Shown piece by piece: positions 1 through 64,000 of a DNA stretch of 64,000 bases. Position numbers and translations under genes: made by a program. Every line of letters begins with the position of its first letter. Position 1 is the stretch's first letter. The DNA is from an uncultured Sphingomonas sp. Lineage in GTDB: Bacteria; Pseudomonadota; Alphaproteobacteria; Sphingomonadales; Sphingomonadaceae. Location: contig NZ_CAXSHM010000007.1 of the NCBI RefSeq assembly GCF_964237335.1, forward strand, positions 8,923 through 72,922, read 5' to 3'. The notes beneath the pieces were generated by a model. It did not search any database and was not told where the DNA came from. It was given only the letters and a program-made list of their open reading frames with translations.

Positions 1-80
1 GCGTGGAGCACACGTTCGGCGACCAGGTGTTGTCGGCGATGCGTTACGGCTTCGGCGGTCACGTCGAGATGCCGCAGTGA
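1..80 (+). CDS. 3' end of an unidentified CDS (partial, runs off window start)
   Basis: Open frame from the window edge ending VEHTFGDQVLSAMRYGFGGHVEMPQ then TGA at 78-80. Too short to name. Confidence 0.3.
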   Translation, partial: VEHTFGDQVLSAMRYGFGGHVEMPQ

Positions 81-105
81 GTGGTTCGGCGTTGGAGAAC
101 GGCCG

Positions 106-957
106 ATGAGCGACGGGCGGATCGCGCTCGTCATTTCCGATGTTGACGGCACGTTGGTGGATCGCAAGAAACAGCTCGCACCCGCAACGGTCGATGCGGT
201 CAGGCGGTTGCGTGAAGCGGGGGTGCCGTTCACGATCATCAGCGCGCGGCCGCCTTCGGGCGTGCTGCCGCTGGTAACGACGCTCGGCATCGAGGGACCG
301 GTCGGCGCCTTCAACGGCGGCACGATTTTCAAGGCTGATGGGACGACCATCGAGCGGCACTCGATCGATCCAGACGTGGTGCGAGGCATGTTCGCGCTCG
401 TCGCGGACGCGCCGGTGTCGGCGTGGGTGTTCTCGGAAGGGCAGTGGCATGCCGACACGCTCGACAACCCGCACGTCCCCAACGAGCGGATCGCCGCCAA
501 TCAGGAGCCCGTCGTTCTCACCGACATGAGCGCGCTGTACGACAAGGCCGACAAGGTGACCTTCGTCAGCGACGATCCCGCCCTGCTCGGCCGGCTGACA
601 CGCGAAGGGCATGACCGGTACGGCGACAAGGCCACGATCGGCCAGTCGCAGACCTATTATCTCGACGTTACCGACCTGGCCGCCAACAAGGGGACCGGTG
701 TCGAGGCGTTGGCGAAGGCGCATGGCGTCGCGCTGGCGCAGGTTGCGGTGTTCGGCGACATGAACAACGACGTTCCGATGTTCGATCTCGCCGGCTTCTC
801 GGTCGCGATGGGGCAGGCGCCTGCGGATGTGAAGGCGCGCGCCGATGCGGTGAGCACCAGCAACGACGACGACGGGGTCGCGCACGCGATCGACACGATG
901 GTTCTGCCGCGCCTGGGGGTGCCGGCTCGGTTAGAGGCTCAGGGGGGCACGAAATGA
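106..957 (+). CDS. Cof-type HAD-IIB family hydrolase (sugar phosphatase-like)
   Basis: 283 aa. N-terminal DVDGTLV motif, FGDMNNDVPMF motif IV, GGAGAA RBS about 6 nt upstream of the ATG. Confidence 0.85.
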   Translation: MSDGRIALVISDVDGTLVDRKKQLAPATVDAVRRLREAGVPFTIISARPPSGVLPLVTTLGIEGPVGAFNGGTIFKADGTTIERHSIDPDVVRGMFALVADAPVSAWVFSEGQWHADTLDNPHVPNERIAANQEPVVLTDMSALYDKADKVTFVSDDPALLGRLTREGHDRYGDKATIGQSQTYYLDVTDLAANKGTGVEALAKAHGVALAQVAVFGDMNNDVPMFDLAGFSVAMGQAPADVKARADAVSTSNDDDGVAHAIDTMVLPRLGVPARLEAQGGTK

Positions 958-1703
958 AGAAACTGGTCGCGTTCGACATGGATGGCACGCTCGCGCTGTC
1001 CAAGCAGAAGCTGGACGAGGACATGGCGGGCAAGCTCGCCAAGCTGCTGACGGTCGCCAAGGTCGCGGTGATATCGGGCGGCGACTGGCCGCAGTTCGAG
1101 AAGCAGGTGGTGTCGCAGCTACCGGCGGACGCCGACACTGATGGTCTGTTTATCCTGCCGACGACGGGCACCAAACTGTACCGCCACGACGGATCGGGTT
1201 GGAAGGCGATCTACGCCGAGCTGTTCGACGATGCGCAGAAGAAGCAGATCGTCGACTCGTTCAACGCCTCGTTGGAGGCAACCGGCTTCAAGCCCGAGCA
1301 GACCTGGGGCGAGCGGATCGAGGATCGCGGCAGCCAGATCACCTTTTCCGCGCTAGGCCAGCAGGCGCCGCTGGACGCCAAGGAGCATTGGGATCCGGAT
1401 TTCGCCAAGCGCAAGGTGATCCAGGCGGACCTTCGCCAGCGGCTGCCGGGGCTTGCGATCAACATGGGCGGCGCGACCTCGATCGACATCACGCGCGAGG
1501 GGGTCGACAAGGGCTACGGCCTCAAGAAGCTCGCCGAGCACAGCGGAGTGGATCTCACCGAGATGATCTTCATCGGCGATGCGATCTTTCCGGGCGGCAA
1601 CGACTATCCGGCGATGACGCTTGGCGTCGACTGCATCCGGGTCAAGACGATCGACGACACGCGCTCGGCGATCGACGCGATCGTGTTGTGCCTGAAGGAT
1701 TGA
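954..1703 (+). CDS. HAD-IIB family hydrolase, phosphomannomutase (PMM)-like
   Basis: 249 aa. FDMDGTLA motif, IGDAIFPGGNDYP C-terminal motif. ATGA start/stop overlap with the upstream HAD gene. Confidence 0.8.
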   Translation: MKKLVAFDMDGTLALSKQKLDEDMAGKLAKLLTVAKVAVISGGDWPQFEKQVVSQLPADADTDGLFILPTTGTKLYRHDGSGWKAIYAELFDDAQKKQIVDSFNASLEATGFKPEQTWGERIEDRGSQITFSALGQQAPLDAKEHWDPDFAKRKVIQADLRQRLPGLAINMGGATSIDITREGVDKGYGLKKLAEHSGVDLTEMIFIGDAIFPGGNDYPAMTLGVDCIRVKTIDDTRSAIDAIVLCLKD

Positions 1704-1748
1704 TGCGGGTCTGACAGTTTTGGCGGGCCAGGTAACCCGGTCCGTTAT

Positions 1749-1837
1749 CCGTCATCCCCGCGAAGGCGGGGACCCATCTCCGGCCGTATTGTGGAGCATC
1801 CCATGGCGATGGGTCCCCGCTTTCGCGGGGATGACGG
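1749..1837. repeat. MITE/REP-like palindromic element, family B (CCGTCATCCCCGCGAAGGCGGGGACCCA arms)
   Basis: Left arm ccgtcatccccgcgaaggcggggaccca and right arm tgggtccccgctttcgcggggatgacgg are near-perfect inverted repeats. The element generates the spurious PAFAGMT/VIPAKAGT-type ORFs. Confidence 0.8.
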
Positions 1838-1843
1838 AATGCC

Positions 1844-2035
1844 TTAAACGCCGGCCTCGGGCAGGTCGGGCATCGCATGGTTGCCGTACCCGGCACCCGA
1901 CTCCGCGTCCTCGCCGCCCGTCTGGTTGGGATCGGTCGCTTCCTTCTTGTCCAGTGCCGCGGGCGTGTTCGCCGTCTTTTCCTCGTTGCCGGTGTCCGAT
2001 CCGATCGGGCCCTGGTCGCCGTTGCCTCTGTCCAT
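1844..2035 (-). CDS. small hydrophilic, probably disordered protein (63 aa), hypothetical
   Basis: ATG preceded by AAGGAGAGCGACG. High GC3 codon usage. Sequence MDRGNGDQGPIGSDTGNEEKTANTP... rich in G/D/E/N/T. TAA stop. Confidence 0.5.
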   Translation of the reverse strand: MDRGNGDQGPIGSDTGNEEKTANTPAALDKKEATDPNQTGGEDAESGAGYGNHAMPDLPEAGV

Positions 2036-2090
2036 CGTCGCTCTCCTTGTCGGTATCCGTCATCAACGGTCGAGCACTGTCGAAGCTGCA

Positions 2091-3182
2091 TCAGCCGAAC
2101 AGCTCGCCCTGACGTCCCGGCGGCGGACGAAACAGGTCCGATCGCAGCACGATCCGCTCGGCGTTGAGGCCATGGCGGCGACAGGCGATCTGGAAGCGGG
2201 TGCGCAGAAGCTCCGCCCAAGGCCCGCTGCCCTTCATCCGCGTGAAGAAGCCGGGATCGTTGTCACGGCCGTCGCGCAAGCCGCGGATCGTCGCCATCAC
2301 CTTGGCCGCGCGATCGGGGAAATGCTCGTCGAGCCAAGCGCGGAATAGCGGCGCGACCTCATGTGGTAGCCGTACCGGGATGAAGAACGCATGGCGGGCG
2401 CCGGCGTCGGCCGCATGCGCGAGGATCGCCTCGACCTCATGGTCGGTGATCGCCGGGATGACGGGCGCGATCGAGACGTAGACGGGCACACCCGCCTCCG
2501 ACAGTCGCCGCACGGCCGCCAGCCGCCGGGCGGGGGTCGGCGCGCGCGGCTCGACGGTGCCCGCCACCTTGGCATCGAGCGAGGTGATCGACACGCACAC
2601 GGTCGCCAGCCCCTTGGCCGCCATCGCTGCTAGCAGGTTGATGTCCTGCACCACGCGATCGGATTTGGTGGTGATCGTCACCGGATGATCGCACTCGGCG
2701 AGCACCTCCAGCACGCCGCGCGTGATCCGCCAGTCGCGCTCGATCGGCTGGTAGGGATCAGTGTTGGTCCCCAGCGCCATCGGCTTGGCGACATAGCCCG
2801 GCCGCGCGAGCTCGGCGCGCAGTAACACCGCCGCATCGAGCTTGGCGAACAGCCGGCTCTCGAAATCCAGCCCCGGCGACAGATCGTGATACGCGTGGGT
2901 GGGCCGTGCGAAACAATAGATGCAGCCATGCTCGCACCCGCGATAGGGGTTGATCGAGCGGTCGAACGGCACGTCGGGCGAGGCGTTGCGGCTGATAATC
3001 GTGCGCGGGTGCTCGACCGTCACCGTGGTGCGCAGCGGCGGCGCGGCCCCATCCACGAGGTCGCGGGCATCGAGCCAGTCGCCGTCGGACTCGATCGTCG
3101 GCAGCGCGAACCGGGCGCTCTCCCAATTGACGGTCGCGCCGCGGTCGGGTCGGGGACGGGTTCCGGGCTGGGCCATTGACAC
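2091..3182 (-). CDS. PA0069-family radical SAM protein
   Basis: 363 aa. CEHGCIYCFARPTH (CxxxCxxC) cluster motif and overall similarity to the PA0069/Rv2578c-type family. Confidence 0.85.
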   Translation of the reverse strand: MSMAQPGTRPRPDRGATVNWESARFALPTIESDGDWLDARDLVDGAAPPLRTTVTVEHPRTIISRNASPDVPFDRSINPYRGCEHGCIYCFARPTHAYHDLSPGLDFESRLFAKLDAAVLLRAELARPGYVAKPMALGTNTDPYQPIERDWRITRGVLEVLAECDHPVTITTKSDRVVQDINLLAAMAAKGLATVCVSITSLDAKVAGTVEPRAPTPARRLAAVRRLSEAGVPVYVSIAPVIPAITDHEVEAILAHAADAGARHAFFIPVRLPHEVAPLFRAWLDEHFPDRAAKVMATIRGLRDGRDNDPGFFTRMKGSGPWAELLRTRFQIACRRHGLNAERIVLRSDLFRPPPGRQGELFG

Positions 3183-3232
3183 GGGCTAGAGGCCGTAACA
3201 GAACATAGCAAGAACGAAGTGGAGGAAGGACG

Positions 3233-3583
3233 ATGGCGAGACTGAACTACCTCGAACTGCCGGTCGGCGACGCCGCCGACGCCAAGGCATTCTATGCCGC
3301 CGTGTTCGGCTGGTCGTTCACCGACTTCGGCCCGAGTTATGCCTCGACGATGAGCGGCGACACCGACGTCGGCGTGCAGGCCGATCCGGCGGAGCGCACG
3401 GCGGCGCTGCTGCCGGTGATCGCGGTCGACGATCTGGAGGCGACGCTGGCGGCGGTGGAGCGGGGCCGGGGCGTGGTGACGAAGCCGGTGTTCGCGTTCC
3501 CGGGCGGCCGACGCTTCCACTTCCGCGATCCGGACGGGCATGAACTGGCGGTTATGCAGATCCACAGTCCGGCTGGAACGTGA
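3233..3583 (+). CDS. VOC (glyoxalase/bleomycin resistance) family protein
   Basis: 116 aa. MARLNYLELPV...FYAAVFGWSF...FRDPDGHELAV is a typical single VOC module. Confidence 0.8.
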   Translation: MARLNYLELPVGDAADAKAFYAAVFGWSFTDFGPSYASTMSGDTDVGVQADPAERTAALLPVIAVDDLEATLAAVERGRGVVTKPVFAFPGGRRFHFRDPDGHELAVMQIHSPAGT

Positions 3584-3659
3584 CGCCGCCGTTGAAAGAG
3601 TCGGTTGCGAAACGCCAAGTCCACTGAGAGAATGCTTTTTTGATCTATTAGGGGATGCA

Positions 3660-4180
3660 ATGGCGATGAGAGGATCAATTCTGGCGCTGACTGCGGTTTC
3701 GGCGATCGTGGCTTCGACTTCGGTTAGAGCCAACGACCTGGCTCCATGTCCTGTCGGCATGGTCTGTGCAAGTGATCCGGCAACGATCGTGGCTGCGCTT
3801 CAGAAAGCAGGTTACAAGGCCGAGGTCACCAAAGACAACAGCGGCGATCCCGAGGTCGACAGCTCAGCGGGAGGATATAACTATCAAGTCTATTCTACGA
3901 TTGCGAAACGCATGTCCACTGTAAGTCAATCCAATTTTATGCTAGCTTCAAGGCCGATCCAAAGATAACCTTCGCTTTTGCCAATGAATGGAACCAGTCG
4001 AAGCGGTTCCTCAGCGCTGCGCTGCTAAAAGATGGCGCGCTTGAGCTAAAGCATGATGTGTCGACCGTTGGAGGGATCAATCAGGTAAACTTTGCCGACA
4101 TTGTCGATTGGATGAACACTGCATTGCAGTCATTTGACAAACGGCTAAACGCGCAAACGCCGGCAAAGCCTGGAACCTAA
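3660..4180 (+). pseudogene. secreted YbjN-domain protein, disrupted by a -1 frameshift near 3893
   Basis: Signal peptide MAMRGSILALTAVSAIVASTSVRA. Frame 0 reads ...GGYNYQVY, then hits nonsense and a stop at 3968. From 3893 the adjacent frame reads FYDCETHVHCKSIQFYASFKADPKITFAFANEWNQSKRFLSAALLKDGALELKHDV... to TAA at 4178-4180 with no stops. That sequence is the YbjN hallmark. The region is low in GC. Confidence 0.65.
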
Positions 4181-4184
4181 TTGA

Positions 4185-4715
4185 TCACCGCTCCCTGAGC
4201 CGCGGCATCAGCTCGACGAAGTTGCAGGGCTTGTGGCGGCTGTCGAGTTGGCTCGCGAGGATGCCATCCCAGCCGTCCTTCACCGCGCCGGTCGAGCCTG
4301 GCAGCGCGAACAGATAGGTGCCGCGCGCGACGCCCGCGCAGGCGCGCGACTGGATCGTCGACGTGCCGATCTTGGCGTAGCTGAGCCAGCGGAACAGCTC
4401 GCCGAAGCCGGGGATGATCTTCTCAGCGACTTGGCTGATCGCCTCGGGCGTCACGTCGCGCCCCGTCACGCCGGTGCCGCCGGTGGTGATGATGCAGTCG
4501 ATATCGGGATCGTCGATCCACGCGTCCAGCCGTTCCACGATCAGATCGGTATCGTCGCGGACGAGTCCGCGGTCGGCGAGGAGGTGGCCCGCGCCCAGCA
4601 GCCGCTCGACCAGCGTGTCGCCCGAGCGATCCTCGGCAAGGCCGCGCGTGTCAGACACGGTCAGCACCGCGATCCGGACCGGCAGGAACGTCGCGGCGGT
4701 GTCCGGCGGCATCAA
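4185..4715 (-). CDS. moaB: molybdenum cofactor biosynthesis protein B
   Basis: 176 aa. VLTVSDTR...[16 protein letters not shown]...GFGELFR...LPGSTGAV...PCNF motifs. Confidence 0.85.
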
Positions 4716-4725
4716 TCCGCCCGGA

Positions 4726-6609
4726 TCAATCGGCCGTCGCGAAGGTGCGCGCCGGCGATGCGAGGCTGACCGGCACGCTCGCGCTCGTCGCGACCACGCT
4801 GGCGGTCGCGGTGCGCAGCGGCCGCGCGTTCATCCGGATGGCGCTTGGGCCCGCGAGGCCCGGGAAGCGCGGCCACATGCCCTGCGCCAGTGCCACCCGG
4901 CTCGGCGACGCGCCCTTGCCCGCCGAGGTGCCGAGCTGCCCCTCGTACATCCAGTAGTTGCGCAGCACCGTCATCACATAGCCGCGCGTCTCCCAATAGG
5001 GGATCGACTCGATGTAGAGCAGCGGATCGCCGCCGTCGCGCGACAGGGCGTTCCACAGCTGAACCGGTACCGGCCCGGCGTTATAGGCCGCGATCACCTT
5101 GGGCAGCAGCCCGCCCGTTGCCTGCTGGTCGCGCAGCCGCTCGAGCTGCATCTGGCCTAGCTCCATGTTGGTCGACGGCAGACGGAGCGCAGCGCGATCG
5201 GGCAGCGTGCCATGCGCGCGCGCATAATCCTTGGCGACCGACGGCATGATCTGCATCAGGCCATAGGCGCCGGCATGGCTGACGACGTCGGTGCGGAAGC
5301 GCGATTCCTGCAGCGTGTGCGCGTAGACCAGCGCCTTGTCGACGCGCCAGCCGCCGTCCGGCGTCCAGTTGGGAGCGGGATAGCGCGCCGCCACCGTCGG
5401 CGTGATGCCTACGGGTCCGTTGTGCGATAGCCAGATCACCGTCGCCGGCAGGTCGAGCTTGGCGGCGAGCCGGACGAGCGGCGCGAAATCATTGGGGTCG
5501 CCGATCGCGGCCTGATGCCGAAGCACCTGGTCCGCGAGCGTCGCCTCGCCGATCTCGGTCAGCGCGGCGGCGACGCGGATGTTCGGGCGCCGCTCCAGCG
5601 CGACCCAGTCGGCGAGGACGAACCGGTCACCCGCCTTCGCGCGCGGGTCCTGGATGCCGAGCGACTGGCGCGCGAGGAGGCCGTAGAAGGTCTCCTTGAA
5701 CTGGCTGGCGTTCTTCAGCCGCGCCTCGATCCGGTCGGGACGGCCGCAGGCCATGTCGGCGCGCGCGGCCCAGAACAGCCCGGCGGCGCGCAACTCGGTA
5801 TCGGATGCGCGGGCGGCGACGTCCTCGAACGCCTTGCCGGCGGCGGTGCAATCGTCCTGGCGCCACGCGGCGAGCGCGCCGATCCACTCGCCCTGGATCG
5901 CCCAGTCGCCGCTACCCGCGGAGGCCTTGGCGGCCATGACGCGAGCGTTGGCGTCATCGCCCTGCAGGTAGTAGATCCAGCCCACCTTCTGCTGCCACTC
6001 GGTCTGCGCATCGGGTGACAGCCCGTCGGTCGCATCGAGCAGCGCCTGCGCGGCGGCGCCTTGATCGTCCTTGACGTACGGCTGCATCTTCTGCGCCAGA
6101 TCGGCGGCGATCAGGTCGCTCTTGATGCTCTTGGCGCGCGCACGGCTGGGAGAGCCGTCGATCCAGGTCATGCGCTGCGCCACCGGCAGCTCGGGCAGGT
6201 CGCTCGCGCCCTTCGCGCGCGCCAGGCGGGCGAGCGCGTCGGCCTCCGGCAGTTCGGGCGATTGCGTCAGCACCTCGACGATCGGCGCGGCCTCCACCTT
6301 GGGCGAGCCATGCGATGTATACAGTTCGGCGCGGGCGATCGCATGGAGCGGTCCGGGCTTCATCCCGTCAAGCGCGAGCTGCGCGTCGGTCCAGCGGCTC
6401 TCGCGGATCGCCTGGAAAACGGTGCGATACCCCGCCCGCTGCGTGGCATCGAGCTGGTCGGGTATGCCGTCGCCCTTGGGTGCCACGTGGATGCCTGCCG
6501 ATCCCTCCGCGGGCGTGGCGTCCGTATCGCTGGGCGCGGCCCAAGCCGGACCCGCAATCGCCGCTCCCGCCAGCATCGCCGCCGCCACCATCGTCCTGCG
6601 TCGCGTCAT
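4726..6609 (-). CDS. soluble lytic murein transglycosylase (Slt70-like)
   Basis: C-terminal SLT domain (ESRF...GLMQIMP...AYNAGP) after a long superhelical Ala-rich domain. Start taken at [24 protein letters not shown] (signal peptide), which makes an ATGA overlap with the upstream gene. The track ORF extends to 6648. Confidence 0.85.
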
Positions 6610-7328
6610 CGCCCGACAATCCCCATCAGCAATCGCAAGTCCCGCCACGCATCCGCCTTGGCCGTCGGTCGCTCCAGCAGGAAGCGCGGATGGAAGCTCG
6701 CTATTACTCCAGCTTCTCCGCTCTCGTGGTTAACGATGTGCAAAGAACCGCGCGCAGCCTGGCAGTCCATCCCAAGCACCGCACGGCTCGCCGCATTGCC
6801 GAGCAGCAGCACGCGTTCCGGCCGCGCGAGCGCCAGATGACGGCGGATCGTCTCGGCAAGCTGCGGCTCGTCAGCGGGCGGGATGCGGCCGGCCGGCGGG
6901 CGGGCGGTTGCGACCGGCACGAGCTGGACCGTCCCGCGAGACAGGCCGATCGCGGCGAGCATCCGATCGAGCAACACGCCGCTCGTGCCGCTCATCAGCC
7001 GTCCGGCGGTCAGGTCCTCGCGGTCGGGCAGGTCGGTGACGACGATCGTCGTGGTGACGGCGCCCTCCGGTCCGAGCCGTCGGCCGGGCCAGGCGGCTTC
7101 GGGCGCGCCCGGCCCGATCCGCCAGGCGAGGAAGCTCGCGAGGTCGGCGGGCATCGCGGCCGGTCCGGGTGCGGGGCTGACGGGCTGCGCGGGCGCGACT
7201 GGCGGTGGCGGCTCGAGCCAATCGACCGGGTCCTCGTCTACCAGCAGATCGACCCCGGCATCCCGCCACCAGTCGAGCGTGCTGGCCGCGAGCGCGCGCC
7301 AATCAAGTTTCTGGTATGCTCCCATCAC
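6606..7328 (-). CDS. uracil-DNA glycosylase superfamily protein (family-4-like with N-terminal extension)
   Basis: 240 aa. C-terminal part (VVTDLP...GRLLDRMLAAIGL...HPRFLL) resembles the UDG fold family commonly annotated in alphaproteobacteria. Confidence 0.6.
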   Translation of the reverse strand: MMGAYQKLDWRALAASTLDWWRDAGVDLLVDEDPVDWLEPPPPVAPAQPVSPAPGPAAMPADLASFLAWRIGPGAPEAAWPGRRLGPEGAVTTTIVVTDLPDREDLTAGRLMSGTSGVLLDRMLAAIGLSRGTVQLVPVATARPPAGRIPPADEPQLAETIRRHLALARPERVLLLGNAASRAVLGMDCQAARGSLHIVNHESGEAGVIASFHPRFLLERPTAKADAWRDLRLLMGIVGR

Positions 7329-7441
7329 TCAGGTTACTGCCCCCACGTTGACGACGCCGTCAATCCGCGGAAACGGCGTATAGGATGGAGTGTGGCGGAG
7401 CCGCGTCGAAGATGCGGTATGCCGAGCGAGAGAGAGTTTGA

Positions 7442-9109
7442 GTGATGTCCGAACGCGAGTCGATGCCCTATGATGTGGTGATCGTCGGCGCCGGCCCGGC
7501 AGGGCTGACGGCCGCGATCCGGTTGAAGCAACTGGCGGCGGCCGAACGGGGCGGCGAGCTGTCGGTCTGCGTGCTGGAGAAAGGATCGGAGGTCGGCGCG
7601 CACATCCTGTCGGGCGCGGTGATCGATCCGCGCGCGATGGACGAACTGCTGCCCGACTGGCGCGACACCGATTGTCCGCTGGCCGAGACGCCGGTGACGG
7701 AAAACCTCCATTGGGTGCTGACCAAGGGCAAGAAATACGTCCTGCCGCACCTGTGGACGCCGCCGTTCCTGCACAACGAGGGGACGTATACCTGCTCGCT
7801 CGGCAATCTGTGCCGCTGGCTGGCCGGGCGGGCGGAGGAGTTAGGCGTGGAAATCTTCCCAGGGTTTGCCGCCGCCGAGGTGCTGTTCAACGACGACGGG
7901 TCGGTGAAGGGCGTCGCGACCGGCGACATGGGCGTCGCGCGCGACGGCACGCGCAGGGCCGACGGGCAGGCGGGACTGGAGGGGGACGCGAAATAGACCG
8001 TGCTGGCGGAAGGGGTGCGCGGGCATCTGACCAAGGAGCTGATCCGCACCTTCGACCTCGCGCGCGACGCGCAGCCTCAGGTGTACGGCCTGGGCGTGAA
8101 GGAGCTGTGGGACCTAGCGCCCGAGAAGCACCATCCCGGCCGCGTGATCCACACCCAGGGCTGGCCGCTCAGCGAGACCGATGGGTCGAACGGCGGCGGC
8201 TGGATCTATCATCAGGCCAACGGGCAGGTGTCGATCGGCTTCGTCACCTGGCTGTCCTACACCAATCCGCATCTGTCGCCGTTCAGCGAGATGCAGCGGT
8301 GGAAGACGCACCCGGCGGTGCGCGAGCTCCTGGAAGGCGGCAAGCGCGTGTCCTACGGCGCGCGGGCGATCAACGACGGCGGGTTGCAGTCGATCCCCAA
8401 GCTGACCTTCCCGGGTGGTGCGCTGATCGGCTGCTCGGCGGGTTTCCTCAACGTGCCGCGCATCAAGGGCACGCACGGCGCGATGAAGTCGGGCATGATG
8501 GCGGCGGAAGCGGCGTTCGACGCGGTCCAGGCCGGGCGCTCGGGCGACGAGCTGTCCGCTTATCCCGCCGCGTTCGAGGCGAGCTGGCTGCACAAGGAGC
8601 TTTCGATCGTCCGAAACGTCGTGCCGATCGTCAAGAAGTTCGGCGACTTCGTCGGCTCGGGCCTGTCGGGCATCACCATGTGGCTCGAGCATTTCGGCCT
8701 CAAGATGCCCTTCACGATGAAGCACCACCCCGATCACGAGAGCCTGTGGCGCAAGGACCTGGTCAAGCCGATCGACTATCCCAAGCCCGACGGCAAGCTG
8801 ACGTTCGATCGCCTGTCGTCGGTGTTCCTGTCCAACACCAACCACGAGGAGGATCAGCCGGTCCACCTGACGCTGCGCGATCCCGCGGTTCCGATCGAGT
8901 ACGACCTTCCGATGTACGACGAGCCGGCGCAGCGATATTGCCCGGCCGGCGTGTACGAGGTGGTGGGGCAGGACACGAATGAGCCGCGCTTCGTCATCAA
9001 TGCGCAGAACTGCGTCCACTGCAAGACGTGCGACATCAAGGACCCGACGCAGAACATCAACTGGGTGGTGCCCGAAGGCGGCGGAGGACCGAACTACCCC
9101 AACATGTAG
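7442..9109 (+). pseudogene. electron transfer flavoprotein-ubiquinone oxidoreductase (ETF-QO) interrupted by an in-frame TAG at 7994-7996
   Basis: ORFs 7442-7996 (FAD-binding GAGPAGL N-terminus) and 8000-9109 (C-terminal 4Fe-4S region CVHCKTCDIKDP) are in the same frame. They read ...GLEGDAK-TAG-TVLAEGVRGHLTK across the conserved AK(Y/V)T(L/I)FAEG segment. Confidence 0.8.
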
Positions 9110-9160
9110 GCACCTCGCCGTAGCGTAGTGCGGCGGTTGGCCCGTCACCCCGTCCACACG

Positions 9161-9246
9161 CCGTCACCCCGGGCTTGACCCGGGGGCCCGCTTCTTCTTC
9201 GAAACCCGAAGGTAACGGCGGGACACCGGCTCAAGGCGGCGGTGAC
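9161..9246. repeat. MITE/REP-like palindromic element, family D (CCGTCACCCCGGGCTTGACCCGGGG arms)
   Basis: Terminal inverted repeats gtcaccccgggcttgacccggg / ccggctcaaggcggcggtgac. Lies in the ETF-QO/ispE spacer. Confidence 0.7.
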
Positions 9247-9267
9247 TAGGAAAGGGCGATCCGGACG

Positions 9268-10116
9268 ATGCTGGATAACGACGTGATCGTGGAGATCGCC
9301 CCCGCCAAGCTCAACCTGGCGCTCCACGTCCGCCGCCGCCGCGCGGACGGCTACCACGAGCTGGAGACGCTGTTCGCGTTCGCGCGAGACGGCGACGTGG
9401 TGACGGCCGCTCCGGCGGAAACCGATTCGTTCGTGATGACCGGGCCGTTCGCGTCGGCGCTATCGGGCGAGGGCGACAACCTCGTCACCCGCGCCGCCCG
9501 CGCGTTCGTCGATGCGTTCGCGCCCGACACCGCGCATGCTATCGCGCTGGAGAAGATCCTGCCGATCGCATCGGGGATCGGCGGCGGTTCGGCGGATGCG
9601 GCGGCGACGTTGCGCGCGCTCGCACGGCTGCATGGGGTCGAGGCGGGGGACACCGGGCTCGTCGCGGTCGCGCGCGCGCTCGGAGCCGACGTTCCCGCCT
9701 GCCTGCTCGGTCGGACCGCATTGGGCACCGGACGCGGCGACGATCTGATCCCGCTCGAGCCGCTGGGCGGCATGCCCGCGCTGCTCGTCAACCCGCGCGT
9801 CGCGGTCGCTACCGGACCAGTGTTCGCCGGCTGGGACGGCGTGGACCGCGGCGGCGTCGCGAGGGAAGGCGACGTGATGACGCGCGCCCGCGCCGGCCGC
9901 AACGATCTCGCCGCGCCCGCGATCGCGACTGCGCCCGTCATCGCCGACCTGCTCGCGTGGCTGGAGGCGCGGCCGGGCGCCGCGTTCGTCCGCATGTCCG
10001 GGTCGGGCGCCACCTGCCTGGCCTTGTTCGACTCGCCCGCGGACCGCCACTCCGCCGCTGCTGCGCTAAGGACGGAGCACCCCGATTGGTGGGCGCTGGA
10101 GACGGCCCTGGCATGA
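9268..10116 (+). CDS. ispE: 4-(cytidine 5'-diphospho)-2-C-methyl-D-erythritol kinase
   Basis: 282 aa. APAKLNLALHV N-terminus and the GHMP kinase motif PIASGIGGGSADAAA. Confidence 0.9.
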   Translation: MLDNDVIVEIAPAKLNLALHVRRRRADGYHELETLFAFARDGDVVTAAPAETDSFVMTGPFASALSGEGDNLVTRAARAFVDAFAPDTAHAIALEKILPIASGIGGGSADAAATLRALARLHGVEAGDTGLVAVARALGADVPACLLGRTALGTGRGDDLIPLEPLGGMPALLVNPRVAVATGPVFAGWDGVDRGGVAREGDVMTRARAGRNDLAAPAIATAPVIADLLAWLEARPGAAFVRMSGSGATCLALFDSPADRHSAAAALRTEHPDWWALETALA

Positions 10117-10196
10117 TCCGATCGAATAGCAGGCCACGACCGCGACGCTGCGACGAGACGGCCGGCACTCCACGCCATCGAACGGAATAATACGAT

Positions 10197-10211
10197 GTTC
10201 CACTCTTGTTC
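10197..10211 (+). promoter_or_regulatory. alphaproteobacterial LexA (SOS) box GTTC-N7-GTTC upstream of recA
   Basis: gttc cactctt gttc lies 78 nt upstream of the recA ATG. It overlaps a perfect palindrome tgttctgccagaaca. Confidence 0.7.
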
Positions 10212-10288
10212 TGCCAGAACAGAACGGATACATGCGTCATCGACGCGTTGAACCCATGGCGCGGCTGTTCTAGCAAAGGATCGGGCTG

Positions 10289-11380
10289 ATGGCTGCCTCT
10301 CTCAAGGTGATCGACACGGGCATGGCGAACGAGAAGGCGGCCGCGACCGCAAGCACGGACCGGCAGAAGGCGCTCGACGCCGCGCTGGCGCAGATCGACC
10401 GCGCCTTCGGCAAGGGCTCGGCGATGAAGCTGGGCTCCAAGCAGTCGATGGAGGTCGAGACGATCTCGACCGGGTCGCTTGGGCTCGACATCGCGCTCGG
10501 CGTCGGCGGCCTGCCGCGCGGTCGGGTGATCGAGGTGTACGGCCCTGAATCGTCGGGCAAGACGACGCTGGCGCTCCATGTCATCGCCGAGGCGCAGAAG
10601 GGCGGCGGCACCGCCGCGTTCGTCGATGCCGAACATGCGCTCGACCCCGTCTATGCCAAGAAGCTGGGCGTCAACATCGACGAGCTGATCGTGTCGCAGC
10701 CGGACACGGGCGAGCAGGCGCTGGAGATCGTCGACACGCTGGTCCGCTCCAACGCCATCGACGTGCTGGTGATCGACTCCGTCGCCGCGCTTGTCCCGCG
10801 CGCGGAGATCGAGGGCGAGATGGGCGACAGCCACGTCGGCCTGCAGGCGCGGCTGATGAGCCAGTCGCTGCGCAAGCTGACCGGATCGATCAGCCGCTCG
10901 CGCTGCATGGTCATCTTCATCAACCAGCTGCGCATGAAGATCGGCGTGATGTACGGCAATCCGGAGACGACGACCGGCGGCAACGCGCTCAAGTTCTACG
11001 CCAGCGTCCGCCTCGACATCCGCCGCACCGGCCAGATCAAGGACCGCGAGGACATCGTCGGCAACGCGACCCGCGTGAAGGTGGTGAAGAACAAGGTCGC
11101 GCCGCCGTTCAAGCAGGTCGAGTTCGACATCATGTACGGCGAGGGCATCTCCAAGATCGGCGAGATCCTCGATCTCGGCGTCAAGGCGGGGCTGGTCGAG
11201 AAGTCGGGCAGCTGGTTCAGCTACGACAGCGTCCGGATCGGGCAGGGACGCGAGAACGCCAAGACGTTCCTGCGAGAGAACGCCGACATGGCCGACCGGC
11301 TGGAAAAAGCGATCCGCCAGCGGACGGAGAAGGTGAGCGAAGCGCTCATGGTCGGTCCCGACGCCGAGGACGATGTGTGA
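10289..11380 (+). CDS. recA: recombinase RecA
   Basis: 363 aa. [12 protein letters not shown] Walker A and unmistakable full-length RecA similarity. Confidence 0.98.
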
Positions 11381-11412
11381 TCTGCGGCGATCCTCAAGTT
11401 GATCGATAGTGG

Positions 11413-11438
11413 AGGGCTCGCCGGCGACGGCGGGCCCT
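11413..11438 (+). terminator. putative recA terminator hairpin
   Basis: 11-bp stem agggctcgccg/cggcgggccct with a GCGA tetraloop, 33 nt after the recA stop. There is no T-tract, so this is tentative. Confidence 0.3.
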
Positions 11439-11526
11439 TCGCGCGTCCGGGGGCGTTGCCTCGCCGATCCATCTCACGTCACTCGCGCGAACGTCACGCG
11501 TTCGCCGCCATCCCGGAGGAGCCCGC

Positions 11527-12174
11527 ATGACGATCACCGTCCACCATCTCGAGAACAGCCGGTCGCAGCGCGTGTTGTGGATGCTCGAGGAGCTCGGCCT
11601 GCCCTATGAGGTGAAACGGTACGAGCGGAACAAGGCGACGATGCTCGCGCCGCCGGAGCTGAAGCGCATCCACCCGCTCGGCAAGTCGCCGGTGATCGTG
11701 GACGCCGTCGGCGTCTCTGGCGAGGGGGGCGTCGTGGTGGCCGAGACGGGCGCGATCATCGAGTATCTGGTCGAAAAGGCGGACGGCCGGCTCGGCCCCC
11801 CGGCGCACCGCGACGCGGTGCTGCGCTACCGATACTTCCTCCACTATGCCGAAGGGTCGGTAATGCCCCCGCTGCTCCTGCTGCTGGTGTTGAGCCGGAT
11901 CCCGGTCGTCGGCGGCTTGGCGGCCAAGAAGGTGCAGCCGATGATTGACGTCCACCTCGACTATATCGAGCAGGAACTGGCGCAGCGGCCCTGGTTCGCC
12001 GGCGACGAGTTGACGGGCGCAGACGTCATGATGAGCTTCCCGCTGGAGGCGGCGCGCAGTCGCGGCGGACTGAACGCCACGCGTCCGCACACGATCGCGT
12101 GGCTCGACAAGGTCCACGCCCGGCCCGCGTACCAGCGCGCGCTGGCCGCGGGGGGACCCTACGCCTACGCGTGA
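11527..12174 (+). CDS. glutathione S-transferase
   Basis: 215 aa. N-terminal thioredoxin-like GST fold (SRSQRVLWMLEELGLPYE...HPLGKSPVI) plus a C-terminal helical domain. Confidence 0.85.
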   Translation: MTITVHHLENSRSQRVLWMLEELGLPYEVKRYERNKATMLAPPELKRIHPLGKSPVIVDAVGVSGEGGVVVAETGAIIEYLVEKADGRLGPPAHRDAVLRYRYFLHYAEGSVMPPLLLLLVLSRIPVVGGLAAKKVQPMIDVHLDYIEQELAQRPWFAGDELTGADVMMSFPLEAARSRGGLNATRPHTIAWLDKVHARPAYQRALAAGGPYAYA

Positions 12175-12183
12175 TCCCACTCT

Positions 12184-12277
12184 CCGTCTGGCTGAGCTAT
12201 TGCCGTTGCAGCCAGTCGGAGGAGGCTCGCTTATCGCAGCAAGAAGAGCGGTGCTTCGACAAGCTCAGCACGAACGG
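12184..12277. repeat. MITE/REP-like element, family A (CCGTTCG..GCTGAGCTTGTCGAAG / CTTCGACAAGCTCAGCACGAACGG), degenerate left arm
   Basis: The right arm gtgcttcgacaagctcagcacgaacgg is intact. The left arm ccgtctggctgagctattgccg is decayed. Confidence 0.6.
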
Positions 12278-12290
12278 TCTGGGAACTACC

Positions 12291-13628
12291 TTACCGAGAC
12301 GTCCGCCCGATCTCGTCGAAGCTGCGGTCGTCGATCAACGGCCCGTGGCCTGACGGCGCGGTCGCGGGCACGATGTCCGGTTCGCGCAATGCGCCCAGTC
12401 TGCCCTCCCACCGCGCGACGACGCTGGCGGCGATCGCGTTGCCGATGACGTTCGTGGCGGACCGGCCCATGTCGAGGAAATGGTCCACCGCCAGGATCAG
12501 CAGCAGGCCGGCCTCCGGGATGTTGAACTGCGACAGGGTGGCGGCGATCACCACCAGGCTCGCGCGCGGCACGCCGGCGATGCCCTTGGACGTCACCATC
12601 AGCACGAGCAGCATCGCCACCTGCTCGCCGAGCGGCAGATGGATGCCATAGGCTTGCGCGATGAACAGCGACGCGAACGTCATGTACATCATCGACCCGT
12701 CGAGGTTGAACGAATAGCCGAGCGGTAGCACGAAGCTCGCGATCCGGGGCGGCACCCCGAACCGGTCGAGCGCCTCCAGCGTGCGGGGCAGCGCCGCCTC
12801 CGACGAGGCGGTGGTGAAGGCGAGGATCAGCGGCTCGCGGATGTAGCGGACCAGATGCACGATGCGCGGGCCGACGACCGCGAACCCGGCCGCGACCAGA
12901 AGGCACCACAGGAGGCCCAAGCCGAGGTAGAAGCTGCCCATGAACCAGGCGAGGTCGCGCAGCACGCCCGGGCCCCGCTCCGCGAGCGTCGAGGCGACCG
13001 CGGCGAACACGGCGAAGGGCGCCACGCGCATGACATAGTCGGTGATCTGCAGCATCACCGCCACCAGCGCCTCGGACGCGCGCACCAGCGGCTGCGCCCG
13101 CTCGCCCACCGCGGTGATCGCGACGCCGACGAAGACGGAGAAGACGACGATCTCGAGGATCTCGTTGTTCGCCATCGCCTCCACCATCGACTGCGGCACG
13201 ATGTGGGCGACGAACTTGGCGGCGTCGAAGCTTGCACGGTCGACGCCCGCGCTGGCGGTGACAGGCGGCAGCGGCAGCGCGAGGCCGACGCCGGGCTGGA
13301 TCAGATTGACCAGCACGAGCCCGAGCAGCAGCGACACGAGGCTCGCGCCCAGGAACCAGGCGAGCGCACGCAAGCCGACGCGGCCGAGCGCCGACGTGTC
13401 GCCCATGTGCGCGATGCCGACCACGAGCGTCGAGAAGACCAGCGGCGCGATGATCATCTTGATGAGCCGCAGGAACAACTGCGTCAGGATCGACAGATAG
13501 CCCGCGATCCTCGCCAGCCGTTCGGCCGATGCCGTGCTGCCGTCGTCGATCGCGCGATGCAGCCCCCAGCCGACGACGAGCCCGGCGACCAGTGCGATGA
13601 CGATCCAGAAGGTCAGGCGGCTGCGCAT
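12291..13628 (-). CDS. dicarboxylate/amino acid:cation (Na+/H+) symporter, DAACS family
   Basis: 445 aa polytopic protein with the DAACS signatures ...SSEAALP... and ...DRARTATNVIGNAIA-like ...DMGRSATNVIGNAIAA. Confidence 0.85.
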   Translation of the reverse strand: MRSRLTFWIVIALVAGLVVGWGLHRAIDDGSTASAERLARIAGYLSILTQLFLRLIKMIIAPLVFSTLVVGIAHMGDTSALGRVGLRALAWFLGASLVSLLLGLVLVNLIQPGVGLALPLPPVTASAGVDRASFDAAKFVAHIVPQSMVEAMANNEILEIVVFSVFVGVAITAVGERAQPLVRASEALVAVMLQITDYVMRVAPFAVFAAVASTLAERGPGVLRDLAWFMGSFYLGLGLLWCLLVAAGFAVVGPRIVHLVRYIREPLILAFTTASSEAALPRTLEALDRFGVPPRIASFVLPLGYSFNLDGSMMYMTFASLFIAQAYGIHLPLGEQVAMLLVLMVTSKGIAGVPRASLVVIAATLSQFNIPEAGLLLILAVDHFLDMGRSATNVIGNAIAASVVARWEGRLGALREPDIVPATAPSGHGPLIDDRSFDEIGRTSR

Positions 13629-13736
13629 GCGATGTACGATCCCGGGTGAGGCGAGCCGACAGGGAAGGGGATTGCCGCGCCGCGGTCAAGCGCCGTACGC
13701 TCCGCGCGCGGCGTCCATGGCGTCCACCACCCTCAA

Positions 13737-13816
13737 CCGTTCGCCCTGAGCTTGTCGAAGGGCCGTCTTTACAGGCTCGGGAGAAAGCAGTGCTTCGACA
13801 AGCTCAGCACGAACGG
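13737..13816. repeat. MITE/REP-like element, family A
   Basis: ccgttcgccctgagcttgtcgaagg ... gtgcttcgacaagctcagcacgaacgg inverted arms. Confidence 0.8.
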
Positions 13817-13859
13817 ACTGGGGCGGGATTGATCCCGACCGTTGAGGAGGCGGCTGTCG

Positions 13860-15116
13860 TTGTCTGACCTGACCCGACGCGCGGTCCTCGCCGGTGCGGC
13901 CGCCCTGCCGCTCCTCCAGACCGCCTCGATCCTGCGTGCGGCAGAGCCGGACTTGTCGGCCCTGCACGACCTCACCACCGCCACCATCCCGATCGGCCCC
14001 GACGAGCGCCGCCTTCGCCTTTCGCGAGCCCAGGCACTGATGCGAGCGAACGGCTTGGTGGCGGTGCTGATCGAGCCCGGATCGTCCATGATCTATTTCA
14101 CGGGCGTCGCCTGGCATCGCAGCGAACGCCCGACGCTTGCGGTGTTGCCGGTCGAGGGCGAGCCCTGCCTCGTCACGCCGTTCTTCGAGGAGCCGTCGGT
14201 GCGCGAGAGCCTCGCCGTCCCCGCCGAGGTCCGCGTGTGGCAGGAGGACGCCGATCCGATGGCCGTCGTCGCGGGCTTCCTGCGCGATCGGCGGCTCGGC
14301 GCCGGGTCGATCGGGGTGGAGGAGACGGTGCGCTTCTTCATCGCCGATGGCCTCCGCCGCGTCCTGCCCGAGACAAAAACGGTCAGCGCCGACCCGGTCG
14401 TGCGCGGCTGCCGCATGGTGAAGACGCCGGCCGAGATCGCGCTGATGCAGGTAGCCACCGACGTGACGATCGCCGCCTATCGCTGGGTGCACGCGAGGGT
14501 GGAGCGCGGCATGACCGGGCCGGACATCTCCGCGCTGATGGACGCCGCGACGCGCAAGCTGGGCGGGGCGCCCGAGTTCGCCCTCGCGCTGATCGGTCCC
14601 GCCGCCGCGCTGCCGCACGGCAGCCGCGAAGTGCATCGCGTCGCCGACGGGTTGCCGCTGCTGATGGACTGCGGCTGCACGGTACAGGGCTATCAGTCCG
14701 ATGTGTCGCGGACGTGGGTGCCGACCGGCGCGGTGCCCGCCGACGTCCGCACCGTGTGGGACCAGGTGCATCGCGGGCAGCAGGTCGCGCTCGCCGCCGC
14801 CCGGATCGGCGCGCCGGCGGGCAGCGTCGACGATGCGGTGCGCGGCTACTATACGTCGCTCGGCTACGGTCCGGGATACAAGCTGCCCGGCCTGTCGCAC
14901 CGGACGGGCCACGGCATCGGCCTCGACGGGCACGAGCCGGTCAACCTCGTTCATGGCGAGACGATGCCGCTGGCGGCCGGCATGTGCTTCTCCGACGAAC
15001 CGGGGCTGTACCTGCCCGGGCGCTTCGGCGTGCGGCTGGAGGATTGTTTCCACATGACCGACGCAGGCCCGCGCTGGTTCAGCGAACCACCCGCCTCGAT
15101 CGACGCGCCGGTTTGA
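13860..15116 (+). CDS. M24 family metallopeptidase (Xaa-Pro dipeptidase-like) with Tat-type signal
   Basis: Creatinase/prolidase N-domain plus pita-bread domain (HGTGHGIGLDGHE, VRLED). Start chosen at in-frame TTG 13860, which sits 8 nt after GAGGAGG and gives (M)SDLTRRAVLAGAAALP. The track ORF starts at TTG 13842. Confidence 0.8.
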   Translation: MSDLTRRAVLAGAAALPLLQTASILRAAEPDLSALHDLTTATIPIGPDERRLRLSRAQALMRANGLVAVLIEPGSSMIYFTGVAWHRSERPTLAVLPVEGEPCLVTPFFEEPSVRESLAVPAEVRVWQEDADPMAVVAGFLRDRRLGAGSIGVEETVRFFIADGLRRVLPETKTVSADPVVRGCRMVKTPAEIALMQVATDVTIAAYRWVHARVERGMTGPDISALMDAATRKLGGAPEFALALIGPAAALPHGSREVHRVADGLPLLMDCGCTVQGYQSDVSRTWVPTGAVPADVRTVWDQVHRGQQVALAAARIGAPAGSVDDAVRGYYTSLGYGPGYKLPGLSHRTGHGIGLDGHEPVNLVHGETMPLAAGMCFSDEPGLYLPGRFGVRLEDCFHMTDAGPRWFSEPPASIDAPV

Positions 15117-15168
15117 GGGCGGTACGGTTTGAGGCACGAGCGGGGGCGGCCGACGATCAGGGCGCCGG

Positions 15169-16092
15169 ATGACCCGCGACACGGCTCGCGTGCCGGTCCT
15201 CGTCAACGTTGCGGGCGGCACCGCTCGCCGGCTCGGCGGCCGTCTGCGCCACGATGTGGAGGCCGCGTTCGAGGAGGCCGGGGTCCCGATCGCGCTCGAA
15301 CTGCTGGCCGGTGCTGCGATCGCCGGCCGGGCGGCGGCGCTCGTCGGTGCGCCGGTGGTCGTCGTCGGCGGCCACGACGGGACGCTGGGCGGCGCGGCCG
15401 GCGCGCTGGCGGGAACGCCGACCGCGCTCGGCATCCTGGCGCTCGGCACGCGCAACCACCTTGCGCTCGAACTCGGCGTGCCCCGGGACCTGCTCGCGGC
15501 GGCGCGGCTGATCGGGGAGCGACCCGCGCGCACCATCGACCTCGGTCGCGTGAACGGGCGGGCGTTCGTCAACAACGCCTCCATCGGCCTCTACCCGGCG
15601 CTGGTGCGCGGACGGGACGGGATCGCCGCGCCCAAGTGGCTCGCCGCGCTGCCGGCCGCGCTGGGCGCGCTTCGGCGGATGCGCCACCATCGGCTGCGGC
15701 TGGTGCTGCCCGGCGACAGCCGTCCGATCGTGACGCCGCTGCTGTTCGTCGGCAACAACCGCTATTCGCTCGATCCGGGCTCTGTCGGGCGACGGTCCGC
15801 GCTCGATGACGGCAGGCTGTCGATCTATGCGGTCGCCTCCCGCCGCCGGCTCGCGCTCGCCGGGTTCGCCATGCGCGCGGTGCTGGGGCGTGCCGATCGG
15901 GAGCGGGATTTTGCCGCGATAGGCGATCACGCGGCGTTCGCGGCCGAGGGCCGCTCGCGGCATATCGATGTTGCGCTGGATGGCGAGGTCGTGCGGCTCG
16001 CCATGCCGCTACGCTTCGAGAGCCGGGCGCGCGCGTTGACGGTGGTCGCGCCTACCAGCCGCAGCCTTGAGCGGGGCGGGCCGTTCCACTAG
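15169..16092 (+). CDS. diacylglycerol/lipid kinase family protein (YegS/BmrU-like)
   Basis: 307 aa. GGHDGTLG (GGDGT-like) motif and lipid kinase catalytic domain layout. Confidence 0.75.
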   Translation: MTRDTARVPVLVNVAGGTARRLGGRLRHDVEAAFEEAGVPIALELLAGAAIAGRAAALVGAPVVVVGGHDGTLGGAAGALAGTPTALGILALGTRNHLALELGVPRDLLAAARLIGERPARTIDLGRVNGRAFVNNASIGLYPALVRGRDGIAAPKWLAALPAALGALRRMRHHRLRLVLPGDSRPIVTPLLFVGNNRYSLDPGSVGRRSALDDGRLSIYAVASRRRLALAGFAMRAVLGRADRERDFAAIGDHAAFAAEGRSRHIDVALDGEVVRLAMPLRFESRARALTVVAPTSRSLERGGPFH

Positions 16093-16101
16093 GCCGCTGG
16101 C

Positions 16102-18753
16102 ATGATCTCGACCAACGACATCCGCCGCGGCTTCCTCGATTATTTCGGCGGCGAGGGTCATCGCATCGTGCCGTCCGCGCCGCTGGTGCCGCAGAACGAC
16201 CCGACGCTGATGTTCGTGAACGCGGGCATGGTGCCGTTCAAGAACGTGTTCACGGGGCTGGAGTCCCGGCCGTACAGCACCGCGACCTCGTCGCAGAAAT
16301 GCGTGCGCGCGGGCGGCAAGCACAACGACCTCGACAACGTCGGCTACACCGCGCGCCACCATACGTTCTTCGAGATGCTCGGTAATTTCTCGTTCGGCGA
16401 TTACTTCAAGGAACGCGCGATCACGCTCGCGTGGAACCTGTTGACGAAGGAGTGGGGCATCCCGGCGGAGCGGCTGACCGCCACCGTCTACCACACCGAC
16501 GACGAGGCGTACGGCCTCTGGACGAAGCTGCTGCCGCAGAGCCGCATCATCCGCATCCCGACCAAGGACAATTTCTGGGCGATGGGCGACAGCGGGCCGT
16601 GCGGACCGTGCTCGGAGATCTTCTACGATCACGGCGACCATATCGCTGGCGGCCCGCCCGGATCGCCGGACGAGGACGGGGATCGGTTCGTCGAGATCTG
16701 GAACCTCGTCTTCATGCAGTATGAGCAGGAAGCGAACGAGATCACCGGCAACCTGCCGCGCCCGTCGATCGACACCGGCATGGGGCTGGAGCGTGTCGCG
16801 GCGGTGCTGCAGGGCGTCCACGACAATTATGACACTGATACGTTCCGTGCGCTGATCGCCGCGTCGGAGGCGCTGACGCACACCAGGGCGGAGGGCGCGA
16901 ACCTAGCAAGCCACCGCGTGATCGCCGATCACCTGCGCGCGTCGGGCTTCCTGGTCGCCGATGGCGTGCTGCCGGCCAACGAGGGGCGCGGCTACGTCCT
17001 GCGCCGGATCATGCGCCGCGCGATGCGGCACGCGCATCTGCTCGGCGCCATCGAGCCGTTGATGGACCGGCTGGTGCCGGCGCTGATCGCCGAAATGGGT
17101 GGTGCCTATCCCGAACTGCTCCGCGCGCAGCCGCTGATCGAGGCGACGCTGCACCAGGAGGAGACGCGCTTCCGCCAGACGCTCGACCGCGGCCTGAAGC
17201 TGCTGGACGAGGCGACGGCGGGGCTGGCGCCGGGCGGCACGCTTGCGGGCGAGACAGCGTTCCGGCTCTACGACACGTTCGGCTTTCCGTATGATCTGAC
17301 CGAGGACGCGTTGGGGGCGCAGGGGCTGGCGGTCGATCGCGCCGGCTTCGACACCGCGATGGCGGAGCAGAAGCGCGCCGCGCGGGCGGCGTGGAAGGGA
17401 TCGGGCGCGAGTGCATCCGCGGACCTGTGGTTCGACATCGCCGAGGCGCATGGCTCGACCGAGTTCACCGGCTATGCCGCCGACACCGGCGAGGCCGAGG
17501 TGGTCGCGCTGGTGCGCGACGGCGCGCGCGTCGATCACGCGACCGTCGGCGACACGGTGTCGGTGGTCGTCAACCAGACGCCCTTCTACGGCGAAAGCGG
17601 CGGGCAGGTCGGCGATGCGGGCACGATCGCCAGCGATGCCGGGCTGCGCGCGCGGGTGTCGGAGACCAGCAAGCAGCTCGGCCGCATCTGGGTCCACCAC
17701 ACGCTGGTGGAGGCGGGGACGATCCGGGTCGGCGACGCGGTGAGGCTGGCGATCGACACCGGCCGGCGCGCCGCGATCCGGGCCAATCACTCCGCGACGC
17801 ACCTGCTGCATGAGGCGCTGCGCCAGCGGCTCGGCACGCATGTAGCGCAGAAGGGCTCGCTCGTCGCACCCGACAGGCTCCGCTTCGACTTCTCGCAACC
17901 CGTCGCGATGACGCCGGCCGACATCGCCGAGGTCGAGGCCCGCGTGAACGGGCAGGTGCGCGGCAACGGCGCGGTCGTCACCCGGCTGATGACCCCGGAC
18001 GAGGCGATTGCGGAAGGCGCGATGGCGTTGTTCGGCGAGAAATATGGCGACGAGGTTCGGGTCGTCTCGATGGGCGAGGATGCGGACGGGACCTACTCGC
18101 TGGAGCTGTGCGGCGGCACGCATGTCGGCGCGCTGGGCGAAATCGGACTGTTCAAGGTGATCGGCGAGGGCGCGGTCGCCTCGGGCGTCCGCCGCGTCGA
18201 GGCGCTGACGGGCGAGGCGGCGCGGGCGTGGTTCTCGCGCCGCGACGAGGTGCTGCGCGAGGCGGCCGCCGCGCTGCGCTCGACGCCGGACGAGGTGCCC
18301 GCGCGGGTGGCGGCGCTGATCGAGGACCGGCGCAGGCTGGAGCGCGAACTGGCCGACGCGAAGAAGGCGCTGGCGACCGGTGGCGGGTCGAACGGTCCGG
18401 CCGGTCCGGAGCGGATCGGCGAGATCGCCTTCGTCGGCCAGGTGCTCGACGGCTTCGACGCCAAGGGCCTGCGTGGGGCAGTGGACGACGCGAAGGGGCG
18501 GATCGGCAGTGGGATCGCCGCCATCATCGCCATCAACGACGGCCGCGCGTCGGTGGCGGTCGGCGTCACCGCGGACCTGGTCGGGCAGTGGGACGCGGTC
18601 GACCTGCTGCGTCGCGCGGTGGCGGTGCTTGGGGGCCAGGGTGGCGGCGGTCGGCCGGACATGGCGCAAGGCGGGGGGCCGGACGGACGTAAGGCGGCGG
18701 AGGCCCTGGACGCGGTCCGCGCCGGACTGACGGAACGGAAAGCGACGGCCTGA
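16102..18753 (+). CDS. alaS: alanine--tRNA ligase
   Basis: 883 aa. FTNAGM-like VNAGMVPFK, the [18 protein letters not shown] motif, editing domain HSATHLLH, and a C-terminal DHHA1 domain. Confidence 0.98.
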
Positions 18754-18781
18754 CTCTTGGGCCAGACCGTCGCGACAGTGG

Positions 18782-19324
18782 CTATTTCGCCGATGCGCCC
18801 AGAGACTGGGCCACCGCCGCGTTGAACTGATCCGGGGTCATCGACACGATCAGTCCGCTCGGCCGCGCGGCGAAGGCGCCGGCGGGGAAGCGTACGTCGC
18901 CTTTGGGCGTCGTCAGCGTCACGAACTGCGCATCGGCGGTCTTGATCGTGCCGACCGCGGTCGTCTCGTCACTGGCGTGGACGCTCGTTCCAGCGACGAG
19001 CAGCGCCTTGAGCTGTGCCGCATTCTGCGCGGCGGCCGCTTCGAGCTGCACCTTGGTCACGGTCGTGATCAGACCACCGCTCGGCCCGGGACCGACGGCG
19101 GCGAGCGGCACACCGGCCTTGATGGTGCCGGTGTCGATCACGACGATGTTGCCGTTGATCTGGGTGATGGTGCCAACCGGCATGCCCGCCTGGTCCGACA
19201 CCGCCGCCTCGACGGTCGGCGTGGCCGCAGCGGTTCCGGCGGCGGGCGCGGCGGGCTGCGTCTGCGGCGGCGTGGTCTGTGCGCCAGCGAGCAGGGCTGC
19301 GGCGATGAGCGGGATGGTCACCAT
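18782..19324 (-). CDS. hypothetical secreted protein with an internal tandem duplication
   Basis: 180 aa. Signal peptide, Pro/Ala/Thr-rich linker, then two related modules of about 60 aa (VGTITQINGNIVVIDTG... and VGTIKTADAQFVTLTTP...). GGGAGA RBS and high GC3. Confidence 0.6.
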   Translation of the reverse strand: MVTIPLIAAALLAGAQTTPPQTQPAAPAAGTAAATPTVEAAVSDQAGMPVGTITQINGNIVVIDTGTIKAGVPLAAVGPGPSGGLITTVTKVQLEAAAAQNAAQLKALLVAGTSVHASDETTAVGTIKTADAQFVTLTTPKGDVRFPAGAFAARPSGLIVSMTPDQFNAAVAQSLGASAK

Positions 19325-19412
19325 GTCATTCGTCTCCCGAGTGGTTGGTCACCCGGAACGAACGACAAAGGTTTCCGCCCGGTTCCCGCGCCGCGGCCCC
19401 GCTCGTCGCGGC

Positions 19413-20639
19413 TCAGGCCCAGCTCGCCATGGCGGTCTCGAGGTTCAGCCGCACCGCCTCGAAGAACTGCTCCGTCGTCATCCAGCGCTGATCGGGGCCG
19501 ATCAGGATGGCGAGGTCCTTGGTCATGTCGCCCTTCTCCACCGTCTCGACGCAGACGCGCTCCAGCGTCTCGGCGAAGCGGGTGACGTCGGGCGTGTCGT
19601 CGAACTTGCCGCGGTACTTGAGCCCGCCGGTCCAGGCGAAGATCGACGCGATCGGGTTGGTCGACGTCGCCTTGCCCGCCTCGTGCTGGCGGAAGTGGCG
19701 GGTGACGGTGCCGTGCGCCGCCTCCGCCTCCACCGTCTTGCCGTCGGGGCTGAGCAGCACCGACGTCATCAGGCCGAGCGAGCCGAAGCCCTGCGCCACC
19801 TGGTCGGACTGTACGTCGCCGTCGTAGTTCTTGCACGCCCACACGAACTCGCCGTTCCACTTGAGCGCGGAGGCGACCATGTCGTCGATCAGGCGATGCT
19901 CGTAGACGATGCCCGCCGCCTTGAACTTGTCGGCGAACTCGGCCTCGAACACCTCGGCGAACAGGTCCTTGAAGCGGCCATCATAGGCTTTCAGGATCGT
20001 GTTCTTGGTCGACAGGTACACCGGCCACTTGAGGTTCAGGCCATAGTGCATCGATGCGCGCGCGAAGTCGCGGATCGAATCGTCGAGGTTGTACATCGCG
20101 AGCGCGACGCCCGCCGCCTTGAACTGGTAGACCTCGCGATCGATGACCGTGCCATCGTCGCCCTCGAACACCAGCCGCAGCTTGCCGGGGCCAGGCACCT
20201 TATAGTCGGTCGCGCGATACTGGTCGCCGAAGGCGTGGCGGCCGACGACGATCGGGTGCGTCCAGCCGGGGATCAGCCGCGGCACGTTGCTGATGACGAT
20301 CGGCTCTCGGAAGATCGTGCCACCCAGGATGTTGCGGATCGTGCCGTTGGGCGATTTCCACATCTGCTTGAGGCCGAACTCCTTCACGCGCGCCTCGTCG
20401 GGCGTGATCGTCGCGCATTTGACCGCGACGCCGTATTTCTGCGTCGCATAGGCTGAATCGATGGTGATCTGGTCGTTCGTCTCGTCGCGCTTCTCGATGC
20501 CGAGGTCGTAATAGTCGAGGTCGATATCGAGATAGGGCTTGATCAGGCGTTCGCGGATCCATTCCCAGATGATCCGCGTCATCTCGTCGCCGTCGATCTC
20601 GACGACGGGCGTCTTCACCTTGATCTTTGCCATGGACAC
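19413..20639 (-). CDS. icd: NADP-dependent isocitrate dehydrogenase (eukaryote-like homodimeric type)
   Basis: 408 aa. [24 protein letters not shown]-terminus is typical of the IDH1/2-like bacterial enzymes. Confidence 0.95.
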
Positions 20640-20767
20640 TTCCTGATGAGGGGGATGGCCGGCGTCTAGGCGGCGGTGCGGTCGGGATCAAGGCGACAGG
20701 CATCGCGGACCTCGCCAGGGCGCAGGTCGATTGAATCCGTCCCGCCCGGTCGCTAGACCCGGTCGCT

Positions 20768-21526
20768 ATGCCATCGTTAGAAAAGCCGCCCGTCGTCACC
20801 TCTACCGTCAAGTGGCGCTTCCCGTCCGTTCATCCCAAGGGCCGCGTGTTCGTCGCCATCGCCGTGGGGATCGCGCTGCTGTCGTTGCTGGTCTGGAACG
20901 TGTTGTTCTGGCCGCTGGTCGGGCTCGCCATCTGGGTAGCGACCTTCTTCCGCGACCCGATCCGCGTCACGCCGCAGGGCGAGGGACTGGTGATCGCGCC
21001 GGCGGATGGCCTGGTGACCATGATCCAGCGCGTGGCTGTCCCGCGCGAGCTCGACGGCCCCAACGGGATCGGGGTCGAGCATGGCGGATCGGCCGCGCTG
21101 GTCCGCGTGTCGATCTTCATGTCGGTGTTCGACGTCCACATCAACCGCACGCCGATCGCGGGCACGATCACCCAGGTCGTCTACATATCGGGCAAGTTCC
21201 TCAACGCGGACCTCGACAAGGCGAGCGAGGAGAATGAGCGCCAGCATTTCGTCGTCCAGGGCCATCCCGACGCGAACGGCCTGACGCGCCGGATCGGCTT
21301 CACCCAGATCGCCGGCCTCGTCGCGCGGCGGATCGTCGGTTTCGTGAAGCCGGGCGACATGGTGGCGAGCGGGCAGCGGATCGGGCTGATCCGGTTCGGC
21401 AGCCGCCTGGACGTGTATCTGCCGGACGATGTGACCCCCCAGGTGGTGCTGGGACAGCGGACGCTGGCGGGTGAGACCGTGATCGGACGGATCGGCGGCG
21501 CGTCCGTGACCGGGATCGCGCAGTGA
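20768..21526 (+). CDS. psd: phosphatidylserine decarboxylase proenzyme
   Basis: 252 aa. N-terminal TM segment and the FGSRLDVY self-cleavage (G-S) motif. Confidence 0.9.
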
Positions 21527-21578
21527 ATACGAAGCCCGATGCAGTCGTTGCTTCTCGACGAACGGCGGGTGATCGCCG

Positions 21579-22418
21579 GTGAGGATCCCCGTTCGACGTA
21601 TTCCGCGCCCGCCACGGCCCGGGCTGCCGCTGCGATCCGTCGCGCCCAATGCGGTGACCGCACTGGCGCTGTGTTTCGGGCTCAGCGGCGTCCGGTTCGG
21701 CATCGCCGCGCGGTGGGAGCTGGCCGTCACGATGGTGCTGGTGGCCGGCGTGCTCGACGGGATCGACGGGCGGATCGCGCGGATGCTGCATGGCGAGAGC
21801 CGGTTTGGTGCGGAGCTCGATTCGCTGTCGGACGCGATCTCGTTCGGGGTCGCGCCGGCGCTGATCCTGTATCTATGGTCGCTCGTGACCATGCCGGGGC
21901 TCGGGTGGATGTGCTCGCTGATGCTGGCGGTCTTCTGCGCGCTGCGGCTCGCGCGGTTCAACGCCAACATCGACACGTCGGAACAACCGCACAAGTCCGC
22001 CGGCTTCCTAACCGGCGTTCCCGCGCCCACGGCCGCCGGACTTGCCATGTTGCCGATGTTCCTGTGGAATGCGACGGGCGAACCGCTGCTGCGATCGCCT
22101 TATCTGGTCGCGCCCTGGGTGGCGCTGGTCGCACTCCTGATGGTGTCGAGCGTCCCCACCTACTCCTGGGGGTCGATGCGCCTGCGCAGGACGATCCGGT
22201 TCGAGGCACTGGCTGCCGTCGTCATCCTGGGTGCCGCACTCGTGTCAGCACCATGGATGACGTTGAGCGTAATCTCATTCGTGTACATAGCGACGATGCC
22301 GTTCAGCACCGTCGGCTACGCGCGGGTCAGGCGACTTCGCGCCATGCAAGCGGCAACCGCACTGGGGAAGACCAGCGGCGTACGGCGATCCGACGTTCTG
22401 CCTGGACAAGCTGGCTGA
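21579..22418 (+). CDS. pssA: CDP-diacylglycerol--serine O-phosphatidyltransferase
   Basis: 279 aa. CDP-alcohol phosphatidyltransferase motif DGIDGRIARM...GAELDSLSDAISFG. The exact 3' end is uncertain (see the overlapping small ORF). Confidence 0.9.
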   Translation: MRIPVRRIPRPPRPGLPLRSVAPNAVTALALCFGLSGVRFGIAARWELAVTMVLVAGVLDGIDGRIARMLHGESRFGAELDSLSDAISFGVAPALILYLWSLVTMPGLGWMCSLMLAVFCALRLARFNANIDTSEQPHKSAGFLTGVPAPTAAGLAMLPMFLWNATGEPLLRSPYLVAPWVALVALLMVSSVPTYSWGSMRLRRTIRFEALAAVVILGAALVSAPWMTLSVISFVYIATMPFSTVGYARVRRLRAMQAATALGKTSGVRRSDVLPGQAG

Positions 22419-22560
22419 GCGGAGCGTACGACACTTCCGGAATGCCAACGGCGAGACGCGCGATCCTCTGCCATTGCGGCGCGACCGACGACCATATCGT
22501 CGACCCTGCCAATCCTGCCGCCCCCGAAAACACCACCGTACCGACAAGCTGCGTAATCAT
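22327..22560 (-). CDS. hypothetical small protein (77 aa)
   Basis: ATG at 22560 is preceded by a perfect AAGGAGG with 5-nt spacing. Sequence MITQLVGTVVFSGAAGLAGSTIW... has a hydrophobic N-terminus. The ORF converges on the pssA 3' end and overlaps it by 92 nt, so either this ORF or the pssA tail may be mis-delimited. Confidence 0.35.
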   Translation of the reverse strand: MITQLVGTVVFSGAAGLAGSTIWSSVAPQWQRIARLAVGIPEVSYAPLSQLVQAERRIAVRRWSSPVRLPLAWREVA

Positions 22561-22910
22561 GTCCGCCTCCTTAGGCTGTGACGTCGACTTCAATGGTGGC
22601 GAACCACCATATTCTTCGACGGTTCCCTGTCCTTGATCCATATTTCGACCTGATTGCTTCAGGTTACCGGTATTTTGCACGATCCCTGCGAATCGCCATT
22701 CGGTATGATCATCATATGTTCCCATTCCGTTCCGATCGTCAATACTTGTTTTCGGATGGGACAAAGGCTAGACGCCCCGCTCTCAAACCCGCACGGGAGG
22801 CATCATAGCCCGGTGCTCTGGACTCAGGGTCTCAGCAGAACAGTAGTTTGCTGGGTTCCTGATCCGGGGTCATCCGCTTCCCAGAGGCACAACCGGAAGG
22901 ATTTATCCCT

Positions 22911-23771
22911 ATGGCGGCACCTGTCGTCAGCATGCAGCAGCTGATCGAAACCGGCGCGCACTTCGGACACCAGACGCACCGCTGGAACCCGAAGATGAAG
23001 CCCTACATCTTTGGGGACCGCAACGGCGTCCATATCCTCGACTTGTCGCAGACCGTCCCGCTGTTCGCGCGCGCACTCGAATTCGTGTCGTCGGCGGTGG
23101 CCGGCGGCGGCAAGGTCCTGTTCGTGGGCACCAAGCGCCAAGCGCAGGAGCCGATCGCCGATTCGGCACGCAAGTCCGGGCAGCATTTTGTCAACCATCG
23201 CTGGCTGGGCGGCATGCTCACCAACTGGAAGACGATCTCCAACTCGATCAAGCGCATGAAGGCGCTGGAGGAGCAGTTGTCCGGCGACACCCGCGGCCTC
23301 ACCAAGAAGGAAGTGCTGCAGCTCACCCGCGAGCGCGACAAGCTGGAGTTAAGCCTGGGCGGCATCCGCGACATGGGCGGCGTGCCCGACGTCATGTTCG
23401 TGATCGACGCCAACAAGGAGGAGCTCGCGATCAAGGAGGCCAACACGCTGGGCATCCCGGTCGTGGCGATCCTCGATTCGAACGTGTCGCCGGACGGCAT
23501 CGCCTTCCCGGTACCCGCGAACGATGACGCGAGCCGTGCCATCCGCCTGTATTGCGAGGCGATCGCGATCGCCGCAACGCGTGGCGGCCAGCAGCAGCAA
23601 CAGCGCCGCGGCGTCGATTTCGGCGCGATGGAGCAGCCGCCCGAGGAGGCCGCGCTGGGCGTGGAGGCGCCGATCGACACGGACGTGAACGCCGAGGGCG
23701 ACGTGCTCGCGGCCCAGGTCACGGAAGCGGACTTCACGGGCGCCGAGGCGGAGCCGCAGCCGGCGGCGTAA
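22911..23771 (+). CDS. rpsB: 30S ribosomal protein S2
   Basis: 286 aa. [23 protein letters not shown]-terminus, with an acidic C-terminal extension. Confidence 0.98.
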
Positions 23772-23797
23772 GCCCCAATCAGCTTCGACTCCTATCC

Positions 23798-23880
23798 CCG
23801 TTCGTGCTGAGCTTGTCGAAGCACTGTCTTTTCTTCGTCACCGAAGAAGGGCAGCCCTTCGACAGGCTCAGGGCGGACGG
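23798..23880. repeat. MITE/REP-like element, family A
   Basis: ccgttcgtgctgagcttgtcgaagc ... cccttcgacaggctcagggcggacgg. Lies between rpsB and tsf. Confidence 0.8.
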
Positions 23881-23936
23881 TTTTGTTTGACGGGCTCGAT
23901 CTCCCCCCCAGCGGGATCAAGAAGAGGATACGGAAC

Positions 23937-24896
23937 ATGGCCGACATCACGGCTTCGATGGTCAAGGACCTGCGCGAGAAGAGCGGCGCGGGCATGATGG
24001 ACTGCAAGAAGGCGCTGGGCGAGACGGGCGGCGACATGGACGCGGCGATGGACTGGCTGCGCACCAAGGGCCTCGCCGCCGCCGCCAAGAAGTCGAGCCG
24101 CACCGCCGCCGAGGGGCTGGTCGGCGTCGCCGTCGCCGGCACGAAGGGAGCGGCCGTCGAGGTGAACTCGGAAACCGATTTCGTGGCGAAGAACGAGCAG
24201 TTCCAGGCCTTTGTCCGTGAAGTGACGCAGATTGCGCTCGCCACCGGCGACGATGCCGAGGCGCTGAAGGCCGAGGCGATGGCGTCCGGCACGACCGTCA
24301 CCGACGTGCTGACGAACAACATCGCGACGATCGGCGAGAACCAGTCGCTGCGCCGTGCCCGCCGGCTCGAGGTGAGCCAGGGTGCGGTTGTGGGCTATGT
24401 TCACAACAAACAGGCCGACGGTTTGGGCAAGATCGGCGTTCTCGTCGCGCTGGAGTCCGACGCGGGCGCCGACGTGCTGGAGCCGTTGGGCAAGCAGCTC
24501 GCGATGCACATCGCCGCGGCCTTTCCGCAGGCGCTGCACGGCGATCACCTCGACTCCGCCGTGGTCGAGCGCGAGCGCGGCATTGCGCGCGAGAAGGCGG
24601 CGGAGAGCGGCAAGCCGGCCAACATCATCGAGAAGATGGTCGAAGGCGCGGTCGCCAAGTTCAAGAAGGAGGCCGCGCTCCTGTCGCAGCTGTTCGTCAT
24701 GGACAACAAGACGCCCGTCGAGGACGTCGTCGCCAAGGCCGCGAAGGAGTCCGGCAAGACGATCGTCCTGAAGGATTATGTCCGCTTCCAGCTCGGTGAG
24801 GGGATCGAGAAGGAACAGTCGGACTTCGCCGCCGAAGTCGCGGCCGCGTCGGGCGTGCCGCAGAAGACGGACCCGCAGCCCGAGCCCACCGCCTGA
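23937..24896 (+). CDS. tsf: translation elongation factor Ts
   Basis: Starts [27 protein letters not shown] (UBA-like N-domain). ATG 23937 has an AAGAGGA RBS. The track ORF start at 23883 lies in the repeat flank and was rejected. Confidence 0.97.
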
Positions 24897-24984
24897 ACCG
24901 GGGGGCGGGGATGTGCCCCGCCCCGTCGCGACGTCGGACGGCAAGCCATTGCTCCTCGCGCGCTCCGCGAGTACCCGCTTCGCC

Positions 24985-25731
24985 ATGGCATCCCGGCGTT
25001 TTACCCGCATCCTCCTGAAGCTCTCTGGCGAGGTCCTGATGGGCGAGGGAGGCTTGGCGATCGACCCGGCCGTGACGGCGCGGGTGGCGGGCGAGATCAA
25101 GGATGCCCGCGACGCGGGGCACGAACTGTGCGTCGTGGTGGGCGGCGGCAACATCTTCCGCGGGCTGTCCGCCGCCGCCAAGGGCATCGAGCGCGCGACG
25201 GCCGATTACATGGGCATGCTCGCGACGGTGATGAACGCGCTCGCTGTGCAGAATGCGCTGGAGCAGATCGGCGTCGAGACACGCGTACAGTCGGCGATCC
25301 CGATGGCGTCGGTCTGCGAGCCGTTCATCCGCCGTCGCGCCGAGCGGCATCTCGCCAAGGGACGCGTCGTGATCTTCGCCGCGGGCGTCGGCTCCCCCTA
25401 TTTCACCACCGACAGCGGCGCGGCGCTGCGCGCGGCCGAGATGAAGTGCGACGCGCTATTCAAGGGCACCAGCGTCGACGGCGTGTACGACGCCGATCCC
25501 AAGAAGGTGCCGGGCGCGCGCCGCTATGAGACCGTCAGTTATTCCAAGGTGCTGTCCGACGACCTGAAGGTCATGGACGCGAGCGCCATCGCGCTGTGCC
25601 GTGACAATCATATCCCGATCGTCGTCTTCAACATCCGCGACCATGGCAACCTCGCCGCGGTCCTGGCGGGCGAGGGCGTGTCGACGATCGTGCAGACCAT
25701 CGAGAAGGAACCGATCCATGCCGGCCTATGA
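24985..25731 (+). CDS. pyrH: UMP kinase
   Basis: [20 protein letters not shown]...[10 protein letters not shown]...[11 protein letters not shown]. The upstream 69 codons of the track ORF are Arg/Pro-rich filler. Confidence 0.95.
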
Positions 25732-26275
25732 CAAGAGCGACCTCGAACGCCGCATGGCCGGCGCGGTCGAGTCGTTGAAGCATGATCTGGGCGGGCTTCG
25801 CACCGGCCGTGCGTCGACGGCGTTGCTCGATCCGGTGCAGGTGACGGTGTACGGCGCGTCCATGCCGCTCAACCAGGTCGCGACCGTGTCGGTGCCCGAG
25901 CCGCGGATGCTGTCGGTGCAGGTGTGGGACAAGACCAACGTCGGCCCGGTCGAAAAGGCGATCCGCTCCGCCGGGCTCGGGCTCAACCCGATCAGCGACG
26001 GCACCACGCTGCGTCTGCCGATCCCCGACCTGACGGAGGAGCGCCGCAAGGAACTCGCCAAGCTCGCGGGGCAATATGCCGAAAAGGCGCGGATCGCGGT
26101 GCGCAACGTGCGCCGCGACGGGATGGACAACCTCAAGACCGACGAGAAGAAGAGCGTGCTGAGCGAGGACGAGCGCAAGCGTCACGAGACCGAGGTGCAG
26201 AAGCTGACCGATGCGACGGTCGCCGAACTGGACGCGGCGGCGGGTGCGAAGGAAAAGGAAATCCTCGGCAAGTGA
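25718..26275 (+). CDS. frr: ribosome recycling factor
   Basis: 185 aa. [33 protein letters not shown]. Overlaps the pyrH stop by 14 nt. Confidence 0.97.
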
Positions 26276-26284
26276 TCTTCTCTT

Positions 26285-26372
26285 CCGTTCACCCTGAGCG
26301 TGTCGAAAGGCTATCGTTCCGTTCTGCGGGAAGAAGGGCAGTGCTTCGACAGGCTCAGCATGGGCGGAACGG
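26285..26372. repeat. MITE/REP-like element, family A
   Basis: ccgttcaccctgagcgtgtcgaaagg ... gtgcttcgacaggctcagcatgggcggaacgg. Lies between frr and uppS. Confidence 0.8.
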
Positions 26373-26384
26373 AAGGTGTCGCCG

Positions 26385-27122
26385 ATGAGCGAGGCCCAAT
26401 TGCTGGCGACAGGGCAGCCGGAATTGTCGCTCCCCCGCCATGTCGCCATCATCATGGACGGCAACGGCCGCTGGGCCAAGCAGCGGCATCTGCCGCGCGC
26501 TGCGGGGCATCGCGCGGGTGTGGAGGCGGTGCGGCGCGTGACGCGGGCGGCGCGGTCGCTCGGGATCGAGGCGCTGACGCTGTACGCCTTTTCCAGCGAG
26601 AACTGGCGCCGGCCGGAGGACGAGATCGGCGCGTTGATGGGCCTGCTGCGGCTGTTCATCCGCAGCGACCTCGCCGAGATGGTGCGCGACGACGTGCGGC
26701 TGCGCATCATCGGCGACTACAGCCGGTTTGCGCCCGATCTGGTCGCGCTGCTCGACGATGCACTCGCCCGTACCGCGCCGAACACCGGACCGATCCTCGC
26801 CATCGCGCTCAACTATGGCGCGCAGGACGAGCTCGTCACCGCGGCCCGCCGGTTGGCGCAGCGGGTGCGCGATGGGGCGATGGCGGTCGAGGCGATCGAC
26901 GCCGAGGCGATCGAGGCCGAGCTGGAGACGCGCGAGCTGCCGCCGCTCGACCTGATGATTCGCACCTCGGGCGAGCAGCGGCTGTCCAACTTCCTGTTGT
27001 GGCAGGCGGCCTATGCCGAGCTGCTGTTCGTCGACACGCTGTGGCCCGATTACGGCGCCGACGATCTGGCGGCGGCGGTCGCGGCGTTTGGGCAGCGACA
27101 GCGCCGGTACGGCGGCCTGTGA
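26385..27122 (+). CDS. uppS: isoprenyl transferase (undecaprenyl diphosphate synthase)
   Basis: HVAIIMDGNGRWA and ...RTSGEQRLSNFLLWQ motifs. ATG 26385 lies 8 nt after GGAAGG. The track start GTG 26376 abuts the repeat. Confidence 0.93.
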   Translation: MSEAQLLATGQPELSLPRHVAIIMDGNGRWAKQRHLPRAAGHRAGVEAVRRVTRAARSLGIEALTLYAFSSENWRRPEDEIGALMGLLRLFIRSDLAEMVRDDVRLRIIGDYSRFAPDLVALLDDALARTAPNTGPILAIALNYGAQDELVTAARRLAQRVRDGAMAVEAIDAEAIEAELETRELPPLDLMIRTSGEQRLSNFLLWQAAYAELLFVDTLWPDYGADDLAAAVAAFGQRQRRYGGL

Positions 27123-27976
27123 GCTCGGCCGTTCCCCGCAACCGGTCGGACCTTGCGACGCGGATCGTGACCGGGGTGGGATTGGCGGCCCTAGCCATCC
27201 TGGCGCTGGTCGCGGGTGGGCTGTTGTTCTGGCTGCTGGCGGTCGTGGCCTCGCTGCTGATGATGGCGGAATGGGCGGACCTGCACGGCGCGACCGCTCG
27301 GCAGAAGCGGACCGCGCAGTTCGCGCTGTCCGTGCCGCTGGCGATCATGGCGCCGGCGTCGCTGATCCTGGAGACGCGCAACTTCTTCGTGCTCGGCCTG
27401 CTGGCGGGCGCGGCGTTCTTCACCGTCATCATCACGCGCCGCGAGAAGCTGGGGCGGGAGCTGGCGCTGGGCGTTCTCTATTGCGGGCTGCCGGTGCTGG
27501 CGCTGACGCTGATCCGCCGCCAGCATGCGCCCGGCACCGAGAGCCAGGCCTGGGGGCTCGTCTGGGCGATCTGGGCGATGGCGCTGGTGTGGATGACCGA
27601 CATCGGCGCCTATGCCGCGGGCCGGCTTGTCGGCGGGCCCAAGCTGTGGCCGGCGGTCAGCCCGAAGAAGACTTGGGCGGGGCTGATCGGCGGCGTGCTC
27701 CTCGCCAGCCTCTTCGCGGGCCTGATGCACAAGGTCTATGGCCTGCCCCTGCGGCTGACCATCGCCACGCCCGCGCTCGCGGTGCTGGCGCAGGGCGGCG
27801 ACCTGTACGAAAGCTGGATCAAGCGCCGCGCCGGGGTGAAGGACTCGGGGCATCTTCTGCCGGGCCACGGCGGCGTCCTCGATCGCCTCGATGGGCTCGT
27901 GCCGGTCGCGCCGGCGGCCGCACTGCTGGCGGTACTGCCGACCCTCTACCATTTCACCGCGGGCTGGCATCGTTGA
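27119..27976 (+). CDS. cdsA: phosphatidate cytidylyltransferase
   Basis: GTG 27119 overlaps the uppS stop (GTGA). Polytopic protein with the C-terminal signature SWIKRRAGVKDSGHLLPGHGGVLDRLD. Confidence 0.9.
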   Translation: MSSAVPRNRSDLATRIVTGVGLAALAILALVAGGLLFWLLAVVASLLMMAEWADLHGATARQKRTAQFALSVPLAIMAPASLILETRNFFVLGLLAGAAFFTVIITRREKLGRELALGVLYCGLPVLALTLIRRQHAPGTESQAWGLVWAIWAMALVWMTDIGAYAAGRLVGGPKLWPAVSPKKTWAGLIGGVLLASLFAGLMHKVYGLPLRLTIATPALAVLAQGGDLYESWIKRRAGVKDSGHLLPGHGGVLDRLDGLVPVAPAAALLAVLPTLYHFTAGWHR

Positions 27977-28000
27977 AGATAATGGATTGAAGGTATCGGG

Positions 28001-29197
28001 ATGAAGACCGTCACAATCCTCGGCGCGACGGGATCGATCGGCACGTCAACGCTCGACCTGATCGAACGCTCGCCGGAAGCGTTCCGCGTCGTCGCGCTCA
28101 CCGCCAACGCCGATGTCGCCAAGCTCGCCGCGGCGGCAAAGCGTACCGGTGCGCGCCGCGCCGTCGTCGCCGACGAGACGTGCCTCCCGGCGCTGTGTGA
28201 GTTGCTGGCCGGCTCGGGGATCGAGGCGGCGGCCGGTGCCGAGGCGGTATGCGAGGCGGCGGCGATGGGCGCCGACGTGACGGTCGCCGCGATCGTCGGC
28301 TGCGCGGGGCTGAAGCCCGCGATGCGCGCGGTGGAGGCGGGCGGCACGCTCGCGCTCGCCAACAAGGAGGCGCTGGTCTCCGCCGGCGACGTCATGAAGC
28401 GCGCGATCGCGGCGCATGGCGCGACACTGCTGCCGGTCGACAGCGAGCATAGCGCGATCTTCCAATGCCTCGACCGCACCGCGCCCGCCGGCGTCGCGCG
28501 CATCGTGCTGACCGCCAGCGGCGGCCCGTTCCGCGACCGCAGCACCGACGAGATGCGCGCCATCACGCCCGCGCAGGCGATCGCGCACCCCAACTGGTCG
28601 ATGGGCGCGAAGATCAGCGTCGACAGCGCCACGATGATGAACAAGGGACTGGAGCTGATCGAGGCGTTCCACCTGTTCCCGGTCCCGGCCGAGCGGATCG
28701 ACGTGCTCGTCCACCGTCAGTCGGTGATCCACTCGATGGTGGAATATGTCGACGGGTCGGTGCTGGCGCAGCTCGGTACGCCCGACATGCGCACGCCGAT
28801 CGCGGTGGCGCTCGCCTGGCCGCAGCGGATGGCGACGCCGGGCGAGCGGCTGGACCTCGTCGCCGTCGGACGGCTGGACTTCGAGGCGCCCGATCCCGTG
28901 CGCTTCCCCGCGCTGACGCTGGCGCGGGAGGCGCTGATGGCGGGCGGCGCGCGGCCGGCGATCCTGAACGCCGCGAACGAGGTGGCGGTGGCGGCGTTCC
29001 TGGCGGGCCGGATGGGCTTCCTCGAAATCGCCGCAATCGTGGCCGATACGCTGGAACGTTACGATCCGGCCGCGCCGGAAACGCTCGATGCGGTGCTTGC
29101 GGTCGATGCCGAGGCGCGGGCGCTGACCGCGGAGCGGATCGGGGCAGTAAAGGCTGGAGCGGGACGCGTGATGACGCAGGTCGTAGGTGTGACTTGA
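28001..29197 (+). CDS. dxr: 1-deoxy-D-xylulose 5-phosphate reductoisomerase
   Basis: 398 aa. ILGATGSIGTSTLD NADPH motif, LANKEALV, and NKGLELIEA. Confidence 0.97.
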   Translation: MKTVTILGATGSIGTSTLDLIERSPEAFRVVALTANADVAKLAAAAKRTGARRAVVADETCLPALCELLAGSGIEAAAGAEAVCEAAAMGADVTVAAIVGCAGLKPAMRAVEAGGTLALANKEALVSAGDVMKRAIAAHGATLLPVDSEHSAIFQCLDRTAPAGVARIVLTASGGPFRDRSTDEMRAITPAQAIAHPNWSMGAKISVDSATMMNKGLELIEAFHLFPVPAERIDVLVHRQSVIHSMVEYVDGSVLAQLGTPDMRTPIAVALAWPQRMATPGERLDLVAVGRLDFEAPDPVRFPALTLAREALMAGGARPAILNAANEVAVAAFLAGRMGFLEIAAIVADTLERYDPAAPETLDAVLAVDAEARALTAERIGAVKAGAGRVMTQVVGVT

Positions 29198-30339
29198 TCG
29201 AGACTCCCGGCATCCTGTTGACGATCGTCGCCTTTGCGCTGGTGATCGGGCCGCTCGTGTTCGTCCACGAAATGGGCCATTATCTCGTCGGCCGCTGGTT
29301 CGGGATCGGCGCGGACGTCTTCTCCATCGGGTTCGGGCGCGAGATCGTCGGCTGGACCGACAAGCGTGGCACACGGTGGAAGCTGTCGGTGCTGCCGCTG
29401 GGCGGATACGTCAAGTTTGCGGGCGACATGAACCCGTCGTCGCAACCCTCGGCCGAGTGGCTCGCGTTGCCCGCCGCCGAGCGGCAGCGCACATTTCAGG
29501 CGAAAGCGGTATGGCAGCGCGCGCTGGTCGTGCTGGCCGGGCCGGCGGTGAACTTCCTGGTCGCGATCCTCATCATCAGCGCGGCCGTCGTCGCCTATGG
29601 CGACGAGCGGACGCCGCCCGTGGTCGCCGGCGTCGGCCACCGGACCGCGGCGGCGAGCGCCGGGCTTCGGGCCGGCGACCGGATCGTCGCGATCGGCGGT
29701 CGCTCGATGGCGACGTTCGACGACCTGTTCCACTATGTGGTGATCCACCCGCGCGAGACGGTCAGGATCGACCTCGTCCGCGACGGCGCGCCGCGATCGG
29801 TGGACGCCACGCTGGGCGTGCTGGCGGAGGTCGACCGCTTCGGCAACCATTACGAGCGCGGCCTGCTGGGCATCGCGCCGCCGCCGGCGGTGCACGTTCG
29901 GGTCGGCGTGTTGCAGGCACCGGTCGTCGCGGTCGGCCGGACGTGGGATTATGTGCGGATGACGGTCGATACGCTCGGCCAGCTCGTCACCGGGCGCCGA
30001 TCGATCAAGGACATGAGCGGACCCGTGGGCATGGCGCGCGCGGCTGGCGAGCAGATCACGCTCGGCTGGGCGGCGTTCGTGTCACTGATCGTGCTCATCT
30101 CGATCAACCTGGGGTTCATCAACCTGCTGCCAGTGCCGATGCTCGATGGTGGCCACCTGTTCTTCTACGCGATCGAAGCGATCCGGCGACGGCCCGTCAC
30201 CCCGGCGGTACAGGAGTGGGCGTTCCGCACCGGGCTCGCCGCGTTGCTGGCGCTGATGCTGGTGGTGACCGCCAATGACATCGGCAAGACGGCGCTTTGG
30301 CAGGGTGTTGGTAAAAGCCTGGCCGGGTTGATCGGGTGA
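29194..30339 (+). CDS. rseP: RIP metalloprotease RseP (site-2 protease)
   Basis: TTG 29194 overlaps the dxr stop. HEMGHYLVGR zinc motif, a PDZ region, and a C-terminal NLLPVPMLDGGHL motif. Confidence 0.9.
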   Translation: MIETPGILLTIVAFALVIGPLVFVHEMGHYLVGRWFGIGADVFSIGFGREIVGWTDKRGTRWKLSVLPLGGYVKFAGDMNPSSQPSAEWLALPAAERQRTFQAKAVWQRALVVLAGPAVNFLVAILIISAAVVAYGDERTPPVVAGVGHRTAAASAGLRAGDRIVAIGGRSMATFDDLFHYVVIHPRETVRIDLVRDGAPRSVDATLGVLAEVDRFGNHYERGLLGIAPPPAVHVRVGVLQAPVVAVGRTWDYVRMTVDTLGQLVTGRRSIKDMSGPVGMARAAGEQITLGWAAFVSLIVLISINLGFINLLPVPMLDGGHLFFYAIEAIRRRPVTPAVQEWAFRTGLAALLALMLVVTANDIGKTALWQGVGKSLAGLIG

Positions 30340-30406
30340 GCGGGTTCGGGCAGGGCGACAGCGCGGGGCGTTGCGGTTTGATCGCGTTTTGGGTCGGGGT
30401 GTTTGA

Positions 30407-33286
30407 GTGACAGTGAAGGTTTCAACTCTTGGCGCGCGTGCCACCGCTGCGCTGCTGACAGGCACGATCCTGTCCGGCCTGCCCGTCGCCGGCCAGGCTC
30501 AGGTGCGGTCCGGTCCTACCGCGGCCGGACCCGCCACCGATGGCCGCCCTGCATCTCAACTGTCGGCCAACGCTCCGGTTCCCGCGACCCCGCCTGCTCC
30601 TGCTCCCGCAGCGCCCGCTGTCGTCCGCACAGTGAAGACGCTGCGGGTTGAGGGCTCGCAGCGGATCGAGCCCGAGACGGTGCTGTCCTACACCAAGCTG
30701 CGCATCGGCCAGACGTACACCAACGAAACGCTCGATCAGGCGATCAAGGACCTGCAGGCGAGCGACCTGTTTGCCGACGTGCAAATCGCGGGCGCGGTGA
30801 CGGGCGACATCGTGCTGCGCGTGCGCGAGAACCCGATCGTCAACCGCGTGATCTTCGAAGGCAACAAGAACCTCAAGGAAGACAAGATCACCAAGGAGGT
30901 GAAGCTCAAGCCGCGGCAGATCTTCACCCGCACCGCCGTCCGCCAGGACGTCGCACGCATCATCGAGCTGTACCGCCGTCAGGGCCGCTTCGCCGCGACC
31001 GTCAGCCCCAAGATGGTCAGCCTCGACCAGAACCGCGTCGACGTGGTGTTCGAGGTGACGGAGGGCGCGAAGTCCAAGGTCCGTCAGATCAACATCATCG
31101 GCAACCAGATCTTTTCCGACGACAAGCTGCGCGAGCAGATGGCGACGAAGCAGGCGCGCTTCTTCCGCCTGCTGTCGTCGAACACGACCTATGACCAGGA
31201 TCGTCTGGCGTACGACCAGCAGAAGCTGCGCCAGTTCTACCTGACCAACGGCTACGCCGATTTCCGCGTGACGAGCGCGGTCGCCGAGCTGACGCCCGAC
31301 AAGAAGGACTTCATCATCACGTACGTGGTGGAGGAGGGCAAACGCTATCACTTCGGCGACGTGACGGTCGACAGCGACATCCGCGATTTCGACAATACCA
31401 AGCTCGCCGCGACGCTGCCGATGAAGAAGGGCGACTGGTACAACGCCAAGCAGGTCGAGGATTCGGTCGATAGCCTGAACCAGGCGACCGGGCTGTTCGG
31501 CTATGCGTTCACCGACGTGAACCCCGAGTTCCAGCGTGACAAGGACACGCTGACGATGGGGATCAACTTCCACATCGCGCAGGCGCAGCGCACCTACGTC
31601 GAGCGGGTGGAGATCACGGGCAACACGCAGACGCAGGACAAGGTAGTGCGCCGCGAGATCCGCCTGGCGGAAGGGGACGCGTTCAACAGCTTCCAGGTCA
31701 AGCGCTCGCAGGACCGGATCAACTCGCTCGGCTATTTCCAGGACAAGTTCGAGATCAAGCAGACGGCGGGCTCGACGCCCGACCGCGTGGTGCTGAGCGC
31801 GCCGGTCGAGGAGAAGTCGACGGGCGAGCTGCAGCTGTCGGTCGGCTATTCGAGCCTCGAACAGTTCATCATCCAGGCCAACATCACGCAGCGCAACTTC
31901 CGCGGCAAGGGCGAGGAGCTGCGCGCCGGCGTCAATTACTCCTATTATTCTAAGTCGGTCGAGCTCGGCTTTACCGAGCCTTATTTGTTCGACAAGAACA
32001 TCGCACTCGGCGTCGACCTGTTCCGGCGCGATTACAACTCGTTCAACACTGTCGGCGATACACGCCAAACGACCTATCAGCAGAACTCGACCGGCTTCCA
32101 GATCCGTGCCGGCGTGCCGCTGACTGAATATTGGTCGCTGTCGGGCCGCTATGGCTTGTCGTACGACCAGGTGACGCTCGACAAGGCGACCTATTATACT
32201 GACAACAACGCCGATGGCATTCGTGGCAATGGTCCCAACGACACGTGCGATCCGCTGGTGGCGGGCCGCTACTTGTGCGACTCGCTCGGCAATCGGCTGA
32301 CCTCGTCGGTCGGCTACTCGCTGATCTACGACAGCCTCAACAGCCGCTTGCGGCCGACGGCCGGCACCAGCGCCTCGTTCAGCCAGGACTTTGCCGGCCT
32401 CGGCGGCGACGTGAAGTACATCCGCACGGTCGCCAAAGCGTCGAAGTTCAAGAACATCGGGTCGGGCTTCATCCTCTCCGCCGCCATGGAGGGGGGGTAT
32501 ATCCAGTCGCTCGAAGGCGATCGTGGGGTGGGCAACGACCGGGTGCGCATCACCGATCGCTTCTTCCTCGGCGAGCCGCAGTTCCGCGGCTTCGACATCC
32601 GCGGCGTGGGCCCGCGTGTGAAGCGGTACACGTACAACACGACCGATGCCGTCACCAACGCCGATGGCAGCATCACTCCCGCCACCCAGACGCTCATCAC
32701 CGACAAGAACTCGGTGACCGACGATGCGCTGGGTGGCCGTGCCTATTACCTCGGCAAGATCGAGCTGGAGCTTCCGCTGGGCGCGGGTGCGCGTGAGCTT
32801 GGACTGCGGCCCAGCGTCTACGCCCAGTTCGGCAGCCTGTTCGGGCTGACCGCGCCGCAGACGACCGGACCTTGCGCGACAGGGCAGACGACAACCTGCT
32901 TCCAGACCGATGCGAACGGCATCGTCCAGCCGATCATCACGCCGATCAAGGACAGCAACGGCAATCAGGTGTACATCGTACCGACGACGGACGCGTCCGG
33001 CAATGCCATCGCCAATGGCGGCACGACGACGATCTGCCCGACCGGCTATCCCGATGCGACGGGCACCTGCGTGGGAACCGTCACCAACACGGCTTCGGCG
33101 AACACGACGGCGCCGTTCAAGGAAGTCTATTATGGCAGCACCGCGATCCCGCGCATCTCCATCGGCATCGGCGTCAACTGGAACTCGCCGTTCGGGCCGC
33201 TCCGCATCGATCTCGCCAAGGTGGTTCACGCTCAACCGGGCGACGACAAGAAACTCATCACCTTCAACGTAGGAACCCAATTCTGA
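30407..33286 (+). CDS. bamA: outer membrane protein assembly factor BamA
   Basis: 959 aa, GTG start. Signal peptide, Pro/Ala-rich spacer, five POTRA-like repeats, and a C-terminal Omp85 barrel ending ...ITFNVGTQF. Confidence 0.95.
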   Translation: MTVKVSTLGARATAALLTGTILSGLPVAGQAQVRSGPTAAGPATDGRPASQLSANAPVPATPPAPAPAAPAVVRTVKTLRVEGSQRIEPETVLSYTKLRIGQTYTNETLDQAIKDLQASDLFADVQIAGAVTGDIVLRVRENPIVNRVIFEGNKNLKEDKITKEVKLKPRQIFTRTAVRQDVARIIELYRRQGRFAATVSPKMVSLDQNRVDVVFEVTEGAKSKVRQINIIGNQIFSDDKLREQMATKQARFFRLLSSNTTYDQDRLAYDQQKLRQFYLTNGYADFRVTSAVAELTPDKKDFIITYVVEEGKRYHFGDVTVDSDIRDFDNTKLAATLPMKKGDWYNAKQVEDSVDSLNQATGLFGYAFTDVNPEFQRDKDTLTMGINFHIAQAQRTYVERVEITGNTQTQDKVVRREIRLAEGDAFNSFQVKRSQDRINSLGYFQDKFEIKQTAGSTPDRVVLSAPVEEKSTGELQLSVGYSSLEQFIIQANITQRNFRGKGEELRAGVNYSYYSKSVELGFTEPYLFDKNIALGVDLFRRDYNSFNTVGDTRQTTYQQNSTGFQIRAGVPLTEYWSLSGRYGLSYDQVTLDKATYYTDNNADGIRGNGPNDTCDPLVAGRYLCDSLGNRLTSSVGYSLIYDSLNSRLRPTAGTSASFSQDFAGLGGDVKYIRTVAKASKFKNIGSGFILSAAMEGGYIQSLEGDRGVGNDRVRITDRFFLGEPQFRGFDIRGVGPRVKRYTYNTTDAVTNADGSITPATQTLITDKNSVTDDALGGRAYYLGKIELELPLGAGARELGLRPSVYAQFGSLFGLTAPQTTGPCATGQTTTCFQTDANGIVQPIITPIKDSNGNQVYIVPTTDASGNAIANGGTTTICPTGYPDATGTCVGTVTNTASANTTAPFKEVYYGSTAIPRISIGIGVNWNSPFGPLRIDLAKVVHAQPGDDKKLITFNVGTQF

Positions 33287-33945
33287 TGACCAAGACCAAG
33301 CTCCTCCTCGCCGCCGCCGCCGCGCTCGCGCTGCCCGGCACGATCGCCGCCACCGGAGCCGTCGCGCAGGTTTCCGGCGTCGCTGTCGCCGATCCGGACG
33401 GCGCGATTGCCGGCACCAAGGCGTGGACCGCCGCGCGCGCGCAGATCCAGACGACGTACAAGGCGCAGATCGATCAGGCGAATGCCCGCCGCACCGCGCT
33501 CAGCGCCGAAATCCAGCCGCTCGTCACCCAGTTCCAGACCGCGCAGCGTGCGCCCGGCGCGACCGATGCCAGCCTCCAGCCGCAGGCGCAGGCGATCCAG
33601 GCGCGCGAGAATGCGGCTAATCAGGAACTCGGCACGATCACCGCGCCCGTGACCCGCGCGCAGCAATATGCGATCGAGCAGCTTCGCGCCAAGCTGCCAG
33701 ACGCGGTGCAGAACGCGTCGCGCGCGCGCAACGTCAGCCTGCTGCTCTCGCCGCAGGCGGCGATCTTCGCGCAGCCCGCCGCCGACATCACCTCGTCGGT
33801 GACCGCCGAGCTCGACAAGCTGATCCCGTCGGTCAGCATCACGCCGCCGGCCGGATGGCAGCCGGGCCAGCAGGGTGGCGGCCAGTCCGCTCCCGCGTCC
33901 GCCCCGTCCGCTCCCGCAACCGGTCGTCGTTCTTCGGGCCGGTGA
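33286..33945 (+). CDS. OmpH/Skp family periplasmic chaperone
   Basis: 219 aa. The ATG overlaps the bamA stop by 1 nt. Signal peptide [22 protein letters not shown], a helical Q/A-rich body, and the conserved position after bamA. Confidence 0.8.
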
Positions 33946-34445
33946 GCCAGATCGGAGCGGCCGCCGTCACGCCGGCGGAGGGCGACGCCGTCAACCGCGG
34001 CCCGCTCGACATCGGGCGCGTGATGGCGGCGCTGCCGCACCGTTATCCGATGCTGTTGGTCGACCGCGTCGAGGAGTTGATCCTCGACCGGTCGATCGTG
34101 GCGATCAAGGCGGTGACGATCAACGAGGGCTTCTTCCAGGGGCACTTTCCGGGCCGGCCGATCATGCCGGGCGTCCTGATCGTGGAGGCGCTGGCGCAGG
34201 CAGCCGGCGTGCTCGCGGTGGAAAGCCTGGGCCTCGCCGGCTCGGGCAAGCTCGTCTATTTCATGGCGATCGACGGCGCCAAGTTCCGCAAGCCCGTCGA
34301 ACCCGGGGTGCTGCTGCGGCTGGAGGTGGCGTTCGTGCAGAAGCGATCGAGCGTCTGCAAGTTCGCCGGCCGCGCGCTGGTGGACGGGCAGCTGGCGGCC
34401 GAGGCCAACTTCACCGCGATGATCGCCGATCCGCCGAAGGCATGA
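33942..34445 (+). CDS. fabZ: 3-hydroxyacyl-ACP dehydratase FabZ
   Basis: GTG overlaps the skp stop (GTGA). [13 protein letters not shown]...[23 protein letters not shown] hotdog motif. Confidence 0.93.
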
Positions 34446-34446
34446 T

Positions 34447-34528
34447 CGTCACCCCAGCGAACGCTGGGGTCTCCTCGTTCCGGGTTCGACCCCAAACGGG
34501 GAGATGCCAGCGTTCGCTGGCATGACGG
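34447..34528. repeat. MITE/REP-like element, family C (CGTCACCCCAGCGAACGCTGGG arms)
   Basis: cgtcaccccagcgaacgctggggtctc ... gagatgccagcgttcgctggcatgacgg. Lies between fabZ and valS. Confidence 0.8.
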
Positions 34529-34573
34529 CAGGCGAGGGGTTGAGGGCCTCGCCCTGTACGGTAAAGCCCTTCC

Positions 34574-37423
34574 ATGACCGATCTGCCGAAGACCTTCGAT
34601 CCCGCCGCCATAGAGGCGCGCTGGTACGCGCATTGGGAGCGGGAGGGCCTGTTCCATCCCGACCGGCCGGGCGCGGAGCCGTGGACAATCGTCAACCCAC
34701 CCCCCAACGTGACCGGCTCCCTGCACATCGGCCATGCGCTCGACAACACGCTGCAGGACATCCTCGTCCGCCATGCGCGGCTGCAGGGCAAGGACGCGCG
34801 CTGGGTGGTCGGCACCGATCACGCGGGCATCGCCACGCAGATGGTCGTCGAGCGACGCATGGCGCTCCAGCAACAGAAGCGCACCGATTTCACCCGTGAC
34901 GAGTTCGTCGCGAAGGTCTGGGAGTGGAAGGCCGAAAGCGGCGGCGAGATCACCAACCAGCTCCGCCGCCTGGGCTGCTCGATGGACTGGCGGAACGAGC
35001 GGTTCACGATGGACGAGGGCTTCTCCGCCGCCGTCCGCCGCGTGTTCGTGCAGTTGCACCGCGAGGGCCTGCTGTATCGCGACAAGCGGCTGGTGAACTG
35101 GGACCCGGGCCTCGGCACGGCGATCAGCGACCTGGAGGTCGAGACGCGCGAGGAGCAGGGCGGCTTTTGGCACCTGCGCTATCCGCTGGCGGACGGGTCC
35201 GGAGCGATCTCGGTCGCGACGACGCGGCCCGAGACGTTGCTCGCCGACATGGCGGTGGCCGTGCATCCCGACGACGAGCGTTACCGGGCGCTGGTCGGCA
35301 AGCAGGTGCGGCTGCCGATCACCGGACGGTTGGTGCCGATCGTGGCGGACGAGCATGCCGATCCGGCGCTGGGATCGGGGGCGGTGAAGATCACGCCGGG
35401 ACACGATTTCAACGACTTCGAGGTGGGTCTTCGCGCCGGGATCGAGGCGCGCGCGATGCTCAACATGCTCGATGCGCAAGGGGCGGTGACGCAGACGGCG
35501 GACGGGCTGGTGCCGGACGAGCTGATCGGTCTCGACTGGTTCGCGGCGCGCGAGCGGATCGTCGCGCTGCTCGATGCCGACGGCGCGTTGGAGAAGGTGG
35601 AGACCCGCACGATCCAGCGCCCGTACGGCGATCGCTCGGGCGTGGTGATCGAGCCTTGGCTGACCGACCAATGGTACGTCGACGCGAAGACGCTCGCGCA
35701 GCCGGCGATCGAGGCGGTGCGGTCAGGCGCGATCCGCATCGTGCCCAAGACGTGGGAGAAGACGTTCTTCAACTGGATGGAGAACATTCAGCCGTGGTGC
35801 GTGTCGCGGCAACTGTGGTGGGGGCATCGGATACCGGCGTGGTACGCCGAGGATGGCCGCATCATCGTCGCCGAGGACGAGGCAGCGGCGCAGACGGAGG
35901 CGGGCGCAGGCGTGGCGCTTCGACAGGACGAGGATGTGCTCGACACCTGGTTCTCCAGCGCGCTCTGGCCGTTCGCGACGCTGGGATGGCCGGACTCCCA
36001 TGCTCCGTTCGTCTCGAGCGAAGTCGAGAGACAAACCGCGAGCACCGCCTCTGGAGCAGGTGTCTCGACTTCGCTCGACACGAACGGGTTGGGAAAAGCG
36101 AGCAGCGGTTTTGTAAACCGAAGGTCGCAACTCCACGGCCGCTATCCCAACGACATCCTCGTCTCCGGGTTCGACATCCTGTTCTTCTGGGATGCGCGCA
36201 TGATGATGCAGGGGCTCCATTTCTTGGGAGATGTGCCCTTCAAGACCTTGTATCTTCACGGTCTCGTCCGCGCCGCCGACGGCTCGAAGATGTCGAAGTC
36301 CAAGGGCAATACCGTCGATCCGCTCGGGCTGATCGACCGCTACGGCGCCGACGCGCTGCGGTTCTTCATGGCGGCGATGGAAAGCCAGGGCCGCGACATC
36401 AAGATGGATGAGAAGCGGGTCGAGGGATATCGCAACTTCGCGACCAAGCTCTGGAACGCCGCGCGCTTCTGCCAAGGGCACGGCATCGGCGGTTCGGCGT
36501 TCGCGGAGCCGCCGCCGGCCACGCTCGCGGTCAACAAGTGGATCGTTGCCGAATGCGTCGCCGCGATCCAGGCGGTCGACCTGGCGCTCGCCGACCTGCG
36601 CTTCGATGCCGCGGCGGACGCGATCTACCAGTTCATGTGGAGCCGGTTCTGCGACTGGTATCTTGAGCTCATCAAGCCCCTGCTTCAGAGCCATACCTTA
36701 TATTCCGCTCAGGCTGAGCCTGTCGAAGCCCTGTCCTTCTCTGCCGATCAAGAAAGGACAGCCCTTCGACAAGCTCAGGGAGAACGGGAGAAAGAAGAGA
36801 CCAAAGCCGTCGCCGGCTGGGTGCTCGATCAGATGCTGGTGGTGCTCCACCCGTTCATGCCGTTCATCACGGAGGAGCTGTGGCATGCGTTGGCGCCGCG
36901 AGAGCATGACCTGATCGTCGCCGACTGGCCTATGGCGGACGCGCGCGCGATCGATCCGGCGGCGCGGGCCGAGGTCGAGTGGCTGATCCGGCTGGTCAGC
37001 GAGGTGCGGGCCGCACGAACCGGGCTCAACGTGCCGCCGGGGGCCAGGCTGCCGATGCATGTGCGCGATGCTGGACCCGAGACGCAGGCGCGATTGGAGC
37101 GCAACGCGGCCGCACTCGCGCGGCTCGCGCGCGTGGACGTTGTCGAGGGAACGGCGGCCGGCGGAGCCGCGCAGGTGGTGGTGGACGAGGCGACCTTCGT
37201 GCTGCCGCTCGATGGCGTGATCGACCTCGACGCGGAGCGCGCGCGTCTTGCAAAAGGGATCGCCGTTGCCGCGAAGGATCGCGACCAGCTCGCCGCCCGA
37301 CTCGGCAACCCGAGCTTCGCCGAGCGCGCCAAACCCGAGGCGGTCGACAAGGCGCGCGCCGACCATGCCGAGCGGGCGGCGGAGGCGGATCGGCTGACGG
37401 CGGCGCTCGCGCGGCTGGGTTAG
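34574..37423 (+). CDS. valS: valine--tRNA ligase, carrying two in-frame repeat-element insertions
   Basis: 949 aa. [15 protein letters not shown] (HIGH), KMSKSKGN, an editing domain, and a C-terminal coiled coil. See the repeat features at 36005 and 36705. Confidence 0.97.
36005..36087. repeat. MITE/REP-like element (family A termini, variant core) inside the valS coding frame
   Basis: Arms ccgttcgtctcgagcgaagtcgagagac and gtgtctcgacttcgctcgacacgaacgg match at 26 of 28 positions when one is reverse-complemented. Translated in frame as [27 protein letters not shown]. Confidence 0.75.
36705..36787. repeat. MITE/REP-like element, family A, inside the valS coding frame
   Basis: ccgctcaggctgagcctgtcgaagccctgtcc...ggacagcccttcgacaagctcagggagaacgg is highly similar to the intergenic copy at 23798-23880. 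Translated in frame as [28 protein letters not shown]. Confidence 0.8.
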
Positions 37424-37482
37424 GGCTGTCCTGCCCGCCCATCTTGACGCATGAAGGGCGGATGGTGCGTCCGTCCCACTCC

Positions 37483-37549
37483 CCGTCACACCGGGCTCGA
37501 CCCGGGATCCCGCTTTGTCCGTTTCGCCGGATGCTCGGCAAGTCGAGGG
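37483..37549. repeat. degenerate MITE/REP-like element, family D
   Basis: The left arm ccgtcacaccgggctcgacccggg matches the 9161 copy. The right half is decayed. Confidence 0.4.
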
Positions 37550-37556
37550 AAATGGC

Positions 37557-40044
<2,488 letters not shown>

Positions 40045-40060
40045 CACCGGCGAGGCACGC

Positions 40061-40561
40061 TCAGCCTGCCGGGATCGTCGCCTGCAACGCCTTGATCCGC
40101 GCCGCCTCGCGGTCGAGAAGAGCCGTCGCCTGCCCCCGCGCGGCCTCGAGCGCCGGATAGTCGATCAACCCCGTCTGCGCGCGGCTGCCGGCAAGGTCCT
40201 CGATCGTGGTCGCGGTGTCGCTGGCGGCGGCGCGTTGCGCGTCGAGCTCGGCCAGCGCGCTCTGCGCTGCGATCCACCGCTCGCTGCCCGCCGCCTGGCC
40301 GCGCGCAGCGCCGACCAGCGGCGCCGCCCGCCTGGCCGCCGCATCGAAGTCGCGTCCGTTGCCCGCCAGCGCCGTCGTTGCGGTGGCGATCTGCGCGTCG
40401 AGCGCGGGATCGGCCACGACGGCCGCGGGCGGCGGCGTCGCCGGTTCGGCCCAGCCACGCGCCTCCGCGGGGCGCACCGCGAGCGACGGATATCCGCGCC
40501 CGCCGGCCGAACAGCCGGCGGCGAACAACAGCATCAGGGCGGGGGCCATCCGGTACGTCAT
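40061..40561 (-). CDS. hypothetical lipoprotein
   Basis: 166 aa. Lipobox LLFAAGC, with an Ala-rich helical body. Confidence 0.6.
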   Translation of the reverse strand: MTYRMAPALMLLFAAGCSAGGRGYPSLAVRPAEARGWAEPATPPPAAVVADPALDAQIATATTALAGNGRDFDAAARRAAPLVGAARGQAAGSERWIAAQSALAELDAQRAAASDTATTIEDLAGSRAQTGLIDYPALEAARGQATALLDREAARIKALQATIPAG

Positions 40562-40644
40562 GCGGCATCGCTAGGACGGCGCACCAACTCGCGCAACGCC
40601 CTTGCATCCCGCGAAAGCCGCTTCTAAAGGCACCCCTCCAAAGC

Positions 40645-40721
40645 GCGCCCGTAGCTCAGCTGGATAGAGCATCAGACTACGAATCTGAGGGTCGGACGTT
40701 CGAATCGTTCCGGGCGCACCA
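40645..40721 (+). tRNA. tRNA-Arg (anticodon ACG)
   Basis: Manual cloverleaf: acceptor GCGCCCG/CGGGCGC, D-arm GCTC-AGCTGGATA-GAGC, anticodon arm TCAGA-CTACGAA-TCTGA, T-arm GGACG-TTCGAAT-CGTTC, discriminator A, encoded CCA. Confidence 0.95.
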
Positions 40722-40774
40722 TTGGTTTACCGCATGAGTGCAAACTCTACCCGCTGGCCGAGAGGCGGACGGCG

Positions 40775-41971
40775 TCATGCCGGCACGACGTCGGCGGCGG
40801 GCATGGCCCTCTGCCGAGTCGACCCGCGATAGAGCCGGCGCCAGACCCACTCGAACGGTCCCGACTCGAAGTGTTGCAGCCACGCACGCGACCAAAGGAT
40901 CTGAAGTACCCAGACCGCGACGACGATCGCCGCCAGCGCCGGCCTGTCGAACCGTCCGAACAGGTCCGGGCCGCGGCCGCCGTAGAACAGCGCCGTCATC
41001 ATCAGCGACTGGGTAAGATAGTTGGTGAACGCCATCTGCCCGACGGGCGCCAGCATGCGCGGCAGCGCCGCCCAGCGCCTCGACCGGAACGCGAACGTCA
41101 GCATGCTGACATAGCCAAGCGAGATGAACGGCGAGAACATGTACTGGATGCCGCCGAACCAGAACAGGGCGGCGGGCGACCCGTTCATCAGGATCAGGAC
41201 CGTCGCCGCCATCATCATCAGCATGAGGCTCGTGGCGCCCGCTGCGAGGAGGGTGAAGTAGACGGAGCGCGCGGCGCTGCTCGTGAAGACGCCGAGCTTG
41301 AACAGCCCCAGGCCGATGAGCATCAGCGCGCCGCCCCAGATGATGTTGATGACCTCACCCGGGCCGATGGATCGCGCGACAACGTTGGCGTGGAGCGACT
41401 GAAGGAAGCTGCCCGAGAAGTCCCGCGCGGCGCTCGCCGCCGCCGCGACGTCCCCCGCGTCGCCGGCATGGATCGCCGCTACCGGTCGGGTCAGGAAGGC
41501 AAGCGCCATCGTGAACCCGAAAGCGATCCAGACGACAAAGAGACAGATGCCCACGGTCAACAACCGTTGCGGAGCCCAGGACCGGCACCACATCACCGCC
41601 AGCCCGGCGATGGCATAGTCCAGCAGGATGTCGCCGTGCCAGATCACGAAGCCATGGACGAGGCCGAACACCAGCAGCCATATTAGCCGCCTCACCACGA
41701 TCGGCCCGCGCTGCCGGTTACTACGCTCGCCACCAACAAGAAATATAGACGCCCCAAACAGCATCGAGAACAGGGTGACGAACTTTTCGCGGAAGAACAC
41801 CTGGGTGACCAGCCACACCGCCGTGCTGGCGGGCGAGTGGCCATAAGGCCACAGCGGCAGCGACTCGGCGGTCGGCGGCGCAGCCGCGAAGTCCGGGATG
41901 TTGCAGAGCAGGATGCCTAGGACGCCAAGTCCACGGATCGCATCGAGCAAGACGAATCGATTGCCGGTCAC
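40775..41971 (-). CDS. DUF418 domain-containing membrane protein (YeiB-like)
   Basis: Polytopic protein with RFVLLDAIRGLGVLGILLCN N-terminus and a C-terminal ...GPFEWVWR motif. GTG 41971 has an AGGGGA RBS. The track ORF extends to TTG 42022. Confidence 0.75.
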   Translation of the reverse strand: MTGNRFVLLDAIRGLGVLGILLCNIPDFAAAPPTAESLPLWPYGHSPASTAVWLVTQVFFREKFVTLFSMLFGASIFLVGGERSNRQRGPIVVRRLIWLLVFGLVHGFVIWHGDILLDYAIAGLAVMWCRSWAPQRLLTVGICLFVVWIAFGFTMALAFLTRPVAAIHAGDAGDVAAAASAARDFSGSFLQSLHANVVARSIGPGEVINIIWGGALMLIGLGLFKLGVFTSSAARSVYFTLLAAGATSLMLMMMAATVLILMNGSPAALFWFGGIQYMFSPFISLGYVSMLTFAFRSRRWAALPRMLAPVGQMAFTNYLTQSLMMTALFYGGRGPDLFGRFDRPALAAIVVAVWVLQILWSRAWLQHFESGPFEWVWRRLYRGSTRQRAMPAADVVPA

Positions 41972-42183
41972 AGCATCCCCTTTCGCTGTTCCGCAAGTAA
42001 CACGCGTCTTATCTGGCCGCAACGAAACGGGCGCGCACCGGTCGGAGCCTCAATGATCTGGACTCCGGGAGGTCATTGGCTGTACTAACCGCGGCTAATC
42101 AGTAGCTTGTCGATTTGCGGCGATTGTCATCGCTCGTAAGTCACGACAGCTCGTGCCGCTTTGCTCAACGGCAAATATCAGGC

Positions 42184-42372
42184 ATGACGATGAAGATCGG
42201 CATTCTTGAGACGCGCGGCCTGCCCGGGAACTTGGCGGGCATCCACTAGCGGTACGATGCGATGATGTACAGGGTGCTGGGCGCGGCGCATGATTACGCT
42301 ACGTTCCGCGTCTTCGCGAGAGCGACTAAAGTAGGATACCGGATATTTGACACGTTCGTCATCACCGGATGA
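42184..42372 (+). pseudogene. 5' remnant of a class I glutamine amidotransferase-like gene (in-frame TAG, truncated)
   Basis: Reads MTMKIGILETRGLPGNLAGIH-TAG-RYDAMMYRVLGAAHDYATFRVFARATKVGYRIFDTFVITG-TGA. This resembles the N-terminus of GATase1/GuaA-like proteins (MKIGILxTG...DAxxITGS). Only about 260 nt remain before the accC stop. Confidence 0.4.
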
Positions 42373-42443
42373 TGGCGCAGGCCTCGGCGGTGTCGTCGAG
42401 AAGGTACGGCTCCAGCCCCTCCACCCAAGCCACGTCGTACCGG

Positions 42444-43796
<1,353 letters not shown>

Positions 43797-43797
43797 G

Positions 43798-44271
43798 TTA
43801 TTCGACCACGACGAGCGGCTGGTCGAACTCGACGGGCTGGCCGTTGTCGACCAGCACCTCGCGCACCGTCCCGGCGCTGGGGGCGAGGATCGGGTTCATC
43901 ACCTTCATCGCCTCGACGATCAGCAGCGTGTCGCCCGCCTTCACCGGCTGGCCGGGGCTGACGAACGGCCGGGAGCCCGGCTCGGCCGACAGATAGGCGG
44001 TACCGACCATCGGCGACTTGACCGCCTCTACACGTGGCGCGGGCGTCGGCACGGCGATCGCCTCGATCGGCGCGGCGGCCGGTGCGGCTTGCTGCGGCGG
44101 ATAAGATGGCGCGGTAGCCCCGCCGCCGCCGACCTTGCGCGCGACGCGGATCTTGCGCGGGCCGTCCTCCACCTCGATCTCGGTCAGCGCACTTGCGTCG
44201 AGCAATTCGGCGAGCTGGCGCACGAGGTCGATGTCGACCTGCATCGCTCCCGTCTCAGTCGTATCGGTCAT
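43798..44271 (-). CDS. accB: acetyl-CoA carboxylase biotin carboxyl carrier protein
   Basis: 157 aa. Pro/Ala linker and the EAMKVMN biotinylation motif. Confidence 0.95.
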
Positions 44272-44284
44272 GCGACCCTTCCCC

Positions 44285-44314
44285 GTTCCAACCGGCCCAG
44301 TTCCAACCGGGCCC
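44285..44314. repeat. 15-bp tandem direct repeat in the aroQ-accB spacer
   Basis: gttccaaccggccca followed immediately by gttccaaccgggccc, 14-43 nt upstream of the accB start. Confidence 0.7.
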
Positions 44315-44348
44315 GTGCCAGGCGGCCCATTTCAAGCGGGGGCGTGTG

Positions 44349-44780
44349 TCAGAAGCGTGCGGCGGCTTCAAGCGCGAGGATGTAGGAGTGGGCGCCGAAG
44401 CCCGCGATCGTGCCCCGCGCGGCACGACCGACGAAGCTGCGATGGCGGAAATCCTCGCGCGCGTGGGGATTGGACAGATGGACCTCGATGACCGGCGTGG
44501 TCACCGACTTGATCGCGTCATGCAGCGCGACCGACGTGTGGGTGAAGCCGCCCGCGTTCAGCAGCACCGCCTTCGCCCCGCTCGCCTGCGCCTCGTGCAG
44601 CCAGTCGATCAGATGCCCCTCGTGGTTGGACTGGCGCATGTCGATCGCGAGGCCCAACGCCTGCGCGCGGTCCTCCAGCAGGCCGGCGATGTCGTCCAGC
44701 GTGTCGTGGCCATAGACGTCGGGCTCGCGCGTGCCGAGCAGGTTGAGGTTGGGGCCGTTGAGGACGAAGACGGTTGGCAT
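44349..44780 (-). CDS. aroQ: type II 3-dehydroquinate dehydratase
   Basis: MPTVFVLNGPNLNLLGTREPDVYG...HLSNPHARE motifs. The track ORF begins 4 codons earlier at GTG 44792. Confidence 0.93.
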   Translation of the reverse strand: MPTVFVLNGPNLNLLGTREPDVYGHDTLDDIAGLLEDRAQALGLAIDMRQSNHEGHLIDWLHEAQASGAKAVLLNAGGFTHTSVALHDAIKSVTTPVIEVHLSNPHAREDFRHRSFVGRAARGTIAGFGAHSYILALEAAARF

Positions 44781-44826
44781 CAGGTCTCGCACTTTGCGTG
44801 TCGCCTCTTATCGGCTAACAGACGGC

Positions 44827-45027
44827 ATGGCTACCGACCCAATCAGATCCGAGCCGCCGTTCGATATCCGCGAGCAACTGGCGCGGATCGACAAGCTGAT
44901 GGCCGAGACCGGGAAGATCAGGCAGGAGACCCGGCTGGCACCGTGGACGATCGTGGTTACGGCGTTGGGAGCAGGCGCCGCACTGTTCGCCGCGGGTGCT
45001 GCTTTCACCAAGCTTGTCCTGGGCTGA
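44827..45027 (+). CDS. hypothetical small tail-anchored membrane protein (66 aa)
   Basis: MATDPIRSEPPFDIREQLARIDKLMAETGKIRQETRLAPW followed by one TM segment, TIVVTALGAGAALFAAGAAF. No recognised family. Confidence 0.4.
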   Translation: MATDPIRSEPPFDIREQLARIDKLMAETGKIRQETRLAPWTIVVTALGAGAALFAAGAAFTKLVLG

Positions 45028-45036
45028 TCTTGTAGC

Positions 45037-46071
45037 ATGCCCCATAGCGACGGCACCGTCTCCATCACCATCAACGGCGAGCACCGGCGCGTCGTTGCCG
45101 GCCTCACCCTCGCGAGCCTCGCGACCGAGCTCGGCCTGGTACCCGAGAAGGTCGCGGTGGAGCGCAACCTGGAGGTCGTGCCGCGCTCGACGCTGGCGGC
45201 GGTGATGGTCGAGGACGGGGACGACATCGAGATCGTGCACTTCGTGGGAGGTGGCGACCACCCGGCCGCGGGGAGCGTCGGCGATCATGCCGCGCCGATC
45301 GTCGAGGATGGCTGGAGCGTCGCCGGCCGTACCTTCCGCTCGCGGCTGATCGTCGGCACCGGCAAGTACAAGGACTTCGCGCAGAACGCCGCGGCGGTCG
45401 AGGCGTCTGGCGCGGAGATCGTCACCGTCGCCGTCCGCCGCGTCAACATCGCCGACCGCAACGCGCCGATGCTGACCGACTTCATCGATCCCAAGCGCAT
45501 CACCTACCTGCCCAACACGGCCGGCTGTTTCGACGCGGAAAGCGCGATCCGCACGCTGCGGCTGGCGCGCGAGGCGGGGGGATGGGACCTTGTGAAGCTG
45601 GAGGTGCTGGGCGAAGCGCGCACGCTCTACCCCGACATGGTCGAGACGCTGCGCGCGACCGAGATCCTCGCCAACGAGGGCTTCCTGCCGATGGTGTATT
45701 GCGTCGACGATCCGATCGCCGCGAAACGGCTGGAGAATGTCGGCGCGGTCGCGATCATGCCGCTGGGCGCGCCGATCGGATCGGGGCTGGGCATCCAGAA
45801 TCGGGTGACGATCCGGCTGATCGTCGAAGGCGCCACGGTGCCGGTGCTGGTGGATGCGGGCGTCGGCACCGCGAGCGAGGCGGCGGCGGCGATGGAGCTT
45901 GGCTGCGACGGCGTGCTGATGAACACCGCGATCGCCGAGGCCAAGGACCCGATCCTGATGGCGCGCGCGATGAAGGCCGGCGTCGACGCGGGGCGGCTCG
46001 CCTATCGCGCCGGGCGGATGGGCATCCGGCGCTACGCCGATCCGTCCAGTCCGCTCGCGGGCCTGATCTGA
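45037..46071 (+). CDS. thiG: fused sulfur-carrier ThiS / thiazole synthase ThiG
   Basis: Residues 1-73 form a ThiS-like beta-grasp ending VHFVGGG. A linker of about 19 aa follows, then ThiG ([13 protein letters not shown]...LKLEVLG...[13 protein letters not shown]). There is no stop and no in-frame start between the two parts. Confidence 0.85.
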
Positions 46072-46194
46072 CCGCCTGGCGGCAACGCGATCGGAACGCC
46101 GGTGTTACGGAACCCGTTCGCCGGTGGCGTGTTGATATAGGGTAAGTTGGAGCAAGGTCAGCATCGGCCTCTGCGACGAGTGATGGAGAGCATC

Positions 46195-46377
46195 ATGGGT
46201 GAGTTCACGGACAAGGTCAAAGCCGCCGGCAACAAGGTCGCGGGCGAGGCCAAGGAAGCGATCGGCAAGGCGACCCATAACGAGGACCTGACCGCCGAGG
46301 GCCAGGCCCAGCAGGTCAAGGGCGTCGGTCAGGACGTCAAGGGCAGCGTCAAGGGCGCGCTTGGCGACGACATCTAA
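46195..46377 (+). CDS. CsbD family stress-response protein
   Basis: 60 aa. MGEFTDKVKAAGNKVAGEAKEAIGKATHNEDLTAEGQAQQVKG is the canonical CsbD repeat. GGAGAG RBS. Confidence 0.85.
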   Translation: MGEFTDKVKAAGNKVAGEAKEAIGKATHNEDLTAEGQAQQVKGVGQDVKGSVKGALGDDI

Positions 46378-46405
46378 GGTCGTCTGCTTCGATCGAACGA
46401 GGAAC

Positions 46406-46436
46406 GGGCCGCTCCTGATCGGGGCGGCCCTTTTTG
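46406..46436 (+). terminator. rho-independent terminator after csbD
   Basis: Stem gggccgc / gcggccc followed by TTTTT. Confidence 0.75.
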
Positions 46437-46449
46437 TTGGGAGCGGCGG

Positions 46450-46986
46450 ATGCGGGGGTTGCTGATCGCCTTGCTGGCCGGGCTGCAATCCGGCGACGGG
46501 GCGGTACCGTGCCGTCTGGACGTCCCGGCCGCTTGCCGCGATACCAATACGCTCGTGTCGTCCGACGGGTTCGACGCGGCGATATCGGCCTTCCTCGGCG
46601 ATCGGCGCGCCGACTTCCTCTACAAGGACCATAGCGTCGCCGAGCAGGCGACCGACGTGCTCGGCGGACCGCCCGATGTGCCGACACGGATCGGACCCTA
46701 TTGGCGTTTCACCGCCTGCCGGGCGCACTCCTGCGGCGAGAAAGGCGCGGTCGTGTTGCTGCCGAGCGGCGCGATCGTCGCGGTCGCCATCCTGCACAGC
46801 CGCTGCGCGCTGCCGCAGCCGGGGGCGGACTGTTTCGCGCACGACACGCTCACGCTGTTCGTCCGGGCCGCGGGCCCGGACGTGATCCGCAATCTTCGGT
46901 CCTGGGGCGAGGATCAGGCTCGGGTCGGGCGGGTGGCGGGCCTTCGCGCGACGACGCTGGACGCGGTTGAGGTGGTGCCGGTATGA
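46450..46986 (+). CDS. hypothetical protein with an Ivy-like (lysozyme inhibitor) CxxHxCG loop motif
   Basis: 178 aa, high GC3. The segment YWRFTACRAHSCGEKGAVVL parallels E. coli Ivy YQVMSACKPHDCGSQRIAVM. Weak N-terminal hydrophobic segment. Confidence 0.55.
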   Translation: MRGLLIALLAGLQSGDGAVPCRLDVPAACRDTNTLVSSDGFDAAISAFLGDRRADFLYKDHSVAEQATDVLGGPPDVPTRIGPYWRFTACRAHSCGEKGAVVLLPSGAIVAVAILHSRCALPQPGADCFAHDTLTLFVRAAGPDVIRNLRSWGEDQARVGRVAGLRATTLDAVEVVPV

Positions 46987-47053
46987 CCCTGGCACTGGCT
47001 TGACCGCCGTTGTCGCCGAGCCCTAAGCCGCCGACAGCCAAGGAGAGCCGTCC

Positions 47054-47797
47054 ATGAAGAAACTCTACCCCGATGCCGCGGCCGCGCTCGACGGGCTGCT
47101 GCGCGACGGCATCACGATTTGCGCCGGCGGCTTCGGCCTGTGCGGCATCCCGGAGCGGCTGATCGACGCGATCCGCGACTCAGGCGTCACGGGGCTCACG
47201 ATCGCGAGCAACAACGCCGGCGTGGACGGTGAGGGATTGGGCAAGCTGCTGCGCACGCATCAGGTCGCCAAGATGATCTCGAGCTATGTCGGTGAGAACA
47301 AGGAGTTCGAGCGCCAGTATCTGTCGGGCGAGCTGGAGGTGGAGTTCTGCCCGCAGGGAACGCTCGCCGAACGATGCCGCGCGGGCGGGGCGGGCATTCC
47401 GGGGTTCTACACCAGGACGGGCGTCGGCACGCTGGTGGCCGAGGGTAAGGAAGTGAAGAGCTTCGACGGGCCGAACGGACCCGAGGACTTCATCCTCGAA
47501 CGTGGGATCCGCGCAGACCTGTCGATCATCAAGGGCTGGCGCGCGGACGAAGCGGGCAACCTCCAGTTCCGCAAGACGGCCCGCAACTTCAACCAGCCGA
47601 TGGCGACCGCCGGGCGCATCTGCGTCGCCGAGGTGGAGGAGGTGGTGCCGGTCGGCAGCCTCGATCCCGACCAGATCCACTTGCCCGGCATCTATGTGAA
47701 GCGGATGATCGTCGGTGCTCCCTACGACAAGCGCATCGAGTTCCGCACGACGCGGACGCGCGACACGGCGGGGGCGGCGGCGGGAAGCGAGGTTTGA
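47054..47797 (+). CDS. scoA: 3-oxoacid CoA-transferase subunit A
   Basis: 247 aa. [13 protein letters not shown]...SNNAG...[15 protein letters not shown] motifs. Confidence 0.93.
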
Positions 47798-47813
47798 GGC
47801 GTTGTGCTTCCCC

Positions 47814-47879
47814 CACCCCGGCGAAGGCCGGAGCCCAGTCGCGAACGGCCCGATGCTGGGCCCCGGCCTTTGCCGGGGT
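47814..47879. repeat. MITE/REP-like palindromic element, family E
   Basis: caccccggcgaaggccggagcccag ... ctgggccccggcctttgccggggt inverted arms, directly after the scoA stop. Confidence 0.7.
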
Positions 47880-47886
47880 ATCGGCT

Positions 47887-48804
47887 ATGATGGTTTTGAA
47901 CGGCTGCGCTGGCGCCGCTGTCGATCGTCCTGATACATCCGCGCAGCATCTTGCCGGATCAGCGGCCGAGAGTTCCGCGCCCGTGCCGAACACCGCCCGT
48001 CCTGCGCCCGCGCCGATCCCCGGGACCGTGCCGCCTGGCATGCAATATCTATACGGCTCGGGCGAGGCGGCTGCGATCTCGATCCAAGCGTGGCATGCGC
48101 TGGCCGGCTATGTCGCGGACAAGGTGAAGCACGGGCCCACCGACAGCGTGGTGCTCGACGAGGGCGCAACGCTCGTTGATCCGCGCTTCGTACCTTGCGG
48201 CGCCAAGCCGCTCGCCGCCGTGTTCGACGTCGACGAGACGGTGCTGCTCAACCTCGGGTTCGAGGGCGACGACGCGGCACATCCCGGGCGACCCTACGAC
48301 CCGGCCCGTTGGCGCGCCTATGAGGCGACGGGGACCACCGCCGTCGCGCCTGTTCCCGGCGCTCGCGAGGCGCTGGCCGCGATCCGCGCGATGGGCGTGG
48401 CCGTGGTGTTCAACACCAACCGCTCTGCCGCGACCGCCGCGTTCAGCGAGGCGGCGATCGATGGCGCGGGCATCGGCCCCGCCCGCCACCGCGACACGCT
48501 GTACCTCGCCGGCGACGATACCACCGGCACCCACAAGGACGCGCGTCGGGCGGCGATCGCCCGCCGCTTCTGCGTCGTCGCCATGGGCGGCGACCAGCTC
48601 GGCGACTTCTCGGACCTGTTCGGCGGCTTCGGCCGGTCGCCCGCGAACCGCCGCGCCGCGACGGTCGCCGGCCCCATCTCGCACCTATGGGGCGCCGGCT
48701 GGTTCGTGCTGCCCAATCCCGTATACGGCACGGCGCTCACGGGGAGCATGGACGACGTGTTCCCCGCCGACCGCCGCTGGACCGCTCCAAAGGAGAGTAA
48801 CTGA
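47887..48804 (+). CDS. HAD superfamily class C acid phosphatase / 5'-nucleotidase, lipoprotein e(P4)-like
   Basis: Lipobox MMVLNGC and the [14 protein letters not shown]-phosphatase motif. The stop overlaps the scoB ATG. The track start at 47794 runs through the repeat and was rejected. Confidence 0.75.
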
Positions 48805-49454
48805 TGCCCCAGGACAACAAGGGCTGGACCCGTGACCAGATTGCTGCCCGTGCGGCGCGCGAGCTGAGGGACGGCTTCTACGTCAACCTCGGCATCGGCA
48901 TTCCGACGCTGGTGGCGAACCACATCCCCGACGGCGTCGAGGTGACGCTCCAGTCGGAGAATGGCATGCTCGGCATCGGCCCGTTCCCGTATGAAGACGA
49001 GGTCGACCCGGACCTCATCAACGCCGGCAAGCAGACGATCAGCGAGCTGCCCCAGTCCGCCTATTTCGGCTCCGAACAGAGCTTCGCGATGATCCGCGGT
49101 GGGCACATCGACCTGACGGTGCTCGGCGCGATGGAGATCAGCGAGACGGGCGACATCGCCAACTGGATGATCCCCGGCAAGATGATCAAGGGCATGGGCG
49201 GCGCGATGGACCTCGTCGCCGGAGTAAAGCGGATCATCGTCGTGATGGAGCACAATGCGAAGGACGGCAGCCCGAAGTTCATCCCCGCCTGCACGCTGCC
49301 GCTGACGGGCAAGGGCGTCGTCGACATGATCGTCACCGACCTCGCGGTGTTCTCCCGGCCGGATCACCAGTCTCCGTTCGCGCTGGTCGAGTGCGCACCG
49401 GGCGTGACGCAGGACGAGGTCGCGGCGAAGACCACGGCGCGGTTCGTCATCTAG
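48804..49454 (+). CDS. scoB: 3-oxoacid CoA-transferase subunit B
   Basis: 216 aa. [10 protein letters not shown]...LQSENG...GGAMDLV motifs. AAGGAGAG RBS inside the 3' end of the phosphatase gene. Confidence 0.93.
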
Positions 49455-49886
49455 CTAGACGAACAGGTCCACCACGTCCGCGTCCGGCATCGTCGCGGCG
49501 ATCAGCAGCGAGCGGTGACATCCGGCCGAGTCGCGCTCGAAGCACAGCAGGGCGGTCGACCGCTCCGCGACCAGGTCGCGCAGTTGCGCCGCCTGGAGCA
49601 TCGCCTCGGGCAGATCGAGCTGGCCGGCATAGACGCGCGCCAGCGTCGCGTGATCGCCACGCCGCGCCGCCTCGCGCCCCTCGGGCGGGGTGCCGAGCGC
49701 CTTCAGGCCGACATAGTCGATCCCCGCCTCGCGCAGCCCGGCGGCGAGGACGTTCTTGGAGAAGCCCGGCCGCCGCGACAGCGGCACCGCGCGCACGTCG
49801 GCGATCAGCGTGACGCCCGCCGCCGTCAGCACCGCGATCAGCCCGGCCTGCGTCGCGCCCTCATAGCCGATGGTGAAGATCGTCAC
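49455..49886 (-). CDS. DUF488 domain-containing protein
   Basis: GTG 49886 overlaps the ruvX stop (GTGA). IFTIGYEG...[18 protein letters not shown]...[15 protein letters not shown] is the DUF488 signature. Confidence 0.8.
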
Positions 49887-50353
49887 GGCATCGCCATCAG
49901 CGCATCGATCGCGCCCTGCAGGATGTGCGCCGCCGCCATCTTGTCGACCAGTTCGGCGCGGCGTGCGCGGCTCGCGTCCTGCTCGATCAGCACGCGGGTG
50001 ACGGCCTGCGTCGACCAGCGCTCGTCCCACAGCAGGATGGGGTAGCCCAGGTCCACGCAGTTGCGGGCGAAGGCGCGGGTGGATTGCGCGCGTGGCCCCT
50101 CGCTGCCGTCGAGGTTGATCGGCAGGCCCAGCACCCAGCCGGCGACGTGCTGCGCCCCGGACAGCGCGACCAGCGCGGCCTTGTCGGCGGCGAACTTAGC
50201 CCGGCGCACCAGCAGCGCGGGGCTGGCATAGCTCCACCCCGCATCGCACAGCGCGGTGCCGATCGTCTTAGTGCCAAGATCGAGGCCCAGCAGCCGGCCG
50301 CCGCCGGGCAGCGCCGCGCGAAAGGCCTCTCGTTCGGTCGTGACGAGGCTCAC
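49883..50353 (-). CDS. ruvX: Holliday junction resolvase-like RuvX (YqgF)
   Basis: GTG 50353 overlaps the upstream stop (GTGA). [15 protein letters not shown]...[14 protein letters not shown]...DERWST motifs. Confidence 0.9.
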
Positions 50354-51498
50354 CGCTTGCCCGCGCTTGCGCCCGCACCCTGGCTGGCCCGCCACGCCGC
50401 CAGCCGCCGCGCGGCGTCGGCGCGCACATTGGCCCAAAACAGGCTGTAGTCGTAGACGTGGTAGTTGTTGCCCGGCAGCACGTAATTGGGCAGCGCCGGC
50501 GGATCGCCGATCAGCAGGAACCCGCGCGGGTCGCAGCGCGCGGGCACCCGGCCCGGCACGATCTGCGCGGTCGCGAGATCGGCGGTGGGGAACAATGTGC
50601 CGAGATTGGCCGTCGCGGGCGCGCCGCCGCCGAGGCCGCCGGTCAGCGGATTGCTGCACAGCATCGGCGTGCCGCGCCGCGGCTGGCCGGTGAAGCCGCG
50701 CGTCACGTCGTACACGTCAGTGACCATCGACGGGTCGGCGGGCTCGGCGAAGCTCATCCAGTCGAGGATGCAGCCGCCCTGGTCCGCGCTGGCGCAGGCG
50801 GGCAGGCCGAGCTTCGGCAGATCGGTGGCGACCGAGATTGGCCAGCCGACGACATATGCCGCGACGATCCGCTTGGCGAGCGGGGTGCCGGCGATCCGGT
50901 CGCGCAACAGTCGCTCGACGTGCAGCGCGCCCTGGCTGTGGCCGGCGAGGACGATCGGGCGGTCGGGGCCGATCTGCGCGAGGAAGCTGTCGAACGCCGC
51001 CGCCACGTCGGAATAGGCAAGGGCGAGCGCCTGGTCCGCGTTGGCGCCGCTCGTCAGGAATGCGCCGAACGTCGCCTGGCGGTAGCGCGGCGCCCAGATC
51101 TCGCCCATGCCGTTGAACGCGCTCGCCTGCGCGCGCAGGAATAACGCCGCGCGCGCATTGGCGTCGGCGTTGTCGAGCGGCGCGTTCCAGCGCGACCGGT
51201 CGATGAACGAGGTCGGGTGGACGAAGAACACCGCCGGCGCCGTCGCGGCCTGGTTGGCCGGGAGCGGCTGGTAGCCGGGCGGCGCCCAGAGCGCGGGGTT
51301 GCCGGGGATGTCGGGGCGGGCGATCCACATCGCGCGCGCCTCATATTGCTGGGCGCGCGCCTGAGGCTCGTCCTGGAACGCCACCGACGGCGTCGCCGCC
51401 CAGCGGACAAGTTGTTTGCCGAACAGCGCGTAGACGAACAGCGCCGCGATCGCGAGCACGATCAGGACCGTGACGGCGTACAGGAACTTGCGGGCCAA
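50350..51498 (-). CDS. DUF3089 domain-containing alpha/beta-hydrolase-like protein
   Basis: 382 aa. N-terminal TM anchor, VFFVHPT, and a GHSQGA nucleophile-elbow motif. Confidence 0.75.
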
Positions 51499-51610
51499 GC
51501 GGGCGGTCTCCGTCGCGCGATGGGGTATGCCGCTGCCGTGCCCCGGATCGCCCGGTCACGCAACGCCGGCGGGTTGCGCCCCGCTGCATGCGGGTGCTAG
51601 CCGCGCACGC

Positions 51611-51913
51611 ATGGCAGTGGACACGGCAACCGTCGCGCGCGTGGCGCGGCTCGCGCGCATCGCGACGAGCGAGGAGGAGGCCGCGCGCCTCGCCCCCGAA
51701 CTCGACCAGATCATGGGCTGGATCGAGCAACTGGCACAGGTCGACACGACCGGCGTCGAGCCGATGACGGCGGTGATCCCCAACACGCTGCGGCTGCGCG
51801 ACGATGTCGTCGACGCCGATCCGCTGACGGGCGGCGGCATCCGCGATCAGTTGATGGCGAACGCGCCCGAGGCCGAGTATGGGTTCTTCACCGTGCCCAA
51901 GGTGATCGAGTGA
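51611..51913 (+). CDS. gatC: Asp-tRNA(Asn)/Glu-tRNA(Gln) amidotransferase subunit C
   Basis: 100 aa. [45 protein letters not shown]. Confidence 0.93.
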
Positions 51914-51922
51914 TGACGTTTT

Positions 51923-52003
51923 CCGTCACCCCAGCGAACGCTGGGATCTCTACGGGTGGCGTCCTCCCGATCGAAAAGACTCCAGCTTCCGCTGGCGTGA
52001 CGG
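51923..52003. repeat. MITE/REP-like element, family C
   Basis: ccgtcaccccagcgaacgctgggatctc ... actccagcttccgctggcgtgacgg. Fills the gatC-gatA spacer. Confidence 0.8.
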
Positions 52004-52016
52004 CTAGAGTGGCACG

Positions 52017-60912: not shown

Positions 60913-63006
60913 ATGAAGAGGTCTCGTTATCCTGTCTTGATGTCCACGGTCGCGCTCGCGGCCGGGCTCGTCGCCACAGGCGCGGTCTGGGCGGGGGAAA
61001 CCGCCAAGAGCAGCGCGCATACCGTGGCCAAGGCCGCCGTCGGTCCTGTCGCGCCGCGTGGGCAGGGCAGGCCGCAGCTCGGCGATTTCGGCGTCGACCT
61101 CGCGGGCATGGACAAGGCCGTCGCGCCCGGCGACGATTTCTACGATTACGTCAACGGCACCTGGGCGAAGACGACGTCGATCCCGTCCGACAAGTCGAGC
61201 TATGGCTCGTTCGACGTTCTCGCCGACCTGTCGGAGACGCGCACGCACGACATCCTCGAGAAGCAGAAGGCGGACCCGTCGAGCAAGATCGGCATCGCCT
61301 ATGCCACCTATTCCGACACGGCGACGATCGAGGGCAAGGGCCTGGCGCCGATCAAGCCGTGGCTCGACCAGGTGAAGGCCGTGTCCGACAAGGCGGGCTA
61401 TGCGCGCATCGCCGCGGAGGCGACCAGGGACGGCATCGCGACACCGTTCCGCGTCGGCGTCGGCCAGGATGCCAAGGACCCCGAAACCTATATCGTCCGC
61501 ATGGGACAGTCCGGCCTCGGCATGCCCGACCGCGACTATTATCTGAAGGCCGACCCCAAGCTCGCCGACACCAAGGCGAAATACCAGGCGCACCTCGCGC
61601 GCATGCTGACGCTCGCCGGCGAGCCGGATGCGGATGCACGCGCGAAGGCGATCGTCGATTTCGAGACGCAGATCGCGCAGGTAAGCTGGACGCGGGTCGA
61701 CAGCCGCGACGCGGACAAGACGTACAACAAGATGCCGGTCGCCGAGCTCGTGCAAAGTGCTCCGGGCTTCGACTTCCCCGCCTATCTTCAGGCGGTGGGC
61801 ACGCCCGTCCAGACCGTGATCGTCGCCCAGCCGACCGCCGTCACCGGCATCGCCAAGCTGATCGCCACGACCCCGATCGGCGTCCTTCGCGACCAGTTGA
61901 TGGTGCGCAGCCTGGAGAGCTATTCGGACGTGCTGCCGTCCGCGTTCGACAAGGAGACGTTCGCGTTCCGCGGCACCGTCCTGTCGGGTACGCCGGAGCA
62001 GGAGGTGCGGTGGAAGCGCGCCGTCGGCTTCACCAGCGGGGCGCTGTCGGACGACGTTAGCCAGATCTACGTCAGGCAGTATTTCCCGCCGGCGACCAAG
62101 GCGGCGATGGATCAACTCGTGAAGAACATCATCGCCGCGATGAACGTCCGGATCGAGCATCTGACGTGGATGACGCCCGAGACGAAAGTGAAGGCGCACA
62201 CGAAGCTGGCGGCGTTCAGGCCCAAGATCGGCTATCCGACCCAATGGCATGATTACTCCGCGCTGACGATCACGCCCGGCGACGCCTATGGCAACAAGCT
62301 GCGCGCCGCCCGCTGGCAGCATGATGACGAGATCGGCCATCTCGGCAAGCCGCTCCAGCGCTGGGAGTGGGGCATGACGCCGATGACGGTCAACGCCTAT
62401 GCCAATCCGACGATGGTCGAGATCGTGTTCCCGGCCGCGATCCTCCAGCCGCCGTTCTTCGATCCCAACGCCGATCCGGCGGTGAATTACGGCGGCATCG
62501 GCGCCGTGATCGGCCACGAGATGAGCCATCATTTCGACGATCAGGGCGCCAAGTTCGACGATCATGGCCGGCTGGCGAAATGGTGGACCGACGCCGATGT
62601 CGAGCATTTCAATGCGCTCGAAGCGAAGCTGGTCGCGGAGTACGACCAATATGAGCCGATCCCCGGGCTTCACGTCCAGGGCAAGCTGACGCTGGGCGAG
62701 AACTCGGCCGATCTGGCCGGGCTTTCCTGCGCCTACGATGCGTATCACCGATCGCTCAACGGCAAGCCGGCGCCGGTGATCGGCGGGCTGACCGGCGACC
62801 AGCGCTTCTACATGGGCTGGGCGCAGGTGTGGCGGCGCAACTATCGCGACGCGAACCTGCGTCAGCGGTTGTTGACCGATCCGCACTCGCCGGACACGTA
62901 TCGCGCCAACATCGTCCGCAACATGGACCCATGGTACGCGGCGTTCAAACCCGCCGACGGCACGAAACTGTATCTGTCGTCCGACCAGCGCGTCCGCGTC
63001 TGGTAG
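60913..63006 (+). CDS. M13 family metallopeptidase (PepO/endothelin-converting-enzyme-like)
   Basis: 697 aa. Signal peptide MKRSRYPVLMSTVALAAGLVATGAVWA, VIGHEMSHHFDD zinc motif, and GENSADLAG. AAGGGGAG RBS. Confidence 0.9.
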   Translation: MKRSRYPVLMSTVALAAGLVATGAVWAGETAKSSAHTVAKAAVGPVAPRGQGRPQLGDFGVDLAGMDKAVAPGDDFYDYVNGTWAKTTSIPSDKSSYGSFDVLADLSETRTHDILEKQKADPSSKIGIAYATYSDTATIEGKGLAPIKPWLDQVKAVSDKAGYARIAAEATRDGIATPFRVGVGQDAKDPETYIVRMGQSGLGMPDRDYYLKADPKLADTKAKYQAHLARMLTLAGEPDADARAKAIVDFETQIAQVSWTRVDSRDADKTYNKMPVAELVQSAPGFDFPAYLQAVGTPVQTVIVAQPTAVTGIAKLIATTPIGVLRDQLMVRSLESYSDVLPSAFDKETFAFRGTVLSGTPEQEVRWKRAVGFTSGALSDDVSQIYVRQYFPPATKAAMDQLVKNIIAAMNVRIEHLTWMTPETKVKAHTKLAAFRPKIGYPTQWHDYSALTITPGDAYGNKLRAARWQHDDEIGHLGKPLQRWEWGMTPMTVNAYANPTMVEIVFPAAILQPPFFDPNADPAVNYGGIGAVIGHEMSHHFDDQGAKFDDHGRLAKWWTDADVEHFNALEAKLVAEYDQYEPIPGLHVQGKLTLGENSADLAGLSCAYDAYHRSLNGKPAPVIGGLTGDQRFYMGWAQVWRRNYRDANLRQRLLTDPHSPDTYRANIVRNMDPWYAAFKPADGTKLYLSSDQRVRVW

Positions 63007-63017
63007 GATGGCGTGAC

Positions 63018-63057
63018 GGGCTCGGCCGCGCCGCTTGACGCAGGCGCGGTCGAGCCC
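63018..63057 (+). terminator. long GC hairpin after the M13 peptidase gene (putative terminator)
   Basis: gggctcg-g-ccgcgcc-gcttgacgca-ggcgcgg-t-cgagccc, 12 nt after the stop. No T-tract. Confidence 0.35.
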
Positions 63058-63068
63058 GACTAACGCGC

Positions 63069-64000
63069 GTGGCGACGCTTCCCTCCTCCGTCCTGACCCG
63101 ATCCTCGGTACGTGAAGCGCTGCTGATCGCCGTCGGGGCGGGCGTGATCGCGGCGGCGCTGGTGTTCGCGCTGACCCGCGACCTGGCGGTGGCGGTGGGG
63201 TTCGTGGGCGCGGCGCTGCTGATCGGCGGCGGTGTCGTCGCCTGGCGGCGGCTGGCGCCCTCTGCCGCCGAGGAAGAGCTACCGGTCGACTGGAACGTCG
63301 TGCGCGCGGTGGCGGACCTAGATGCCGATGCGCTCGCCGTGACCGATCGCGCCGGCCGGCTGGTGTGCGCCAACGATCGCTATGGCGAGCTGTTCGCCGG
63401 CCTGCCGACCCCGCCGGGGTTGCCGCTCGACGACCGCGGGATCGCCGCGCTCGGGCAGGCCGGACGCGCGGCCTGGCGCGACGGGCACGGCGCGGCGAGC
63501 GGCCTGGCCCTGTCCGGCGGCGCGCTCGGCGTCGAGGTGCTGCGCGCAGGTGCGCAGGACGACGTGCTCGTGTGGCGGTTCTCCCTCGCCAGTAGCCCTA
63601 ATCCGGTGGCCGAGCTGTCGGCGGCGCTCGCCGGGGCGCAGGGAGATCGGCTGGGCGCGGCCGGGATCATGGCCGCGGTGGCGACGCCCGACGGGCGGCT
63701 GATCGCGGCGAACCGCGTGTTGGCGGCGCGGGCGGGGATCGCGGGCCCGGCGGCAGGCGCGGACCTCGCCGAGCTGCTGCACACCGACGAGCGCGGGCAG
63801 TTGCGCTTCGTCGCTGAACGCTCGGGCAACCCGCTGCGGCTGATCCAGGTGCCGTTCGCCGACGCGGGCGACGCGGGCGAGGGCCAGGACAGTACGCCGG
63901 TGCTGCTGGCGCTGCTGGACGAGGAGGAGGCGCCCGGCCAGCCGTCCAGCGCCGCCGGGCTCGCCCGCTCGCTCGTCGCGATGATGCCGGTCGGCATCGC
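63069..64000 (+). CDS. sensor histidine kinase, N-terminal part (two TM segments plus PAS-like regions; possibly CckA-like), partial at window end
   Basis: The frame is open from GTG 63069 to the window end with very high GC3, so it is absent from the stop-bounded ORF track. Hydrophobic segments ALLIAVGAGVIAAALVFAL and VGFVGAALLIGGGVV are followed by ...ALAVTDRAGRLVCANDRYGELFAG, a PAS-like segment. Confidence 0.5.
   Translation, partial: MATLPSSVLTRSSVREALLIAVGAGVIAAALVFALTRDLAVAVGFVGAALLIGGGVVAWRRLAPSAAEEELPVDWNVVRAVADLDADALAVTDRAGRLVCANDRYGELFAGLPTPPGLPLDDRGIAALGQAGRAAWRDGHGAASGLALSGGALGVEVLRAGAQDDVLVWRFSLASSPNPVAELSAALAGAQGDRLGAAGIMAAVATPDGRLIAANRVLAARAGIAGPAAGADLAELLHTDERGQLRFVAERSGNPLRLIQVPFADAGDAGEGQDSTPVLLALLDEEEAPGQPSSAAGLARSLVAMMPVGI

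Follow-up and report, generated by a model that had tools for sequence, protein, structure and literature searches.

A palindromic repeat, probably of REP head-to-head dimer type, inserted in frame in valS of a Sphingomonas

The window, i.e., the whole 64-kb stretch of Sphingomonas DNA that was analysed, contains an intact valS gene, encoding valine--tRNA ligase (ValRS), which hosts two insertions (Table 1). The reading frame stays open through the inserted sequence, as the initial annotation of this DNA had stated. The product matches 1gax over its full length (E = 2.5e-205), and the class Ia catalytic core, the CP1 editing domain, the anticodon-binding domain and the C-terminal coiled coil are all present: the HIGH and KMSKS motifs are found in the translation at aa 51-54 and aa 572-576, respectively, aa 196-344 align with the 1wka editing domain, and the Pfam domains PF00133, PF08264, and PF10458 are precomputed for P0001. 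In insert-bearing proteins, PF00133 is cut into two Pfam matches. Overall identity between this valS and that of L081, the closest relative, is 87%, and the core of the gene displays a dN/dS of 0.10 at a dS of 0.48 in the same comparison; purifying selection is still acting on valS. The host is a lichen-associated Sphingomonas.

Table 1. Position of valS, of its two insertions and of the other family copies in the window (R1, covariance model of the repeat family).
Feature	Position	Strand	Description
valS (valine--tRNA ligase)	34574..37423	+	ORF, 949 aa, intact; hosts both insertions
Site-1 insert, whole	36005..36124	+	120 nt = 40 codons, P478-R517; no counterpart in empty-site orthologues
Left REP-like unit	36005..36032	+	CCGTTC + stem GTCTC + core GAGCGAAGTCGA + stem GAGAC; matches R1
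Spacer between units	36033..36059	+	27 nt, fast-evolving; 14/27 identical to L081
Right REP-like unit, inverted	36060..36087	-	CCGTTC + GTGTC + GAGCGAAGTCGA + GACAC on the minus strand
37-nt tail	36088..36124	+	small hairpin CGGTTT-TGT-AAACCG at 36106-36120
Site-2 doublet in valS, in frame	36705..36787	+	aa 711-738, anticodon-binding helical domain; R1 23.8 bits, E = 9e-5
Sister copy, one unit degenerate	12203..12277	.	R1 26.7 bits
Intergenic sister copy	13737..13816	.	GCCCT/AGGGC and GTGCT/AGCAC units; R1 44 bits
Intergenic sister copy	23798..23880	.	R1 36 bits; between ORFs
Sister copy, degenerate	26285..26367	.	R1 22.4 bits
Intergenic sister copy, longer composite spacer	53560..53677	.	R1 19.7 bits; between ORFs

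The first insertion (site 1) was delimited by alignment with the empty-site orthologue L082, as well as with L081, L083, and L033. The loop segment that contains it is 69 aa long in the ValRS of the window, versus 29 aa in empty-site Sphingomonas orthologues, and the native sequence CGCAACTCCACGGCC picks up again at about position 36126. About 41 extra residues (123 nt) had been announced by the initial annotation; the extra block is real and indeed measures 41 aa against Thermus ValRS, but it amounts to 40 aa, or 120 nt, when Sphingomonas orthologues are used for comparison. The same annotation had placed the block immediately behind the editing domain, where the latter meets the second half of the Rossmann fold, and this location needs correcting. 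The insert begins at aa 478, about 130 aa past the editing domain and beyond the CP2/CP3-equivalent region. It lies at the start of the second Rossmann half, within the first of its helix-to-strand loops, 55 aa N-terminal to KMSKS. This loop leads from the conserved WFSS..GWP helix into the RYPND-VLISGFD strand; the domain order around the insert is borrowed from the IleRS paralogue (PMC7191050). The loop is probably surface-exposed. AlphaFold2, run on a 41-sequence alignment, gave a model too poor for mapping exposure, with a mean pLDDT of 61 and a pTM of 0.41, in which the entire catalytic core is below 50.

Site 1 carries two arms of 28 nt each, 27 nt apart and complementary at 26 of their 28 positions (93%), followed by a 37-nt tail. 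Both the long inverted repeat and the second small palindrome, located in the tail, had been noticed in the initial annotation and are confirmed. When the window was shuffled 100 times, the arm never occurred, and folding the 35990-36135 region as RNA yields -77 kcal/mol (z = -6.96). The two arm-to-arm mismatches do not represent decay: they are compensatory inside each arm, with GTCTC facing GAGAC in one and GTGTC facing GACAC in the other. A very stable mRNA hairpin, as had been predicted, can form in the site-1 copy, but the structure that is conserved in the family is one hairpin per arm. The 83-nt doublet is open in all six frames and the 120-nt insert is free of stop codons. Survival of the element had been attributed to its being stop-free and of compatible length, and this applies to the 120 nt taken together; the 83-nt doublet alone shifts the frame, and the 37-nt tail is thus needed (83 + 37 = 120). 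Of the sampled words, only 5-7% are present in RNA runs.

The site-1 arms have many relatives elsewhere. A variant-specific 21-base pattern, GTTCGNNTCGAGCGAAGTCGAGA, was found in at least 120 metagenome stretches; among the matches listed, most are inverted doublets with spacers of 0-64 nt, several are present per genome, and dispersed copies identical to the 28-nt arms of the site-1 copy are found. In the source run X1, read depth over the site-1 arms is 6-10 times that of the flanks. The search for further copies of the arm, which the initial annotation had proposed, thus gave a positive answer. In addition, a covariance model, R1, was built from 60 metagenome doublets, with no sequence of the window included. 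It matches 36005-36087 with 82 bits (E = 8.4e-22, model positions 1-76 of 76) and also picks up six sister copies within the window. Dispersed copies on the one hand and empty orthologues on the other support the earlier proposal that a mobile palindromic element landed in frame in valS.

The family unit consists of the tag CCGTTC, a self-complementary 5-bp stem and a conserved core, GAGC(N3-4)TCGA, and both site-1 units fit this scheme. The (C)CGTTC tag is invariant across all 60 aligned copies. Variable stem positions are complementary in 99 of 109 arms, versus a shuffle mean of 30, and covariation within arms is 0.48 versus 0.14 (99.2% paired; as high in 0 of 500 shuffles), while arm-to-arm pairing displays no covariation across the family. 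Only five pairs covary and, from reading the sequence, the 12-nt core lengthens the stem only via G.A mismatches and a bulge. Adjacent units are oriented head-to-head in 109 of 114 pairs, and the spacer between them has a median length of 22 nt; 26 of 172 units carry a CCA tail, and 19 of 172 a CCC tail. The hosts of the family are Sphingomonadales, and in-frame copies, read in other frames, are also found in ileS, in an RNase R-like gene and in a cysteine-desulfurase-like gene. No matching family was found in Rfam at gathering and E-value thresholds, where only sub-threshold matches to microRNA-like hairpins were returned, and a full-text literature search with the core sequences gave unrelated primer matches only. 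Open reading frames bracketed by unit pairs 350-1800 nt apart were inspected by eye in 2.47 Mb: they look TrmFO-like, CarA-like, radical-SAM-like or spurious, and none of them resembles a Y1 transposase.

The second in-frame valS copy (site 2) had been missed by the initial annotation, as had the recurrent use of site 1. This doublet belongs to a sister subfamily, with the core GAGCCTGTCGA / GAGCTTGTCGA, and read depth over it is 15-35 times that of the flanks in run X1. It is missing from L081 and from Thermus ValRS, the latter aligning to residues 3-475, 520-710, and 750-949 of the query and thereby skipping both blocks. Joints suggested by run X1 (35956 to 36173, among others) correspond to matches of at most 30 nt beside short direct repeats and were judged to be alignment noise. 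Altogether, the family is represented by seven elements in the 64 kb of the window, five of which lie outside genes. The CCGTTCG...CGAACGG termini are, as previously described, common to the site-1 copy and to intergenic copies (the three of Table 1 and others); the intergenic copies nonetheless form a sister subfamily with a different core, GAGCYTGTCGA instead of GAGCGAAGTCGA. True CGTC units are found in the window as well, e.g., at 1750 and 34447.

Comparing orthologues, another check that had been suggested, revealed that the site-1 insert is polymorphic. Among 120 close homologues, 58 have an 8-residue loop without insert, and one of these is the near relative P0005 (79% identity); the base state is seen in 57 of 81 representative Sphingomonadales species; the loop is 7-8 residues long in 116 of 152 diverse ValRS. 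The family found at site 1 is present there in about 30 of the 120 homologues. Near and distant orthologues thus exist without the block, and the possibility that it is ancestral, raised in the initial annotation, is not upheld. In a few unrelated ValRS, the same loop is long and its sequence non-palindromic.

The site-1 insertion is orthologous in L081, and from this comparison the copy appears to have been inserted before the lineage of the window split from this nearest sampled relative. The dN/dS of the insert, again relative to L081, is 0.64, versus 0.10 for the core of the gene. Identity to L081 is 28/28 (100%) in the left arm, 25/28 (89%) in the right arm, and 14/27 (52%) in the spacer. 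The conservation of the arms above the gene average could reflect a constraint on the hairpins, or else gene conversion by copies located elsewhere in the genome. In other species, the site-1 loop hosts copies that are nested, in tandem or partly deleted; the arms are decayed in L081, and partial deletions are seen in P0052, P0105, and L073.

Across the Sphingomonadales, at least four unrelated palindromic families are found within a few codons of each other in the site-1 loop. The native loop is of three types (PxLxGRYPND, EWxRRYPND, and LLxKHYPND), each of which carries several families, and the left junctions vary, GWP and the element being 2 to 11 residues apart. Judging from these sequences, at least four palindromic families, unrelated to one another, appear to have settled independently in the site-1 loop and in a second loop, in the anticodon-binding domain, in Sphingomonadales. 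The hot spot probably acts as a filter, with valS insertions elsewhere being lethal and never seen; the clustering of the four families may also reflect targeting, besides tolerance. It is unlikely that the GWP-RYPND loop of ValRS and the matching loop of IleRS are a true integration or selection hot spot, to which repeats would be directed by a DNA or RNA feature, or where a hairpin or loop extension would be repeatedly favoured, for instance as an inter-domain translational pause. If this were nonetheless true, the insertion of repeats would represent a recurrent and semi-deterministic way for a protein loop of an essential enzyme to evolve, and its driver would be an uncatalogued CGTTC-tagged REP-type family.

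Homologues of the 37-nt tail of the site-1 insert are found in L081, L204, and L205, with conservation of both the tail peptide, SxGF[LV]NR, and the DNA; the tail is thus conserved across lineages whose doublets differ in stem and core subtype. In the DNA searched here, no further copy of the tail was found and none lies beside other doublets, so that its being part of the mobile unit is not supported. Because the tail is conserved and yet unseen beside other copies, a history of one element and one event does not fully account for the block. A tRNA-like nature of the tail was considered as well and rejected: ARAGORN finds no tRNA, and the likeness to anticodon arms in L059 and L174 is taken as chance. 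Outside of CGAACGG, a purine-rich consensus, G-R-W-W-T-G-G-G, extends over about 10 nt, and is too weak to define the ends of the element. In a reading of the sequence for target-site duplications, no direct repeat around either valS copy restores the native loop; ACTCC, which flanks the insert, was discarded as a candidate, since removing the sequence between its two copies fails to restore this loop.

Several types of mobile elements can be compared to the valS insertions. In Rickettsia, palindromic elements (RPE-1 and relatives) are reportedly found in frame in essential genes. RPEs add 30-50 residues at positions that are compatible with fold and function, and one gene can hold two copies. 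The valS case is similar in that palindromic elements are inserted in frame in a conserved essential gene, with two copies in valS. However, RPE hosts are obligate intracellular bacteria with a reduced genome, whereas the Sphingomonas that hosts the valS copies is free-living or lichen-associated and its genome is large and GC-rich; moreover, a single loop was struck by several unrelated families across an order. A relationship in sequence is not expected. In-frame bacterial MITEs, such as Nezha and Correia-type elements, are small and non-autonomous, have inverted ends and leave ORFs unbroken. The valS element is likewise a small, non-autonomous element with inverted ends inside an intact ORF, but no target-site duplication is visible around it, no parent IS with matching terminal repeats was seen, and its arms are hairpins with covarying stems.

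Intragenic REPs of the GTAG and CGTC superfamilies have been described by Di Nocera, De Gregorio and Rocco (2013, PMC3733652). The CGTC REPs are common in α-proteobacteria, including sphingomonads; they have no known dedicated transposase, and RPE-4 and RPE-6 have been equated with them (PMC3733652). A minority of GTAG and CGTC REPs lie in frame inside real genes, where they encode 20-30 or more residues (PMC3733652). The genes concerned comprise tRNA synthetases, namely E. litoralis ileS (aa 467-488) and glyS, as well as Xanthomonas recB, in which different REPs are found at about one site (PMC3733652). The CCGTTC-tagged family shares with these superfamilies its short palindromic units, high copy number, mostly intergenic location, and arrangement mainly as head-to-head dimers. 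In contrast to them, its tag is CGTTC and not GTAG or CGTC/TGTC/CCTC. Furthermore, CGTC REPs have an 8-9-bp stem starting with A-T pairs, a 4-5-nt loop and a 3-nt CCA tail, with head-to-head dimers predominating (PMC3733652), whereas a 5-bp covarying stem and a conserved 11-12-nt core are found here, and the CCA tail in just the 26 of 172 units mentioned above. The family is absent from the catalogue of PMC3733652, and the searched passages of its supplement do not list valS.

The arrangement at site 1 is also reminiscent of the REPIN-RAYT system (Bertels and Rainey, 2011, PMC3116915), in which two inverted REP hairpins are separated by a short spacer, each REP forming its own hairpin. REPINs exist as within-genome populations of variants and are almost exclusively extragenic (PMC3116915). 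Such populations are formed by the CCGTTC copies as well, but the valS copies are intragenic, the GTAG tag is lacking, and no RAYT gene flanked by units was seen by eye in the 2.47 Mb.

An inserted and polymorphic member of the family, with the unit structure of the latter and a peptide under relaxed constraint, block 36005-36124 is most readily understood as a palindromic repeat that is non-autonomous and REPIN-like, i.e., of the REP head-to-head dimer type, belonging to a high-copy Sphingomonadales family and present in valS as a tolerated passenger; we give this reading a probability of about 0.85. Each unit comprises the CCGTTC tag, a 5-bp stem free in sequence but self-complementary, and a core of 11-12 nt (GAGCGAAGTCGA here, GAGCYTGTCGA in the sister subfamily). 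Mobilisation may rely on a trans-acting enzyme recognising the unit hairpin in single-stranded DNA; to our knowledge, the only established mobilisation model for such hairpins is that of the RAYT or IS200-IS605-type Y1 transposase. The copy would survive in valS because it totals 120 nt, has no stop codon, and sits in a short loop that is tolerant of extra residues. The 40 inserted residues drift almost freely, and the insert thus resembles a passenger that is tolerated, rather than a functional domain; it is probably neutral.

Other histories can be envisioned. One or a few old insertions per family might have been followed by the spread of alleles among Sphingomonas by homologous recombination, with arms homogenised by gene conversion, instead of many independent insertions. 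This is possible, albeit rather doubtful: the tail shared by the window, L081, L204, and L205 in spite of different doublet subtypes speaks for it, as does the distant position of P0112 on the valS tree, a single-gene NJ tree without support values, but four dissimilar families cannot have one origin, several of them are carried by each of the three native loop types, and the left junctions differ in their distance from GWP. Selection on the hairpin or on the peptide for some role in valS is quite unlikely. Such a role could be to pause translation at the boundary between two domains, to control how stable the mRNA is or how it is processed, or to extend the loop usefully, and insertions in the loop would then be favoured there and not merely tolerated. 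The clustering of at least four unrelated families within a few codons, the better conservation of the arms than of the spacer in L081, and the maintenance of the tail in peptide and DNA would all fit such a function. However, no insert is present in about half of the close relatives and in 70% of Sphingomonadales species, the families of the hot spot have no sequence in common, the insert evolves at a dN/dS well above that of the core, decayed arms and partial deletions are common, and arm-to-arm pairing does not covary in the family; the long, non-palindromic loop of a few unrelated ValRS fits simple tolerance.

An ancestral, lineage-specific insertion domain of ValRS that merely resembles intergenic repeats is very unlikely, even if the block is common to L081 and, at the family level, to about 30 of the 120 homologues: the match to R1, a model built from unrelated loci, is full-length, the arms are identical to those of dispersed copies, close and distant orthologues are without the block, and the constraint on the peptide is relaxed. 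Finally, it is hardly conceivable that the block is an assembly artefact or results from a chimeric MAG contig due to repeat collapse. Logan unitigs do break inside the palindrome arms, where depth rises, but two independent unitigs of X1, a lichen-metagenome run, cross both junctions (35700-36085 and 36061-36472); they show 0 differences and have flank-level depth. Moreover, the orthologous insert is found in the independent assembly of L081 (GCA_050954225.1), and a family member occupies the same site in a complete isolate chromosome, that of L033 (Sphingomonas sp. ASY06-1R, NZ_CP197464.1).

Earlier publications have documented REPs and RPEs inserted in frame, tRNA synthetase genes being among the targets, and the valS case of a tolerated REP-like passenger is a clear new example. 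It illustrates how selfish palindromic DNA turns into protein sequence in an essential enzyme, and offers at once a dated, shared insertion, a younger one that is lacking in the nearest relative, near-neutral drift of the peptide, and decay by deletion, with survival apparently limited to two loops that many unrelated repeats would have found independently. Alignments of housekeeping markers are inflated and fragmented by blocks of this kind, which also break assemblies at their arms and can pass for lineage-specific domains. In addition, with its covarying unit hairpin, the CGTTC-tagged family provides a defined substrate for finding the enzyme that moves REP-like repeats in α-proteobacteria. 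Units of the b and c families were also seen near other loci, in small counts.

A dispersed repeat of the REP-dimer type has inserted in frame in valS, where it is tolerated and drifting. The initial annotation described an inverted repeat within an open valS frame, followed by a small palindrome, and both features are as described there (see table); the arm of the repeat occurs in 0 of 100 shuffles of the window. Thermus thermophilus ValRS (1gax) matches the encoded protein with E = 2.5e-205, and the best 120 database relatives are Sphingomonas-type ValRS (71-86% identity). The sequence at this position (site 1) is not an assembly artefact: 99% of sampled window words are present in the lichen-metagenome source run X1, and independent X1 unitigs span 35700-36085 and 36061-36472 with 0 differences from the window.

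Features of the valS region and related elements (window coordinates unless a locus is named)
Feature	Position	Strand	Remarks
valS (valine--tRNA ligase)	34574-37423	+	ORF, 949 aa, full-length
Site-1 insert	36005-36124	+	120 nt, 40 codons, P478-R517
Site-1 inverted-repeat arms	36005-36032 / 36060-36087		28 nt each, 93% complementary, spacer 27 nt; repeat search
Small second palindrome	36106-36120		within valS, after doublet
Site-2 in-frame doublet	36705-36787		sister subfamily; aa 711-738, anticodon-binding helical domain
Tail copies	36088-36124; L081:~11533-11575; L204:~11545-11585; L205:~10385-10420
Sister copies	12203, 13737, 23798, 26285, 36705, 53560		60-copy covariance model
CGTC-type head-to-head dimers	1748-1838; 34447-34527		CGTCATCCCCGCGAAGGCGGGGA..CCA
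CGTC-type single units	near 9162; near 51924
tRNA gene	40645-40718	+	Rfam
tRNA gene	54476-54548	-	Rfam

Comparison with orthologues bears out the proposal that the block is an insertion. The alignment with Thermus ValRS covers query residues 3-475, 520-710 and 750-949, and thus skips two blocks. The LWPF-to-VSG segment is 69 aa long in the window versus 28-29 aa in 58 of the 120 homologues; the short form is found in the homologue P0005 (79% identity; DNA across the empty site TGGCCGGGCAACCACGATCCTAAGCTCTCTGGCCGC) and in 57 of 81 Sphingomonadales, taken as one genome per species, and the insert is likewise absent from 116 of 152 ValRS (38-73% identity range), whose GWP-to-RYP gap is 7-8 residues. 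Native sequence, common to valS of other species, picks up again at ~36126 (CGCAACTCCACGGCC), which sets the end of the insert; the extra block is therefore real, but shorter than the ~41 residues (123 nt) first estimated. The native W-P-F codons (TGGCCGTTCGCG) include the element's terminal heptamer CCGTTCG at 35969-35975, 36 nt upstream of the insert, probably by chance.

The arm had also been expected to belong to a dispersed family, and it does: the variant-specific pattern GTTCGNNTCGAGCGAAGTCGAGA matches at least 120 stretches of metagenome contigs, the matches listed being inverted doublets (CCGTTCG...CGAACGG) with a variable spacer, and one 4.2-Mb metagenome contig holds several copies. 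All window copies share one unit plan, i.e., (C)CGTTC, 5 bases, GAGC-N3-4-TCGA and 5 bases complementary to the first five, and among copies of the family adjacent units are arranged head-to-head in 109 of 114 pairs. A covariance model built from 60 metagenome copies, none from the window, matches the site-1 doublet (36005-36087) over its full length (82 bits, E = 8.4e-22) and identifies six sister copies in the window, where five of seven family elements are intergenic. Read depth in X1 is ~9 in the flanks, 60-100 over the site-1 arms and 150-330 over the second valS doublet (site 2). Rfam has no model for this CCGTTC-tagged family, and a full-text literature search for its core sequence found no paper containing it. 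The two tRNA genes are the sole Rfam gathering-level matches within the window.

A stable mRNA hairpin had been predicted as well. The RNA fold of 35990-36135 is indeed stable (-77 kcal/mol, z = -6.96), but arm-to-arm pairing shows no covariation in the metagenome copies of the family (0.040 vs. 0.050). Within arms, the helices of the 60-copy alignment are 99.2% paired, with covariation of 0.48 vs. 0.14 (0 of 500 shuffles as high), and in 99 of the 109 arms matched by the pattern, both free stem positions are complementary to their counterparts (shuffle mean 30, maximum 41). The site-1 units carry GTCTC..GAGAC and GTGTC..GACAC, so that the two arm-arm mismatches are compensatory inside each arm. 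The conserved object is thus the single-unit hairpin, as in REPs.

The nearest relative, locus L081 encoding P0002 (86% protein identity), has the orthologous insert, including the tail, i.e., the 37 nt directly after the doublet. Nucleotide identity to the window is 86.8% over the whole gene, 28/28 in the left arm, 25/28 in the right arm, 14/27 in the spacer and 26/37 in the tail. Outside the inserts, valS has a dN/dS of 0.10 at dS 0.48, as against 0.64 for the 40 inserted codons, whose dN is ~5 times higher; the gene is therefore still functional with its insert, and the inserted peptide is under hardly any constraint. L081 (GCA_050954225.1, JBPBPE010000128.1) carries the label of a Janthinobacterium lividum MAG, probably through a binning or labelling error, since both its ValS and the genes that follow (MatE transporter, ALAD) resemble those of Sphingomonas.

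Survival of the insert had been ascribed to its being stop-free and length-compatible. The site-1 doublet has no stop codon in any of the six frames, and of the 60 metagenomic doublets, 42 lack stop codons in every one of the three forward frames. However, the 83-nt doublet alone is off-frame, and the block is divisible by three solely with the 37-nt tail added. This tail, with its hairpin CGGTTT-NNN-AAACCG, is conserved at the DNA level in four lineages with differing doublet subtypes, and no further copy was detected in 2.5 Mb of related DNA. A tRNA was ruled out, none being found there.

The site-2 doublet is translated in a different frame from that of site 1. It is absent in Thermus ValRS, and the site is cleanly empty in L081, making this copy the younger one. 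Across homologues, site 2 is occupied by at least three repeat families (the others in P0004, P0010, P0078, P0098 and P0110). At site 1, 59 of 120 homologues have inserts of at least 8 aa, which sort by peptide motif into at least four unrelated families: the CCGTTC-tagged family of the window (~31 homologues) and the PSPLQGRGLGEG / PSRSREGLGEG (~21), PPRNGEGDQ..PPRAGED (4) and HPHPSAASPLPPSP (5) types. That the palindromes differ is confirmed by DNA of representative genomes; Novosphingobium, Sphingobium, Sphingorhabdus and Allosphingosinicella have such inserts as well. Three native loop variants (PxLxGRYPND, EWxRRYPND and LLxKHYPND) have each received several families, which we interpret as nine or more independent insertion events; a single-gene NJ tree requires 35 state changes, a figure to be treated with caution as the tree has no support values. 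Ongoing gain and decay in this loop are indicated by elements nested in one another (P0020, P0083), by a tandem pair (P0071) and by short remnants resembling internal deletions (P0052, P0105; L073 reads NPPRSGED). A third variable spot, at aa ~426-446 (window ~35850-35910) in a CP3-like region, has the short form in the window and 28-58 extra residues, non-palindromic and structured-looking, in 7 of 120 homologues (P0030, P0042, P0047, P0067, P0071, P0078, P0085).

We interpret the site-1 hot spot as a survival filter; targeting or positive selection is a possible alternative. Unrelated sequence also expands the same loop in ~7% of diverse ValRS (152-protein set). Besides survival, the data support the view that a mobile palindromic element landed in frame in an essential gene, with mobilisation as its conditional part: a trans-acting enzyme reading the unit hairpin in single-stranded DNA would move the element. 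To our knowledge, the sole established model for such mobilisation is the RAYT / IS200-IS605 Y1 transposase. Neither valS copy shows a target-site duplication, in keeping with this class; no Y1-type transposase gene adjoining units was found in 2.47 Mb, in which ORFs between units were judged by eye.

The initial placement of the insert "just after the editing domain" is too loose. In the window's ValRS, the isolated Thermus editing domain (1wka) corresponds to residues 196-344, so that ~130 residues separate it from the insert, which ends 55 residues ahead of KMSKS (572-576). By the domain order of the IleRS paralogue (PMC7191050), the insert falls in the first connection from helix to strand within the second half of the Rossmann fold. 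The AlphaFold model of ValRS is poor across the whole catalytic core. In a Rossmann sheet, the loop ahead of a strand faces away from the ligand sites; this and the wide tolerance of inserts suggest that the site-1 loop is surface-exposed.

In-frame palindromic insertions have long been known in Rickettsia (RPEs), and valS adds an example to this known kind. Di Nocera et al. (2013; PMC3733652) catalogue in-frame GTAG- and CGTC-tagged REPs, including in tRNA-synthetase genes of E. litoralis, S. alaskensis and X. oryzae, report different REPs at about the same site in recB of two Xanthomonas species, and describe CGTC REPs as having no dedicated transposase. The valS family resembles REPs in its conserved single-unit hairpin and head-to-head arrangement, but lacks both tags and has its own plan (CGTTC, a covarying 5-bp stem and a conserved 12-nt core). 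Family units also occur in frame in a metagenomic ileS (..RVSTLLDTNGKEQGISQSPFASSEVERPG..; L152:~9250-9400, Ga0207652_10001463; ~aa 465-497), at the same relative position as the CGTC-1 dimer of E. litoralis ileS (aa 467-488; PMC3733652), and ileS may thus be a second synthetase hot spot. Further in-frame copies lie in metagenomic RNase R-like (L148, frame IRSPRAKSRG) and cysteine-desulfurase-like (L117, with a nested extra unit) genes; real genes thereby use all three reading frames of the family. Overall, the initial observation is confirmed and its interpretation supported, with position, size, tail and relevant structure corrected; the case is valuable mainly because an essential enzyme carries two insertions, offers a dated presence/absence pair and has a hot spot that several families have entered repeatedly. 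True CGTC-type dimers and single units coexist with the valS family in the window, and one of the dimers sits 47 nt ahead of the start codon of valS.
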